A stretch of 64,000 nucleotides of DNA from Gemmatimonadota bacterium (GTDB taxonomy: Bacteria; Gemmatimonadota; Gemmatimonadetes; Longimicrobiales; Gaopeijiaceae): NCBI GenBank assembly GCA_016873995.1, contig VGVR01000012.1, positions 11,622 to 75,621 of the forward strand. Direction: 5' to 3'. The translations under genes were made by a program, and so were the position numbers. Below the pieces are notes generated by a model, which worked only from the letters and a program-made list of their open reading frames with translations, was not told where the DNA came from and did not search any database. Positions 1 to 64,000 of this stretch are shown piece after piece (position 1 is the first letter of the stretch; each line of letters begins with the position of its first letter).

Positions 1-2321
1 CGGCGGATCCCCTCGCGCAGCTCGACCTTCGGCTCCCATCCCAGGACCGTGCGGGCCACGGTGATGTCCGGCTTACGCACCTTGGGGTCGTCGGCGGGGA
101 GCGGAAGTGAATCGATCGTGGACCGGCTCCCTGTCTCCTCCAGCACGACGTCAGCGAGCTCACGGATCGTGAACTCGTTCGGGTTGCCGATGTTCGTGGG
201 CTCCACACGATGCGAGTGGAAGAGCCGGTAGATGCCATCGACCTCGTCTTCGACGTAGCAGAACGAGCGCGTCTGGCTCCCATCCCCGTAAATCGTGAGA
301 GGATCCCCGCGCAGTGCCTGCACGATGAAGTTGGAGACAACGCGGCCGTCACCGGGGCGCATGCGGGGGCCGTAGGTGTTGTGCGCGAAGACGCCGTTGC
401 CTGCCAGGAAATTCTCCGCCCCGGGGACCGAGAAGTCGTACACGTACTCGGTCGGCTCGATCGCCTCGATCGAGTTGACCTGGGCCCATACGAGGTCGCC
501 GGTGCGACGGGCATTCAACGTCTGCTGCACGCCGCGGTCCCAACGCAGTATGTCGAAGTCAGAAACCTCACAGACGGTGACGCGGAAGAAGGGGAACTTG
601 CGGTCGCCGTAGCGGGCCTTGAACGTCGTCGCGTACCTACCGACCGACGCCACGATGCCGAACCGGAGCAGGACATAGGTGAGGTCGGTGGCCAGACCCT
701 CGCTCGTCGTGTTGAACGCGAGCTCCCGACACGCGGGATAGTTCGAGTGGGTCCCGTCACCCTCGCGGTACCCCTCCAGGAAGTGCTTCAAGCGTGAGAG
801 GGGCAGCTGGAAAATCCAAGGTGGGACTCGAATCTCCTTCGAGTACCCGGTCACCTTGAAGACATCCCGAAAGAGCGTCAGGAGCGCTTTTCCGTCGACA
901 TATAGGGACGGACCCCGCGTTGCGTTCGGCGCAAGGACCGTGGCCTCGACGCCCAGGCATCGCTCGAGAACGTTCGCCGCGCGTCCGACGACGTGCCCGT
1001 CGGAGCTGATGAGGAGGCGATATGTACCGCCGGCCTCCACGTGGCACCCTTCTGCGACGAACACACCGAGCAGCCACAGCAGCTCGTCACTCACCTCCAC
1101 ACGGTTCGGAATCGAGATCGAGCGGCCGGAGCCGTAGGTGCCGATCCGTACGTCCGAGGGCCAGCTCACCCCTCGGCGGCGTTGAAGCCTCGCCGCCACC
1201 CACAGTGGTACCTTCCCTACCTTCTTCCAGGCGCGCCACACGCAGCCGATCGTGTTGCGTCTTCGGGCACTCCCCGCATATCGGGCGCTGTCTTCCAGTT
1301 GCTCGAAGATGTCGTCTCGCCAGGCTTCCAGGACCTCCGAAATCCCCTCGCCCACGAGCTCCCAGTTCCAGAGGGACTCCTCGTCAGCCGAGCTGCGGAT
1401 CAGGTGGTCGGCGAGATCGACAGTGGGTCGATCCCGCTCCACCACCGGCAAGGCTCCGGGAATCGCGATGTCGTCACCGACGGTGAGGGAGCGGACGGGC
1501 ACCGCCTCGGGACGCCCGTCACGGTCCCGTCGGAACACGCTGTGGTCGCCCGTGACGCGAATGTGCCGCCCGTACCTCGCGCTCACTCGGTAGGCGTCCT
1601 TCGCGAATGAAGGATGTTTGATCAGCGCGTCCGCCTCGCGCAGCTCGACAGTGAGGGTGTCGGGGTTGAATGCGGGGACGCGCATGCTTCGATGCACCAC
1701 CAGCGCCTCGGACGTACGCGAGGCGAAGTAATCCTCCACGGGTTCGATGTGAGAGGTCTCGTCGTTGAACAGGAGCACCGTCTCGTCGGCCATGATGCTG
1801 TTGAAGATCCTTACGATGCGTGTATCCACTCCGTGGTATCTGTGGTACGCCATCGTCATCGCTTCGGCGAAGCGCTTCGCCTCGTCGTACACGCCCCGGA
1901 AGCCCACCGGGTTCACGTTCCCCCAGTACGACTCGGTCTGCGGGTGGACCAGCGGGTCACCATAGACCTCGGAGGTCGAGGCCAGCAGGAGTCGCGCCTT
2001 CTTCGCCAGCGCGATCCCCAGCGCGTTGTGCGTGCCGAGGCTCCCGACCTTGAGCGTCTGGATCGGCAGCTCGAGGTAGTCGACAGGGCTCGCGGGAGAG
2101 GCGAAGTGCAGCACGCCGTCGATGGCCTCGTCGAAATAGCACGGCTTCGAGATGTCGTGCTCGACGAAGCGAAAGCCGGGATACTTGTCGAGGATGCGGA
2201 CGTTGTCGCGCGAGCCGGTGATGTAGTTGTCGATCCCGATCACCTCGTGGCCGTCGCGCAGGAAACGCTCGGCGAGGTGCGACCCCAGGAACCCGGCAGC
2301 GCCGGTCAGCAGGACGCGCAC
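1..2321 (-). CDS. uxs: UDP-glucuronate decarboxylase-type extended SDR (UXS-like), intein-containing precursor; 3' end runs off the left window edge
   Basis: Manual minus-strand translation; the frame is absent from the ORF track because it has no stop inside the window. GTG start at 2321, one nt after the ugd stop. N-extein [16 protein letters not shown] (Rossmann), STSEVYGDP, catalytic YDEAKR, ends ...TRIVRIFN. C-extein [22 protein letters not shown]...[14 protein letters not shown]...[14 protein letters not shown]. The frame is open throughout. Confidence 0.85.
378..1799 (-). mobile_element. Intein (1422 nt, 474 aa) with a LAGLIDADG/DOD homing-endonuclease domain, inserted between Asn174 and Thr of the RIFN|TYGPRM motif
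   Basis: Block [11 protein letters not shown] (Ser1, codon 1797-1799). Block [10 protein letters not shown] (His 1542-1544). LAGLIDADG motifs [13 protein letters not shown] (1044-1082) and [14 protein letters not shown] (750-791), 97 aa apart. Block F EYVYDFSV (426-449). Block [13 protein letters not shown] (last Asn 378-380), followed by Thr+1 (375-377). Length is a multiple of 3 with no stops. Confidence 0.9.
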
Positions 2322-2322
2322 G

Positions 2323-3654
2323 TCAGCGCCCCGCAGCGCCGGCGGGATACGCGGACGGTCGGCCGATCGAGTGGTACTCGAAACCCGCCTTCGCGACGTC
2401 GGCGGGATCGTAGAGGTTCCGTCCGTCGAAGATGACCGCGCTCGCCATCGTGGACCTCATGCGCTTGAAGTCCGGATTCCGGTAAGGGAGCCACTCCGTG
2501 TGGATCAGGAGCGCGTCGGCGCCGGCCAGCGCATCGTAGTTATTCGGCGTGTACGTGATCCGGTCGTCGAAGTGCCGGCGCGCCTCCTCCATCGCCACCG
2601 GGTCGTGCGCGGCCACCGTCGCGCCGGCCTCGAGCAGTCCCTCGATGGTCACGATGCTGGGCGCCTCGCGCATGTCGTCGGTGTTCGGCTTGAATGCGAG
2701 CCCCCAGATGGCGACTCGGCGGCCGGCGAGCTTGCCGCCGAGGCGGCTGGTCAGCCGCTCCAGCAGCGTCCGCTTCTGAGAGGCGTTGACACGCTCCACA
2801 GCCTGCAGGATAGACGCGTCGACTTTCATGTCCGTCATCGTCTTCACGAGGGCCTGGACGTCTTTCGGAAAGCAGCTGCCGCCGTAGCCAATCCCCGGAA
2901 ACAGGAAGCTCGGACCGATGCGCGCGTCGGAGCCCACACCCCGACGCACCGCGTCGATGTTCGCTCCGGCCTCCTCGCACAAACGGGCGATCGCGTTCAT
3001 GAAGCTGATGCGTGTCGCCAGCATCGAGTTCGCGGCGTACTTCGTGATCTCGGCGGAGGGCACGTCCATGATCAAGATCGAATGCCCCGTGCGCACGAAA
3101 GGAGCATACAGGTCCTTCAACACCTCCGCGGCATACTCGGAGTCGACGCCCAGCACGACGCGGTCGGGCTTCATGAAGTCGTCGACCGCCGCCCCCTCCT
3201 TCAAGAACTCCGGATTCGAGCAGACGTGGACCTTGTGCTTCGTCTCTTTTTCGACGGCCTCGCGCACCAGCTTCGCCGTGCCCACCGGAACCGTGCTCTT
3301 CGTGATGACGACCCTCTCGCCGTTCATGGATTGGCCGATCGTCTTCGCCACCGCGAGCACGTGCGAGAGGTCCGCCGAGCCGTCCTCGTCCGGCGGTGTT
3401 CCGACCGCGATGAAGATCACGTCGGACGCACGCACCGCGGCGGGCACGTCGGTCGTGAAGGTCAGCCGTTTCGCCGCGAGGTTGCTCTCGATGAGCGGCT
3501 CCAGCCCGGGCTCGTAGATCGGGACCTCACCGCCGTTCAGGCGGGCGATCTTCTTCGCGTCGATGTCCGTGCAGACGACGTCGTTCCCGGTCTCGGCGAG
3601 ACAGGCTCCCGCCACGAGGCCCACATATCCGGTTCCAATGACGGCAACTTTCAT
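2323..3654 (-). CDS. ugd: UDP-glucose 6-dehydrogenase
   Basis: 443-aa [20 protein letters not shown]-binding N-terminus and [10 protein letters not shown] catalytic-Cys motif, typical of the UDP-glucose/GDP-mannose dehydrogenase family. Confidence 0.93.
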
Positions 3655-3733
3655 TCAGGAATGGCTCGGTCCTCAGGTTGGATCGGTGCAGCGGGGAAGA
3701 TCGTGCAGGGGTGGCCGAATCGGCAGGGCCAGC

Positions 3734-4338
3734 CTACCGAGGCGCTCTGAACAGTTCCTCGGCCAGCGCGCCCGCTACTACACGGTAGGCCGGGGCGTAG
3801 GAGGCGGTAAATGATGTCGAGTGGTGGAGTGCCGGCAGGCCCTGCCTGACCATGTCTTCGACGAAGACGCCCCAGGTCGATGCGGGCCAACGGGCGGCGT
3901 CCACCTGCGGGGCAACCGCGGCGGCACACCGGAACCCGTCGACGCCCCCCCCCCGCACCGCCCCCGCCGTCGCGAGGAACGCGACCAGCAGGGCTTCCAC
4001 ATCTCCTCCGGCCGCGAGATACGGGCGCAGATGGACGCGCGCGACCTCACCGCCAGGGGCGATGGACTCGACCGTCTCTTCGAGGGTGCCCGGGCGCGGT
4101 GCCAGCGCAGCGATCTCGTCGGTCAGCCACGCCCGTGCCGACGCCAGGTCCGGCGCGGCATGCTCGCTGCCGAACACACCCTGATGGAGAAGCTTGTACG
4201 TGTCCTCGAACGTCATGAGCGGATAGCGCGCGGCGTGCGCAGCGATTACCTCTCGCCAGCCTTCGCGGTCACACGCGGCGGTTTGCGCCTCGAGTCCGGG
4301 GGTCGCCACGACCAGCGCGCAAAACGCGAGCACGCACT

Positions 4339-4342
<4 letters not shown>
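3734..4342 (-). CDS. Hypothetical secreted protein or lipoprotein (signal peptide; no recognised domain)
   Basis: 202-aa ORF. GTG start overlaps the uvrB stop as GTGA (4339-4342). N-terminus [20 protein letters not shown] is signal-peptide-like. Codon bias matches neighbours. Contains an in-frame G10 run. Confidence 0.5.
3945..3954. repeat. Homopolymer C10 (+ strand), equal to G10 on the coding strand, inside the CDS 3734-4342
   Basis: Direct read: gacg-cccccccccc-gcac. It encodes R-G-G-G (cgg ggg ggg ggc) in the minus-strand frame. Confidence 0.95.
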
Positions 4343-6327
<1,985 letters not shown>

Positions 6328-6336
6328 GGCTGCTAC

Positions 6337-7944
6337 CTACCGGCGCCGCCACCGAGCGTAGAGGCTCAGGTTCAGGTTGGTGAGGTCCCGCCCGTAGAAG
6401 TAGCGGTGATACTCGTGGGTGATGATGAACCCCGCGCCCAGGTCGAAGTCGCCGACGAAGTAGAGCGTGCTGGCGCCGAAGTTCAGCGAGACGTTGTGAC
6501 AGCAGTAGATCTGGTTGTTCGCGATCGCCCAAGCGTAGTAGGCGTCGTTGTCCTTCATCTGGCGCTCGACGTACACACCCGCCCTCCCCCACGGTGCGTA
6601 CAGGTCGGCCGCGAGGAACTGCGCGCCCCCTCCGGGCCCGATCCCCGCGCCGATCACCTGCCCCTCCTGCGTGTATCCCTGGGTGACGATGTGGTGAGCG
6701 TAGTAAGTGGGGTTCGCGCGGATCTCGTAGGTCGTCGACCGCTCCAGGTGCGTGAGCTCGCCCGTCAGGGCGAGGAGGCGGTCGCCCGTGAGCTCGTACG
6801 CCTTGCGAAGACCAAGCGTGTAGGCCTGGGAGTGCTCAGGCTCCAGGATGAAGTCACGGAAGGACCATGCGTGGTCGTTGCGGGCCCACTCCCCGTAAAC
6901 TTCGAAGCCGCTCTCGGGCAGCACCCACCGTGCGAAGAGCGAGAGCAGCTGGTCATGCTCGTCGTCGCCCGTCGGGTTCGAGGTGGAGCCCAGCGTCTTC
7001 TTGCGCAGCCCTCCGAGCACGGCGAAGTAGTCGCTGAAGGGCAAGCCGTCGTCCGGGATGTAGCCGTAGAACAGGCGGGTGAGCCCGAGCGAAAGGCCCT
7101 CCACGAAGTCGGGTGAGTACGTCCCCACCAGTCCGGTGACGAAGCGCCGCGTGTTGGCCACGTTCGGATCGAACCAGTCCGACTGCGTCAAGCGACCCCA
7201 GATCCAGCGCGCCTCGAACCCACCGATCCTCGTGTCGAGCTGGCCGTCCGTGCCCAAGAACGCGTGCGGGAACCCCGCCGCGTTGTTGCTCATGATGATG
7301 GGGTTCCGGGTGGCTGGCCCCCACCACTGGTTGGCGGTGCTGACGCCCAGGGTCGCGCCGCGCACGTCGAGCCGCAGCTCCGACTGCCCCGGATCCAGCG
7401 TCCAGAACGCGTCGGGTCCGAAGCGCTGTGGCAAGTCGATCACGCGCCAGGGATACGCGTAGACCGGCAGCCCAGTGACCGTCCCGACCCCCAGCTCGAA
7501 GCTCGCGTTCTGGTTGTGGACGAGCGCCGGATGGAGCATCAGCGAGAGCCCGCGCCAGGAGGCGCGGGCGCCAAAGTCCAAAGCGCTCGTTAGGCCCTTG
7601 CCCTGCGAGACGGCGCCGTCGTTCTGGCCGACCGGGTAGCTCGAGTTGAAGTAGGTGCGGAATCGGGGGTCGAGGAGCGTCACCCTCGGAGCGTCTGCAG
7701 CTCCCAGTGTCGTCCGCAGCTCCCGCGCGGCCCAAGACCGGTTGGAGGCCAGGATCGAAACGCGCGCAGAAGGGATCGGTCGCACCGTGAACGACCCCAG
7801 GTCCGCCTCCCCCAAGATCTGCAGAACGCGCAGGTAGTCCTCGAAGGGGTCGCCGATCGCCAGCGATTGGGCGGCGGCCTGCGCGACTGGCGTAAGGGCC
7901 AACAGCGCGGCCGCGAGGAACCCTCGACTCCGCGAGCTCCTCAT
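6337..7944 (-). CDS. Outer-membrane protein, capsule-assembly Wzi-like (tentative)
   Basis: Signal peptide MRSSRSRGFLAAALLALTPVAQAAAQ. Motif NQWWGPATRNPIIMSNNAAGFP resembles the Wzi WWGPG..S...SNNA signature. Beta-rich C-terminus ends in aromatic/basic residues. The ATG at 7944 overlaps the rel stop as ATGA; the track start at 7950 is a GTG. Confidence 0.6.
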   Translation of the reverse strand: MRSSRSRGFLAAALLALTPVAQAAAQSLAIGDPFEDYLRVLQILGEADLGSFTVRPIPSARVSILASNRSWAARELRTTLGAADAPRVTLLDPRFRTYFNSSYPVGQNDGAVSQGKGLTSALDFGARASWRGLSLMLHPALVHNQNASFELGVGTVTGLPVYAYPWRVIDLPQRFGPDAFWTLDPGQSELRLDVRGATLGVSTANQWWGPATRNPIIMSNNAAGFPHAFLGTDGQLDTRIGGFEARWIWGRLTQSDWFDPNVANTRRFVTGLVGTYSPDFVEGLSLGLTRLFYGYIPDDGLPFSDYFAVLGGLRKKTLGSTSNPTGDDEHDQLLSLFARWVLPESGFEVYGEWARNDHAWSFRDFILEPEHSQAYTLGLRKAYELTGDRLLALTGELTHLERSTTYEIRANPTYYAHHIVTQGYTQEGQVIGAGIGPGGGAQFLAADLYAPWGRAGVYVERQMKDNDAYYAWAIANNQIYCCHNVSLNFGASTLYFVGDFDLGAGFIITHEYHRYFYGRDLTNLNLSLYARWRRR

Positions 7945-10163
7945 ACCCACCCCAGCTCATCCTCGTCGAAGTGCTCCCGCCGCTGAACGTCGATGACGCC
8001 CTTCACCCGCCCGACGGCCCGTCGGATCTTCTCGAGGTGGGCCAGGTCGCGGACCTCGACGACGAACTCCCCATGCATGCCCCCCGCCGACGCCCGCATG
8101 TCGGCATGGGAGATGTCCGTACCCGTGTCCGAGATGGCCTGGGCGACGTCGGACAACAGCCCCCGTCGATCCGTGCCCTGCATGTAGAGCTTCACGAAGA
8201 AGCGATCCCCCTTCTCCGCCGCCCATTCGATCTCGATGCGTCGCTCTTGATCGCGCGCGAGCGCGAGGACGTTCGGGCAGTCATTGCGGTGGATCGAGAC
8301 ACCCCGCCCGCGGGTAATGTAGCCGATCACTGGATCGCCCGGGACCGGCTGGCAGCATCGCGAGTAGCGCACCATCAGGTTGTCCATCCCCTGGATACGC
8401 ACGCCTCGGCCAGACAACCGCAACTTGGCCGCTAGCTTGGCCAGGGGACCCGGCTCCCGCGGAGCCTCCTCGACGGGCTCGTGATCGGGGTGAAAGTGCT
8501 TGATGACTGCAGTCGGCCCGACGTCCCCCCGCCCGAGCGCTTCGTAAACGTGGTCGAAGTCCGGATGCCCCAGCGCCTCGGCACCCGTCCTGAGAGCCTC
8601 AGGAGCCTGCGGGAGGGTGCGGCGGACCCGCTTCAACTCTCGGTCGAGTAGCTCCTTGCCGAGGCGAATCGCGGCGGCCGCTTCCTCCCGCCGAAGCCAC
8701 TGGCGGATGTACTGGCGCGCCCGCGAAGTCTTAACGAACGCCAGCCAGTCGCGGCTCGGCCGCTGCTTCGGGTTCGTGATGATCTCGACCGAGTCGCCGT
8801 TCTTGAGCTCCCTGGAGAGCGGGGTCATCCGGCCGTTGATGCGCGCGCCGGCGCAGTGGTATCCAATCTGCGTGTGCACGGCGAACGCGAAGTCGATCGG
8901 CGTGGCGCCAACCGGAAGGGGCTTCACGTCTCCCTCGGGCGTAAACACGAAGATTTCGCCGCGGAAGAGATCCATGCGGAGGAATTCCATGAACTCCTCC
9001 GGCTCCTTCGTGTCCTTCTGCCACTCGATCACCTGTCGGAACCAGGAGAGCGCCTCGTCGGCCTCGTTCTCCGTGCGCCCGGAGTCTGCCTCCTTGTAGC
9101 GCCAGTGTGCTGCGATGCCGTGCTCCGCGGTGCGATGCATGTCCTCCGTGCGGATCTGGATCTCGTACCGCCTCCCGCCGGGCCCGAGCACGGTCGTGTG
9201 CAGCGAGCGGTACATGTTCGACTTCGGCGTGGCGATGTAGTCGTGGAAGCGCTCTGGGATCGGCGCCCAATGGCTGTGGATCACGCCGAGTGCCGCGTAG
9301 CAGTTCTGAACCGTGTCCGTGAGGACTCGCATCGCCATGAGATCATAGATCTCTTCGTACGGACGGCCGCGCCGCTCCATCTTCCGGTGGATCGACCAAA
9401 GGTGCTTGGGGCGTCCGCTCACGGCCGCGGGGATCCTAGCCGCCGTCAGCACCTCTTCGAGAGGGCGCTGCATCTCCAGGACCTCGCGCTCGCGACCCCG
9501 TCTCCGCTGCCGCACCTTCTTGCTCAGGTCTACGTACGACTCCGGCTCCAGGAACTTGAAGGCAAGGTCCTCGAGCTCCCAACGGATCGCAGCCATGCCG
9601 AGTCGGTGGGCGAGCGGCGCGTAGATCTCTCGCGTCTCGACGGCGATGCGCCGCCGCTTCTCCTCGGGGAGGTGCTCGAGCGTCCGCATGTTGTGCAGGC
9701 GATCGGCCAGCTTCACCAGGATGACGCGCGCATCGCTCGCCATCGACAGCAGCATCTTCCGGTAGTTCTCGACCTGCTGTTCGCTGGCCGAGCCGAACTC
9801 GACCCGTCCCATCTTCGTCACCCCGTCCACGATCGCGGCGACCTGCGGTCCGAACCGCCGCTCGATCTCTTTGACCGGGATGTCCGTGTCCTCGAGCGTG
9901 TCGTGGATCAGGCCGGCGACGATCGTGTCGGAGTCGAGCCTGAGGTTCGCCAGGATCGTCGCCACCTCGACCGTGTGGCTTACGTACTCGTCGCCCGACG
10001 CGCGCCTTTGCCCGGCGTGCGCCTCCGCCGCGAAGTCATACGCGCGGCGTATAGTGTCGACGTCCAGACGATCGGCGTAGCCCTCCAGTGCCCGCGCCAA
10101 CTCGCGAGGGAGGTCACGGATCGTGGGGGTCGACCGGGAAGAAGACGAGGTCGACATCGGCAT
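7941..10163 (-). CDS. rel: Bifunctional (p)ppGpp synthetase/hydrolase (RelA/SpoT homologue)
   Basis: 740 aa. HD hydrolase motif (HDTLEDT), RelA_SpoT synthetase region (YRSLHTTV), and TGS and ACT-like C-terminal regions. Confidence 0.95.
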   Translation of the reverse strand: MPMSTSSSSRSTPTIRDLPRELARALEGYADRLDVDTIRRAYDFAAEAHAGQRRASGDEYVSHTVEVATILANLRLDSDTIVAGLIHDTLEDTDIPVKEIERRFGPQVAAIVDGVTKMGRVEFGSASEQQVENYRKMLLSMASDARVILVKLADRLHNMRTLEHLPEEKRRRIAVETREIYAPLAHRLGMAAIRWELEDLAFKFLEPESYVDLSKKVRQRRRGREREVLEMQRPLEEVLTAARIPAAVSGRPKHLWSIHRKMERRGRPYEEIYDLMAMRVLTDTVQNCYAALGVIHSHWAPIPERFHDYIATPKSNMYRSLHTTVLGPGGRRYEIQIRTEDMHRTAEHGIAAHWRYKEADSGRTENEADEALSWFRQVIEWQKDTKEPEEFMEFLRMDLFRGEIFVFTPEGDVKPLPVGATPIDFAFAVHTQIGYHCAGARINGRMTPLSRELKNGDSVEIITNPKQRPSRDWLAFVKTSRARQYIRQWLRREEAAAAIRLGKELLDRELKRVRRTLPQAPEALRTGAEALGHPDFDHVYEALGRGDVGPTAVIKHFHPDHEPVEEAPREPGPLAKLAAKLRLSGRGVRIQGMDNLMVRYSRCCQPVPGDPVIGYITRGRGVSIHRNDCPNVLALARDQERRIEIEWAAEKGDRFFVKLYMQGTDRRGLLSDVAQAISDTGTDISHADMRASAGGMHGEFVVEVRDLAHLEKIRRAVGRVKGVIDVQRREHFDEDELGWV

Positions 10164-10238
10164 GACTGTGAATCTAGACTGCTTCGAGCGGCCAGGACCA
10201 GCACAGCCCCGCGAGAGATAGGCCGGCCGGCCTACGGC

Positions 10239-11207
10239 TCACGCCTGAGCGCCGACGCCCGTGCCCGCCGAAGTCCGGTCGTGTGCGCCCGAAAGGAACC
10301 ATCGGTACGTGGACTCGATTCCCGCGCGTAGGGGAATGCGCGCCTGCCATCCCAGCGACGCCATTCGGGATACATCCAGGAGCTTGCGTGGGGTTCCATC
10401 TGGCTTGGTGGCGTCATATTGGATCTTGCCGGGATAGCCCACGACGTCCTGGACCATCTCGGCGAGCTCGGCAATGGTGATATCCTGTCCCACGCCCACG
10501 TTCACGATGTCCCCGTCGTCCCAGACATTCATGAGGTGCACGCACGCGTCGGCGAGATCGTCGACATGGAGGAACTCCCGCCTCGGCTTGCCCGAGCCCC
10601 ACACCTGTACCGTGGGTCTGTGCTCCTCCTTGGCTTCATGGAACTTTCGGATCAGCGCTGGCAGCACGTGACTGGAATGTAGGTCGAAGTTGTCGCCCGG
10701 GCCGTAGAGGTTGGTCGGCATTGCGGCGATGAAGTTGCAGCCATACTGCCTCCTGTACCCCTGGCACATCTTGATCCCGGCGATCTTCGCGATCGCATAC
10801 GCTTCGTTCGTCGCCTCCAGCGGACCCGTCAGAAGAGCGTCCTCCCGTATCGGCTGCGGCGCCAGACGAGGATAGATGCACGAGCTCCCCAGGAAGAGGA
10901 GCTTGGACACACCGTTTCGGCGCGCGGCCTCGAGGACACTGATCTGGATGGACAGGTTCTCCCGGATGAAGTCGCCCGGGTACGAATCGTTCGCGAGGAT
11001 GCCCCCCACCTTCGCCGCAGCCAGGAAGACATACTCCGGACGTTGGCGGTCGAAGTAGGAGTCGACCATGCGAGCGTCCGTGAGATCGAGGGTCGATCGA
11101 TCCGCCGTGATCACCCGATACGCGTCGTCCTTCGAGAGTCGCCGAACGATCGCCGAGCCGACCAGACCTTTGTGTCCGGCGACGAAGACCGTACTGCCCG
11201 ACTTCAT
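10239..11207 (-). CDS. fcl: GDP-L-fucose synthase (GDP-4-keto-6-deoxymannose 3,5-epimerase/4-reductase)
   Basis: Start reset to [20 protein letters not shown] (ATG 11207, 2 nt after the gmd stop). The upstream 77 aa of the track ORF is an Arg/Pro-rich extension overlapping gmd. Motifs GSSCIYP and YAIAK. Confidence 0.9.
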
Positions 11208-11209
11208 GG

Positions 11210-12256
11210 TCACGGCGATGCCAATCCCCGCTGGGCCAGTGCGTGGCCGTGGTCGGTCAGCATGCGCTCGCCTCTCGCAAGCTCCACGTCGTGGTCGACC
11301 ATCATGCGCACCAACGGCTCGAAGCCCACGCGCGGCTCCCAGCCGAGGGTCCGACGAATCTTGGAGGCGTCGCCGCAAAGGTGATCCACCTCTGTCGGGC
11401 GAACGTACCGAGGATCGAAGCGAACATAGTCCCGCCAATCCAGCTCGACGTGTCCGAAGGCGACGTCGAGCATCTCACGCACCGTGTAGGACTCGCCCGT
11501 AGCCACGACGAAATCGTCGGCGTCGTCTTGCTGGAGCATTAACCACATCGCCTCTACATAGTCGCCCGCAAAGCCCCAGTCGCGACGCGCATCGAGGTTA
11601 CCCAGGTACAGCGACTCCTGCAGCCCCAGGTAGATGCGGCCGACCGCGCGAGTGATCTTGCGACTCACAAACGTTTCCCCACGCCGAGGGGACTCGTGGT
11701 TGAAGAGGATCCCATTGCTGACCGGTATCCCGTACGCCTCGCGGTAGTTCACGGCAAACCAATGCGCGGCAACCTTGCTCACCGCGTACGGACTGCGGGG
11801 ATAGAAGAGCGTCTTCTCGCTCTGCGGTGGCGCAGATGCCCCGAACATCTCCGACGACCCCGCGTTGTAGACCTTCGTCCGGCGGCCCGTCCGACCATCG
11901 ATGTCCCTCACCGCCTCGAGCAAGCGCAGCGTTCCGCTGGCGTCGACATCGGCCGTGTAGAGCGGCTGATCGAACGAAACCCGCACATGGGACTGTGCGC
12001 CCAAGTGATAGATCTCATCCGGCTCCGTGGTCTCTATCACGCGCCGTAGGCTCGTGGCGTCTCCGAGCTCGCCATAGTGAAGGAACAGGTTGACGTGTTC
12101 CTTGTGGCGGTCCTCGTAGAGGTGGTCGATTCTGTCGGTATTGAACGACGATGCGCGCCGAATAATTCCGTGAACGGCATACCCCTTGGCCAAGAGGAAC
12201 TCCGTGAGATAGGAGCCATCCTGCCCGGTGATTCCAGTAACAAGCGCTCGCTTCAT
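11210..12256 (-). CDS. gmd: GDP-mannose 4,6-dehydratase
   Basis: 348 aa. [32 protein letters not shown]. Confidence 0.95.
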
Positions 12257-12326
12257 GTTTCCTCAGTCAGGCAGGTCGCTGCGGATCGGGTCATGACTCG
12301 CAAAGGTCACTACGGCGCAGACTGTT

Positions 12327-13184
12327 TCAAGCTGTGCGCGATGTCGCCGCCCCCACCACCCTCTTGCCCGGGCGGAGAAGAGCCACGACGCGGGAGGGAA
12401 AGACTCGCTCGAAGGCCAGCCGTGTCCAAAGCTTCGCAACGCGCATCAGGAAATACATTGCGGCAGATACTCTGCCGCGGCCGTGGCTCACTGAAATGAG
12501 ACGCTCCTCGTTCATGCATCGGATGGGGTTGCGCCACGATGCACCGCCGGCCTGCATCTGCGCATGAATCTTCGGAGAATACACCCCCCGCACGCCGGCT
12601 TTCGTCACTCTCAACAACCAATCGTAGTCCATCGCGAAACTCCAGCGCTCTTCAAAACCTCCGTACAGGCGATACACGGACTCCCGAACGAAGAACGTCG
12701 GATGATTCACTCGGGGCATGGAACGATTCACCGTCCGCGCGTAATTCGCGTTGCCTTCGATTTCTATGAAGGGGACGCCCCGGTGATCGACCAGCATGAG
12801 ATCTCCAAAGGCGAAGTCGGCGTGCGGGTTTTCCTGCATGAGCTGAACGGAGTCGGCGATCTTGGTCGGTGGCAGGTAATCATCCGCGTTGAGCAGCTGA
12901 ACGTAGTTCCCGGTGGCGAGCGCGATGCCCTTGTTGAACGCGTCGCTGATACCGCGGTCAGGCTCCGACACGACCTTTAACTTGGGCATCGCGGAACCCA
13001 TTTCGTTAACGACCCGCAACGTGTCATCACTCGATCCGCCATCGATGACGATGTACTCGATGAATGGATAGGTCTGAGCCAGAACACTCTCGATAGCTCT
13101 TCCGATGGTACCACCGGCGTTGTAGCACGCCGTGACCACGCTCACCAAGTCAGGCCCCGTAGCGTGCGATCTCGATGCGGCCAT
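12327..13184 (-). CDS. Glycosyltransferase family 2
   Basis: 285 aa. VSVVTACYNAGGTIGRAIESVLAQTY...IVIDGGSSDDT is a GT-A N-terminal signature with a DxD-like DAD/NADD region. Confidence 0.85.
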   Translation of the reverse strand: MAASRSHATGPDLVSVVTACYNAGGTIGRAIESVLAQTYPFIEYIVIDGGSSDDTLRVVNEMGSAMPKLKVVSEPDRGISDAFNKGIALATGNYVQLLNADDYLPPTKIADSVQLMQENPHADFAFGDLMLVDHRGVPFIEIEGNANYARTVNRSMPRVNHPTFFVRESVYRLYGGFEERWSFAMDYDWLLRVTKAGVRGVYSPKIHAQMQAGGASWRNPIRCMNEERLISVSHGRGRVSAAMYFLMRVAKLWTRLAFERVFPSRVVALLRPGKRVVGAATSRTA

Positions 13185-14023
13185 CAGTCCCCAGGAACGT
13201 TAGCGGCCGATCCGAGTCCGTCGACGCGACGCGCGTGCTCGAGGTGCCGCTGAGTCAGGAACATGACGTTCATGCTGTTGGAATCGATGTCACTCACGCG
13301 AACGAATGGAGCCAAGCATGAGCGCTCGAGCACATAGGGTCGGTATCCCGACTCGGCTAGCAGGCCTTCGACATCCTCGAACGTACATGAGAATCGCCGC
13401 AGGTAGGGCTGCGAGACCTCGAGCATGATGAACGGCTCGTGCTCCGCGATGAGCTGTGAGGCGCCCTTGAGCACGAGGAGCTCAGCCCCTTCAACATCGG
13501 CCTTGAGGAAGGTGACCCGGCTCCGCGCGAGCACGCATTCCTTCATGACGTCGTCTAGGGCGACCACGTCGATGTCGGATCCTGCCGCGCTGGCCGGAGC
13601 AAAGGTCATAAACGCCTCCTGTCTGGCCGCATACCCATCCGTGATCGGGATACTAACGCTCGCGCGCCCCTTCCTCTCGCCGGCCAACACCTTGAGTATC
13701 GTCACGTTCTCGATGCCCAGGATCTTCAGCGTGCGCGACAGTAGCGCAACGATCTCACCCTGCGGGTTGATCCCGATTACCTGCTCACAACTCCCGCGTT
13801 TGGAAAGCGCCAAGGCGTACTGTCCCTGATTCGATCCCACATCGACGACCGTTCCAACTCCGATGGAGTCGAGGAGACGGAGAACGAACTCCTGCTCTGG
13901 CTCGTAGAACCTGCGAGCGAAGTAGCAGCGGAAGACGACTTCGATCTGTTTGAGGACTAGTGAGACGCCCCCTGGGAGCAAGGGCAGCAGACGTCGCTTG
14001 AGGGCCGCCCTGGTCGGGAGCAA
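13184..14023 (-). CDS. FkbM-family SAM-dependent methyltransferase
   Basis: 279 aa. VVDVGSNQGQYAL SAM-binding loop and LKADVEGAELLVLKG, typical of FkbM (Methyltransf_21). Confidence 0.8.
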   Translation of the reverse strand: MLPTRAALKRRLLPLLPGGVSLVLKQIEVVFRCYFARRFYEPEQEFVLRLLDSIGVGTVVDVGSNQGQYALALSKRGSCEQVIGINPQGEIVALLSRTLKILGIENVTILKVLAGERKGRASVSIPITDGYAARQEAFMTFAPASAAGSDIDVVALDDVMKECVLARSRVTFLKADVEGAELLVLKGASQLIAEHEPFIMLEVSQPYLRRFSCTFEDVEGLLAESGYRPYVLERSCLAPFVRVSDIDSNSMNVMFLTQRHLEHARRVDGLGSAANVPGD

Positions 14024-14117
14024 TCGTCATATCCTCCTTCGGGCGGCGTGCAGTTGGAATACTTCGGTCATGAACCTCCCCTCCTTCCGGCGGCCGAACG
14101 GACGTCGAGCGCGCAAT

Positions 14118-14834
14118 TCAGTTTCCTGACTTCTCTCCGGATTCGGGCAACAACAGGTTCGCGCTCCTCGCCACATGCTCGAGCACAGCGTCGTAGTCGT
14201 GAGGGTGGCCGATGTCGTACCAGACACCTTGGAAAAGCCTGTGCCTCACGTCCAGTCCACGCGCTAACCCCGCGTGCATCAAGTCATCGAAGCCAAAGAA
14301 ACTGCCCCTCGGAACCAGGTCCATGATCGACCTCTTGAAGGCGTTGACGCCCATCGCCACGAGAAAGTCATGGGTCGGCTTCTCTCGGAAGCCGACGATC
14401 CGCCCGCTCGGCTCGTCGACGTCGAGCACCCCGAGGGGAACCTGGTTCACCTTCCTGAAGGCGGAGACGGTGGCCTGAGCGCCTGACGCCACATGGTGCC
14501 GCAACAGGTCACCGAAGTGCATGTTCGTACAGATGTCGCCGTTCATCACGATGAAGTCGTCTTCGAGCCCTCCGATCGTGGCCAGGGCTCCCACGGTACC
14601 CAGGGGCTCCTCCTCCCGGTGGTAACGGATCTTCAGGCCGTATCGGCTGCCGTCACCGAGCACCGCCATGATCAGATCGGACTTGTAACCCACGGCGACT
14701 ACAATATCCTCGAAGCCGCAATGACGCAGTTGCCTCATCACCATCTCGATGACTGAGCTATCACCTAGAGGAATGAGTGGCTTCGGCAGTACCGTGGTCA
14801 GGGGACGCAGCCGGAGGCCTTTGCCACCAGCCAT
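14118..14834 (-). CDS. Sugar-1-phosphate nucleotidyltransferase (NTP_transferase family)
   Basis: 238 aa. MAGGKGLRLRPLTTVLPKPLIPL is the G-x-G-x-R-L signature. Nucleotide specificity is not determinable by eye. Confidence 0.8.
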   Translation of the reverse strand: MAGGKGLRLRPLTTVLPKPLIPLGDSSVIEMVMRQLRHCGFEDIVVAVGYKSDLIMAVLGDGSRYGLKIRYHREEEPLGTVGALATIGGLEDDFIVMNGDICTNMHFGDLLRHHVASGAQATVSAFRKVNQVPLGVLDVDEPSGRIVGFREKPTHDFLVAMGVNAFKRSIMDLVPRGSFFGFDDLMHAGLARGLDVRHRLFQGVWYDIGHPHDYDAVLEHVARSANLLLPESGEKSGN

Positions 14835-14897
14835 GATTATCGCTTGCGAAGGGGCCTCCCCTAGTGGCGTCCGGTCTCAGGCATCTCGTTCTCGGCC

Positions 14898-15893
14898 CTA
14901 CACGTTATATATCTGCGATTTGAATCGCGATAGGTTGGCCGGGTCCGTGAACCATTCAATCGTCCTAGCCAACCCACGCGACAACCCTCCCCTCCCACTG
15001 AATTCCGGCGTCCATTTGAGTAGAGATTTGGCCTTCGAGTTGTCGGCCAGCAGGCGTTCGACCTCGCTATTCTCCGGCCGTAACCTCTGACTGTCGACCT
15101 CGATTGCGATCTCGACATCCATGGCTTCGGCGATCGTCCTTGCGACGTCTCCAATCGAGACCTCGAAGCCACTACCGAGGTTCACTACCTCGCCTACCGC
15201 ATCAACGGCCTGAGCAGCGGCAATGAAGCCGCCCACCGTGTCCGATACATAGCTGAAGTCGCGGGTCGGATGAACCGACCCGAGCTTGATCGTTCTCGCG
15301 CCAGCAGCAATCTGCGTGATGATGGTCGGAATCACGGCGCGGGCAGATTGGCGAGGCCCGTAGGTATTGAACGGTCGAAGGACCGTAACAGGCGTGCCGA
15401 AGGCGTGATAGAACGACATGGCGATCTGATCCGCCCCGATCTTGCTCGCTGAATAGGGCGATTGTCCCTGAAGCGGGTGGAGTTCCGTCATCGGTACGGA
15501 GCGGGCGGTTCCGTACACCTCACTCGTGGAAGTATGGACGAGCCGGTGGACGCCCAGGCTGCGAGCCGCCTGTACGACGTTGAGGGTCCCCTTGATGTTG
15601 GTGTCGACATACGTGTCAGGGGAGTGATACGAGTATGGAATGGCGATGAGGGCGGCGAGGTGCAGCACGATCTCACAGTCCTTCATCGAGGTGCGTACGC
15701 CATGAGGATCCCGCACGTCACCGGAGAAGACCTCGAATTCACCCGCGACATCGGGCGGACACTCATCCAGCCAACCCCACGAGTTGAATGAGTTGTAGCA
15801 CACGAACGCGCGCACGTCATCACCCCGTCGCACGAGTGCTTCAGTCAGGTGCGAACCAATGAACCCGTCTGCGCCCGTGACGAGTATTTTCAA
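14898..15893 (-). CDS. NAD-dependent epimerase/dehydratase (extended SDR, 4,6-dehydratase-like)
   Basis: 331 aa. MKILVTGADGFIGSHL, TSTSEVYG, YSASK, and an uninterrupted LRPFNTYGPRQ. Confidence 0.85.
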   Translation of the reverse strand: MKILVTGADGFIGSHLTEALVRRGDDVRAFVCYNSFNSWGWLDECPPDVAGEFEVFSGDVRDPHGVRTSMKDCEIVLHLAALIAIPYSYHSPDTYVDTNIKGTLNVVQAARSLGVHRLVHTSTSEVYGTARSVPMTELHPLQGQSPYSASKIGADQIAMSFYHAFGTPVTVLRPFNTYGPRQSARAVIPTIITQIAAGARTIKLGSVHPTRDFSYVSDTVGGFIAAAQAVDAVGEVVNLGSGFEVSIGDVARTIAEAMDVEIAIEVDSQRLRPENSEVERLLADNSKAKSLLKWTPEFSGRGGLSRGLARTIEWFTDPANLSRFKSQIYNV

Positions 15894-17032
15894 CCGCGCC
15901 TCTCTAGGTGGATTTGGATAGCCTCTTGAAACGCCTGGTATAGCAGCATCGCGGTCCTCTCCGGAGAGAACTCCGTGAGGAGCCGGTCCCGCAGCGCTCG
16001 GGCACCGCGGGGCGTTTCGAGTGCGTTCTCGACTGCCGACCTAATCGACGCACCGTCACCGGGATCGCAATACCATGCGGCTTCTCTCAGGTACCACTTT
16101 CCGTAGCCTCTGTTCGTAGCCACGACGTTGCACCCCATGAGCCCGCCCTCGAGCGCCACGTGGCCGGAGTTTTCCGTCCAGCTCGGCATGACGACCACGT
16201 GCGCGTTCCTAAAGGCGGAGTAGAGTGTCTCGCGGTCCACGAATCCCAGGTAGTGGACATTGGGTCGAGAGTCGACCAGATCCATGACTTCGCGGTGGAA
16301 CGAGGGGTGGGACCCGTGCGCGCCACCTATGAGCACGATCGGGACATCCATTCCGTCCAGGGCGCGCAGGAGACCTCCTTGGTTCTTCAGGGGCTCGATG
16401 CGACCCGGACACAAGACGAAATCCCGTAGCCCATGTCGTTGGAAAAAAAGCCCTGAAGTGGCGTGCTCAGCCTGGTCGCTAACTTCGATGGAGTTGGGAA
16501 CAACGCGGTGGGCGGGCGCCGTGACCCCCAACTCAGCCTGGATGTCCTCCATCTCCAGGGGAGAGTCGGGCGTGACGAATGACTCACGGATAACCTCCCT
16601 CTGCTGCTGCTGATAGCCCATCCATGCTTGTCGAAGCCCCTCTTCGATGTGCCCGTTGCGGGCTGCATAGTATAGGCTACGCGCCTTTTGATATCGCTCG
16701 TATCCTCCGAGCAGCGTGTATGCTCTCCTAACCATCGGCATCTGGCCCAGACGAACGTACCTATCGAGGTCGGCCCTCGAGTTATACAGCGGCCGAACGA
16801 CTGTTGGCACCCGCGAGGCTCGCGCGTTGGTCATCTGTGCGTGGGTCTCGTGAACCCTCGTGATAGTGTGCAGGTAGACCAAGTCGTAGGGACGCAGGTC
16901 GACGTTCGAGTCGACGCTATGGACGAAGGTGACACCCTTGCTCTCGAGAAACGGCTTCTTGAGCATGAAGGCGGTCATTTCGCCGCTCGGGACGTCACCG
17001 ACATCACGCCTACTCTGAACCAGCACCCTCAC
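15890..17032 (-). CDS. Glycosyltransferase family 1/4 (GT-B)
   Basis: 380 aa. C-terminal domain GRIEPLKNQ...VVVMPSWTENSGHVALEGGLMGCNVVAT has an E-x7-E-like motif. Confidence 0.75.
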   Translation of the reverse strand: MRVLVQSRRDVGDVPSGEMTAFMLKKPFLESKGVTFVHSVDSNVDLRPYDLVYLHTITRVHETHAQMTNARASRVPTVVRPLYNSRADLDRYVRLGQMPMVRRAYTLLGGYERYQKARSLYYAARNGHIEEGLRQAWMGYQQQQREVIRESFVTPDSPLEMEDIQAELGVTAPAHRVVPNSIEVSDQAEHATSGLFFQRHGLRDFVLCPGRIEPLKNQGGLLRALDGMDVPIVLIGGAHGSHPSFHREVMDLVDSRPNVHYLGFVDRETLYSAFRNAHVVVMPSWTENSGHVALEGGLMGCNVVATNRGYGKWYLREAAWYCDPGDGASIRSAVENALETPRGARALRDRLLTEFSPERTAMLLYQAFQEAIQIHLERRG

Positions 17033-18444
17033 GTCTTCATCCGTTGCCGGAATGGCGCTTGGATCGAACCATGGCTTGATACGTCATCCAGTGAGTTGAG
17101 GCCGAATGGTCGAATTCCACCGGCACCTACATGCTGGTTCCTGAAGCGTACGTAGATGTGCCAGCTGAGCGCATACGCGAGGATGTACACGTACCACTGT
17201 ATGTACCACCACGCATTGGGAATCAAGACGCCATGGCCCGTCAGTGTGACGAAGGCGACGAAAGGCCCAATCAGCATTAGGTATAGGAGCTCCTTTTCCT
17301 CTCTCAGTCGTCGTACGTGTCGAAACGCAGAGGCGAACGCGATTGCGACCGCCAGGGTCATTCCCAAATGCAGAAGAAACCCCGGTAAACCCATTTGAAT
17401 GAAGGAGATCAGGTGGGATGAATACTGTGAAGACGGGTACCCGAGGTACGGTACGGCGGCCTCTTGTTCGTTGCCGAAGCCAACGCCCCCGAGTGGGTTC
17501 TCGAAAATGATGTCATCGGCGATTCCAAAGCCTCGCGCCCGGTCGGAAACAGAACCACTCGTTCCCGAAAATCGCTCGATGACCGTGAATCGGAAGACCA
17601 TCCGACCCAGGGTAGTGCGCGCAGCCACCGCACCCCCGAGGCCCAGGGCTATGAGGCCCACCACTACGGTCCACCTCAAGCCCGTCCTCAGCGCGGTCAC
17701 CCTATAGGCCAGCGCGCCGAAGAGAACCAACCCCACCACCATGCTGAACACTCCAGCCGTGGACATGGTCAGGGGAGCGACTGACACGATGAGCGCCGCG
17801 CCACCGAAACACAGAATACTGTCTATGCGTCGCGTCGCGATCAGACCCAGGCTGAGGCCGAGGAACAGACAGACGTTCAGGAACCCCATATAGAACGCCG
17901 GCTCGGAAAAGAACGACTGGACTCGGGGGAATACGAAGCCAAGGCCCTCCGCGTCGGGATCGACCAGCGACATGATACCGGTGCTGTTCGCGGTTACCCT
18001 GCCGAGTATGCCAAAGTCGCCGGCGCCCGACAAAAATCCGAAACTCGCACTCGCGGCCTGAAGCAGGCCGTGAGCAGCGAAAGCCGCCCCGCAGAAGACG
18101 ATCGTCCGCATGACCAAACGAGTCCTGGTCAGGCTGTCGACCCAAAGCAGCATGCTCAGAAAGAAGAGTGGCCTCAGCGGGAAGGTGGACACGAGCTGGC
18201 GGACGCCGAGGATGGGGTCGATGGCATAGAAGATCGACACGCCACCGGCGATGGTAATACCAAGCGCCACCGGAAAGATCACGGGCAAGGGCCGTCGCCG
18301 AACTCCCGAAAAGGCGACCCACAACATGAACCCCACCGCTGCCCCCGACACGACCGCCTGCAGGCCGGGAACGAAATCCACCAACATGACGGGCTTGGTC
18401 AGCAGGGTGACCAAGACGACGACAACAGCAATGATGCTCCCCAT
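17029..18444 (-). CDS. Polytopic membrane protein, O-antigen polymerase/ligase-like (Wzy-type)
   Basis: 471 aa with many hydrophobic segments and one large loop. It sits between glycosyltransferase and methyltransferase genes. No sharp motif, so the call rests on architecture and context. Confidence 0.6.
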   Translation of the reverse strand: MGSIIAVVVVLVTLLTKPVMLVDFVPGLQAVVSGAAVGFMLWVAFSGVRRRPLPVIFPVALGITIAGGVSIFYAIDPILGVRQLVSTFPLRPLFFLSMLLWVDSLTRTRLVMRTIVFCGAAFAAHGLLQAASASFGFLSGAGDFGILGRVTANSTGIMSLVDPDAEGLGFVFPRVQSFFSEPAFYMGFLNVCLFLGLSLGLIATRRIDSILCFGGAALIVSVAPLTMSTAGVFSMVVGLVLFGALAYRVTALRTGLRWTVVVGLIALGLGGAVAARTTLGRMVFRFTVIERFSGTSGSVSDRARGFGIADDIIFENPLGGVGFGNEQEAAVPYLGYPSSQYSSHLISFIQMGLPGFLLHLGMTLAVAIAFASAFRHVRRLREEKELLYLMLIGPFVAFVTLTGHGVLIPNAWWYIQWYVYILAYALSWHIYVRFRNQHVGAGGIRPFGLNSLDDVSSHGSIQAPFRQRMKT

Positions 18445-18472
18445 CAGATCGTCCAGCGCGTTGCGCCCCGGA

Positions 18473-19441
18473 CTACACCGCCCGAGTCAATAGGGCCGCC
18501 CTCACGTAGTCGGTGTCACAGAGGAGCTCGATGGCGTCGGCAGGCGAAACACGTGTGTACAGACCTCTCCGCTGAAAGTCCGTCTTGATGACCTGCTGCG
18601 GCTCATAGCCACGGCGCTCGAATACCTGGGCACCGCCGTTGGAGTGCTGATTGGACGCGAGAGTGGCTACACCGTACCCGGCCTCGAACAAAGCCCGCAG
18701 GACGACGCGCATATTGTGCTCATGGTCATCGTATCTCGGCCGGTGCACTTCGAATAGAATCATCGGACGAAACGCTCGGTCCGCGAGCATGGGAAGGAGC
18801 CCAGTCAAGATCTCGACCTCGAATCCTTCGACGTCCATCCTGAGGAGATCGATTCTTCTTCGCCCCCGGAGGAAGTCGGGTATGGTCACGACCGGTACCT
18901 TGACGGCCGACGAGCCGACCAGGGACTCCGTGTCAGCGCCAGAGTGCACCTTCGGGTAGAAGGTGTGCCAATTCGACCTGGCCGACTGGAAGAAATCCTG
19001 CTCACCCGTCTTGTCGGCCACCCCGACGTTGAAGGTCTCCACCACGCCGTTCATGTCGTTGAGACCGAGATTGACGTTCAGTAGATGGAAGTTCGAAGTC
19101 GCCGGCTCGAGGGCGTAGACCTTGCCGCTATCCCCCACGAGCCTCCCCATCATCACCGAGTAGTAGCCGATGTTGGCGCCGATATCCAGGACCGTCATCC
19201 CCGGTTTGAGCACCGACCGAAGCATGATGACGTGCTCCTTCTCACGAGCTTGGATCAACCACAGTTCTCGGGAGATTCCTTCGTCGAGGAGATCGAGGAG
19301 CAGTCGATAATCGTGGACGGCCTTTTCTGCGTACCTCATGCCTGTGGCTCGCCGGAAGTAGTAGCCAGGGTAGTTCAGGGCCAGGCGTACGAAGTCTTGG
19401 CCGCTCAAGTTCATGTAGTGTGGAATGTTGCTTAGCCGCAT
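18473..19441 (-). CDS. FkbM-family SAM-dependent methyltransferase (second copy, divergent)
   Basis: 322 aa. VLDIGANIGYYSV SAM loop and LRMDVEGFEVEIL motif. Confidence 0.8.
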   Translation of the reverse strand: MRLSNIPHYMNLSGQDFVRLALNYPGYYFRRATGMRYAEKAVHDYRLLLDLLDEGISRELWLIQAREKEHVIMLRSVLKPGMTVLDIGANIGYYSVMMGRLVGDSGKVYALEPATSNFHLLNVNLGLNDMNGVVETFNVGVADKTGEQDFFQSARSNWHTFYPKVHSGADTESLVGSSAVKVPVVTIPDFLRGRRRIDLLRMDVEGFEVEILTGLLPMLADRAFRPMILFEVHRPRYDDHEHNMRVVLRALFEAGYGVATLASNQHSNGGAQVFERRGYEPQQVIKTDFQRRGLYTRVSPADAIELLCDTDYVRAALLTRAV

Positions 19442-19549
19442 GTGTGCTGCTTCCGTATAATGTGTTGGTCGCTGTTTCGGCCCATGTCGCCCGACTCGCG
19501 GGCACTATGTCGACGAGGGCCCCTTCTCGCTGCGTTCCCGCTTCGCATC

Positions 19550-20542
19550 TCAGAGTTGAACGATGCGACCGTCACGCTGAGACTCCCGGGCGGCATCCAC
19601 TACCGAGACGGCCCTGATGCCCTCCCGCAAATCCGACATCAGCTCTCCTCGCCCCAGCACTGCTTCGATGAAATGCCGAATCTCCGCAACGTACGATCGA
19701 TCGACGGCATTCTCCTCGGGAACCCTCCATTCACACCAGTCGCCGCGATCCGCCCTGAACCAACGGACTCGGCCCTCCGAGAGTACCCATTCGATCGTTC
19801 CCTCGCGGCCCACGATGCGGCAGCTCCGATGGGAAGGGCGTTGTACGTAGTCGAGGTTCACGGTAACCAGGGTACCGCTCTCGTATCGAATCAGAAGGGC
19901 CGCCGCGTCCTCGGTCTCGATGCCTAGATCGCCCAGGTTGTCATGAAATCCCACAACCTGTGAGGGACGTCCGAACATCCAATTCGCGTAGTCGACCTCG
20001 TGAATGCAGTCGAGAAGGCAGCCCCCGCCTAGATCACGACGGGCGCTGTAGCCCTTGCGATAGTCCTCGGAAGGGTGCCAGGACGGCAGATAGCTGCCGC
20101 CCTCCACGCGAGCGGACACGGGCTGACCGATAGTGCCACGTTCCAGCAGTTCGCGTACGTACGCGACGCCAGGATGGAAGCGCCAGTTGCAGGCCACCAT
20201 CACCCTTACGCCCTTCCGGTCGGCCAGTTCGAGGAGCTCCGCAGTTCCGTCGGCAGTGTGGCAAGCAGGCTTTTCCACGAACACGTGCGAGTCGGTATCC
20301 CGCAGCAGTTGGAACAACTGAGCTTGGTGATGGATCGTGGGGGTGGCAATGACCGTGACGTCCGCACCTGACCGGAGCAGATCCGCTTCGGTGTCCACGA
20401 CCTGAACTGTGTGCGTCGAGCCGACCGCCTTCCGCCTCTCCGGGTCGACGTCGAATGCCACTATGTCGGAGTAACCAAGGTCCAGGACATTGCGAAGGTG
20501 ACGCCGACCAATGCTCCCGCAGCCCCATACGGCGAACCTCAG
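19550..20542 (-). CDS. Gfo/Idh/MocA-family NAD(P)-dependent oxidoreductase
   Basis: Rossmann motif FAVWGCGSIGRRH must lie near the N-terminus; EKP motif VFVEKP. Proposed CTG start at 20542 overlaps the PIG-L stop (CTGA) and follows GAGGAGGA. The track start at 20860 would overlap the PIG-L gene by 320 nt. Start is uncertain. Confidence 0.7.
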   Translation of the reverse strand: MRFAVWGCGSIGRRHLRNVLDLGYSDIVAFDVDPERRKAVGSTHTVQVVDTEADLLRSGADVTVIATPTIHHQAQLFQLLRDTDSHVFVEKPACHTADGTAELLELADRKGVRVMVACNWRFHPGVAYVRELLERGTIGQPVSARVEGGSYLPSWHPSEDYRKGYSARRDLGGGCLLDCIHEVDYANWMFGRPSQVVGFHDNLGDLGIETEDAAALLIRYESGTLVTVNLDYVQRPSHRSCRIVGREGTIEWVLSEGRVRWFRADRGDWCEWRVPEENAVDRSYVAEIRHFIEAVLGRGELMSDLREGIRAVSVVDAARESQRDGRIVQL

Positions 20543-21228
20543 ACAATCCTCCTCAGGACCTCGAAGGCCTCGGCATATTCGGATCCGCAGCACGCGCCCC
20601 GCCACCGCGCGAGGGCTCGCAGCGCCTCCGGCGAACGGGGATGCGGCGACGCACGTCGCTCCGATCGATACGCCTCCATCGCCTTGATCTTGGCCTCCAC
20701 GTGCGCCGAGCTGACGTGAACGAACTGGGTGGGCAGAAACGCATTCGCGGCCAACGGCGCCCGCCACTCGGTCGATGAGGGCACTTCGAAGGAGAGAATC
20801 TCCTGCACGGTCTCGCCAGGCATTGGTCGGCAGGCAGTCATGACCGCCTCCAGTGTGCAACGATGGTCGACGTTGAGGTCGGCGCCGTGGTGAGTGAGGA
20901 CGACGGTGGGACGAACCGCACGTTTCTTCTCCTCCACCCTCTTGACTATGTCGAGCAATGGAATCGAGTCGAAGCGATTGTCGGGCAGATCTAGCACTTC
21001 GGCACTCGCGGCCCCCACGACCTTCGCCGCGCGTTGAACGTCCGCTTTGAGCGCCTCGAGCTCACGCTCCACCGCCCTGGGGTCGCGACGCTCCGACCTC
21101 GAGGTGATGCCTTCCCCCAGGATGAGGATGTGGATCTCCGATCCGTCTCCAGCCCACCGCGACATGGTGGCTCCGCAGCCGAGGATCTCGTCGTCGGGGT
21201 GAGACGCAATGACGAGCGCGATGCTCAT
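20539..21228 (-). CDS. PIG-L/LmbE-family N-acetylsugar deacetylase
   Basis: 229 aa. VIASHPDDEILGCGATM and HHGADLNVDH are zinc-binding signatures. Confidence 0.85.
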   Translation of the reverse strand: MSIALVIASHPDDEILGCGATMSRWAGDGSEIHILILGEGITSRSERRDPRAVERELEALKADVQRAAKVVGAASAEVLDLPDNRFDSIPLLDIVKRVEEKKRAVRPTVVLTHHGADLNVDHRCTLEAVMTACRPMPGETVQEILSFEVPSSTEWRAPLAANAFLPTQFVHVSSAHVEAKIKAMEAYRSERRASPHPRSPEALRALARWRGACCGSEYAEAFEVLRRIV

Positions 21229-22364
21229 CCGCTGTCCCTGAGGGTGATCGAGCAGTCGGCAACTATCTCGCCGTGCCGCCGGGCAGCCCGCGTGAATCTA
21301 AGAGTCAACGGACCGATGTCCAGGAAAGCATGTGGATAACCCTCTGCATCAAGCATTCGGATGTGGTCGAAGAGTTGGTCGAGCGTCTGAATGCCGGCAA
21401 TGCTGCTCTGCTCGGGCGTCCGACGCTTGAAGGCGACCGCCTCGCCCTGCTGTGGCTCACCGTCGGGATCCTCTCGGATGATGTCGTGGATCATGGTTTC
21501 AATCACGTCTGCGGCTCGAAGGTAAATCTCCTCCGCCGCCCCGTGGAGCGAGAGGGGCCGCTTGAGGAGCACGTCTCCCGCGTCCAACGTCGCATCCGCG
21601 AGGATGGCACTGACCTGCGTTTCGGAGATGCCCCTCGAGATGAGGTTTTGCAGGGGGCTACCTCCTCGCCCGAAGGGCAAATCGGTCATGTGGAACACTA
21701 CGCAATCGTGCTGGGAGTGGACACTGGCAGGGATGATCCATGACCAGTGGGGGAAGAAGACATATGTCGGTGGGGGCGTCCACAGCGACTCCGAGATTAA
21801 CTCATGAGGGGAGCGGATCAATACGAACGACCCACGGATCCGCGCCCCGAGACGCTCAACCATGCCCTCATACCACCTTCGTGATGCGGCGATGACGAAC
21901 CGTCGATCGTCCGTTGCCCAGGTGAATCGTCTCCTGGCACCGTGGGACCCATCCTCCCGAAAACCCGACCTCTCGAAGGACCTAATGGACGCGATGTTGT
22001 CGGGCTTTACCCAGCCCACCACACGCTTGATCTCGGGCCAACTCGCCGCAATCCTCCTGCATCCTGACTGAAGAAGGCGACACCCCAGCCCACCCCCGCG
22101 GTGAGCGGGATCTATACAGTAGTCCACCTCGGCTTCGTCGCCCGTGCGGTCGAAGCGAATCTGTCCCACGAGGACCCCTGCCCTTCCCGCGAGAAAGATT
22201 CGTGTGGATTGGGCGTCGTCCAGCCGAGCGCGCAACCACTCGAGGTGGCCGTCCCACTCGATCAAAGACGATCCAAACGCGTTGCGCCTCGTGCTGGGGT
22301 CGTTGGCCCAATCGAAGAGTACCTTGCGGTCCTCCCAGGCTGCGTTCCGCAAGCGAAGTCTCAT
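21225..22364 (-). CDS. Fusion protein: PseH-like GNAT N-acetyltransferase domain plus formyltransferase-like domain
   Basis: Start reset to ATG 22364 (MRLRLRNAAWEDRKVLFDWANDP...HLEWL, PseH-like). C-terminal half has FHMTDLPFGRGGSPLQNLI...LDAGDVLL, a formyl-transferase catalytic-core-like motif. The track N-extension runs into the IS630 end. Confidence 0.7.
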   Translation of the reverse strand: MRLRLRNAAWEDRKVLFDWANDPSTRRNAFGSSLIEWDGHLEWLRARLDDAQSTRIFLAGRAGVLVGQIRFDRTGDEAEVDYCIDPAHRGGGLGCRLLQSGCRRIAASWPEIKRVVGWVKPDNIASIRSFERSGFREDGSHGARRRFTWATDDRRFVIAASRRWYEGMVERLGARIRGSFVLIRSPHELISESLWTPPPTYVFFPHWSWIIPASVHSQHDCVVFHMTDLPFGRGGSPLQNLISRGISETQVSAILADATLDAGDVLLKRPLSLHGAAEEIYLRAADVIETMIHDIIREDPDGEPQQGEAVAFKRRTPEQSSIAGIQTLDQLFDHIRMLDAEGYPHAFLDIGPLTLRFTRAARRHGEIVADCSITLRDSG

Positions 22365-22386
22365 GATCTGCTGCGCCAGCCTCGTC

Positions 22387-23511
22387 CTAGTGGTGTGTCC
22401 CAGAAATTGAGTGACAAAGCCGCTGGATCTTCTGGAGGATCGAGTCGGCCGTAGCGGTCCAAGCGAAGGGTCGCGCGTTCGGATTGTAGCTGTCCGTGAA
22501 GGCACGGATCTTCGCCACGAGATCCGGTACGGACTTGAAAGAGCCGCGGCGAATCGCTTTCTGCGTGACGATGTTGAACCAGATCTCGACCTGATTCAGC
22601 CAGGACGAGTAGGTGGGCGTGAAGTGGAGATGATATCTCGGCCTGGCCGCGAGCCAGCGCTTGACCTTGGGGTGCTTGTGGGTGCTGTAGTTGTCGACCA
22701 CGAGATGGACGTCGAGCTCAGCGGGTACGCTTGCATCGATATGCTTGAGGAAGGCCAAGAACTCCTGATGGCGGTGCCTGGGTCTGCACTGGGTGAGAAC
22801 CTGACCGGATGCGACATCGAGCGCAGCGAAGAGCGTCGTGGTGCCGTGCCGGACGTAATCGTGGGTTACGCCTTGGACGTAACCGAGGCCGAGGGGAAGC
22901 AGGGGCTGGGTGCGTTCGAGAGCTTGGGTCTGGCTCTTGTCATCGACACAGAGAACCAGAGCATGATCGGGCGGGTTGAGGTAGAGCCCGACGACGTCGT
23001 GCACTTTCTCGACGAAGAACGGATCGGTAGAAAGCTTGAAGTTCTTCTGTCGATGAGGCTGGAGGCCGAACGCCGACCAGGCGCGCTGTACCGTCGACTT
23101 GGACAAGCCGGTGACTTCGGCCATGGAGCGGCAGCTCCACTGCGTGCTGCCGTCGGCCGGCTTAGTCTCGAGGGTCGTGCGCAGCAGAGCCATGATTTCG
23201 TCGTCTTCGATGCTGCGTGGTTTTCCGGGCCTTCGCTCGTCGTACAGACCCATCAGCCCTTGAGAAAGAAAACGAGCGCGCCACTTTCCGACTGTCTGAC
23301 GACTGGTTCCAAGCTCCTCGGCCACTTCTTTGTTGTCCACGCCGTCCGCGCACCGCAGAATGATGTGAGCCCGCTGAACCAAACCGGCAGGCAGCGTCTG
23401 CGAACGTGCGAGCGACTCCAACTCTTCCCGAGCACTGCCGTCCAACGCAAACGGCCGCAACGCGCGTCCGCGGGGCATGGCCTTTCTCCCATCAAAGGGG
23501 ATGAGAGCCAA
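22387..23511 (-). CDS. IS630-family DDE transposase
   Basis: 374 aa with an N-terminal HTH (QRAHIILRCADGVDNKEVAEELG). DDE region LCVDDKS...HLVVDNYSTHKH...TPTYSSWLNQVEIWF. The last sense codon is the terminal 3 nt of the IR. The TAG stop is built from the flanking TA plus the next base. An alternative start is ATG 23478. Confidence 0.9.
   Translation of the reverse strand: MALIPFDGRKAMPRGRALRPFALDGSAREELESLARSQTLPAGLVQRAHIILRCADGVDNKEVAEELGTSRQTVGKWRARFLSQGLMGLYDERRPGKPRSIEDDEIMALLRTTLETKPADGSTQWSCRSMAEVTGLSKSTVQRAWSAFGLQPHRQKNFKLSTDPFFVEKVHDVVGLYLNPPDHALVLCVDDKSQTQALERTQPLLPLGLGYVQGVTHDYVRHGTTTLFAALDVASGQVLTQCRPRHRHQEFLAFLKHIDASVPAELDVHLVVDNYSTHKHPKVKRWLAARPRYHLHFTPTYSSWLNQVEIWFNIVTQKAIRRGSFKSVPDLVAKIRAFTDSYNPNARPFAWTATADSILQKIQRLCHSISGTHH
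22390..22407. repeat. IS630 terminal inverted repeat (transposase 3' side)
   Basis: GTGGTGTGTCCCAGAAAT versus the reverse complement of 23542-23559, GTGTTGTGTCCCAGAAAT (17/18 identical). Confidence 0.85.
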
Positions 23512-23541
23512 GCTACACGCGGCTTCGCTTCAAGACAACAT

Positions 23542-23559
23542 ATTTCTGGGACACAACAC
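23542..23559. repeat. IS630 terminal inverted repeat (transposase 5' side)
   Basis: ATTTCTGGGACACAACAC followed by TA (23560-23561). Confidence 0.85.
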
Positions 23560-23590
23560 TAGGTAGTCGCAACCGCGTGACAATGCGTTC

Positions 23591-23601
23591 GGGGGGGGGG
23601 G
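23591..23601. repeat. Homopolymer G11 in the intergenic DNA between the pseI stop and the IS630 end
   Basis: Direct read: gttc-ggggggggggg-caag. This is the longest mononucleotide run I saw in the window. Confidence 0.95.
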
Positions 23602-23631
23602 CAAGTGGGTCCACGATGCTGCGTGCTCGTC

Positions 23632-24702
23632 TCAGGCGTCGCTGCTTCCCAGCAGTTCCCAAGTCAGCGCAGTGCCACGTCGAACCGCCTGCCGCACCGG
23701 CCTCCCCAATACCAGCTCGAGGTACTTCGGTGCCAGTCCAAAACCGGGCCTGATCGAGCGAACGTTGTCCGTAGTCAGCGTGTCTCCAGCCTGTAGGTCG
23801 GCTACGACGTACAACGAACGCCGGAATATGGACGTCTCCTTTTCCTCGATCCCCGGCCCGAAGATCACGCTCCCCACCATCGCCTCGGCCCTCCGAACGC
23901 TAGCCACCATGCTGCGAAATTCCTCGGGTTCGACCGAGAAGTGACTGTCCACACCGCCATCTGCCCGACTCAGAGTGAAGTGTTTTTCAATAAGACACGC
24001 ACCCAACGACACCGCGACCACGGGAGCGATGATCCCTCGACTGTGGTCGGAGAGGCCGACCGGACACTCCATGGCGTCCTGCAGCATCGCCATCGTGCGC
24101 AGGTTCATCTCGATGTCGGGTGCGGGATAGGCGCTGGTACATCTGAGTAGGGCAAGCTCATTCACTCCACCCCGCCGAAGCGTCGCGACGGCATGGGCGA
24201 CTTCATCCTTGCTGGCCATTCCAGTGGACATGATGATCGGCTTCCCCGTTGCAGCCACTCGGGCGAGGAGAGCATCGTCGATGAGCTCGAACGACGCGAT
24301 CTTGTACGCCGGAGCGTCGAGTCCCTCGAGGAAGTCCACGGCGGTGCTGTCGAAAGGCGTGCTGAAGACCTGGATGCCTGCCTTCCGACCCTCCTCGAAC
24401 AGAGCGGGATGCCACTCCCACGGAGTGTGTGCCTCCTCGTAGAGATCGTACAGCAAGCGACCACCCCAAGGGCCGCTGCCCGGCACCCGGAACTCGGGCT
24501 GATCGATGTCGAGCGTCATCGTATCGGCCGTATATGTCTGTAGCTTCACCGCGTCCGCTCCCGCCTCTGCTGCGGCGCGGATCGTCGCCAGCGCTCGATC
24601 GAGATCGCCGTTGTGATTTCCCGACATCTCTGCGATCAAGTAGCAGGGATGACCGTTTCCAATCCGGCGGGTCCCGATCGCGATGGAGTCACGCACGCGC
24701 AT
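23632..24702 (-). CDS. pseI: Pseudaminic acid synthase (NeuB family)
   Basis: Start reset to MRVRDSIAIGTRRIGNGHPCYLIAEMSGNHNGDL (ATG 24702). NeuB core KLQTY, and a C-terminal SAF domain FRRSLYVVADLQAGDTLT. Neighbour of pseG. Confidence 0.88.
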   Translation of the reverse strand: MRVRDSIAIGTRRIGNGHPCYLIAEMSGNHNGDLDRALATIRAAAEAGADAVKLQTYTADTMTLDIDQPEFRVPGSGPWGGRLLYDLYEEAHTPWEWHPALFEEGRKAGIQVFSTPFDSTAVDFLEGLDAPAYKIASFELIDDALLARVAATGKPIIMSTGMASKDEVAHAVATLRRGGVNELALLRCTSAYPAPDIEMNLRTMAMLQDAMECPVGLSDHSRGIIAPVVAVSLGACLIEKHFTLSRADGGVDSHFSVEPEEFRSMVASVRRAEAMVGSVIFGPGIEEKETSIFRRSLYVVADLQAGDTLTTDNVRSIRPGFGLAPKYLELVLGRPVRQAVRRGTALTWELLGSSDA

Positions 24703-24731
24703 CTCGCCTTTCCTCGATCTCAATGGATTGA

Positions 24732-25844
24732 CTAGCCCCCTCCATCGCGCCCCCCGGGTGCCAGCAGAACCTCCGCGACCCGGTCCGCCCCCCTCCCATC
24801 CACTAGCTCGGACGCGGCCTTCGCAGCCCTCCGAAGACCCGACACATTGGAGAACCAGGGTCCGAGACGGTCTCGAATCGAGTTCGCCGATTCGCGGGTG
24901 AGCCAGCCAAGGTTCACACCGAGCCGATGGCTCTCGATGCTCGCCGCCACGCGAACCTGGTTCAGCGCAATGCTCCCGACCGCCATCGGCAAGGCGAGCC
25001 GGCAGCACTCCCAACAGGTACTTCCCCCAGCCGTAACACAACGATCCGCCCACAACATGTGCTCGACCATGTTGTCCACGCTGCGCAGAACCTCGATGCG
25101 GGTTGTCGACTGCGAAGCCGCGCGCTCGATCGAACCATCATCCTGAAAGGCAGGCCCCGCAATGACTCTAGTTTCGGAGCCCTCCAACCGCATCCCTGCA
25201 ATCGCTTCGATCACCTTGGGGGTACACCCCTCCGGGTCCGCGCCGCCCATCGTGATGAGAATATGAGGATGACGATTCGACGCCCTGTTTGCGTCGATCT
25301 GGAGGCCTCCGCCAAATTCCTTCCGCAACAGGGCATACGTCGGCCCGAGAAGCAGCCGCGTACGCGTGTTTTCGGCGTACCGCGTTTCGAGGGCATGGAG
25401 ATTCTGGTTCAGAACTACGTCGCACTCATACGGGCCGCCACCCAGGTCGTCGATATAGAGGATGCGCCTTCCTTCCGTGCGAATGGCAGCGAGGTACGCC
25501 GGGTCGAAGTCGTAGCCGTCGACGACGATCCACTCAGCGTCGTGCAAGCGGGCTGCCGCAATCGTCAGCGCGCTATCGTCAGAAGCCGCTGCGTGCGCGA
25601 GCGGCACGACGCCGAAGCCCTCCGAGCGCAGCCTCTGGAGCAGCCCGGCGTCCGCGGTGCGAGTGACGAACAGCGGAGTCGCATCTCTGCGCTTCAACGC
25701 CTGGGCGAGGGCGATGCATCGCATGAGGTGCCCTGCTCCGATAGCAGCCGACGCGTCGACGCGAATGATCACGCTCACCGGCTGGACCCAGTCGTCATGC
25801 AATGGCGGCACGTTCCGCGTCGAAGCGCACGGCGCTCCGCCCAT
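24732..25844 (-). CDS. pseG: UDP-2,4-diacetamido-2,4,6-trideoxy-beta-L-altropyranose hydrolase (PseG-like)
   Basis: 370 aa. VIIRVDASAAIGAGHLMRCIALAQAL is the PseG N-terminal signature; GT-B-like fold (GT28 C-terminal-like). The true start may be an internal GTG. Confidence 0.8.
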   Translation of the reverse strand: MGGAPCASTRNVPPLHDDWVQPVSVIIRVDASAAIGAGHLMRCIALAQALKRRDATPLFVTRTADAGLLQRLRSEGFGVVPLAHAAASDDSALTIAAARLHDAEWIVVDGYDFDPAYLAAIRTEGRRILYIDDLGGGPYECDVVLNQNLHALETRYAENTRTRLLLGPTYALLRKEFGGGLQIDANRASNRHPHILITMGGADPEGCTPKVIEAIAGMRLEGSETRVIAGPAFQDDGSIERAASQSTTRIEVLRSVDNMVEHMLWADRCVTAGGSTCWECCRLALPMAVGSIALNQVRVAASIESHRLGVNLGWLTRESANSIRDRLGPWFSNVSGLRRAAKAASELVDGRGADRVAEVLLAPGGRDGGG

Positions 25845-25847
25845 GCG

Positions 25848-26987
25848 TCAGACGGCAAACCTGGCACGGCTGCGCGTCGCATGCCGCGCGATCAAATCGT
25901 CCAGGGCCGCCCGCACCCTCTCGATGAATCGTGGGACGTCGAATCGCTCCGCATGCCTACGGATGAATGCTGGGTCAAAGGTCATCGTGCGTGATCGCTC
26001 GACGGCATCTATGAGAGACTCCGTTGTCTGCTCGTCGAAGAGGAGCGTGGTACATGCCCGGCTATCGCCCGAAAACGGGACCGAGGTGTCGAGTATCCCT
26101 CCGCGACCGTAGGCGATGACCGGAGTGCCTGACGCACTCGCCTCCAGCGGCGTGAGGCCATAGTCCTCATGTTGCGGGAAGATAAGGGCTTTGCACTCTG
26201 CATAGAGCCGCGACAGCTCATCGTCATCAACACGGCCGAGAAAGGTGATGTTGCTGCGCGCGAGGCGCCTCAACTGCCTCTCTTGGGTCCCCCTTCCTGC
26301 AATTCGAAGTGGTAGTCCCATCGTGTTGAAAGCCTTCACGACCAAGTCGACCTGCTTGTAGGGTTCGAGACGAGACACGACAAGGTAGTAGTCCTTCTTC
26401 GTGTTGGAGGATTGGAAATTCCTGCAATCGACCGGAGGACTGATCACGTGAGAGACGTCACGCGAGTAGGATCGTCGAATCCGCTCTGCCGTCCCCTGGG
26501 TCATCGCCCAAAACGCGTCCGGCCGCTGAGCCGACTCATAGTCGAGCTTGCGGAGGGCAGTCAGCACCGGGGCGAAGAGCCTCGTAGCCGCTCCGCCAAG
26601 CTTCCCCCGAACATACGAGTCGGGATTCCACAAGAGTCGAAACGGAGTGTAGCAGTACGACACGACCAGCGCGTCTTCGCGGACTTTCGCGTACTTCGCA
26701 CCGTGGGTAGTCGACTGCAAGACGACGTCGTAATGGGTGAGGTCGATCGACCTCGCAGCCATCACTCCCAACGGGAAGTACAGCGCCTTATAGAGAGTGT
26801 CGGACCTTGCTGCAGTGTGATACCAGCTGGAAGTGATGTCGAGATGCCTGAAGGCGGGATACGATGCGTGAGGCAGATAGCAAGTCGTGAAGATCGGAGC
26901 CCCGGGAAAGGCCTCGGCGAGGTGAAGCAGCACCCGTTCCGCACCGCCGCGACTCACGATCATGTCATGGACGATGGCCAGGTTCAC
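25848..26987 (-). CDS. Glycosyltransferase family 4 (GT-B)
   Basis: 379 aa. VSRLEPYKQVD...FPQHEDYGLTPLEASASGTPVIA has the E-x7-E motif. Confidence 0.8.
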   Translation of the reverse strand: MNLAIVHDMIVSRGGAERVLLHLAEAFPGAPIFTTCYLPHASYPAFRHLDITSSWYHTAARSDTLYKALYFPLGVMAARSIDLTHYDVVLQSTTHGAKYAKVREDALVVSYCYTPFRLLWNPDSYVRGKLGGAATRLFAPVLTALRKLDYESAQRPDAFWAMTQGTAERIRRSYSRDVSHVISPPVDCRNFQSSNTKKDYYLVVSRLEPYKQVDLVVKAFNTMGLPLRIAGRGTQERQLRRLARSNITFLGRVDDDELSRLYAECKALIFPQHEDYGLTPLEASASGTPVIAYGRGGILDTSVPFSGDSRACTTLLFDEQTTESLIDAVERSRTMTFDPAFIRRHAERFDVPRFIERVRAALDDLIARHATRSRARFAV

Positions 26988-27958
26988 GGGCGCCCTTCCA
27001 GCGCCAGGTCCGCGTCCACCATCTCAGCGACCAAATCCTCGAACGAGATGGAATTCTCCCAGCCGAGCACTCGCCTCGCCTTCGTGGGGTCACCCTGAAG
27101 GGTCGACACTTCGGCGGGCCTGAAGTACATGGGATCCACCTTGACGTACTCCCGATAGTCCAGGTCGAGGTGACGGAACGCAGCCTCGCAGAACTCCCTG
27201 ACCGAATGCGACGTGTTGGTCGCAATGACGAAATCATCCGGCGCGTCCAACTGAAGCATGCGCCACATTGCATCCACGTACTCCCGTGCATGCCCCCAGT
27301 CCCGCCTGGCATCGAGATTCCCAAGCCTCAGTTCTCGCGACTCTCCTCGACTGATCTTGACCGCATTGGACGTGATCTTCCGCGTAACGAACTCGTGCGG
27401 GCGCCTCGGCGACTCGTGATTGAACAACATGCCGCTACAGGCGAACAGGCGGTGTCGCTCACGGTAGTTCCGAACCAAATGGAATGCGGCCACCTTGGAG
27501 ATTCCGTACGCCGAGGTCGGATGAAACGGCGTCCGCTCAGTCTGAGGTGATGTCTCCGCAGCTCCGAACATCTCACTCGAGCCCGCGAAGTACAGTCGAC
27601 AGCTCGGCGCCACATCCTTGAGGGCCGCAAGCACGTAGTGCGTGCCATTGATGTTCGCATTCAGCGTCGAGAACTCGTCTTCCATCGAGTATCCCACGAA
27701 GCTCTGCGCCGCCAAGTGGTAGCACTCGTCGGGAACGACGTCCCTGATCACGTTGAACAAACTCGGATAGCTGTCCAGTGACGTCGAGTGCAGGACCAGT
27801 CGATCCAGGAACGGGCGGATGCGATGCATTCTGTGGTCGGGGGCTTCGAGCGAAACCCTGCGTACGGTGCCGTGGACTTCGTAGCCCTTGCCGAGCAGCA
27901 ACTCCGCCAAATAAGAGCCGTCCTGCCCCGTGATGCCCGTGATCAGTGCCTTCTTCAT
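26984..27958 (-). CDS. gmd: GDP-mannose 4,6-dehydratase paralogue (short form)
   Basis: Start reset to [22 protein letters not shown] (ATG 27958). YGISK and [10 protein letters not shown] motifs. Clearly divergent from the copy at 11210-12256. Confidence 0.85.
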   Translation of the reverse strand: MKKALITGITGQDGSYLAELLLGKGYEVHGTVRRVSLEAPDHRMHRIRPFLDRLVLHSTSLDSYPSLFNVIRDVVPDECYHLAAQSFVGYSMEDEFSTLNANINGTHYVLAALKDVAPSCRLYFAGSSEMFGAAETSPQTERTPFHPTSAYGISKVAAFHLVRNYRERHRLFACSGMLFNHESPRRPHEFVTRKITSNAVKISRGESRELRLGNLDARRDWGHAREYVDAMWRMLQLDAPDDFVIATNTSHSVREFCEAAFRHLDLDYREYVKVDPMYFRPAEVSTLQGDPTKARRVLGWENSISFEDLVAEMVDADLALEGRP

Positions 27959-28381
27959 TTCACTAGCGGTTGCCCAGTGGAAGCAATGTTGGGCAGCGAG
28001 AACGACAATGAGCGGCCTAGTGCATCGCCCCACCCATCGGAGAAGCCCGTCCCAGGTTGCCCGCCTTCGACGACAAACTCTCGCCTCGAACGAAGTGACG
28101 GAACAATACCGCCCGGTCCAACCCAGGGCGAGGGCGACCGGACCGCCGCGCCCTCCGCAAGTCTATGCCTGCGTTCGTCCTCCGACAGATCACCGTCCAT
28201 TGCCTTGCCTGCGGCGGCACGTCTAAGTACCCTCCCCACGCGCAGTCCGGGGGCGCCCCCTCGCACACCGTTCGGGGGCGGGGCGGCCCCTGCTCTGGTC
28301 GGCTTCCGGCGAGTCCAAGCAGCCCGCGCCAGCAGGCCGCTTGGACCACGTTGGTCACCTGCATCATGGAGAAGGCTGGAA

Positions 28382-29638
28382 ATGACGCGTCGAAGCAAGG
28401 CCGAACAATTCGAGCCCCTCCCGATCCTGAGCGAGCGGGCAGCCGCTGGGGGCAAGAAGGACATCAAGCGTTGCACCCGGTGTCTCATGGTCGAGACCAA
28501 CGAAACGATGACGTTCGACGAGCACGGCGTGTGCAACATATGCCAGTCCTTCGCCGATCGGGACGGCTGGAACCCCGTGGCGCGCGAAGACGAATTCCGA
28601 GAGATCATCGAGCAGTATCGGGGAAAATTCATGTACGATGCTGTTGTTCCCTTCAGCGGTGGAAAAGACAGCGCTTGGGTGGCATACGTCCTTGCCCGCA
28701 AGTACAAGCTCAAGCTCCTGCTAGCGACCTACGATTCGAACTTCCGACGTCCAGGCCACTTGCAGAACATCGATCGCCTGGTGCGCGCCCTGAACGTCGA
28801 TCACGTCACGTTCCGCTCGCGGCAGGACATCATTATCAAGACCATGCTGGAGGCGAACAAGCGCAAGGGCGACTTCTGTTGGTTCTGTCACACCGGGGTA
28901 TGCGCCTTCCCCATGAAGGCGGCCATGCAGTACAAGACCCCCCTCATTGTTTGGGGCGAGCCCAACAGTGAATACGCGGTATACACTCGCTATCAAGCAT
29001 CCCCACGCCGGCTCGGTGCCGAACCCGAGGGCAACGAACGCGCCTTCAATCGCATGATGAACCTCGGCATCAACGCCGAGGACATGGTCGGATACCTGGA
29101 GGGAGTCGACCCCCGAGATCTCGAGCCCTATCGATTCCCGCGTTACGAGGAGTTGCAGGAGCTCCGAGACATGGGCCTGCGAAACGTGTGCTTGGGCGAC
29201 TATCAGCCCTGGGATCCGATCCGACAGATCGCGACATTGCAGGCAGAGATCGGCTGGGAGACAGCCGAGGTGGAGGGTCTTCATCCGATGTACGCCGGCG
29301 AGAAGGTCGAGTGCTTCCTGCAGGGCGCTCGCGACTATCTCCGCTTCATCAAGCGAGGCTACAGTCGCACCAATCAGCGCGCAAACGCGGAGATCCGCCG
29401 GGGAGTGCTCACGAGGGACGAGGGCTTGGAGCAAGAGAAGTACGACAAGCGCAAGCCGGCGAGCCTTCCTCTAGTTCTGAACTACATGGGACTCTCGGAA
29501 GAGGAATTCCACGCGATCGCGGCGTCGCATTCAATCGCGCCGTGGGTCTTCGACCCGTCGGATGTCGAAGACGGCAAGCCGTTGCCAGATCACGAACATT
29601 GGGAGGACGTGTTGCGCCGTGACGACCCGACCGATTGA
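28382..29638 (+). CDS. N-acetyl sugar amidotransferase (WbpG/LfnA-like PP-loop ATPase), copy 1
   Basis: Start reset to ATG 28382 after GGAGAAGG. CxxC...CxxC zinc ribbon (CTRCLM...CNICQ) and the PP-loop SGGKDS. Followed by HisH/HisF-like genes. Confidence 0.8.
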   Translation: MTRRSKAEQFEPLPILSERAAAGGKKDIKRCTRCLMVETNETMTFDEHGVCNICQSFADRDGWNPVAREDEFREIIEQYRGKFMYDAVVPFSGGKDSAWVAYVLARKYKLKLLLATYDSNFRRPGHLQNIDRLVRALNVDHVTFRSRQDIIIKTMLEANKRKGDFCWFCHTGVCAFPMKAAMQYKTPLIVWGEPNSEYAVYTRYQASPRRLGAEPEGNERAFNRMMNLGINAEDMVGYLEGVDPRDLEPYRFPRYEELQELRDMGLRNVCLGDYQPWDPIRQIATLQAEIGWETAEVEGLHPMYAGEKVECFLQGARDYLRFIKRGYSRTNQRANAEIRRGVLTRDEGLEQEKYDKRKPASLPLVLNYMGLSEEEFHAIAASHSIAPWVFDPSDVEDGKPLPDHEHWEDVLRRDDPTD

Positions 29639-30251
29639 AGTCGCGCTCATCGACTACGGCCTCGGCAACCTCAGGTCGGTGGCCAAGATGCTCGCCACCA
29701 TCGGGGCGAAGGCCACGATTACGTCCGATCCAGACGTAGTCCGCCGGGCCGACAAGGTCGTCCTTCCAGGCGTCGGCGCATTTCCTAAAGCCAGGGCCAA
29801 CCTCCAAGAACTCAACCTCATTGAGGTACTCGAGGAGGTGGTGATCAAGCGGGGCAAGGCCTACCTCGGCATTTGCCTGGGAATGCAGCTGCTTGCCACC
29901 GAAAGCTTCGAGGGCGAAAGGACCGCCGGCTTCGGTTGGATTCCAGGTCGGGTACAGGCCCTCGCCAAAGGTCCGGGCCTGCGCGTTCCACACATGGGAT
30001 GGAACGACATCTCCATCAAGAGAAAGTCCGAGCTATTCACGGACTTTCACGGCAGGCCGACGTTTTACTTCACGCACACCTACAACCTGCTTTGTGAAGA
30101 CCAGCGAGACGTGGTGGCGACAACCAACTACGGCGGATCCTTCGCGGCCGCGGTCCAGAAGGACAACATCTTCGGCACCCAGTTTCATCCTGAGAAGAGC
30201 CAGACGCACGGGCGCATTCTGATGGAAAACTTCTGCCAGTGGCGGGGATAG
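29619..30251 (+). CDS. hisH: HisH-like glutamine amidotransferase subunit (glycan acetamidino module, copy 1)
   Basis: VALIDYGLGNLRSV..., catalytic GICLGMQLL, and HPEKS. GTG at 29619 is preferred over the track ATG at 29562, which lies inside the upstream gene. Start is uncertain. Confidence 0.85.
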   Translation: MTTRPIEVALIDYGLGNLRSVAKMLATIGAKATITSDPDVVRRADKVVLPGVGAFPKARANLQELNLIEVLEEVVIKRGKAYLGICLGMQLLATESFEGERTAGFGWIPGRVQALAKGPGLRVPHMGWNDISIKRKSELFTDFHGRPTFYFTHTYNLLCEDQRDVVATTNYGGSFAAAVQKDNIFGTQFHPEKSQTHGRILMENFCQWRG

Positions 30252-30254
30252 GAC

Positions 30255-31013
30255 ATGCTCTGCACCCGCATTATTCCCGTCTTGACGATCAAAGATGGGC
30301 GCATGATCAAGACGATCCAGTTCGACGTCTATCGTGATGTCGGCGATCCGGTGACGACGGCGAAGTACTACGACTCCCAGGATGTCGACGAGCTGGTCCT
30401 CCTCGATATCACAGCAACCCAAGACGGCCGCGATCCAGATTGGAGAACGCTCGAGGCGTTCGCGAACGAGTGCATGATGCCCATCACCATGGGCGGCGGC
30501 GTTCGATCGGTCGATCACGTGAGGAAGATGCTTCGGATCGGCGGCGACAAGGTCGCCCTCAACAGCTCCGCCGTTGAGGACCCTTCCCTGTTGGCCCGCG
30601 CCGCGGGAGCCTTTGGGGCCCAATGCATCGTCCTCGCCATTGACGTGCGGGCGACGGCGAGCGGATATCGGGTCTGCACTCATGGGGGCGAGCGAGCCAC
30701 GAACTTGAGTCCCGTGGATTGGGCCGTTCGGGCCAGCGAGCTCGGAGCTGGCGAGATCATCCTCACGTCGATCGATCGCGATGGCACGATGGCCGGATAC
30801 GACTTGGAGCTCCTGAAGCAGGTGACGTCGGCGGTCGATGTGCCCGTGGTCGCCGTCGGTGGCGTAGGCACGCTCCATGACATCGTCGACGGCTTCACTC
30901 AAGGTGGCGCGCACGCGCTCGGGTGCTCGAGCATCTTCCATTTCACAGACAACAAGCCGGTGAAGGCCAACGCCTTTGCCGCCGTCTCCGGGATGCACGT
31001 GCGGCATGTCTGA
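30255..31013 (+). CDS. hisF: HisF-like cyclase subunit (AglZ/HisF2-type acetamidino module, copy 1)
   Basis: 252 aa. RIIPVLTIKDGRMIKT, DELVLLDI, GGGVRS and SIDRDGTMAGYD are TIM-barrel HisF signatures. Confidence 0.9.
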   Translation: MLCTRIIPVLTIKDGRMIKTIQFDVYRDVGDPVTTAKYYDSQDVDELVLLDITATQDGRDPDWRTLEAFANECMMPITMGGGVRSVDHVRKMLRIGGDKVALNSSAVEDPSLLARAAGAFGAQCIVLAIDVRATASGYRVCTHGGERATNLSPVDWAVRASELGAGEIILTSIDRDGTMAGYDLELLKQVTSAVDVPVVAVGGVGTLHDIVDGFTQGGAHALGCSSIFHFTDNKPVKANAFAAVSGMHVRHV

Positions 31014-32490
31014 TGGCCGACCACGGCCACGGAGGACCGAGTTGAGGATCGCGTGGGTCGCTAGGGACGGGTACTCGGATCTGTTTCCGATGATCGAGCG
31101 ACGACTCGCCGAGCAACTCTCGATCGAGTCGTTCTTCCTTTGCCACACGCGCGACCAAGCCGAGCTCCTTGAGCAAGGCCACCGCATCGGCAACGTCACG
31201 GTCATCGCCAAGGCCGTGTCGGCAGTCGCGAAGGTAGAAGACCCTGCGGCCGAGCTCGAGGTCTACGCCCGGAAGTACCAGGCGGCACCGGTCATTCGGT
31301 GCCTCTGGAGCACAATGTTCGAGATGTCGATCTCGGAAGACGAGCTCGCCAAGCAGGCGCTGGCGCACTTCAAGTTCTGGGAAGCCTTCCTTACCCGGCA
31401 CCAGATCGATGTCCTCATCTACGAGCGTCCGTCGATTCTCTCGAGCTGCATCGCCTGGATCGTGTGTCAGGGTCTCGGAATCGATTCCATCGACTTCGTA
31501 GACACCGCCGTGGACACGATGACGATCACGAGCAACTGGCGCGGGGACTACGCCGAAGAGCTAGAGGAACGGCTCAACAGCGGCATCGACGAAGAGTCGG
31601 TGAGCTACGCCAGGGCGGTGGCCTATGTCGACCGGATGCTGACTCGCCCCACGAAGACCAACGAAGCGATCCTCGCGGGCGAACTTTCGGACCGGCGGGC
31701 GGAGGTGTCCGTGCGGAAGATCGTGAACGTGCTTCGCCGGATCACCGAGCACAGTGCGAAGACCGAATACTTCATGTATCGCAACTTCCTTCCCGGGCAG
31801 CTTTCCCGAGCGGCGAAGTACATCACCCGATACAACCTCCATCGGCTCTTTCCGGTCTTCGACAGACAATTAGATCCGTCCCGGGAAAAGTATTTCCTGT
31901 TCCCACTCTTCATGTCCGGAGAGTGGTCGAATCACGTCTTCATGTCTCTAGGCTACTGGGATCAGGTCGGTACGGTCCGCCACATAGCGCAATGCTTGCC
32001 GGTTGGCTCTTTCCTCTACGTGAAAGAGCACCGCAGCATGTTCGCGGAACACAGCTTCCGGTTCTACCGGGAGATCAAGAGGATTCGGAACGTGCGGCTC
32101 GTCTCTCCATTCGAGGACACATTCGGGCTCATACGCAACGCCCAGGCCGTCGTGACCCTGGGAAGCACCATGGGCTTCGAGGCCATTCTCATGGGAACGC
32201 CGGTGCTCCTCATGGGCGAGCCGTGGTACCGGGTGTTTCCGGGGCTGCGGAGGATCGACACGCCCTACCAGATGGCGTACTACATGCAGCATCTCGATGA
32301 GATCGAACGACTGTCTCGCACCGAGGCGATCAAGTTGGCGTACACGCTGTTCGATATCAGCTTCGACGCGGTCAAGATTCCACGTCCCGGCACGCTCTCC
32401 GATGAGAACGTCGGAAACTTCGTGAACGCGCTACTGAAGTACCTACCTCAGGCGGCGTCGTCTCCGTGCCCCGCTCGAGTTCGATCTTAG
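31006..32490 (+). CDS. Capsule polysaccharide biosynthesis protein, KpsS/KpsC/LpsZ-like (Capsule_synth family, tentative)
   Basis: Start reset to ATG 31006, overlapping the hisF-like stop by 8 nt. C-terminal region YFLFPLF...LYVKEH...VVTLGSTMGFEAILMGTPVLLMGEPWY resembles the KpsS/KpsC core. The TAG stop uses the TA into which the IS remnant inserted. Confidence 0.55.
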   Translation: MSDGRPRPRRTELRIAWVARDGYSDLFPMIERRLAEQLSIESFFLCHTRDQAELLEQGHRIGNVTVIAKAVSAVAKVEDPAAELEVYARKYQAAPVIRCLWSTMFEMSISEDELAKQALAHFKFWEAFLTRHQIDVLIYERPSILSSCIAWIVCQGLGIDSIDFVDTAVDTMTITSNWRGDYAEELEERLNSGIDEESVSYARAVAYVDRMLTRPTKTNEAILAGELSDRRAEVSVRKIVNVLRRITEHSAKTEYFMYRNFLPGQLSRAAKYITRYNLHRLFPVFDRQLDPSREKYFLFPLFMSGEWSNHVFMSLGYWDQVGTVRHIAQCLPVGSFLYVKEHRSMFAEHSFRFYREIKRIRNVRLVSPFEDTFGLIRNAQAVVTLGSTMGFEAILMGTPVLLMGEPWYRVFPGLRRIDTPYQMAYYMQHLDEIERLSRTEAIKLAYTLFDISFDAVKIPRPGTLSDENVGNFVNALLKYLPQAASSPCPARVRS

Positions 32491-33200
32491 TGTTCTGAAA
32501 CAGAAGTTGACATAAGTCATGCCATGTAGATTGCAGGTACCCCTACACGAGGAAGCTTATGCGCACGGGTCGCCCAAGGCCGAGTTGGTTCCCACGGGTG
32601 CGGAGCAGCGTGAGTTGGAGGCGCTGGCCAAGCGTCGACGGTCGGCGTCGGCGCTAACGCAGCGGGCGGTCAGGTGGAACGCCGGGCCCATGACTACAAG
32701 CGCCACGGCACCACGTCTCTGTACGCGACCCTGAACGTCACGTCGGGCAAGGTGACGCCGCGGACCTTCTCTCGGCAGCGGGCGCGCGAGCTGCGCACCT
32801 TCCTCAACGGGATCGACGGCAACGTGCCCGAGGAACTCGAGGTCCACGTCATCCTCGATAACGCCAGCGCCCATAAGAGCGCCCTCATCCGAAGTTGGCT
32901 CGCTCGCCATCCTGGATTCCACTTCCACTACCGCCCACCTATGCATCGTGGACGAACCTAGCCGAACGCTGGTTCTCGGCCCTGACCACCAAGCAACTCC
33001 GCCGCGATGGGCACCGCAGCGTGCGCGAACTCGTCGCCGCGATCCGCGAGTTCATCGATGTCCATAACCGGACCGGCACGCCCTACCTTTGTGTCAAGAC
33101 CGCCGATGAGATCCTCGCCAGCATAGCCCGCCTCGCTCTGCGCACACACAAGGCTCACGGAGCCTCATGACTCATGCCACGAATCACTGTTACAGGGCAC
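32490..33200 (+). mobile_element. Decayed IS630-family element (711 bp) with imperfect terminal repeats and flanking TA/TA
   Basis: Left end TA|GTGTTCTGAAACAG (32488-), right end CACTGTTACAGGGCAC|TA (-33202). By eye, 14 of the first 18 terminal positions match. It is about 460 bp shorter than the intact copy. Confidence 0.7.
32559..33170 (+). pseudogene. IS630-family transposase pseudogene (frameshifts plus internal deletion)
   Basis: Three frame fragments: (M)RTGRP/KAELVPTGAEQRELEALAKRRRSASALTQRA (HTH part); then a jump to HDYKRHGTTSLYATLNVTSGKV...VILDNASAHKS...RHPGFHFHY; then a shift to ASWTNLAERWF...ADEILASIARL. Collinear with residues of the intact copy at 22387-23511 but lacking the middle of the protein. 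Confidence 0.8.
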
Positions 33201-33218
33201 TAGGCGGGGCCCCCTGCC

Positions 33219-34523
33219 CTAGTCCAGGGGACGCGCAACGTGCGGGTCGACGCTGCTCGCCGCACGGTGAGCTAGCCAGAGGACGACCCCGTAGTTGATC
33301 GCCTGGATCGCGAGGTTCGCGTACGCGTACCAGATGAGCGGGCGCCCCTCCCTGGACACAGCCACGTATATCCCGAAACCGAGAACCGTCACCCCGACGG
33401 ATCCAACCAGGAGTTGGAACTGCTGATCTGCCGCGCTGAGCACGATGCCGATCACGTTCGCCGCGATCAGCACCCCGCTCACGTAGAAGACGAGGACCAT
33501 GTCGAGGCCGCTGACGTACTCGGGCAGCCACCGATCGAAAACGAGGCGCGCGAGCGGTGTGACTAGCGGGCTGAGGAGCAGCAACGGGATCGCGACTGAG
33601 AGCGACGACTTCAAAGCTCGACGATAGACGTCGCTGAGGTCTCGATTCGCCCCGAAGTCGAAAAGAAGCTTCGGCCCGACGTACTGACCCAGGATCCCGC
33701 TCCCGATGATCCCCAGCGTCATGGGCATGGAAGCCATCTGGTAGATGCCGACTTCGCTGGGCGTAGCGAACTTGATGAGGAAGAGCCTATCCATGCCCAT
33801 CATGAGACTCGTGACCACGCCAGCGAGCATGAGTGGCGCGCCGACTCGGATGAGGTGCACGAGGTCCGAGCGGTCGACATGCAAGTAGTTCGCTGGCTGC
33901 AACCACAACAGCGTCACGATGAAGAACGTCAGGACGTTGACCATTACGATCGCGAGAATCGGGCCCCGATACGCGAGCCACGGGATGGCCCAATAGCCGA
34001 ACACCAGCATCAGAAGTGCGGTGAGGGCTTGAAGCGCGGCGAACTCGACCACAAGCTGCAAGGCACGCATCCGGAGGAACACCAGCTGAAGGAAGGGCGC
34101 CGACAGCGCCAGCACTCCCCCAAAGAGAAAGGCGTTCCCGATCAGCTCGTCGTCAAACGGAACCATCGATAGGACCACCACGTAGAGCAGGAAGCCGATT
34201 CCCTGCATGACGACGAGCGATGTCGTGGTCAGTCCTACCAGGTTTGCTGCTACGTCCGTGCCACCCGCTCCCAGGCGAATCGGCAACTCGCGATTCAAGC
34301 CGTTCATGACTCCGAGCTGGAAGAACATTCCATAGGCGGCAATGCTCGTGGCCACGGCGTAGTAGCCCATCTGCTCTGGACCGAGGCCCGCGCCGAACGC
34401 GACGGATCGAGCGAACGAGAGCGCTACCGCGCACCCCATGAGGAATACGTAGATCAGCTCGCGGCTGCCCACGCCGAGTAGGAACGCCTTCGACGCGCCG
34501 GCATTCTGGCCGCGGTCGCTCAA
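33219..34523 (-). CDS. wzx: Oligosaccharide flippase (Wzx / MOP-superfamily polysaccharide biosynthesis protein)
   Basis: 434 aa with about 12 or more hydrophobic segments. The N-terminal region is typical of polysaccharide-biosynthesis flippases. Supported by glycan-cluster context. Confidence 0.7.
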   Translation of the reverse strand: MSDRGQNAGASKAFLLGVGSRELIYVFLMGCAVALSFARSVAFGAGLGPEQMGYYAVATSIAAYGMFFQLGVMNGLNRELPIRLGAGGTDVAANLVGLTTTSLVVMQGIGFLLYVVVLSMVPFDDELIGNAFLFGGVLALSAPFLQLVFLRMRALQLVVEFAALQALTALLMLVFGYWAIPWLAYRGPILAIVMVNVLTFFIVTLLWLQPANYLHVDRSDLVHLIRVGAPLMLAGVVTSLMMGMDRLFLIKFATPSEVGIYQMASMPMTLGIIGSGILGQYVGPKLLFDFGANRDLSDVYRRALKSSLSVAIPLLLLSPLVTPLARLVFDRWLPEYVSGLDMVLVFYVSGVLIAANVIGIVLSAADQQFQLLVGSVGVTVLGFGIYVAVSREGRPLIWYAYANLAIQAINYGVVLWLAHRAASSVDPHVARPLD

Positions 34524-35305
34524 CTAACCTCGTAGTCCTCGCCAGCGTACATGCGCACGGGAATCCCCGCTCGCGCGAGGGCCCCCTTCACCATATTGGG
34601 CGTGTACTTGGTGTAGTGATAGAAACTCCCGGCGGCGGCGGCCGACGCACCCCCCTCCTTCACCGCCCTCACGAAGTCCTCCAGGGATCCCGCACCGCCG
34701 CACGCAATGACTGGGACGCTCACTTCGTCTGACACCGACCGAATCAGGTCGAGGTCATAGCCCTTCAACATCCCTTCGTGCAGGATCGAGTTGATGAGGA
34801 TCTCGCCCGCTCCGCGCTCTTGGACCTCCCGGGCCCATGCGACTGGATCGAGGCCGGTGGGATGTGATCCGCTGCGTGTGTAGACCTGGTAGCGACCGTC
34901 GTCCTCCTTGCGGGCATCGATGGACACGAGGATGCATTGAGATCCGAAGCGGCGCGCACCGTCGCCGATCAGCTCGGGCGTCTCCACCGCCGCGGTGTTG
35001 ATCGAGACCTTCTCGGCTCCAGCCTGAATGATCTCGCGCATGGTGTTCGTGGAGCGGATGCCGCCACCAAACGCGAATGGCACGAAAAGCTCCTCGGCGA
35101 TGCTGCGTACGAGGTCTGGATCGACTTCCTCCTTGTCGATCGTCAGGCCGCGATCCAAGAGGATCAGCTCGTCGACCTGGCGCTCCTCGAACACCCTCAC
35201 GATCGAGGTCGGATTCGCAACCGTCCGCGGATTCCTGAACTGAACAGGCTTCTTCAGCAGCCCGTCCTGGACAATAAGGACCGGAATGACCCTCGTCTTA
35301 AGCAC
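34520..35305 (-). CDS. hisF: HisF-like cyclase subunit (acetamidino module, copy 2)
   Basis: 261 aa. [35 protein letters not shown]. Confidence 0.9.
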
Positions 35306-35933
35306 GGGTACGGCAGTACCGCAAGAAGTTGTCGAGGATCTTCAGGCCGAAACGCTGACTCTTCTCGGGATGGAATTGCACCGCAAAGATGGGCGCCCGC
35401 TCCACCGCCGCGGTGAAGCCTCCCGCGAACGGACAGGTGGCGGCCACAACGGATTCGTCCATGCACACGGCATGGTAGCTGTGCACGAAATACACGTCGG
35501 GCGTAGAGGGGAGCCCCTCGAACAGAACCGTGCCGGGGCGGTGACGCACCTCGTTCCACCCTATGTGCGGCAGCCGGAACCCGGGCTCATCGGACTCCAG
35601 CAAGCGTATCGACATCGGTAGGAGCCCGAGACCAGGTGCCGGGCCACCCTCTTCTCCGTCCTGGGCGACGAGCTGCATCCCCATGCAGATGCCGAGCAAC
35701 GCGCTTCTCCGCTCGAGAACCGCTTCCCGTATCGCTCCGTCTAATCCGCGCGACGTGAGCCCGCGCATGCCATCCTGAAAATGGCCGACCCCAGGAAGCA
35801 CGAGCGCTTCCGCCCGGGAGATCTCGTCCGGAGAGCTGGATATGACCGCACGCCCGCCCAAGTGTTCGATCGCCTTCTGGACGTTCCTGAGGTTCCCGGC
35901 CCCGTAGTTGATGATCGTCAGAGCCGACGACAT
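35298..35933 (-). CDS. hisH: HisH-like glutamine amidotransferase subunit (acetamidino module, copy 2)
   Basis: 211 aa. LTIINYGAGNLRNV, GICMGMQL, FHPEKS. Confidence 0.9.
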   Translation of the reverse strand: MSSALTIINYGAGNLRNVQKAIEHLGGRAVISSSPDEISRAEALVLPGVGHFQDGMRGLTSRGLDGAIREAVLERRSALLGICMGMQLVAQDGEEGGPAPGLGLLPMSIRLLESDEPGFRLPHIGWNEVRHRPGTVLFEGLPSTPDVYFVHSYHAVCMDESVVAATCPFAGGFTAAVERAPIFAVQFHPEKSQRFGLKILDNFLRYCRTRA

Positions 35934-35940
35934 GCGCGCC

Positions 35941-37146
35941 TTACGACACCGGCTCGAGCACCCAATCCGCTACCGGGTTGCGGCGAGCGTCTCGGATCCG
36001 CTCCTTCAGAACGAGGCTGCCATCGACGTCGCGAACCAGCTCCCCGCCGTCGCGCACGAATAGCGCCTTGTTCGTAAACCCGTCGCAGATCTGATCGAAC
36101 TCCGCGCGCGGCATACCGAAATGCTCGCAGAACACCTCGACGCACTCCTTCGGATAGCTACCGTCGTAGCGGTCGACCAGACGCACCGCTTCCTCTCGTG
36201 AAATCGTGCCGTTCCGAACCTGAATCGAGGCGGAGTCAGTCGCCCGCCCGTACCCGTACTTCAGGTACTTTAGGTAGTCGTGGAGGTTCATCGAGAGGCA
36301 GTCGAGCTTTTCGTGATCGGTGTACGAGACCTCGATGCGGCCGCGCCTCCGCCTGAATCCCATCTTCTCGATGATGTCGAGGTTCTCCTCGGTGTTCCAT
36401 TTCACGTAATAGCCCATGAAGACGCCCATCCCACCCCACTGGGCGACGGCTTCTTTGCTCGGGTACACGTACATCTTCACGTCGCGCAGCGTGATGCCCG
36501 TGTTCTCCGAAACGAGGTCCTGCGGTCGAAGCCCGTTCAGGCATCCGTAGTCATTCAGCCAGTCCTCGTTGAAGACGCGTCGGTTCATCTCCGACACCGT
36601 CTCCGCCCCTCCGTACTCCATTTGAGGTGACTCTCCCCACAGGATCAACGGGATGTCGAAATTAATCGCCACGTGGACCGGAATGCTCCAGATGCCCATG
36701 TGGTTGGCCCACTCCATGTCGCCCACACGCTTGAAGCCCTCGATAATCATCTTCTCGTACGTGATCGGGTCGCGTTTGAAGTGCAACACGTCCACCCCAA
36801 GCTTGCTGATGTTGGCGAGGTTGGCCCGGCCGATCTCCGTCGGAAGCGTCGGCTCGAAGCACACGCACAGCGGGTTGAGATCGTACACCTGCGTGGCGTA
36901 GTACAGCGTTAGATGGCTGTCTTTACCGCCGCTGACGGGAATCACGCAGTCGTACTTCAGCGGATCGCTTGGACGACGACTGGCGATCAGCGCTTCGAAC
37001 TCCTTCCCTTTTGCGTTCCAGTCCACGCTGTCGGCGTGCTGACCGTGCTTCTTCTGATAGGAACGGCAGGCGTCGCACACGCCCTCGTCGTCGAAGCGGA
37101 GATCGGGCCGCGTATCCGGCGTCACACAACTCGTACAGAATCTCAT
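35941..37146 (-). CDS. N-acetyl sugar amidotransferase (WbpG/LfnA-like), copy 2
   Basis: 401 aa. MRFCTSCVTPDTRP...GVCDACRS zinc ribbon and the PP-loop SGGKDS. Confidence 0.85.
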   Translation of the reverse strand: MRFCTSCVTPDTRPDLRFDDEGVCDACRSYQKKHGQHADSVDWNAKGKEFEALIASRRPSDPLKYDCVIPVSGGKDSHLTLYYATQVYDLNPLCVCFEPTLPTEIGRANLANISKLGVDVLHFKRDPITYEKMIIEGFKRVGDMEWANHMGIWSIPVHVAINFDIPLILWGESPQMEYGGAETVSEMNRRVFNEDWLNDYGCLNGLRPQDLVSENTGITLRDVKMYVYPSKEAVAQWGGMGVFMGYYVKWNTEENLDIIEKMGFRRRRGRIEVSYTDHEKLDCLSMNLHDYLKYLKYGYGRATDSASIQVRNGTISREEAVRLVDRYDGSYPKECVEVFCEHFGMPRAEFDQICDGFTNKALFVRDGGELVRDVDGSLVLKERIRDARRNPVADWVLEPVS

Positions 37147-37158
37147 GTCCTGATCACA

Positions 37159-37968
37159 TCACGTGATAGTCTGCAGGGTCCCGTCGGGACTCTCGAACTC
37201 GAGTCGCGACTTCGCGCGTGTCCGATTCCAGTACTCCTCGTCCAACTGCGAGTTGATTTTCATCACCGCGGGGTTCGCCCGGAGGTACGGCACGAACTCG
37301 TCTAATCCGAAAATCTCGCCCGGCCTATAGAGCGCCTGGAAGATCCGTCGGAAGACCTCGAAATCCTCGGGATAGTCGAGCGTCAGCCGAGCCTCGTCGA
37401 GTTGGTGGTTTGGGCCCTCCGCCCGCACGACGTCCCTCTTCACCAAGCCGGTCTTAGTAAAATAGTAGATAAACCCCGTATCGTTCCGTTCCGAGCGATA
37501 GTGTCCCAGGACGACGTCCATCGCTGAGCGAGTGAAGCTCTTGCAGTTCACCCCCAAGGGCAGGCCCTCCGACAGCACGATGCCAAGCTCGGGCTTCGAC
37601 CGGAGAAAGTCCATCGTCCGATCCATGTACTCCGTATCCGTGAGGGGATCGTCACCGTCCACCTGGATGACGGCGTCGAATCCGAAATGCTTGATCGCGT
37701 CGGCGAAGCGCTTGATGATGTCGTCGCGGGAGCCTCTGAAAACCGAGCATCCATACCGCTCGACACAGTCCACCAACGGCAGGTCCGAATCATCCTCGGT
37801 AGTGCAGACCACCACATCCCTCTTCGACTCCACGTTGCGGGCTGCACAGACCCTGTCGAGAAGATGCCACACGACCGGACGCCCACTGAGATCCATGAGT
37901 GCCTTGCCGGGAAGTCGCTCGGAAGCGAGGCGGATCGGGATCAGGGCCCCGATTCTGTCAGCGCTCAT
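37159..37968 (-). CDS. Cytidylyltransferase, SpsF-like (CTP_transf_3 family)
   Basis: Start reset to MSADRIGALIPIRLASERLPGKAL (ATG 37968), overlapping the upstream stop as ATGA. The track N-extension is Arg-rich and overlaps the aminotransferase gene. Confidence 0.75.
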   Translation of the reverse strand: MSADRIGALIPIRLASERLPGKALMDLSGRPVVWHLLDRVCAARNVESKRDVVVCTTEDDSDLPLVDCVERYGCSVFRGSRDDIIKRFADAIKHFGFDAVIQVDGDDPLTDTEYMDRTMDFLRSKPELGIVLSEGLPLGVNCKSFTRSAMDVVLGHYRSERNDTGFIYYFTKTGLVKRDVVRAEGPNHQLDEARLTLDYPEDFEVFRRIFQALYRPGEIFGLDEFVPYLRANPAVMKINSQLDEEYWNRTRAKSRLEFESPDGTLQTIT

Positions 37969-39179
37969 GCGCGCCGGCAACTCTTGTCGAGCTCGCGAAT
38001 GGCGCGCTTCATGGCCTCGACCTTCGGTAGCGCCTCGTCGGTACTCCCGTAATTGTTCACGAATTGCATGAGCTTCGGCTGAACCTCGTTTGCGATCGGG
38101 AACTTCGCGCGATCGAAGACGACATCGCGGTAGTAGGCTGGGGCACGACGCTTCCACTCTCCCGAGGCACAGATCGTCTCGTCGTACAGAAGGGCCCACG
38201 CTGCATAGATGCCATCCCCGCCACACTCGATGTACTTATCCCGGAAGTCGTACCAGGAGATGTCGTCCCGTTCCATGGACACGGTGTAGCACCAATACAC
38301 GCTCTCGGAATGGCTCGGGATCGCCTGCGGAATCAAGTAGTCGCAAGTCGACACCGCCTCCTCGTACATCGCGGCGATCTCCCTGCGAATCTTGATGAAA
38401 AAGTCCATGCGCTCGGTCTGCGCCAACCCCAGCGCGGCGGCAACCTCGGGCATGCGGTAGTTGCAGCCGTACGCATCGTGCCGTTTGTAATTGGGATCTT
38501 GAAATATCAGCTTGTTGTTGCGAATACGACCATCCTGTGCTTTCAGCGCAGCGTATCCGAGGCTGCCGAACTTGCGACATTTCGCCGCGTGGCCTGCATC
38601 GTTCGTCACGATGATGCCGCCGTCGCCCGTGGTGATGTGCTTCGAGTTCTCGAGGCTATAGCTGGTGATCGCCGCCCACTCCGCTATCGGGCGCCCTTTG
38701 TATTTCGCCATGTGAGCCTGTGCGGCATCGTGCACCACCGCGATGCCGTGTTCGTCGGCGATCTCGTCGAAAGCATCGAGGTCGCACGGCACTCCGTAGA
38801 GCGACACCGGCATGATCGCCTTCGTCTTCTTGGTGATAGCCTTCCTGACCGCGTCCGGATCGATATTGAACGTGTCGCGTTGAATATCCGCGAAGACCGG
38901 TACCGCGTTCTGGGCCAAAATGACGTCGAAGTTGCTGATGACCGTCAGGGGCGTCGTGATCACCTCGTCCCCCGGGCCCACCCCGACGGCGTCCAGCGCC
39001 GCGTGCAGCGTGCTGGTCCCAGAATTGAAGGTTACCGCGTACTTGGCGCCCACCTTCTCTGCAAATGCCGCCTCGAAGCGCGTGTTCATGCTCCCCGAAG
39101 TCGAGGAGCCGAAACCCGAATCGAGCACTTCTCGAACGTACTGGAACTCCAGCTCACCGAACCGCCACGTGTTTTTCAC
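37965..39179 (-). CDS. DegT/DnrJ/EryC1/StrS-family PLP-dependent sugar aminotransferase
   Basis: 404 aa. FNSGTSTLHAAL, HDAAQAH, and the SYSLENSKHITTGDGG lysine region. Confidence 0.85.
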   Translation of the reverse strand: MKNTWRFGELEFQYVREVLDSGFGSSTSGSMNTRFEAAFAEKVGAKYAVTFNSGTSTLHAALDAVGVGPGDEVITTPLTVISNFDVILAQNAVPVFADIQRDTFNIDPDAVRKAITKKTKAIMPVSLYGVPCDLDAFDEIADEHGIAVVHDAAQAHMAKYKGRPIAEWAAITSYSLENSKHITTGDGGIIVTNDAGHAAKCRKFGSLGYAALKAQDGRIRNNKLIFQDPNYKRHDAYGCNYRMPEVAAALGLAQTERMDFFIKIRREIAAMYEEAVSTCDYLIPQAIPSHSESVYWCYTVSMERDDISWYDFRDKYIECGGDGIYAAWALLYDETICASGEWKRRAPAYYRDVVFDRAKFPIANEVQPKLMQFVNNYGSTDEALPKVEAMKRAIRELDKSCRRA

Positions 39180-39189
39180 CTGGAAGCGC

Positions 39190-39741
39190 TCACTGAATCG
39201 AAGTGAATTCGTCTGCCATGCAGCCCATCAGAATGTGATCGATGTATTCACCTTCGAACAAGTCGTGGCCACGAAGCACGCCCTCGACCTTGAACCCGAG
39301 GCGCTCGAACACTTTCTGCATCCCTGGATTGACGCTCATGAGGCCCGCGGTAAGGCGTCGCAGGCCCAATCGACCCACTAGAAATCCCCCGACGGTGGAC
39401 AAGGCATCGGTTCCCAATCCGCGTCCCCACGATTCACGGTCACCGATGAGAATGCCGAGATCTGCCGTACGTGTGCGCCAGTTCAGCTGTGCGACCCGCA
39501 CCGTACCGACGAACCGGTCACCATCCCTGTCGATGACGGCGAAGAACATGTCGTTCGGTGACCGCTGCAGGCCTTCGCAGTAGGCTTTGACTTCGGCGAA
39601 GCTCACCGGACGAAGGTAGTCCGCGCGATTGATGGTCTTGATGACGTCGTAGTCGCGTAGCCACTGCAGGTAGTTCGGATCGTGGAGGTGACGGTCTTCG
39701 AACGGCTCGAGGACCACCTTCGCGCCTTCTAGCCTATGCAT
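39190..39741 (-). CDS. GNAT-family N-acetyltransferase (RimJ/RimL-like)
   Basis: 183 aa. Acetyl-CoA binding motif WGRGLGTDAL and NPGMQKVFERLGF. Confidence 0.8.
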   Translation of the reverse strand: MHRLEGAKVVLEPFEDRHLHDPNYLQWLRDYDVIKTINRADYLRPVSFAEVKAYCEGLQRSPNDMFFAVIDRDGDRFVGTVRVAQLNWRTRTADLGILIGDRESWGRGLGTDALSTVGGFLVGRLGLRRLTAGLMSVNPGMQKVFERLGFKVEGVLRGHDLFEGEYIDHILMGCMADEFTSIQ

Positions 39742-40435
39742 GGTACGCCGCCGTCAGCATCGCCTCCGCACAGCGCAGATCGAAGTCCGTCGCCACGTGA
39801 ATGCTCCGCTCCTCAGGCATGGTATGCACCACCAAGGGCTCCCCGAAGAAGTTGTTGCGCTCGATGAGAGCGGCGGTGCGCGCGAGCTTAATCGCGCCGT
39901 TGGGTCGGAACACCGGAGGAAGCTGAGTCCGCTCACGCAGAAACTCGTCCCGGAAATACATCCGCCACGTGCTGGTGTCCGGCACCATCGCCCAGTGGAA
40001 ATAGTGCGGGTCGATGGCCGTCACGCTCACCAAGAACGAGGCCCCTGACTCCTCGATTCGCTGCATGGAGTCGCGGAGGTCCTGGGCTGACCGAAGCGGC
40101 GACGTGGGCTGTAGGTTGAACATGTACCGAAACTCTCGCCCCAACCTCGCGAGATCGGCCCTCAGGCTCAGGCATGGAACGGTAGACGACACTTCGTCGC
40201 CTGCCATGGACTCCGGAATCGAGTGCACGCGCGCGCCGTAACGCTCGGCAACGCCCGCGATCTCATCGTCCTCGGTGCACACGAATACGTCGCTCGAAAG
40301 TCCGGACTCGAGTGCCGCGCGGATGGTGTAGGCGAGCATCGGCTGGCCGGCCAGCTCCGCGGCGTTCTTGCGCGGAAGTCGCTTGGATCCACCACGCGCG
40401 GGAATGGCTATGAGCACCCCGTCGCTCACGCCCAT
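39734..40435 (-). CDS. pseF: CMP-pseudaminic acid synthetase / acylneuraminate cytidylyltransferase
   Basis: 233 aa. IAIPARGGSKRLPRKNAAELAGQPMLAYTI and LQPTSPLR are NeuA/PseF-type motifs. Confidence 0.8.
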   Translation of the reverse strand: MGVSDGVLIAIPARGGSKRLPRKNAAELAGQPMLAYTIRAALESGLSSDVFVCTEDDEIAGVAERYGARVHSIPESMAGDEVSSTVPCLSLRADLARLGREFRYMFNLQPTSPLRSAQDLRDSMQRIEESGASFLVSVTAIDPHYFHWAMVPDTSTWRMYFRDEFLRERTQLPPVFRPNGAIKLARTAALIERNNFFGEPLVVHTMPEERSIHVATDFDLRCAEAMLTAAYHA

Positions 40436-40601
40436 GTGGACGCGCTCTCAGCCTGCAGACTGGAAATACCTGGCACCGTCAGGTTCCTGGGCGGGCGGAT
40501 GTTGGGGTCTACGGCCCGTGGTCGCGAGCTCGGACGGGGACCCCCGGGCCGCGAGAAAACGTATGCGTTCCGGGAGTGCGAAAACAAGGCTGTATGCGCA
40601 C

Positions 40602-41819
40602 CTACGAGGAGCGCCCCGCTTGAGCTCCCACGCGGTATGCGTCCGTCACCTTTCGAATCGCGGCCACCACGTCGCGGACATCGTGGTCCTGCATCGTCGG
40701 AAACATCGGCAGCGAGAGGATCTGCTCGTAAGCACCCTCCGCCTTTGGGCAGCGACCCGCCTTGAACCCAAGCGTGTCACGATAGTAGGGGTGCAGGTAG
40801 ACGGGGATGTAGTGGACGTTGACGCCGATTCCTTCCGCGCGAAGCGCCTTGAACAACTGCGCACGATCGACCTTGAAAGCGGCAGGGTCGAAGCGGACCA
40901 CGTATAGGTGGTAGGCGTGTCGGACCCCCGGACGCAGGTCCAGCGGTGTTACTCCGGGCATCGCGGCGAACGCGCGATCGTAGTCCTTCGCGATCGCGTT
41001 CCGACGTGACACCCATTCTCCGACTCGCTTCAGCTGGCTGATCCCCAGCGCACAGGCCACGTCCGTCAGCCTGTAGTTGAAGCCAAGCTCCACCATTTCA
41101 TACATCCACGAATCGCGGCGACTCCGTTCCCGATGGTCCGAGTCGAGGCCGTGGTTGCGGAAACGGCGCATGCGCGCGGCAAGCTTGGCATCGTTCGTGG
41201 AGATTACGCCGCCCTCCCCGGTGGTCATCGACTTCACGGGGTGGAGGCTGAAGGCACTCATCTCTGCAAGCGTACCGACCGATCGGGTGCCCTCAAGAGC
41301 GCCGAGCGCGTGACAAGCATCTGACAAGACCGTGATACCTCGACTCTGACACAGCGCGTGCAAGTCATCGTATGCACACGGCTGGCCCGCGTAGTCGACA
41401 GCGATCACGGCTCGCGTACGAGGCGTAATGTGAGGTTCAATATCAGCCGCGCCAACAAGCAACGTGCGAGAATCGACGTCGCAGAACACCGGCGTGCCGC
41501 GCTGATAGAGCACGGCGTTCGAGGTTGCCGCAAAGGTGATGGCCGGCACGATGACCTCATCACCTGGGCCGATGTCCAACGTGGCCATGATCGCGTGCAG
41601 CGCGGCCGTACCGCTGTTCACCGCGACCGCGTGCTCAGCTCCAACCACCGCGGCGAAGGCCTCTTCGAACTCCCTCACGCGCGGTCCAGTCGTGAGGAAC
41701 GCCGACTGCAACGCCTCGGTTACCGCATCGACGTCATCGATTTCGATCGTTTGCCGGCCGTACGGGAGCAGCTCTCTTCGAACCGGATCGCCGCCGTCGA
41801 TAGCTAGAGCGGAACTCAA
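40602..41819 (-). CDS. pseC: UDP-4-amino-4,6-dideoxy-N-acetyl-beta-L-altrosamine transaminase (PseC-like, DegT family)
   Basis: Proposed TTG start at 41819 overlaps the pseB stop as TTGA. PYGRQTIEIDD..., NSGTAALH, and FSLHPVKSMTTGEGG (PLP lysine). The track start at 41954 would overlap pseB by 139 nt. Confidence 0.85.
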   Translation of the reverse strand: MSSALAIDGGDPVRRELLPYGRQTIEIDDVDAVTEALQSAFLTTGPRVREFEEAFAAVVGAEHAVAVNSGTAALHAIMATLDIGPGDEVIVPAITFAATSNAVLYQRGTPVFCDVDSRTLLVGAADIEPHITPRTRAVIAVDYAGQPCAYDDLHALCQSRGITVLSDACHALGALEGTRSVGTLAEMSAFSLHPVKSMTTGEGGVISTNDAKLAARMRRFRNHGLDSDHRERSRRDSWMYEMVELGFNYRLTDVACALGISQLKRVGEWVSRRNAIAKDYDRAFAAMPGVTPLDLRPGVRHAYHLYVVRFDPAAFKVDRAQLFKALRAEGIGVNVHYIPVYLHPYYRDTLGFKAGRCPKAEGAYEQILSLPMFPTMQDHDVRDVVAAIRKVTDAYRVGAQAGRSS

Positions 41820-42817
41820 TCCTTGAAGCTCGACGGATCGACCATCGCGATGAGATCGTCGCGGGTCAGCCACCGGTCGTTTTGGTCGCTGCTGTAAAGG
41901 AAGCCCTCCGGGCAAGGCTTGCCCCCGTTGCGATCGCCCCCCGTCGTGGCCCACCAGTCCGACGAGGGCAAGATCTCGAAACGGTTGTCGTACTCGAAGG
42001 TGCTACGCGCGTCGTCGCACGCCACCATCACCTCATGGAGCTTCTCACCCGGGCGAATGCCGACGATCTCGATGCGGCAATCCGGAGCCAACGCGGCTGC
42101 CACATCCATGATGCTCATGCTGGGAATCTTGGGAACGAAGATCTCGCCACCCCTCATGGTCTGGAGACACTGAAGCACGAAGTCGATCCCCTGCTCCAGA
42201 GTGATCCAGAAGCGCGTCATGCGTGGATCCGTGACCGAAATCACGCCCTCGGCGCGCGCACGCACGAACCGAGGAATCACGCTCCCTCGACTGCCCACCA
42301 CGTTTCCATATCGGACGACGCTGAATCTCGCGGGATGGTCTCCTGAATAGTTGTTGGCCGCTGTGAACAGCTTGTCCGAGGCCAGCTTGGTGGCACCGTA
42401 GAGATTGATCGGATTCACGGCCTTGTCCGTGCTCAGGGCGAGCACGCGCTCCACACCGCGATCGATCGCGGCGTCGATCACATTGGCCGCCCCCATGACG
42501 TTGGTGCGAATCGCTTCGAGGGGATTGTACTCACACGCCGGAATCTGCTTCATCGCGGCTGCGTGGATCACCACGTTCACTCCGTCGAAGGCTCGATAAA
42601 GTCGATCACGGTCGCGAACGTCACCGACGAAGTATCTAATCTCCGGGTAACGCGATTCGGGAAAACGTTGTTGCATTTGAAATTGCTTCAGCTCGTCGCG
42701 ACTGAAAATCACGAGACGGGCAAGCTTGTAGCGGGCGAGAAGGGTCTCCACGGCCTTCTGGCCGAAAGACCCCGTGCCGCCTGTGACCAACACCACCTTG
42801 TTGTTGAGCACAACCAC
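41816..42817 (-). CDS. pseB: UDP-N-acetylglucosamine 4,6-dehydratase (inverting)
   Basis: 333 aa. NKVVLVTGGTGSFGQ, IFSRDELKQ and YGATKLASDKLF are PseB/FlaA1/CapD-type signatures. Confidence 0.9.
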   Translation of the reverse strand: MVVLNNKVVLVTGGTGSFGQKAVETLLARYKLARLVIFSRDELKQFQMQQRFPESRYPEIRYFVGDVRDRDRLYRAFDGVNVVIHAAAMKQIPACEYNPLEAIRTNVMGAANVIDAAIDRGVERVLALSTDKAVNPINLYGATKLASDKLFTAANNYSGDHPARFSVVRYGNVVGSRGSVIPRFVRARAEGVISVTDPRMTRFWITLEQGIDFVLQCLQTMRGGEIFVPKIPSMSIMDVAAALAPDCRIEIVGIRPGEKLHEVMVACDDARSTFEYDNRFEILPSSDWWATTGGDRNGGKPCPEGFLYSSDQNDRWLTRDDLIAMVDPSSFKD

Positions 42818-43035
42818 ACCTCGTGTGAGAAAGATCCGAGGCGCCTAGCCTGCCTCGACGCCCAAGAGTGACATCGGACGGACAGCGGGCGACAAGTCCG
42901 TGACGGACGCGACCTCAGGCCAACGCGAAAAGAACTCGGGTTACGCCCAATCCAAACAAGAAGAGGGGACTATTCGAAATCGGTGGGCCGGTGTCAATGC
43001 CGAACCCAGAGCCCACCGGCCGATCTCGGGGAAAA

Positions 43036-44127
43036 TCATGAGCGCTCCCGCTCGGCCGTTGGCCCTGGCTCACCCGTGGCGAGGGGGCGGCGAACGCCGA
43101 GAAAGTCTCGACGAACCTCCCCGAGCACGTGCTGCAACTCGGCATACGTGCGGCTGTTGCCGGCCCTCGATCGAAGTGTGTACTCCCGCATCAACGCCGA
43201 TGCAAACCCGACTAACGTCCCGATCGTGACTCCGACAAGCAGCTTGAGGAGGCGACCACGCCGATTGGGAAGCGCTGGGACCTCGGGACTGTCAACGACG
43301 GTCATGACCGGCGTCGTCCGGACCTCGTCGATGCGCGCTCGCTCGTAGACCTGGGCCATGGCCGTCACGACTTCCTGTCGCATCGCAACCCGCCGCTCCA
43401 GCCTCGCGTGCTCGAACGTGAGCTGCGGCGAGTTGGTGAATTGACGGTTGTCATCAAGGAACATTCGCAGTGAATCCTCCGCGATCGCAAGCTCAGCCTG
43501 CAGCTCGCCCAAGCGATCTTCGGAAAACCGCCGCTCAGCCGACGCCCGCGACTGCCGCGTCTCCAAATCGAACTCTGCGATCAGATCCAAGACACGCTCG
43601 CCAATCGCGGCGGAGAGCGGGGCGAGGTCGGTCGTCACGCGGATGGTCACCACCCCGGTCTGGCGCGACAACGAAACGGCCGTGACCTCCTGTGCTAGAT
43701 ACCGACGCATCAGTTCGGTTTCCTGTCCCGCTGACTCGCCCTCGATCTCGAAGTGTTCGGCTAGGTCAACACGCGCCCCACCCACGATGATTGGGGAGGC
43801 CAGGAGGCCGTTCAGCACGCGGCGCGAACGCATCAGGTCCTGGTAGAACTCGGGAGAACGCTCCGCCCCGGCGGAGGGAAGGGTGAAGCCGAACTGTTGC
43901 GCCAGGCCTGCCACGCTCTGGAATGCGCTTTCGTCCCCACTGTTGGGCAAAAAGGATACGGTCGCCGAGTATTCAATTGGTGTAAGCACGGCCACGACGA
44001 ATCCCAACAGAGTGCCGAAGAACGTGCACGCGAGGATGATCCCCCTTCGCTTGAGGAGGACGCTCATCAGGTCGAAGAGCGTGAAGTCGTCCTCCCGATC
44101 GCGAAGGTCACTAATTCCGTTAGCCAT
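43036..44127 (-). CDS. wzz: Polysaccharide chain-length determinant (Wzz/PCP family, no kinase domain)
   Basis: 363 aa. N-terminal Wzz motif with TM (FDLMSVLLKRRGIILACTFFGTLLGFVVAVL), a coiled periplasmic region, and a C-terminal TM (LLKLLVGVTIGTLVGFASAL). Confidence 0.7.
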   Translation of the reverse strand: MANGISDLRDREDDFTLFDLMSVLLKRRGIILACTFFGTLLGFVVAVLTPIEYSATVSFLPNSGDESAFQSVAGLAQQFGFTLPSAGAERSPEFYQDLMRSRRVLNGLLASPIIVGGARVDLAEHFEIEGESAGQETELMRRYLAQEVTAVSLSRQTGVVTIRVTTDLAPLSAAIGERVLDLIAEFDLETRQSRASAERRFSEDRLGELQAELAIAEDSLRMFLDDNRQFTNSPQLTFEHARLERRVAMRQEVVTAMAQVYERARIDEVRTTPVMTVVDSPEVPALPNRRGRLLKLLVGVTIGTLVGFASALMREYTLRSRAGNSRTYAELQHVLGEVRRDFLGVRRPLATGEPGPTAERERS

Positions 44128-44278
44128 CTCCCATCCCGTGGACGGATTCGAGATTCCCGGTGCGCCAGCGCCGGAGGCAGCTGGGCACAGCGTGTTTTCC
44201 TGACCCTATCGTACGCCCTAACACAAGGGGGCGCCTAGCTCTGCCTTTCGCCATGCGTGGGTGAGCCGTCTGCCCCTC

Positions 44279-47608
<3,330 letters not shown>

Positions 47609-47798
47609 GCGGCGAATCTTGTCACTCGGGTCGGGGCCCGAGGAAAGTACCCTCGGACGGGCAACTTGGAACCCCAGGTGCGCCCAAAGGGTCGCGGAGC
47701 CGTGCCCCACGTCTCAATCGGCCGGCGCCAGTCGTAGCTATCTGATACGCAATGCTGCGTACCTTGCGGCCAACCCTCCGAACCCTAGGTTCCACAGC

Positions 47799-49304
47799 AT
47801 GTTACAGACCGCTGCATCGAGCGTGGCCCCCGTTCCCGTCGAACGGGATCGCCCCCCACTGCACTCTCAGGCGAACCCGCGCCTCCGGGTCCAACAGGCC
47901 GCTGGTAGCACCAAGCGGCGCCACTTCTATCGAGCCCTCCGCCGAATCGCGGTGTTGTGCGCGGTGGACGCGTCCCTACTGTTCGCAGCGCGCTCCCTCC
48001 TGCTCTGGGCGCGAGACCGCGGAGCCTCGATGGCTGGCACGGTCTTCCCGCCCGGATTCATGGGGGGGTGGGCCTCGGTGGCGGCGGTTCTCGTCGGTCT
48101 GGCGTTCGTGGGAGCGTACGCGTCAGAAGAGCGCTGGGCCTACCCGGCCACCGTCTTCAAGGGCGTGGCGCTCGGAGTCGGGCTCCCGATGTGGCAGTCC
48201 CTCGAGGCTCTCGGGATTCCGTGGACCGTGGTGCGCTGGGGACTCTTTACTCTCGCCCTCGCAGCCATACTCGGAGGGGTCCGTGCGGCGCTCAGGGTGG
48301 CCGTCTTGCGCTGGCCGCTAGGCCGCGGCGCGAGCGGCGACCGCGTCATCTTCGTCGGTGACCCGCGCGCTCGTAGCGATCTGAAGGCCGCGCGCACAGT
48401 GCTGCAACGACCAGGAATGCACTCGCTCGGGTGGCTCTCGGAGGAGGGGGGAGCCGGCGACTACCTCGGCCACCCGTCCGCAGTGTGGGAAGTTCTCTGC
48501 GAGAGGGGCACGGATACCGTCGTGCTCTGCGGCAACCTCTCCGCGGCCTTGTTCGACACCGTGGTGGAGGCCGCCGCGGTGGCAGGCTGTCGCGTGCTCG
48601 CCGTCCGCGATCGCGGCACCCTCATGGCCAGCCAGCCGCGTGCCCTCAACGGGGGACGCATGCGCATGCTGGAGCTCACGTTCCCCGCGTCACGGGCGGG
48701 GCAGGATGTCGTGAAGCGTGCATTCGACGCGACAGCCGCAGCGGCGCTCCTCCTCCTGCTGTCGCCGCTCCTGATTGCCCTGGGCCTCTGGATCAAGTTG
48801 GATTCGCGGGGACCGGTACTCTTCGTACAGGAGCGCGTCGGTCGGGCCGGCAGGGCCTTTCGGATGCTCAAGTTCCGAACGATGCGGAACGGCGCGGACG
48901 CTGAGAAGCTCGATCTCGCCCACCTGAACCACACCGGGGATCCGCGGCTCTTCAAGATCCCGAACGACCCCCGAGTCACCCGGGCCGGGCTGGTGCTGCG
49001 GCGCTGGAGCCTGGATGAGCTCCCACAGCTCATCAATGTGGTGCGCGGCGACATGTCCCTTGTCGGCCCGCGTCCGTTCTTCGAATCGGACCTCGCCGCT
49101 TACGACGACCGCCATTTCCTCAGACTGGCGGTGAAGCCGGGTGTGACCGGACTGTGGCAGGTGAAGGGCCGCAGCTCGATCGTCGACTTCGAGGAGGTCT
49201 TCCGGTTGGACCGCAAGTACATCGAGAACTGGTCGCTCGGGCTCGACCTGAAGATCCTGCTGGCGACTCTTCCGGCGGTGCTAAGGCGGACTGGCGCCTA
49301 CTGA
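47799..49304 (+). CDS. Undecaprenyl-phosphate sugar phosphotransferase (WbaP/EpsB-type priming transferase)
   Basis: Start reset to ATG 47799; the track ORF begins inside secA antisense. N-terminal TM segments. C-terminal Bac_transf core DSRGPVLFVQERVG...FKFRTM...DELPQLINVVRGDMSLVGPRP. Confidence 0.85.
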   Translation: MLQTAASSVAPVPVERDRPPLHSQANPRLRVQQAAGSTKRRHFYRALRRIAVLCAVDASLLFAARSLLLWARDRGASMAGTVFPPGFMGGWASVAAVLVGLAFVGAYASEERWAYPATVFKGVALGVGLPMWQSLEALGIPWTVVRWGLFTLALAAILGGVRAALRVAVLRWPLGRGASGDRVIFVGDPRARSDLKAARTVLQRPGMHSLGWLSEEGGAGDYLGHPSAVWEVLCERGTDTVVLCGNLSAALFDTVVEAAAVAGCRVLAVRDRGTLMASQPRALNGGRMRMLELTFPASRAGQDVVKRAFDATAAAALLLLLSPLLIALGLWIKLDSRGPVLFVQERVGRAGRAFRMLKFRTMRNGADAEKLDLAHLNHTGDPRLFKIPNDPRVTRAGLVLRRWSLDELPQLINVVRGDMSLVGPRPFFESDLAAYDDRHFLRLAVKPGVTGLWQVKGRSSIVDFEEVFRLDRKYIENWSLGLDLKILLATLPAVLRRTGAY

Positions 49305-49391
49305 CGGTCCTGCCCGTCGCTCTTCTCGGCCGGACATGCGGGCCGAGCGCGATTGACCCGACGTCTGACCCACCTGATCTTGGGCGCTCTC

Positions 49392-51629
49392 ATGAGACCC
49401 CATCGAGATCCCCGCCGGATGCCCCGCTGGGGCCACCGCTTGCTCGCGGTAGGTCTCGCAACGATCGCTAGCACTGTGGCTCCCGGACACCCCCTCGCCG
49501 CCCAGGTCCCCACCCAGGCCGAGGCCCTCCGCATGGTGCAGGAGGACCCCGAGGGGGTTCGCCAGCGGCTGCTGGCATCGGGTCTTTCAGCCGCCGAGAT
49601 TCGCGCCCGGCTCCGCGCCGCAGGCGTGCCCGCCTCCGCCCTCGACGAGTTCTTGCAGGCAGGCCCTCTCGACCCCTCTGCAGCCGTCCTGGGCAACGAC
49701 GCCCTGACCGCGCTCGACGCCCTCGGAATGACCGTCGACACACCGGACGGTGTCGAGTTGGTCCCCCTCCAGTCGGGGCTCCGGCAGCGCACCCCGGTAA
49801 CGTACTCCATCGACGGCCTGCCGATTTTCGGCCTCGACGTCTTCACGAGAGCCTCCTCGCAGTTCCAGCCCCTCCTTTCCGGGCCGGTGCCGGACGACTA
49901 CCGCATGGGTCCCGGCGACCAAATGGTCCTGGTCCTCACGGGCGAGGTGGAGCTCGCCCACGAGCTGGAGGTCACGCGGGAAGGCTTCATCGTCATCCCG
50001 AACGTGGGCCAGGTGTTCGTCGCCAACCTGAGCATGGCGGAGGTCCGGGCACTGCTTCGCACACGCCTCTCTCGCTCGTATTCAGGGATCCAGCGCGGCA
50101 CGACCAGCTTCAGCGCCTCGGTCGCGCGGCTCCGCACGAATCAGATCTACGTGACGGGCGAGGTCATGCAGGCAGGTGCGTATCAACTGTCCTCGGTGGC
50201 CACGGTCACGAACGCGCTCTACGCCGCCGGCGGAACGACCACGCTAGCGAGCTTGCGGGATGTCCGCCTCCAGCGTCGCAGCGGCGAGACGCTCTCGCTG
50301 GACCTCTATCCGTACCTGCTCCTCGGCGATGCGTCGGGTGACGTCATCCTCGAGCAGGGCGACGTGGTCTTCGTGCCCCTGAAGGGTCGACGCGTTCAGC
50401 TGCACGGCGCCGTCGTCCGACCTGCACACTACGAGCTCTCCGCGGCAGAGGACCTGGTGGACGTGCTGCGGGCGGGGGGCGGATTCGCACCCGACGCGCT
50501 CCGGCGCCGCCTGACCATCCATCGCGTCCTCAGGCCCGCCGAGCGCGGGTCTGGGCTCACCGATCGTCGCGCGATCGACCTGGAGCTGCGCGCCGCGACG
50601 GACTCGAACACCCCCGACGAAGTCGGCGGGGTGATCATCCCCCCCGTCGGCCTACAGGACGGCGATTCGATCGTGGTCGACATGGTGCCGAGCCTCGAGC
50701 GCGGGTACTACGTGAGCGTCGTCGGCATGATTCAGGCGCCGGGCTTGTTCCCCTGGCACGACGGCATGACCCTCAGAGATCTCGTCGAGCTCGCCAGGGG
50801 CCCGACGGTCGGCGCCGACCTCCGCGAAGCCGAGGTGTCGCGCATGCCCACGCAGCGCCAGCTGGGCCAGCTCGCCGAGCGCCTGCGCGTGCCGCTCGAT
50901 TCGAGCTACCTGAGCCGCGACGCGGCAGGGCAGTTCCACGGCCCTCCCGGACCCCCCTTCCCGCCGGCGGGCTCGAGCGCGGACTTCGCCCTGGAGCCGT
51001 TCGATCAGGTGCTGATCCTGAGACAGCCCGACTTCGAGATGCCGCAGTACGTGACCGTCGCAGGCGAGGTAGCCATCCCAGGTCGCTACACGCTGCTGAC
51101 CAAGCTCTACCGAGTCAGCGACCTCGTGGAGCGGGCCGGTGGCATCCTATCCACAGGATATCCGGAGGGCGCGCGGCTCATCCGCGCCCAGGACGGGCTC
51201 GGGCGCATCGACATGGAGATGGTCAACGCGCTCGACGATCCGCAGGGGCGCAACAACCTCATCCTGCAGCCGGGTGACTCGCTCTTCATCCCGCATTACT
51301 CGCCCACGGTGAAGGTGCAAGGTGCCGTGAATTCCCAGGTGACCGTCTTGTACCAAGAGGGCCAGGATCTCGCCTACTACGTCGCCAATGCCGGCGGGTA
51401 TCGCGCCGACGCCGACGTCGGGCGGCTCTCTGTGCGCTACGCGAACGGAACCGCACGCACGCGCGACAAGGTCCTCTTCTGGTCGCGTTGGCCCGAGCCC
51501 AGCCCGGGCAGCGAGATCGTGGTGCCGACGAGGGACCCCGCCGACGAGTTCGACACGCGCGGCTTGATCACCGACCTGGTCGCGATCCTCGGATCGCTCA
51601 CCACCGCGATCGTGGTGCTGGTGCGGTAG
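49392..51629 (+). CDS. Polysaccharide export protein (Wza-like, Poly_export plus multiple SLBB domains)
   Basis: PGDQMVLVLTGEVEL...VTREGFIVIPNVGQVFVANLSMAEV is a Poly_export signature. Repeated SLBB-like segments and a C-terminal TM helix. Start is ambiguous (TTG 49353, ATG 49392, ATG 49419). Confidence 0.8.
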   Translation: MRPHRDPRRMPRWGHRLLAVGLATIASTVAPGHPLAAQVPTQAEALRMVQEDPEGVRQRLLASGLSAAEIRARLRAAGVPASALDEFLQAGPLDPSAAVLGNDALTALDALGMTVDTPDGVELVPLQSGLRQRTPVTYSIDGLPIFGLDVFTRASSQFQPLLSGPVPDDYRMGPGDQMVLVLTGEVELAHELEVTREGFIVIPNVGQVFVANLSMAEVRALLRTRLSRSYSGIQRGTTSFSASVARLRTNQIYVTGEVMQAGAYQLSSVATVTNALYAAGGTTTLASLRDVRLQRRSGETLSLDLYPYLLLGDASGDVILEQGDVVFVPLKGRRVQLHGAVVRPAHYELSAAEDLVDVLRAGGGFAPDALRRRLTIHRVLRPAERGSGLTDRRAIDLELRAATDSNTPDEVGGVIIPPVGLQDGDSIVVDMVPSLERGYYVSVVGMIQAPGLFPWHDGMTLRDLVELARGPTVGADLREAEVSRMPTQRQLGQLAERLRVPLDSSYLSRDAAGQFHGPPGPPFPPAGSSADFALEPFDQVLILRQPDFEMPQYVTVAGEVAIPGRYTLLTKLYRVSDLVERAGGILSTGYPEGARLIRAQDGLGRIDMEMVNALDDPQGRNNLILQPGDSLFIPHYSPTVKVQGAVNSQVTVLYQEGQDLAYYVANAGGYRADADVGRLSVRYANGTARTRDKVLFWSRWPEPSPGSEIVVPTRDPADEFDTRGLITDLVAILGSLTTAIVVLVR

Positions 51630-51728
51630 GACGCCGCCCCGCGGCGAGCCGTCCAACTCCTGAAAGGCGAGGGGCAGCGTCAGCGGAAGTCGTTGCGTGA
51701 GGTGGTCAACCGAGGCCGATCCGGCGGG

Positions 51729-51791
51729 TGAGTCTGAGATTCGAGTCATCGTGACTCACTCATTGACTCGCGCCAGATCGTTGAGTAGCCT
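51729..51791 (+). promoter_or_regulatory. Candidate vapBC promoter with nested palindromic operator
   Basis: TGAGTC(51729-34)...GAGTCA-TCG-TGACTC (51743-57, perfect 6-bp arms)...GACTC(51765-69). TTGACT (51763-68), 17-bp spacer, TAGCCT (51786-91). SD AAGGAGGG (51798-805) lies 7 nt before the vapB GTG. Pattern match only. Confidence 0.4.
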
Positions 51792-51812
51792 GGAGCGAAG
51801 GAGGGTCGCCCG

Positions 51813-52076
51813 GTGTCGCACCAACTCACGATTCGCTTCGACGATGACTTGGCGCGTGAGATCGACGCACTCGCGAAGCGTGAGGGCATTTCGCGAAACC
51901 GTGCTGTCTTACGTTTGCTGCGCGAGGCCGCACACATCGACGAGCCCCACTGGGCGCGCGACAAGATCGGGGACTCACTCGACTGGTTCATCGGCTCTTG
52001 GCCCGATGAGCGGGCGCGGGAGCTCGAAGCGGCGATCGCCGACTTCGAGGTCGTCGACGAGGACCTGTGGCGGTGA
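51813..52076 (+). CDS. vapB: Ribbon-helix-helix (CopG/VapB-type) antitoxin
   Basis: 87 aa. SHQLTIRFDDDLAREIDALAKREGISRNRAVLRLL is an RHH signature. It overlaps the PIN gene by 10 nt. Confidence 0.8.
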   Translation: MSHQLTIRFDDDLAREIDALAKREGISRNRAVLRLLREAAHIDEPHWARDKIGDSLDWFIGSWPDERARELEAAIADFEVVDEDLWR

Positions 52077-52504
52077 AGGTCCTCATCGACACGAGCGCGT
52101 ACTCCAAACTCGGGCGGGGACACACCGGAATCGCCTTTCGCGTCCGCCGTGCCGAGGCCGTACTCATCTCTTCGGTCGTGGCGGGAGAGCTGCTGGGAGG
52201 ATTCCGGCGCGGAACCCGCTTCGAGGATAACTTCGCTGAGCTGGAGCGCTTACTCGCCCAACCGCGCGTCGAAGTCCTACCCGTGACGTGGACCACCGCC
52301 GACCGGTATGGAAGGATCTATGCGAGCCTGCGGCGCAAGGGCACACCCATTCCAACGAATGATATGTGGATCGCTGCTCACGCCATGGAGCACGGCGCCG
52401 AGCTCCTCTCCCCCGATCCTCACTTCCAGCACGTCGAAGGGTTGGTTTGGACGAATCCCGGTGAGGAGGGGGAGCCGAACCGGGTCGAAGCGCCCGACGC
52501 CTAG
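52067..52504 (+). CDS. vapC: PIN-domain ribonuclease toxin VapC
   Basis: 145 aa. Acidic quartet positions VLIDTSA, AGELL, TNDMWIAA, SPDPHF. Confidence 0.85.
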   Translation: MAVKVLIDTSAYSKLGRGHTGIAFRVRRAEAVLISSVVAGELLGGFRRGTRFEDNFAELERLLAQPRVEVLPVTWTTADRYGRIYASLRRKGTPIPTNDMWIAAHAMEHGAELLSPDPHFQHVEGLVWTNPGEEGEPNRVEAPDA

Positions 52505-53793
52505 CTCTTCACGATCCAGCCCGACCCGACGTCGCGCCCCGTTCGCGGCACCACGTGGCGTGCGTCGACCAAGACCTTCGACTTCTTCAGGATCCGGTCG
52601 TAGTCGAACGCCGAATGGTCCGTGATGATGACGACCGCGTCTGCGTTTCGCAGGGCCGCGTCGTTCAGCTTCACGGACTCGAGCAACTTGCCGTCCTCCT
52701 TCACGCTCGGGATGTGCGGGTCGTGGTAGTCGACGTGGGCGCCGTCGGCCTCGAGCAGCCGGATCACGTCGAGCGCCGGTGACTCACGCACGTCGTCGAT
52801 GTCACGCTTGTAGGCGACGCCGAGCACGAGGATGTGCGACCCGTTCACGGACTTCTTGTTGCGGTTGAGCGCGTCGCGGACCTTGTCCACGACGAAGATC
52901 GGCATCTCCGCGTTGATCTCGGACGCGAGCTCGATGAATCGCGTCTTGTAGTTGAGCGACCGCATCTTCCACGACAGATAGTGCGGGTCGACGGGGATGC
53001 AGTGACCGCCGAGGCCCGGGCCGGGGGTGAACTTCATGTACCCGAACGGCTTCGTGGAAGCAGCGTCGATCACCTCCCAGACGTCGACGCCGAGGCGGTC
53101 GGAGATGATCGCAGTCTCGTTGACGAGCCCGATGTTCACCGCACGGAACGTGTTCTCGAGGATCTTGGTCAACTCGGCCGCCTCGGCTGACGAGACCGGC
53201 ACGATCGTATCCAGGAAGCGCTCGTAGAATGCGACCGCGGCTTTCGTGCACGCGGGGGTGATACCGCCCACCACCTTGGGCGTGTTCTTGGTGTTCCACT
53301 TGGGGTTGCCGGGGTCGACGCGCTCGGGCGAGAAGCACATGTGGAAGTCCTTCCCGACCTTGAGCCCCGTCGCCTCGAGGGCGGGGAGCAGGATCTCCCG
53401 CGTAGTGCCGGGATACGTGGTCGACTCGAGGATGATGAGCTGGCCACGCCGAAGCGAGCCTGCCACAGACTCGGAAGCGGCGATGATGAACGAGACGTCG
53501 GGGTCGCGCGTCTTGGAGAGCGGCGTGGGCACGCAGATGGACACCACGTCGCACTCGGCCAGCCGCTTCATCTCGGTGGTGGCCTCGATGAGACCCTTCT
53601 TGCTTAGCTTGGCCACGTCCTCGGACGTCACGTCCTGGATGTGCGACTTGCCCGCGTTGATGCCGGCCACCACGCTCTTCTTGACGTCGAAGCCGAGCGC
53701 GGGGATGCCCGCTTTGGCCGCCTCCACCGCCAGGGGAAGGCCGACGTACCCGAGACCGATCACACCACACTTGGTTGCTTTCTCCTGGGCCAC
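52501..53793 (-). CDS. Nucleotide-sugar 6-dehydrogenase (UDP-GlcNAc/UDP-ManNAc dehydrogenase family, WbpA/WecC/TviB-like)
   Basis: CGVIGLGYVGLPLA NAD motif and GLGGHCIPVDP catalytic Cys. GTG 53793 proposed as the start (VAQEKATKCGVIG); the track start is 53898. The stop overlaps the vapC stop within the palindrome CTAG. Confidence 0.85.
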   Translation of the reverse strand: MAQEKATKCGVIGLGYVGLPLAVEAAKAGIPALGFDVKKSVVAGINAGKSHIQDVTSEDVAKLSKKGLIEATTEMKRLAECDVVSICVPTPLSKTRDPDVSFIIAASESVAGSLRRGQLIILESTTYPGTTREILLPALEATGLKVGKDFHMCFSPERVDPGNPKWNTKNTPKVVGGITPACTKAAVAFYERFLDTIVPVSSAEAAELTKILENTFRAVNIGLVNETAIISDRLGVDVWEVIDAASTKPFGYMKFTPGPGLGGHCIPVDPHYLSWKMRSLNYKTRFIELASEINAEMPIFVVDKVRDALNRNKKSVNGSHILVLGVAYKRDIDDVRESPALDVIRLLEADGAHVDYHDPHIPSVKEDGKLLESVKLNDAALRNADAVVIITDHSAFDYDRILKKSKVLVDARHVVPRTGRDVGSGWIVKS

Positions 53794-53852
53794 GGGTCTT
53801 TCGCCCTCGTCGTTCAGGGGTTGGGTTTGGTTTGGTCGGGTGCAGCGCGAAC

Positions 53853-54866
53853 TCAACGATAACGACTGGCCGCGGTCCCGGGGGCCACTTTCTTGCACCA
53901 GTCACCGTTCGCCAGGTACCAGTCCACGGTCTCCCGCAGCCCGCGAGCGAACGGAATCGACGGGGCCCAGGCGAGCTCGGCCCGAGCGCGGGAGGCATCG
54001 ATCGCGTAGCGGCGGTCGTGGCCCGGCCGGTCGCGCACGTGCTCGACGAGCGCCCGAGGCTTGCCGAGGATGTCGAGCACCTCGTGGGCCAGGCTCAGGT
54101 TGGTGCGCTCGCAGTCGCCGCCGAAGTTGTAGACCCGTCCGGCCCGGCCCCGCTCGGCCGCCGCGAGCAGCCCGGTGCAGTGGTCCAGCACGTGGATCCA
54201 GTCGCGCACGTAGAGGCCGTCCCCATAGATGGGCACCGGCTCGCCCGCCAGCGCCTTGGTGATCATCACGGGGATCAGCTTCTCGGGATACTGGTACGGC
54301 CCGTAATTGTTGGAGCACCGGGTCACGACCACGTCCAGCCCGTGCGTGGTATGGTAGGCGAGCGCGAGGTGATCGCCGGCCGCCTTGCTGGCGGAATACG
54401 GAGAACGGGGCGCGAGGGGCGTGTCCTCAGTGAAGCGCGGCGCGTCGCTCCGTCCGTCGGCAGGGTCTCGCCAGGGCAGCTCCCCGTAGACCTCGTCGGT
54501 CGACACCTGCACGAAGCGCCGCACGCCTGCGTCGAGTGCGACAGACAGGAGCGTGCCGGTGCCGATGACGTTGGTGCGGATGAAGGGTGCATCCTCGACG
54601 ATCGACCGGTCGACGTGCGACTCCGCCGCCAGGTGGAAGACCACCTCCACGCCGTCCATGCAGCGCCGCACGACGGCCGAGTCACAGATGTCGCCGTGCA
54701 CGAACCGATGGCGTGGGTCGCCCTCGATGTCGGTGAGGCTCTCGCGGTGCCCCGCGTACGTGAGCGCGTCGAGGTTCACGACTTCGGCGTCAGGCCGCTC
54801 CGAGAGCAAATACCGCACGAAGTTCGACCCTATGAACCCCGCCCCTCCCGTGACCAGGTACTTCAC
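53853..54866 (-). CDS. rfbB: dTDP-glucose 4,6-dehydratase
   Basis: Start reset to VKYLVTGGAGFIGSNF (GTG 54866, GTGA overlap). STDEVYG, YSASKAAGD, NNYGPYQYPEKLIP. Confidence 0.92.
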   Translation of the reverse strand: MKYLVTGGAGFIGSNFVRYLLSERPDAEVVNLDALTYAGHRESLTDIEGDPRHRFVHGDICDSAVVRRCMDGVEVVFHLAAESHVDRSIVEDAPFIRTNVIGTGTLLSVALDAGVRRFVQVSTDEVYGELPWRDPADGRSDAPRFTEDTPLAPRSPYSASKAAGDHLALAYHTTHGLDVVVTRCSNNYGPYQYPEKLIPVMITKALAGEPVPIYGDGLYVRDWIHVLDHCTGLLAAAERGRAGRVYNFGGDCERTNLSLAHEVLDILGKPRALVEHVRDRPGHDRRYAIDASRARAELAWAPSIPFARGLRETVDWYLANGDWCKKVAPGTAASRYR

Positions 54867-55612
54867 GCGGGGGTCATCTCGGTGAGCACCGGGTTGCCGC
54901 GGTCGTCCGCCACCAGTTTGGAGGCGCGATGCAGCGACGGGATCGTCCCTGCATCCGTCCACCACCCCTCGACCCGGTGATGCCGGATCGCACCCCATTC
55001 GATGTAGCGGTTGTTCACGTCGGTGATCTCGAGCTCGCCGCGCCTCGAGGGCGACAGCGTCTTGATGATGTCGAAGACGCGCGCGTCGTAGAGGTAACAC
55101 CCGGTGACGGCGAGCCGGCTGGGAGGCGTCGTGGGCTTCTCGATGATCTCCACGACACGCGCGCCGTCGACCCTCGCCACGCCGAAGCGCTCGGGGTCGT
55201 CGACCTCCTTCAGGAGGATCATCGCCCCGCTGGGGTCGCGCCGGAATGCATCGATGGCAGGGCGGAGCGGCTGCTGAAAGATGTTGTCCCCGAGAATGAC
55301 CACGATCGGCTCCCCGGCAGCGAAGAACTCCGCCAGCCCCAGCGCTTCCGCGATCCCGCCCTCCCCCTCCTGGTACGCGTAGCGCAGGTGCTGGAGGCCG
55401 AAGTCCCCCCCGTTGCGCAGAAGCTTGAGGAAGTCCCCTGCGCTGTCCCCGCCTGTGACCACCAGGACGTCCCGCACCCCCGCGTGCACGAGCTGCTGCA
55501 GGGGGTAGTAGATCATCGGCCGGTCATAGACCGGCAGGAGGTGCTTGTTGGTCACGCGGGTCATGGGCTGCAGCCGGGTGCCGAGTCCGCCCGCCAGGAT
55601 CACACCCTTCAC
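54863..55612 (-). CDS. rfbA: Glucose-1-phosphate thymidylyltransferase-like nucleotidyltransferase (short form)
   Basis: Start reset to VKGVILAGGLGTRLQPMTRVTNKHLLPVYDRPMIYYPL (GTG 55612, GTGA overlap). It sits between rfbB and rfbD. At 249 aa it is shorter than classical RmlA. Confidence 0.78.
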   Translation of the reverse strand: MKGVILAGGLGTRLQPMTRVTNKHLLPVYDRPMIYYPLQQLVHAGVRDVLVVTGGDSAGDFLKLLRNGGDFGLQHLRYAYQEGEGGIAEALGLAEFFAAGEPIVVILGDNIFQQPLRPAIDAFRRDPSGAMILLKEVDDPERFGVARVDGARVVEIIEKPTTPPSRLAVTGCYLYDARVFDIIKTLSPSRRGELEITDVNNRYIEWGAIRHHRVEGWWTDAGTIPSLHRASKLVADDRGNPVLTEMTPA

Positions 55613-56391
55613 GTCGCCCTCCTGAGGTCGCCGAGCAGGCTTCGCGCCGCCGCCGGTCCGGCAGCCACGAAGTTCGGGAACTTGGGCTCGCGCTTGTTGA
55701 ACCCCGGCTCGGAGCCGTCGGCCAAACAGACGACCCCGCCAGCTGCTCGGACCAGCGCCGTGCCCGCCGCCACGTCCCACTCGCTCTTGGGCACCAGCGT
55801 CCAGGTCGCGTCGGCGCGCCCGCCGGCGACGAGCCCCAGCTTGTACGCTACCGACCCGCACGCCCGCACGCGATAGCGACCGTCCGCCACGCCCTCCCAC
55901 TCCCCCCGCTTCATCTCGGAGCGGCTGGCGAGCACGGTGATGGGATCGCCGTCCAACGGCTCGGTGACGCGGGATGAAGAGCCATTGAAAGTCACACCGG
56001 TTTCGAGGGAGCCGACGACCAGCTCGTCGCTGGCCGGATTGTAGATGCCGCCCGCCACCGGCACGCCCCCCTCGACGAGCCCGATCGACACGCACCACTC
56101 GGGGATCCCCTCGATGAACTCGCGTGTGCCGTCGATGGGGTCGACGACCCAGACGCGGCGACGCGTCAGTCGTGAAGCGTCGTCCGTCGATTCCTCGGAG
56201 AGCCACCCCTCCCCGGGCTGCGGCAGGATCTGCTTGAGCACGACGTTCGCCGCGTGATCGGCCTCGGTCACGGGGTCTCCCGTTGCGGCCTTCCGCTCTA
56301 ACGCAACCGCACCAGGCGTGAACGGGCGCACGGCCGCGGCGGCCGCGAGGAGTCCCTCGCGGATGCGGGCGACGTCGTCGCGCCTCGTCAC
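55609..56391 (-). CDS. Inositol monophosphatase / CysQ-family phosphatase
   Basis: Start reset to GTG 56391 (GTGA overlap with the rfbD stop). Metal-binding motifs EESTD and WVVDPIDGTREF, plus WDVAAG. Confidence 0.8.
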   Translation of the reverse strand: MTRRDDVARIREGLLAAAAAVRPFTPGAVALERKAATGDPVTEADHAANVVLKQILPQPGEGWLSEESTDDASRLTRRRVWVVDPIDGTREFIEGIPEWCVSIGLVEGGVPVAGGIYNPASDELVVGSLETGVTFNGSSSRVTEPLDGDPITVLASRSEMKRGEWEGVADGRYRVRACGSVAYKLGLVAGGRADATWTLVPKSEWDVAAGTALVRAAGGVVCLADGSEPGFNKREPKFPNFVAAGPAAARSLLGDLRRAT

Positions 56392-57251
56392 CGGCTGCCC
56401 TCCGCGGCGTGCCCAGATCGACTCCGCAGATACGTCGCCAATGCGTCTCTCCAATGAGTCATCGGTCGGCCGAGGAGCGTCTCCGTCGCCGTCAGGTCGA
56501 GCACCGAGTACGCCGGTCGGCGCGCCGGGGATCCGAAGTCCACAGTCGAGATCGCTTCGATCGGTGTTCCGAGACGCGCGAGCTGTAGAGCCTCCCGCGC
56601 CAGCTCCAGCCGGGTGCACTCGCCTCCCCCGGCCACGTGCCAGATGCCGCGGGCCCGTCGCTCCAGGAGATCGAGCATCGCGGCCGCCGCGTGGGGCGCC
56701 CACGTGGGGCGACCCCCTTGGTCGTCGACGACGCGGAGGCGCTCGCCCCGCGAGGCCCGCCGCAGAATCGCCGGCACGAACCCGCTCTCGTCGCCGTAGA
56801 GCCAACTCGTCCGCACCACCAGCGCCGAGGGCGCGGCCGCAAGCGCTGCCCGCTCTCCGTCCAGCTTGGTGCGCCCATAGACGGACAGGGGCCCGACGTC
56901 GTCGTCCGGCAGATAGGGCGTGCGTTTGCGTCCGTCGAACACATAGTCGGTCGAAACCGACAGCAGCTGGGCGCCGACCCCCGAGGCCGCGCGCGCCACG
57001 TGCCGCGTGCCCTCCACGTTGACCGCACGTGCCTCGTCCGGCTCCGACTCGGCCCGGTCCACCGCAGTGTACGCCGCGCAGTGGAACACGGCGTCGGGCC
57101 GACTGCGCGCCAGGGCGCGCTCCACGGCCTGCTCGTCGACGACGTCGAGCTCGGGGTGCGACACGGCCTCGACCTCGTGGCCGCGCCCTCGGGCGTCGGC
57201 GACCACCGCGCGTCCGAGCAACCCCCCGGCACCGGTGACGAGGATCCGCAT
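56388..57251 (-). CDS. rfbD: dTDP-4-dehydrorhamnose reductase
   Basis: 287 aa. MRILVTGAGGLLG, VFHCAAYTAVD, STDYVFDG, YGRTKLDGE. Confidence 0.9.
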   Translation of the reverse strand: MRILVTGAGGLLGRAVVADARGRGHEVEAVSHPELDVVDEQAVERALARSRPDAVFHCAAYTAVDRAESEPDEARAVNVEGTRHVARAASGVGAQLLSVSTDYVFDGRKRTPYLPDDDVGPLSVYGRTKLDGERAALAAAPSALVVRTSWLYGDESGFVPAILRRASRGERLRVVDDQGGRPTWAPHAAAAMLDLLERRARGIWHVAGGGECTRLELAREALQLARLGTPIEAISTVDFGSPARRPAYSVLDLTATETLLGRPMTHWRDALATYLRSRSGHAAEGSR

Positions 57252-57282
57252 GGCCGAGCTTGCTGGAGCGAGTGGGTCCGGC

Positions 57283-58332
57283 TCAGCTCACCAAGGACTT
57301 GTAAAGCTTCCCGAGCTCTGCTGCGACCTTGGCCGAATCGACGGATTGCACGAACGCAGCGCCGGCCTTGAGCACCTCAGCACGGACGCTCGCGTCCTGC
57401 GCCAACCGGCCTAGCTCTGCGGCGAAGCGCTCCGGCTCGCCGGAGATCATGGGAAGCCGCTCGCCGAGCTCCTCCGACCAGCCGCCCACGCCCTCCTGGC
57501 GCTTCACGGTGGCGACGCCAGCCGCCAGGGCGATCAGCGCCGAGCGAGACCAGGACGACCAAGGTGACGCGTCGATGGCGAGATCGGCGGCCGCCCAGAT
57601 CGGTCCGGCCTCCGAGCCCCGCCCCAGGAAGTCGGCTTCGCCGAGGCCCAGCTCCTGCGCTTTCCACTGCGTCGAACCCTCGTGCCGACCCGACCCGAGG
57701 AAGAAGAGGTTCAGACCCGGGGTGGCCTTGAAGGCCAACACGAGCCCGGCGAGGACCTGGTCCATGCGGGCGCCGGAATCGAAGTCGGAGAGGATCGCGA
57801 CCGCGACCTCGCCCGCCTTGATGCCCAACTGCGCCCGCGCGTCCTCGCGGCTCGTGCGCCGCACCCGGTCCTGCACGTCGGCGACGTCGATCGAGCGCGG
57901 CAAGACCGTGACGTTCGACTCCGTGGCACCGTACGCCCGCTCGGCCAGGCCGCGGCTCCCCTCGTTCGGCACCACGAAGCGTGTGCTCGATGCACGGGAG
58001 CGGGCGCGCTTCTCCAGGTACCTGAGGATGCGCCCGCGCAGGTCCTTCTCGTGGTTCGGAGGATGGGTCACGGAGCGCACCACGGACGTGCCGGGAGGCA
58101 CGGCAAGTTGCGCCACCGCACCACCCCACGAGCCGAACGCATGCACGACGTCGGCCCCGTCCCGCGAGATGATGCCCTTCACCTTCGACACCGCACGGTA
58201 GGCGCCGAGTGGTCCTGCGAGCCCGAACGAGTCGGTCTTGACCTTGAGCTCCACGACGCGGCGAAGCAGGTCCTCGCGGCCGCCCAGCGCCACGACACGT
58301 GGGTCGAACTCCGAGCGAGGTAGGCGGCTCAA
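57283..58332 (-). CDS. Glycosyltransferase family 1-like protein (N-terminus atypical or short)
   Basis: 349 aa with a TTG start. It has a GT-B-like two-domain layout (ILSDFDSGARMDQVL...FLGSG...AADLAIDAS) but lacks the usual N-terminal GGxE loop region. Low-specificity call. Confidence 0.55.
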   Translation of the reverse strand: MSRLPRSEFDPRVVALGGREDLLRRVVELKVKTDSFGLAGPLGAYRAVSKVKGIISRDGADVVHAFGSWGGAVAQLAVPPGTSVVRSVTHPPNHEKDLRGRILRYLEKRARSRASSTRFVVPNEGSRGLAERAYGATESNVTVLPRSIDVADVQDRVRRTSREDARAQLGIKAGEVAVAILSDFDSGARMDQVLAGLVLAFKATPGLNLFFLGSGRHEGSTQWKAQELGLGEADFLGRGSEAGPIWAAADLAIDASPWSSWSRSALIALAAGVATVKRQEGVGGWSEELGERLPMISGEPERFAAELGRLAQDASVRAEVLKAGAAFVQSVDSAKVAAELGKLYKSLVS

Positions 58333-58413
58333 GATGCTGACGATCTCGTCGCCGAGAGCGAGCTGAGAACGTAGAGGATCCGAGGCCGGCTCATGGGATC
58401 CTCGTGGCGTAGC

Positions 58414-58629
58414 TCAGGTCTGGGAGACCGCGACCGGAGGGGCCTTCGTGATCTTGCCGGCGGAGAGACACCGCGTGCACACGCGCACGCGCCGACGTCG
58501 ACCCTCGCGGTCGATGATCTTCACCGTCTGGAGGTTCGGCAGCCAACGGCGGCGGCTCTTGTTGTTGGCATGGCTGACCTGATTCCCGGAGCCGGGTGCC
58601 TTGCCGCAGGTATAGCAGACGAACGCCAT
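58414..58629 (-). CDS. rpmB: 50S ribosomal protein L28
   Basis: 71 aa. [17 protein letters not shown] is the L28 signature. Confidence 0.93.
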
Positions 58630-58647
58630 CGGACGATTCCTTGTGCC

Positions 58648-59001
58648 TTAACGAACCAACTCGATCAGGGACATCTCGGCCGCATCGCCCTTCCGGTTGC
58701 CCAGCCTGAGGATGCGGGTATACCCCCCCGGCCGCTCGGCATACCGCGGAGCGATGTCGTCGAACAGCTTCCCCAGCACGTCCCGATCCTGAATCTTGCG
58801 GCCGGCAATACGGCGGGCGTGTACGTCACCCCTACGCGCGAGCGTGATGAGCCGCTCGGCGTACGGACGCAGCTCCTTGGCCTTGGTCGTCGTCGTCTCT
58901 ACTCGCTCGTGGCGGAAGAGCGACGTCGCCAGGTTGCGCAGGAGCGCCCGTCGGTGCGTCGAAGTGCGCGAGAGGCGCTTGCCTTTGTTGCGATGCCGCA
59001 C
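58648..59001 (-). CDS. rplQ: 50S ribosomal protein L17
   Basis: 117 aa. MRHRNKGKRLSRTSTHRRALLRNL...TTTTKAKELRPYAERLIT. Confidence 0.97.
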   Translation of the reverse strand: MRHRNKGKRLSRTSTHRRALLRNLATSLFRHERVETTTTKAKELRPYAERLITLARRGDVHARRIAGRKIQDRDVLGKLFDDIAPRYAERPGGYTRILRLGNRKGDAAEMSLIELVR

Positions 59002-59003
59002 GG

Positions 59004-60047
59004 CTACTCCTCCCCTCCGGTGGCCGCCTCGGCTTCCTGTTCGACGAAGAAGAGGCGCCCGTCGTCACCCTGCTCCAGCTGCATCCCGAAACGAAGGCCG
59101 TGCTCCTGCAGGAAGTCGGAGATCTCCTTGAGCGACTTCTTGCCGAAGTTCTCGATCTCGAGCATGTCGTCCTCGGAGCGCTGTACCAGGTCCCCGAGGG
59201 TCCGGATGTTTTCCTTCTGGAGCGAGTTGCGCGAGCGCACGGAGAGCTCCGCGAGGTCCTCGATGGGCCGCTCGAAGAGGTCCTGCAGGCGCTCAGGCAC
59301 GACGACCGAGTTCGGGGGCCCGATGTCCGGGAGACCATCGCCGCCGAAGTAGAGCATGTACTCGAGGTGCTTCCGCACGAGCCCCGCCGAATATGCCACC
59401 GCAGCCTGCGGATCGACGGAGCCGTCAGTCTCTACGTGCAGTGTCAGACGATCGAAGTCCGTGCGCTGGCCGACGCGGGTCTCCTCCACGGAGAAATTGG
59501 CGCGGCGCACCGGGTTGTAGATCGAGTCGATGCGAACCAGGTCCACCGGCGCGCCCCGCGGAATCGGGTGCGCGTCCGCCAGCACGAAGCCGCGGCCCTT
59601 GTTCACGTACAGCTCCATCGTGAGGGAGCGGTCGTCCTGCAGCGTGAACAGGTGGTGAGCCGGGTCGATGATGGCGGCGCCCGCCCCGGTATGGATGTTG
59701 GCGGCGGTCACGGCGCCGGCCTTCTCGACGTGCAGCTCGAGCACGAGCTCGTCCACGTCGGAATCCAGCGTGATGACCAGGGACTTCAGGTTCTGGATGA
59801 CCTGATGCACGTCCTCGACCACGCCGGGAATCGTCTGGTGCTCGTGCACGACGCCGTCCACCCGGAACGCCCACACCGCAGCCCCGCGCAGTGAAGAGAG
59901 CAGCACGCGCCGGACCGAGTTCCCCAGGGTGTGGCCGAAGCCGCGCTCCAGGGGCTCGATCAGGAACTGGGCCGAACGCGCGCCCGGCCGAGCATCGACC
60001 GCCTCGACGCGCTCGGGCAGAACCAGCCCGGTCAGATCTAGATCCAC
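59004..60047 (-). CDS. rpoA: DNA-directed RNA polymerase subunit alpha
   Basis: 347 aa. GFGHTLGNSVRRVLLSSL in the N-terminal domain and LSVRSRNSLQKENIRTLGDL in the C-terminal domain. Confidence 0.97.
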   Translation of the reverse strand: MDLDLTGLVLPERVEAVDARPGARSAQFLIEPLERGFGHTLGNSVRRVLLSSLRGAAVWAFRVDGVVHEHQTIPGVVEDVHQVIQNLKSLVITLDSDVDELVLELHVEKAGAVTAANIHTGAGAAIIDPAHHLFTLQDDRSLTMELYVNKGRGFVLADAHPIPRGAPVDLVRIDSIYNPVRRANFSVEETRVGQRTDFDRLTLHVETDGSVDPQAAVAYSAGLVRKHLEYMLYFGGDGLPDIGPPNSVVVPERLQDLFERPIEDLAELSVRSRNSLQKENIRTLGDLVQRSEDDMLEIENFGKKSLKEISDFLQEHGLRFGMQLEQGDDGRLFFVEQEAEAATGGEE

Positions 60048-60110
60048 GTTGTCCTCCAGAAGAACCGCGTAAAGTCCGTTGTCGCCGCCCCCAGTGGGTG
60101 GCGGCGCTCG

Positions 60111-60746
60111 CTACTTCGAGTACAGCTCGACGATCAGCTGCTCCTGCACCGGAAGCGGGATGTCGCTTCGGGTGGGCTCGCGCACCATCCTGCCGACGCG
60201 TGCCTTCTCGTCCAACGCGAGCCAGTCGAGCAGCGCGGGGCGGGTGCGTGCCTCCAAAGAGGCCTGGACCGCCAAGAGATCTTTCGAATCCGCCCTGACC
60301 GAGATCTCGTCGCCGGGCACCACCAAATAGGAAGGCACGTCCACAGTCCTGCCGTTCACCTCGACGTGACGGTGCCGGACGAGTTGACGCGCGGCGTTAC
60401 GACTGGAGGCGAAGCCCATCCGGAAGACCAGGTTGTCCAGACGCGACTCGAGGGCGACGAGCAGATTGGAGCCCGTGACGCCGGGCATGTGCGCGGCTCT
60501 CTCGAACGCGTTGCGGAACTGCTTCTCGTGCAGGCCGTAGATGCGCTTGACCTTCTGCTTCTCTCGCAGCTGGACCGCGTAGTCCGACTGCTTGCGACGG
60601 CGCTCCTGGGCGGGACCGTGCTGGCCCGGAGGATAGGCGCGCCGTTCGACGGGGCACTTCTCCGTGTAGCACTTCTGGCCCTTGAGGAACAGCTTCTGGC
60701 CTTCGCGGCGGCAGAGCTTGCAGACGGGTCCGGTATAACGTGCCAT
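60111..60746 (-). CDS. rpsD: 30S ribosomal protein S4
   Basis: 211 aa. [23 protein letters not shown]...[12 protein letters not shown]. Confidence 0.97.
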
Positions 60747-60781
60747 GCTTCTCGGTCGATCCTAGGTGGTGACGGTGGGGC

Positions 60782-61162
60782 TTAGACGCGGCGCTTCTTC
60801 GGTGGGCGGCACCCATTGTGCGGGAGCGGCGTCACGTCCTGAATCGACTTGATGAAGAGGCCGGCAGCAGCGAGCGCCTGGATGGCCGACTCACGGCCAG
60901 ACCCGGGCCCCTGCACGCGAACGTCGACGCGGCGGACGCCGAGGCTCACGGCCTCGCGACCCGCCTGCTCCGCAGCCACCGTGGCGGCGAATGGGGTCGA
61001 CTTCTTGGAGCCCTTGAAGCCCGCCTTCCCGGCGCTCCCCCATACGATAGCATTCCCGGCGCTGTCCGAGATGGTGATCAACGTGTTGTTGAAGGTCGCC
61101 TTCACGTGGGCGATGCCCTCCGACTCCACGACTCTCTTCGTCTTCTTGGTTCGCGTTACCAC
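60782..61162 (-). CDS. rpsK: 30S ribosomal protein S11
   Basis: 126 aa. [18 protein letters not shown]...[13 protein letters not shown]. Confidence 0.97.
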
Positions 61163-61189
61163 AGTCGATCGATTCCTTGGGTGCGAGCG

Positions 61190-61570
61190 CTACTTCTTGG
61201 TCGCCTTCTTCTTGCCTGCGATCGGACGACGTGCGCCCTTGTGCGTGCGCGCGTTGGTGTGCGTCCGCTGGCCACGAACCGGCAGCCCCTTGCGGTGGCG
61301 CAGCCCTCGATAGCAGCCGATGTCGATCAAGCGCTTGATGTTGATCGAGGTCTCGGTGCGCAGCGCGCCCTCGACCTTGTAGTTCCCCTCGATCTGGCGG
61401 CGCAGCCGTGCCACGTCGTCGTCGTCGAGATCCTGCGTGCGGCGATCGGGGTTCACGCCACACGCCTCGACGATCTGGCGGGCGCGTGTGCGTCCGATCC
61501 CGTAGATGTAGGTGAGGGCGACCTCGATCCGCTTGCCCCGGGGCAGGTCCACTCCGGCGATACGTGCCAT
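61190..61570 (-). CDS. rpsM: 30S ribosomal protein S13
   Basis: 126 aa. [26 protein letters not shown]. Confidence 0.97.
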
Positions 61571-61578
61571 GTTCTAGC

Positions 61579-61695
61579 TCAGCCCTGTCTCTGCTTGTGC
61601 TTCGGGTTGCGAGGGCAGATGATGCGCACGACGCCCTTCCGGCGGACCACCTTGCAGTGCTCGCACAACGGCTTGATGCTGCTTCTGACCTTCAC
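61579..61695 (-). CDS. rpmJ: 50S ribosomal protein L36
   Basis: Below the 60-aa ORF-track cutoff; found by manual translation: (GTG)[37 protein letters not shown]-stop, 38 aa. Confidence 0.9.
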
Positions 61696-61797
61696 GTGGC
61701 CCCCAGGCGCCCGGTTATTGCGGAGCTGGATAGTCTAACCAGCGTCTCCTGACCCTTCAAGAACCCGCCCCCCCATCACCGCCGCCCTGGGCGCCCA

Positions 61798-62583
61798 CTA
61801 CTCGGAACGGCTCCCCGCCCCCACCGGCCTCGGGAGGGCAGTCAGGATCAGCGGCCCCTGGGCCGTAATCCCCACCGTATGCTCGAAGTGGGCGGTCAGG
61901 GCCCCGTCGACGGTCACGACCGTCCAGCCGTCCCGCAGGGTCCGAATGCCTGGGGATCCCGCCGACAGCATGGGTTCGATGGCCAGTACCATCCCCACGC
62001 GAAGCAGGGGTCCGTGTCCGGGGCGCCCGATGTTGGGCACCTGGGGCTCCTCGTGGACGTCCCGGCCCACGCCGTGGCCCACGAGCTCCTTGATGATGCC
62101 GTACCCGGTCCCCTCGACCGTCTTCACCACCGCTGCCCCGATGTCCCCGACATGTCGGCCCGCCACGGCCGCCTCCACCGCCGCGTCGAGTGCCCGCTCC
62201 GTGACCCTCAGGAGGGCATTCGCCGCCTCGCTCACCTCGCCGACGGGGTACGTCCAGGCGGAGTCCGAGCACCACCCGTCCAGCCTGACCCCCACGTCCA
62301 CCGACACGATGTCGCCTTCAACGAGGATGCGCTTCGGGCTGGGGATCCCGTGCACGACCTCCTGGTTGAGCGAGATGCACACGCTGCCCGCGAATCCGTA
62401 GAGGCCCTTGAACGCCGGGACTGCGCCCTCGTGCGAGGTGATGTAGCGCTCGCAGAACGCATCGATCGACGCAGTCGAGATCCCCGGCCGAATGTGCGCA
62501 GGAAGCTCCTCGAGCAGGCCGGCGATGATGGCGCCGCCGCGCGCCATCACGTCCATCTCCTCGGCGGTACGCAGGTGGATCAC
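61798..62583 (-). CDS. map: Type I methionine aminopeptidase
   Basis: Start reset to VIHLRTAEEMDVMARGG (GTG 62583, GTGA overlap with the adk stop). Metal ligands are in VSVDVG, GHGVG and EPM contexts. Confidence 0.93.
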   Translation of the reverse strand: MIHLRTAEEMDVMARGGAIIAGLLEELPAHIRPGISTASIDAFCERYITSHEGAVPAFKGLYGFAGSVCISLNQEVVHGIPSPKRILVEGDIVSVDVGVRLDGWCSDSAWTYPVGEVSEAANALLRVTERALDAAVEAAVAGRHVGDIGAAVVKTVEGTGYGIIKELVGHGVGRDVHEEPQVPNIGRPGHGPLLRVGMVLAIEPMLSAGSPGIRTLRDGWTVVTVDGALTAHFEHTVGITAQGPLILTALPRPVGAGSRSE

Positions 62584-63239
62584 CCGGCCGCCTCGACGCT
62601 CCCCAAGAAGTCGGCGTAGACCTCGTCCACACCCCGGTCCGCCCGAATGCGGGCGAAGGGCGCTCCCGAGGCCTCGTAGAATGCGACCAGGGGCGCAGTC
62701 TGCTCGCGGTACACGTCCAGTCGCCGCTTGACCGTCGCGGGCGCGTCGTCCGACCGGTGCACCAGGTCTCCCCCACACCGGTCGCACTTGCCCTCGACCT
62801 TGGGGGGACTGAAGTAGGTGTTGTAGACGGCTCCGCATTCGGGGCAGCTCCTGCGTCCGGACAAGCGCTGCACGATCGTCTCGTCCGGCGCCTCGAACAG
62901 CACCACGCGGTCGACCCGGCGTCCAGAGTCCTTCAGCACCTGGTCGAGCCCTGTCGCCTGCGCCGTCGTGCGGGGGAACCCGTCGAAGAGCACGTGGGCG
63001 TCGCGAGCGATGCCAGCCAAGTGCTCCTTCACGAGGTCCAGGATCAGGTGGTCGGGGACCAGCTCACCGGCATCCATGTACTTCTGTGCGCGCAGCCCGA
63101 GCTCGGTGCCTTCGCGCCGCGCCGCGCGGAGCAGGTCACCCGTCGAGACGTGCGCGGCCCCCAGCTCGTCCGCTAGGCGAACGGCCTGCGTCCCCTTCCC
63201 GACTCCGGGAGGGCCGAGCAGGATCAGCACCATATGCAA
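62580..63239 (-). CDS. adk: Adenylate kinase (zinc-lid type)
   Basis: 219 aa. LLGPPGVGKGTQA P-loop and lid CPECGAVY...CDRCGG. Confidence 0.96.
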   Translation of the reverse strand: MHMVLILLGPPGVGKGTQAVRLADELGAAHVSTGDLLRAARREGTELGLRAQKYMDAGELVPDHLILDLVKEHLAGIARDAHVLFDGFPRTTAQATGLDQVLKDSGRRVDRVVLFEAPDETIVQRLSGRRSCPECGAVYNTYFSPPKVEGKCDRCGGDLVHRSDDAPATVKRRLDVYREQTAPLVAFYEASGAPFARIRADRGVDEVYADFLGSVEAAG

Positions 63240-63264
63240 ACCGCCTCGACAGGTCGCCGACCTG

Positions 63265-64000
63265 TCACATGTAGCGGGTGCGGCCGCGCATCTTCACGCG
63301 GCCCTTCTTCATGAAGCCGTCGTAGTGACGGAGCAGGAGCAGCTGTTGGGCCTGCTGGACGGTGTCCAGCCCGACGCCGACCACGATCAAGAGGCTGGTG
63401 CCGCCGAAGAAGAACGTCTGGATGTTGAATAGATCGAAGATGAAGAACGGCAGCAGCGCGATCAGCGTGAGATAGATCGACCCCGGCAGCGTGATGCGCG
63501 TGAGCACACGGTCGATGTACTCGGCGGTCCGCGCTCCCGGCTTCACCCCCGGGATGAACGCGCCCTGCTTCTTCAGGTTCTCCGCCAGATCGATCGGATT
63601 GAAGATGATCGCGGTGTAGAAATACGTGAAGAAGAGGATGAGGAGACCGTAGGTCACGTAGTAGGTCGTCGTCTGCGGGGCGAACATCTCGGCGAGCGTC
63701 GAGAGTGGGCCAAGGTCGACGAATGCGGCCATGGTGCCGGGCATGACGATGAACGACTGCGCGAAGATGATCGGCATCACGCCGGACGAGTTGATGCGCA
63801 GCGGCACGAAACTCTTCTGGCCTTCGCGGATCCGCCCCCGCCCCACGACTTTGCGCGGTATCTGCACGGGGATCTTCCTGGCGGCCATGGTCATCGCCAC
63901 CACTCCCGCGCAGACACCGACGATGACCAGGAGCAACGCGACGAGCGCGAAGGCGCTGATCTCACCGAGCGTGAAGGACTCCCACGTGCGACCGAGAGCA
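63265..64000 (-). CDS. secY: Preprotein translocase subunit SecY (C-terminal part; 5' end beyond the right window edge)
   Basis: The frame stays open upstream of the track TTG at 63936 to the window end. ...PLRINSSGVMPIIFAQS...GGTSLLIVVGV...MKKGRVKMRG is a typical SecY C-terminus. Confidence 0.93.
   Translation of the reverse strand, partial: ALGRTWESFTLGEISAFALVALLLVIVGVCAGVVAMTMAARKIPVQIPRKVVGRGRIREGQKSFVPLRINSSGVMPIIFAQSFIVMPGTMAAFVDLGPLSTLAEMFAPQTTTYYVTYGLLILFFTYFYTAIIFNPIDLAENLKKQGAFIPGVKPGARTAEYIDRVLTRITLPGSIYLTLIALLPFFIFDLFNIQTFFFGGTSLLIVVGVGLDTVQQAQQLLLLRHYDGFMKKGRVKMRGRTRYM

What the first reader, a model, noticed from the sequence alone, without database searches (positions are those of the whole stretch)
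378..1799. Canonical 474-aa LAGLIDADG intein splitting the RIFN|TYGPRM motif of a UDP-glucuronate-decarboxylase-type SDR
Codon-by-codon minus-strand translation gives one open frame from the GTG at 2321 to the left window edge. The N-extein is 174 aa and carries the Rossmann motif, STSEVYGDP and the catalytic YDEAKR, ending ...[12 protein letters not shown]. The frame then enters a sequence with every intein hallmark:
- [10 protein letters not shown] (block A, Ser1).
- RVTGDHSVF (block B, T-x-x-H).
- Two dodecapeptide motifs, [13 protein letters not shown] and [14 protein letters not shown], 97 residues apart and each keeping its acidic residue.
- EYVYDFSV (block F).
- [12 protein letters not shown] (block G), followed by Thr+1.
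Removing exactly 1422 nt restores [21 protein letters not shown]. That is the contiguous motif of intein-less UXS/extended SDRs, and it is uninterrupted in paralogues within this window. All splicing nucleophiles and both endonuclease acidic residues are present, so the element looks splicing-competent and possibly still mobile. The ORF track cannot show it because the host ORF has no stop in the window. It shows only antisense shadows (210-797, 993-1610, 1614-2435 on plus). From memory, inteins concentrate in replication, repair and ATPase proteins. The sugar-nucleotide precedent I recall is the archaeal UDP-glucose dehydrogenase intein. I do not know of a catalogued allele at this UXS site and cannot check here.
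Basis: partly seen in the sequence, partly recalled or inferred. Interest (0 to 1): 0.9.

Follow-up and report, generated by a model that had tools for sequence, protein, structure and literature searches.

The report
Homing-endonuclease intein inside UDP-xylose synthase
A sugar-nucleotide enzyme gene (UDP-glucuronate decarboxylase) of a Gemmatimonadota-like bacterium is interrupted by a textbook self-splicing intein with a nested homing endonuclease; the element is real, but the same insertion is already in hundreds of public genomes, so it is an ordinary member of a known kind in an uncommon host protein.

Summary
The minus strand is open from the GTG at 2321 to the window edge. It reads as a 174-aa N-extein, a 474-aa insert (1799..378) and a C-extein starting with Thr.

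Pfam and NCBIfam call an intein splicing domain plus LAGLIDADG_3. A confident AlphaFold model matches PI-PkoII, the TliVMA/PhoVMA inteins, PI-PfuI, PI-SceI and I-DmoI. The joined exteins align to human UXS1 without a gap at the junction (E 5e-109). All six UXS active-site residues are kept and are split between the two exteins.

Syntenic orthologous loci in related Gemmatimonadota carry an empty site that differs by one clean 1422-nt indel.

The allele is not rare:
- 256 GTDB species genomes encode a relative.
- All 80 loci inspected sit at the identical RIFN|S…N|T site, across about 15 phyla.
- Two cultured taxa carry it: Thermus composti JCM 19902 (locus inspected) and Rhodothermus marinus (NCBI record name only).

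The splicing residues and both LAGLIDADG acidic residues are invariant or nearly so. dN/dS of the endonuclease core is about 0.1. Presence and absence are interleaved among close relatives.

I found no paper describing it. Verdict: a genuine class-1 intein, probably splicing-competent; endonuclease activity is inferred only. It is a new member of a known kind, of modest interest.

The parts
1800..2321 (-). N-extein of UDP-glucuronate decarboxylase (UXS), 174 aa. It carries the GxxGxxG Rossmann motif, STSE (T116/S117/E118) and YDEAK (Y145/K149), and ends in RIFN.
378..1799 (-). Intein, 474 aa (53.1 kDa), class 1: Ser1 ... His473-Asn474, followed by Thr+1.
1425..1799 (-). N-terminal HINT lobe (intein residues 1-125), with block A ([10 protein letters not shown]) and block B (VTGDHS; T83, H86).
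   Evidence: T83 and H86 are invariant in 106 homologues.
1116..1424 (-). Mostly helical linker or accessory region (intein residues 126-228). It is the least conserved part and is a possible DNA-contact or 'stirrup'-like region. The boundaries are my own, drawn from the model.
   Evidence: dN/dS is 0.14.
585..1115 (-). LAGLIDADG homing-endonuclease core (intein residues 229-405). Motif 1 is at 1044-1082 ([14 protein letters not shown]250). Motif 2 is at 750-791 ([15 protein letters not shown]348).
   Evidence: E250 is kept in 106/106 and D348 in 104/106. dN/dS is 0.10. The core matches I-DmoI.
378..584 (-). C-terminal HINT lobe (intein residues 406-474), with block F (YVYDFSV, D455) and block G ([12 protein letters not shown]).
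1..377 (-). C-extein of UXS, starting TYGPRM. 125 of its 145 codons lie in the window; the last 20 residues are off the left edge. It carries R275, the counterpart of hUXS1 Arg277.
2323..3654 (-). UDP-glucose 6-dehydrogenase gene immediately upstream. Its stop codon lies 1 nt before the UXS GTG, so the two genes form a ugd-uxs pair that makes UDP-GlcA and then UDP-Xyl.
   Evidence: The same gene pair occurs in L002, L003 and L084.

Best explanation
Window 378-1799 (minus strand) encodes a class-1 intein with a nested double-motif LAGLIDADG homing endonuclease. It is inserted in frame between Asn174 and Thr175 of a UDP-glucuronate decarboxylase (UXS) gene in a Gemmatimonadota-like (probably Longimicrobiales-like) bacterium.

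Shown:
- The insert is a clean 1422-nt addition relative to syntenic orthologues.
- It has the sequence profiles and the predicted fold of an intein homing endonuclease.
- All canonical splicing residues and both endonuclease acidic residues are present and conserved family-wide.
- It is under purifying selection.
- It splits the UXS active-site residues between the two exteins.

Inferred:
- The 88.9-kDa precursor is inactive until it splices. The steps would be an N-O acyl shift at Ser1, transesterification to Thr+1, cyclisation of Asn474, then an O-N shift.
- Splicing yields a 35.8-kDa UXS with the native RIFNTYGPRM motif and a free 53.1-kDa intein.
- The free intein, as a monomeric LAGLIDADG enzyme, cuts intein-less uxs alleles at the conserved ...ATCTTCAAC|ACCTACGG... 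site. Recombinational repair then copies the intein in (homing).
- This would account for its patchy spread across many phyla.
For: Reading frame and motifs: open frame with all motifs.

Profiles: Pfam Intein_splicing and LAGLIDADG_3 above threshold. NCBIfam intein_Cterm above its cut-off, plus hits to the intein parts of many intein-containing models.

Structure:
- PDB sequence hit to PI-PkoII, E 3.6e-20.
- AlphaFold model with pLDDT 87.6 and pTM 0.89.
- Top Foldseek hits are PI-PkoII (E 1.5e-29, TM 0.70), TliVMA, PhoVMA, PI-PfuI and PI-SceI, with I-DmoI for the core.

Host protein:
- The joined exteins match human UXS1 at E 5e-109 and 54% identity, with no gap at the junction.
- T, S, E, Y, K and R of the hUXS1 active site are conserved, per PMC3438964.
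- The upstream gene is UDP-glucose dehydrogenase.

Empty site: syntenic orthologues L002 and L003 lack exactly 1422 nt.

Conservation: in 106 full-length homologues N-1, S1, T83, H86, E250, D455, N474 and T+1 are invariant. D348 is kept in 104/106 and H473 in 102/106.

Selection: dN/dS is 0.09 for the intein and 0.10 for the endonuclease core, against 0.07 for the exteins.

Distribution:
- The nearest extein relatives (81-91% identity) lack the intein.
- At least 13 gain or loss steps are needed on an extein tree of 226 sequences.
- Intein-plus and intein-minus alleles come from the same metagenome, 3300009873.
- 256 GTDB species genomes carry a relative, and 80 of 80 inspected are at the identical site with no stops. 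One of these is the isolate Thermus composti JCM 19902. A long-read chromosome assembly is also among them.
- In 245 of 5565 pairs the intein is more similar than the extein.
Against: - No experiment shows splicing or DNA cleavage.
- Intact LAGLIDADG motifs do not guarantee activity. From my reading of the abstract of PMC8966425, archaeal inteins occur with an active or an inactive nested endonuclease.
- I found no recent-homing signature. The four closest lineages are about equally distant (83-86% DNA identity). There is no co-conversion tract around the site. The closest other intein is only 82% identical.
- Intein and extein identities to the window protein correlate (r = 0.86), so much of the local history could be vertical.
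- No phage or plasmid carrier was found.
- dS is near saturation (1.3) in the intein, so the dN/dS values are rough.
Confidence: 0.9

Rival explanations
1. The intein still splices, but its endonuclease no longer cleaves DNA. On this view the element is now inherited vertically and is occasionally lost by precise deletion. The endonuclease domain would be conserved because it is needed for folding or splicing of the precursor, since a non-splicing intein would kill UXS.
For: - Intein and extein identity to the window protein correlate at r = 0.86.
- There are no near-identical inteins in divergent hosts and no co-conversion tract.
- No mobile-element carriers were found.
- Crystal structures exist of HE-associated inteins with inactive endonucleases (7qst PhoVMA is among the structural matches; PMC8966425 abstract).
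Against: - The two catalytic acidic residues are kept in 106/106 and 104/106 sequences, and the motifs around them are the best-conserved part of the intein. A purely structural role would not require this.
- dN/dS of the core is 0.10.
- At least 13 presence/absence changes are needed among close relatives.
- 82 pairs have an intein more than 5 points more similar than the extein.
Confidence: 0.3
2. The intein has been co-opted as a post-translational switch (conditional protein splicing). It would hold UXS, and so UDP-xylose supply for envelope or exopolysaccharide synthesis, inactive until a cue such as temperature, redox state or substrate permits splicing.
For: - The insertion splits the catalytic residues from the substrate-binding half of the enzyme.
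- The element is retained intact in very many lineages.
- Conditional splicing is documented for other inteins, such as RadA and DnaB (abstracts of PMC5790916 and PMC6195587, seen).
Against: - Nothing in the sequence points to a sensor.
- The catalytic nucleophiles are Ser and Thr, not redox-sensitive Cys.
- The closest relatives do well without the intein.
- Insertion in a conserved active-site motif is the normal outcome for any homing element.
Confidence: 0.07
3. It is an artefact: an assembly chimera, or a pseudogene with an unrelated insertion that happens to stay in frame.
For: The window is metagenome-derived, and the host ORF is cut by the window edge.
Against: - The same architecture, at the same codon, was assembled independently in 80 of 80 inspected genomes. 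These include a cultured isolate and complete long-read chromosomes.
- An identical 793-aa product is found on another contig record.
- There are no stops or frameshifts.
- GC and GC3 of the insert are close to those of the host gene.
Confidence: 0.01

Closest known systems
PI-PkoII (Thermococcus kodakarensis DNA polymerase intein 2, PDB 2cw7)
   Same: It is the best sequence match (E 3.6e-20) and the best structural match (Foldseek E 1.5e-29, TMq 0.70). Both have a HINT splicing domain with a nested two-motif LAGLIDADG endonuclease and extra DNA-contact regions, and both end in ...AHN.
   Different: Only 22% identical. PI-PkoII is archaeal, sits in a family-B DNA polymerase, is 537 aa long, and has experimentally shown endonuclease activity (my own knowledge). 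The present intein is bacterial, sits in a metabolic SDR enzyme, and is untested.
TliVMA / PhoVMA inteins (PDB 7qss, 7qsu, 7qst) and PI-SceI (1vde) / PI-PfuI (1dq3)
   Same: They share the bipartite intein plus LAGLIDADG architecture. All are significant fold matches.
   Different: Their hosts are V-ATPase or ribonucleotide reductase. Sequence identity is 11-17%. Those I know use Cys1 and Cys+1 (my own knowledge), whereas this one uses Ser1 and Thr+1.
Archaeal UDP-glucose dehydrogenase (UDP-GlcDH) inteins
   Same: This is the only nucleotide-sugar enzyme listed among frequent intein hosts in the survey of Novikova et al. (PMC4760082, Table 2). It catalyses the step just before UXS in the same pathway.
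   Different: It is a different protein family (not an SDR) and a different insertion site, and it is euryarchaeal. In this window the UDP-glucose dehydrogenase gene (2323-3654) has no intein.
Human UXS1 / bacterial UDP-glucuronate decarboxylases (PDB 2b69, 4gll)
   Same: The spliced host protein is 54% identical over 309 residues with one 2-residue gap, distant from the junction. It has the same active-site residues and the same RIFNT[YF]GPRM motif.
   Different: These proteins have no intein. The decarboxylase activity of the window protein is inferred from homology and from the ugd-uxs gene pairing, not measured.
Related inteins in other extended SDRs and in RadA
   Same: Shorter relatives (32-43% identical over the stretches matched) sit at the homologous ...FN|S...HN|T(Y/F)G site in other SDR subfamilies (P0248, P0253, P0254, P0260). 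RadA-like proteins carry relatives at ...AFN|S...HN|SDHQ (P0263, P0274).
   Different: The host subfamilies differ, and the inteins are about 370-450 aa long, counted from the junctions. An RmlB-like protein (P0301) has its intein two residues upstream (RC|C...HN|CNNYGP), which makes it a separate allele.

Membership tests
Intein (class 1, HINT splicing domain) | In-frame insertion whose exact removal restores a contiguous, conserved host protein | tested here: met
   The joined exteins align to hUXS1 with no gap at the junction, straight through RIFN|TYGPRM. Syntenic empty alleles differ by a single 1422-nt indel.
Intein (class 1, HINT splicing domain) | Block A nucleophile (Cys/Ser) as the first residue, and block B TxxH | tested here: met
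   Ser1, Thr83 and His86 are each invariant in 106 homologues.
Intein (class 1, HINT splicing domain) | Blocks F and G, ending in His-Asn, followed by a Ser/Thr/Cys +1 nucleophile | tested here: met
   VYDFSV (D455 in 106/106). H473 in 102/106, N474 in 106/106, Thr+1 in 106/106. NCBIfam intein_Cterm scores 29.8 bits against a cut-off of 15.6.
Intein (class 1, HINT splicing domain) | Profile match to the intein splicing domain, and a HINT fold | tested here: met
   Pfam PF14890 scores 63.7 bits against a cut-off of 35.8. The AF2 model matches mini-inteins and HE-inteins. NCBIfam intein_Nterm reaches only 21.0 bits against a cut-off of 24.5, slightly below threshold.
Intein (class 1, HINT splicing domain) | Absence of the class 2 (Ala1) and class 3 (Trp-Cys-Thr) signatures | tested here: met
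   Residue 1 is Ser. The conserved block-F residue at 455 is Asp, not Cys. The class definitions come from my own knowledge.
Intein (class 1, HINT splicing domain) | Autocatalytic protein splicing that produces ligated exteins | not testable with these tools
   This needs expression and SDS-PAGE or mass spectrometry. The expected products are 35.8 kDa and 53.1 kDa from an 88.9-kDa precursor.
LAGLIDADG homing endonuclease (monomeric, two-motif) | Two LAGLIDADG motifs about 100 residues apart, each with its acidic residue at motif position 8 | tested here: met
   LLGVFVAEG (E250, 106/106) and LEGYREGDG (D348, 104/106), 97 residues apart. Pfam LAGLIDADG_3 scores 34 bits against a cut-off of 22.5.
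LAGLIDADG homing endonuclease (monomeric, two-motif) | Pseudo-dimeric alpha-beta-beta-alpha-beta-beta-alpha fold | tested here: met
   The predicted core (residues about 229-405) shows the expected alternation of helices and strands. It matches I-DmoI-DNA complexes with TMt up to 0.65. This rests on a prediction only.
LAGLIDADG homing endonuclease (monomeric, two-motif) | Site-specific cleavage of the intein-less allele, and homing | not testable with these tools
   There are only indirect signs: patchy distribution, purifying selection and intein/extein incongruence.
UDP-glucuronate decarboxylase (UXS) subgroup of extended SDRs | SDR triad Thr/Tyr/Lys plus the UXS-specific Ser119, Glu120 and Arg277 (hUXS1 numbering of PMC3438964) | tested here: met
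   T116, S117, E118, Y145, K149 and R275 of the joined extein. The best PDB hits are the four hUXS1 entries at E about 1e-109, against 5.5e-37 for the next family.
UDP-glucuronate decarboxylase (UXS) subgroup of extended SDRs | Conversion of UDP-GlcA to UDP-xylose | not testable with these tools
   Only the genomic context supports this. A UDP-glucose 6-dehydrogenase gene lies immediately upstream, 1 nt from the UXS start codon.

The most novel reading that the evidence does not exclude
The UXS intein may be more than a selfish passenger. It could act as a conditional-splicing gate on UDP-xylose production. Its lineage may also have hopped repeatedly between the homologous '...FN|T/S...' sites of several extended-SDR subfamilies and of RadA, using local sequence similarity of the target. 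If so, it would be a natural, cysteine-independent (Ser1/Thr+1) switch family operating in envelope-sugar metabolism across many phyla.
Probability: 0.07. Interest if true: 0.6.

Novelty: new member of a known kind. Interest (0 to 1): 0.33.

Why it matters
Inteins are heavily concentrated in replication, repair and nucleotide-metabolism proteins (PMC4760082). An allele that is both common and phylogenetically broad, and that sits in a cell-envelope sugar-nucleotide enzyme, adds a data point against a purely 'replisome-centred' view. It also belongs in intein catalogues.

Genome annotation would benefit too. Many copies are labelled 'hypothetical protein' or 'GDP-mannose 4,6-dehydratase', and NCBIfam release 20.0 returned no intein-containing-UXS model.

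Its catalytic nucleophiles are Ser1 and Thr+1, so splicing should not depend on thiol redox state. Versions occur in cultured thermophiles (Thermus composti; also a record named Rhodothermus marinus). That could make it a useful scaffold for protein engineering.

The coexistence of filled and empty syntenic alleles in one metagenome offers a natural system in which to test homing in uncultured Gemmatimonadota.

None of this changes how inteins are understood.

Tried and rejected
1. I first assumed that the Arg of the split GPRM motif was the catalytic Arg277 of hUXS1. Mapping the numbering showed that Arg277 corresponds to R275 in [10 protein letters not shown], far downstream. I withdrew the claim. 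The paper does not discuss the residues at the insertion site (hUXS1 N176|T177).

2. Co-conversion tract search. Sliding-window DNA identity of the exteins among two intein-plus and two intein-minus lineages shows no peak at the insertion site, and all four are about equally distant.

3. Mobile carriers. tblastn of the intein against 50,697 phage records found only distant helicase inteins in Bacillus phages (28-29% identity over 36% of the query). It found nothing in 72,556 plasmids.

4. Literature. Nine full-text searches combined 'intein' with UXS, UDP-xylose, epimerase, dehydratase, sugar epimerase, dTDP-glucose, Rhodothermus and GTDB. I also read hits in four candidate papers. None describes an SDR or UXS intein. 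The supplement of Novikova et al. is not held.

5. The higher synonymous divergence of the intein (dS 1.3 against 0.65 in the exteins) could mean independent acquisition or weaker codon bias (GC3 0.82 against 0.89). I could not separate the two.

6. Rfam and tRNA scans of the window found nothing.

7. The extein protein search did not list P0001 itself or the other intein-containing proteins among its best 120. I therefore built the presence/absence tree by merging the hit lists of the two searches, which is a biased sample.
Full report
**1. The observation**

Translating window 2321..1 on the minus strand gives 773 codons without a stop.
- a 174-aa N-extein ending VRIFN;
- an insert beginning [10 protein letters not shown], with RVTGDHSVF at insert residue 81;
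- [13 protein letters not shown] at 240 and [14 protein letters not shown] at 337;
- EYVYDFSV at 451;
- [12 protein letters not shown] ending at 474;
- then [17 protein letters not shown].

The insert is exactly window 1799..378 (1422 nt). The host ORF runs off the left edge of the window. An identical product, P0001 (793 aa), on JGI metagenome contig L001 supplies the last 20 residues, and the L001 gene is base-for-base identical to the window over all 2321 nt.

**2. What it is**

*Profiles.* Pfam finds the SDR Epimerase/GDP_Man_Dehyd domain split in two. Between the halves lie Intein_splicing (63.7 bits, cut-off 35.8) and LAGLIDADG_3 (34 bits, cut-off 22.5). NCBIfam finds intein_Cterm above its cut-off, intein_Nterm just below it, and partial hits to the intein portions of many intein-containing models.

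*Structure.* The best match by sequence among solved structures is the intein endonuclease PI-PkoII (E 3.6e-20), followed by TFIIB, CDC21, RadA and VMA inteins. An AlphaFold2 model built on 13 family members is confident (pLDDT 87.6, pTM 0.89). Its best PDB fold matches are all intein homing endonucleases: PI-PkoII (E 1.5e-29, TM 0.70), TliVMA, PhoVMA, PI-PfuI and PI-SceI. Mini-inteins match the HINT part, and I-DmoI-DNA complexes match the LAGLIDADG core.

*Host protein.* The joined exteins (319 aa, 35.8 kDa) match human UDP-xylose synthase at E 5e-109 and 54% identity. The only gap is a 2-residue one far from the junction, and the alignment runs straight through RIFN|T[YF]GPRM. The next family scores only 5.5e-37.

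Six residues make up the hUXS1 active site according to PMC3438964: Thr118, Ser119, Glu120, Tyr147, Lys151 and Arg277. All six are conserved. The first five lie in the N-extein, and the Arg277 counterpart (R275) lies in the C-extein.

The gene immediately upstream (2323-3654) is UDP-glucose 6-dehydrogenase. Its stop codon is 1 nt from the UXS GTG. This gene pair makes the UDP-Glc to UDP-GlcA to UDP-Xyl assignment coherent.

**3. Empty-site test**

The closest relatives of the joined extein (81-91% identity) are 319-aa intein-less proteins. Those that carry names come from Gemmatimonadota and Longimicrobiales MAGs. That places the window organism in this phylum.

Two of these proteins (L002, L003) lie in the same gene order as the window: RelA, Wzi, UvrB, Ugd, UXS. 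Downstream they share with L001 the order TPR, TPR, BamD-like, TsaE, TsaB. A DNA alignment of the window gene with both shows a single 1422-nt gap and nothing else. Of the 120 nearest intein-less alleles, 114 read N|T at the site and 6 read N|S.

**4. Conservation and selection**

In 106 full-length intein-containing homologues (47-82% intein identity), these residues are invariant: N-1, Ser1, Thr83 and His86 (block B), Glu250 (LAGLIDADG 1), Asp455 (block F), Asn474 and Thr+1. Asp348 (LAGLIDADG 2) is kept in 104 and His473 in 102.

I compared the window gene with the nearest other intein-bearing gene (L084). dN/dS is 0.07 for the exteins, 0.09 for the whole intein and 0.10 for the endonuclease core. 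dS in the intein is near saturation, so these values are rough. GC content of the insert matches its surroundings. The element is therefore maintained, not decaying.

**5. Distribution**

A scan of one genome per GTDB species found 256 genomes encoding a relative. All 80 loci returned carry the element at the identical site (...RIFN|S...N|T(Y/F)G...) with no internal stop.

The loci span these groups:
- Gemmatimonadota
- Chloroflexota
- Acidobacteriota
- Nitrospirota
- Rokubacteria/Methylomirabilales
- KSB1
- many Actinomycetota
- Armatimonadota
- Planctomycetota
- Omnitrophota
- two CPR lineages
- Bacillota
- Thermodesulfobacteriota
- the isolate Thermus composti JCM 19902
- two MAGs labelled archaeal (binning not checked)

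The protein search also returned a cluster whose NCBI record is named Rhodothermus marinus. Some JGI records already say 'nucleoside-diphosphate-sugar epimerase/intein/homing endonuclease'.

Among close relatives, presence is patchy. An extein neighbour-joining tree of 226 sequences needs at least 13 gains or losses. An intein-plus allele (L084) and an intein-minus allele (L003) come from the same metagenome.

Inteins are typically 12 identity points less conserved than their exteins. Even so, in 245 of 5565 pairs the intein is the more similar partner, and in 82 pairs it is so by more than 5 points. This argues for some horizontal movement between diverged uxs genes.

Against recent mobility:
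- the four nearest lineages are equidistant (83-86% DNA identity);
- there is no co-conversion tract;
- no phage or plasmid carrier was found.

**6. Wider family**

An exhaustive search of 1.84 billion cluster representatives gave 57 hits at E below 1e-30. Apart from UXS, related but shorter inteins sit at the homologous FN|T site of other extended-SDR subfamilies. A separate allele lies two residues upstream in an RmlB-like protein. Relatives also occur in RadA-like proteins at AFN|S. The window's five other SDR paralogues are uninvaded. The one sharing FN|TYGP has only 22 of 42 matching bases around the site.

**7. Mechanism**

*Shown:* the anatomy, the conservation and the clean insertion.

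*Inferred from established intein chemistry:*
- The 88.9-kDa precursor cannot form the UXS active site.
- Ser1 undergoes an N-O acyl shift, Thr+1 attacks, Asn474 cyclises, and the ester rearranges to a peptide bond. This restores RIFNTYGPRM.
- The freed 53.1-kDa protein acts as a monomeric LAGLIDADG endonuclease on empty uxs alleles.

I put splicing competence at about 0.85 and present-day endonuclease activity at about 0.5-0.6.

**8. Known or new**

Nine full-text searches and four paper look-ups found no description of an intein in UXS or in any SDR epimerase/dehydratase. The large survey PMC4760082 lists only archaeal UDP-glucose dehydrogenase among sugar-nucleotide hosts, and its supplement was not available. 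NCBIfam returned no intein-containing-UXS model.

So the allele seems uncatalogued in the literature I could reach, although it is abundant in sequence databases. Mechanistically it is a standard class-1 LAGLIDADG intein.

**Verdict**

The finding is real and correctly interpreted.

Noticed in passing
window 3734-4342 (-): A 202-aa ORF lies between uvrB and ugd. It has a signal-peptide-like N-terminus, no Pfam hit, and locally high GC (0.69-0.73). The syntenic loci L002 and L003 have no such gene; their uvrB-ugd gap is only about 80-90 bp.
   Followed up: partly
window 53916-54866, 14943-15893, 27035-27952, 10296-11189, 11291-12250 (all -): There are five further extended-SDR (epimerase/dehydratase) genes in the window, none with an intein. 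Two look like GDP-mannose 4,6-dehydratases. A Wzi-like gene lies at 6337-7950. Together these suggest a genome region rich in envelope or exopolysaccharide sugar metabolism.
   Followed up: partly
L084 and L003 (both from JGI sample 3300009873): An intein-containing uxs allele and an intein-less one, in the same gene order, come from related Gemmatimonadota in the same metagenome. This is a natural setting in which to test homing.
   Followed up: partly
L021, L046, L057, L059, L061, L062, L064, L068, L073, L077, L078, L079 (C-terminal junctions): In several Actinomycetota, KSB1 and Planctomycetia copies, the penultimate His of block G is replaced by Lys, Ser, Arg or Ala (...AKN, ...ASN, ...ARN, ...CAN), while the terminal Asn is kept. 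Such variants usually need compensating residues for Asn cyclisation.
   Followed up: no
P0248, P0253, P0254, P0260, P0301, P0305; P0263, P0274, P0284: Related inteins occupy the homologous FN|T site in other SDR subfamilies and a site two residues upstream in an RmlB-like protein (RC|C...HN|CNNYGP). They also occupy a RadA-like site that reads AFN|S...HN|SDHQ. The similar local extein sequence (xFN|S/T) hints at target-site switching.
   Followed up: partly
L040 (Altiarchaeota MAG), L041 (Methanosarcinales MAG): Two loci labelled archaeal carry the same UXS intein at the same site (43-45% identity). If the binning is right, the allele crosses domains. I did not examine the contig context.
   Followed up: no
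L002 6001-6960 (P0124): This empty allele reads RIFN|SFGPRM, with Ser instead of Thr at the would-be +1 position, as do 6 of the 120 nearest intein-less alleles. Whether this changes susceptibility to the endonuclease is unknown.
   Followed up: no
window 378-1799 vs L084 2494-4875: Synonymous divergence of the intein (dS about 1.3) is twice that of the flanking exteins (about 0.65) in the same gene pair. This could mean independent acquisition of diverged inteins, or weaker codon bias in the intein (GC3 0.82 against 0.89).
   Followed up: partly
whole window: There are no tRNA genes and no Rfam family at gathering score anywhere in the 64 kb.
   Followed up: yes
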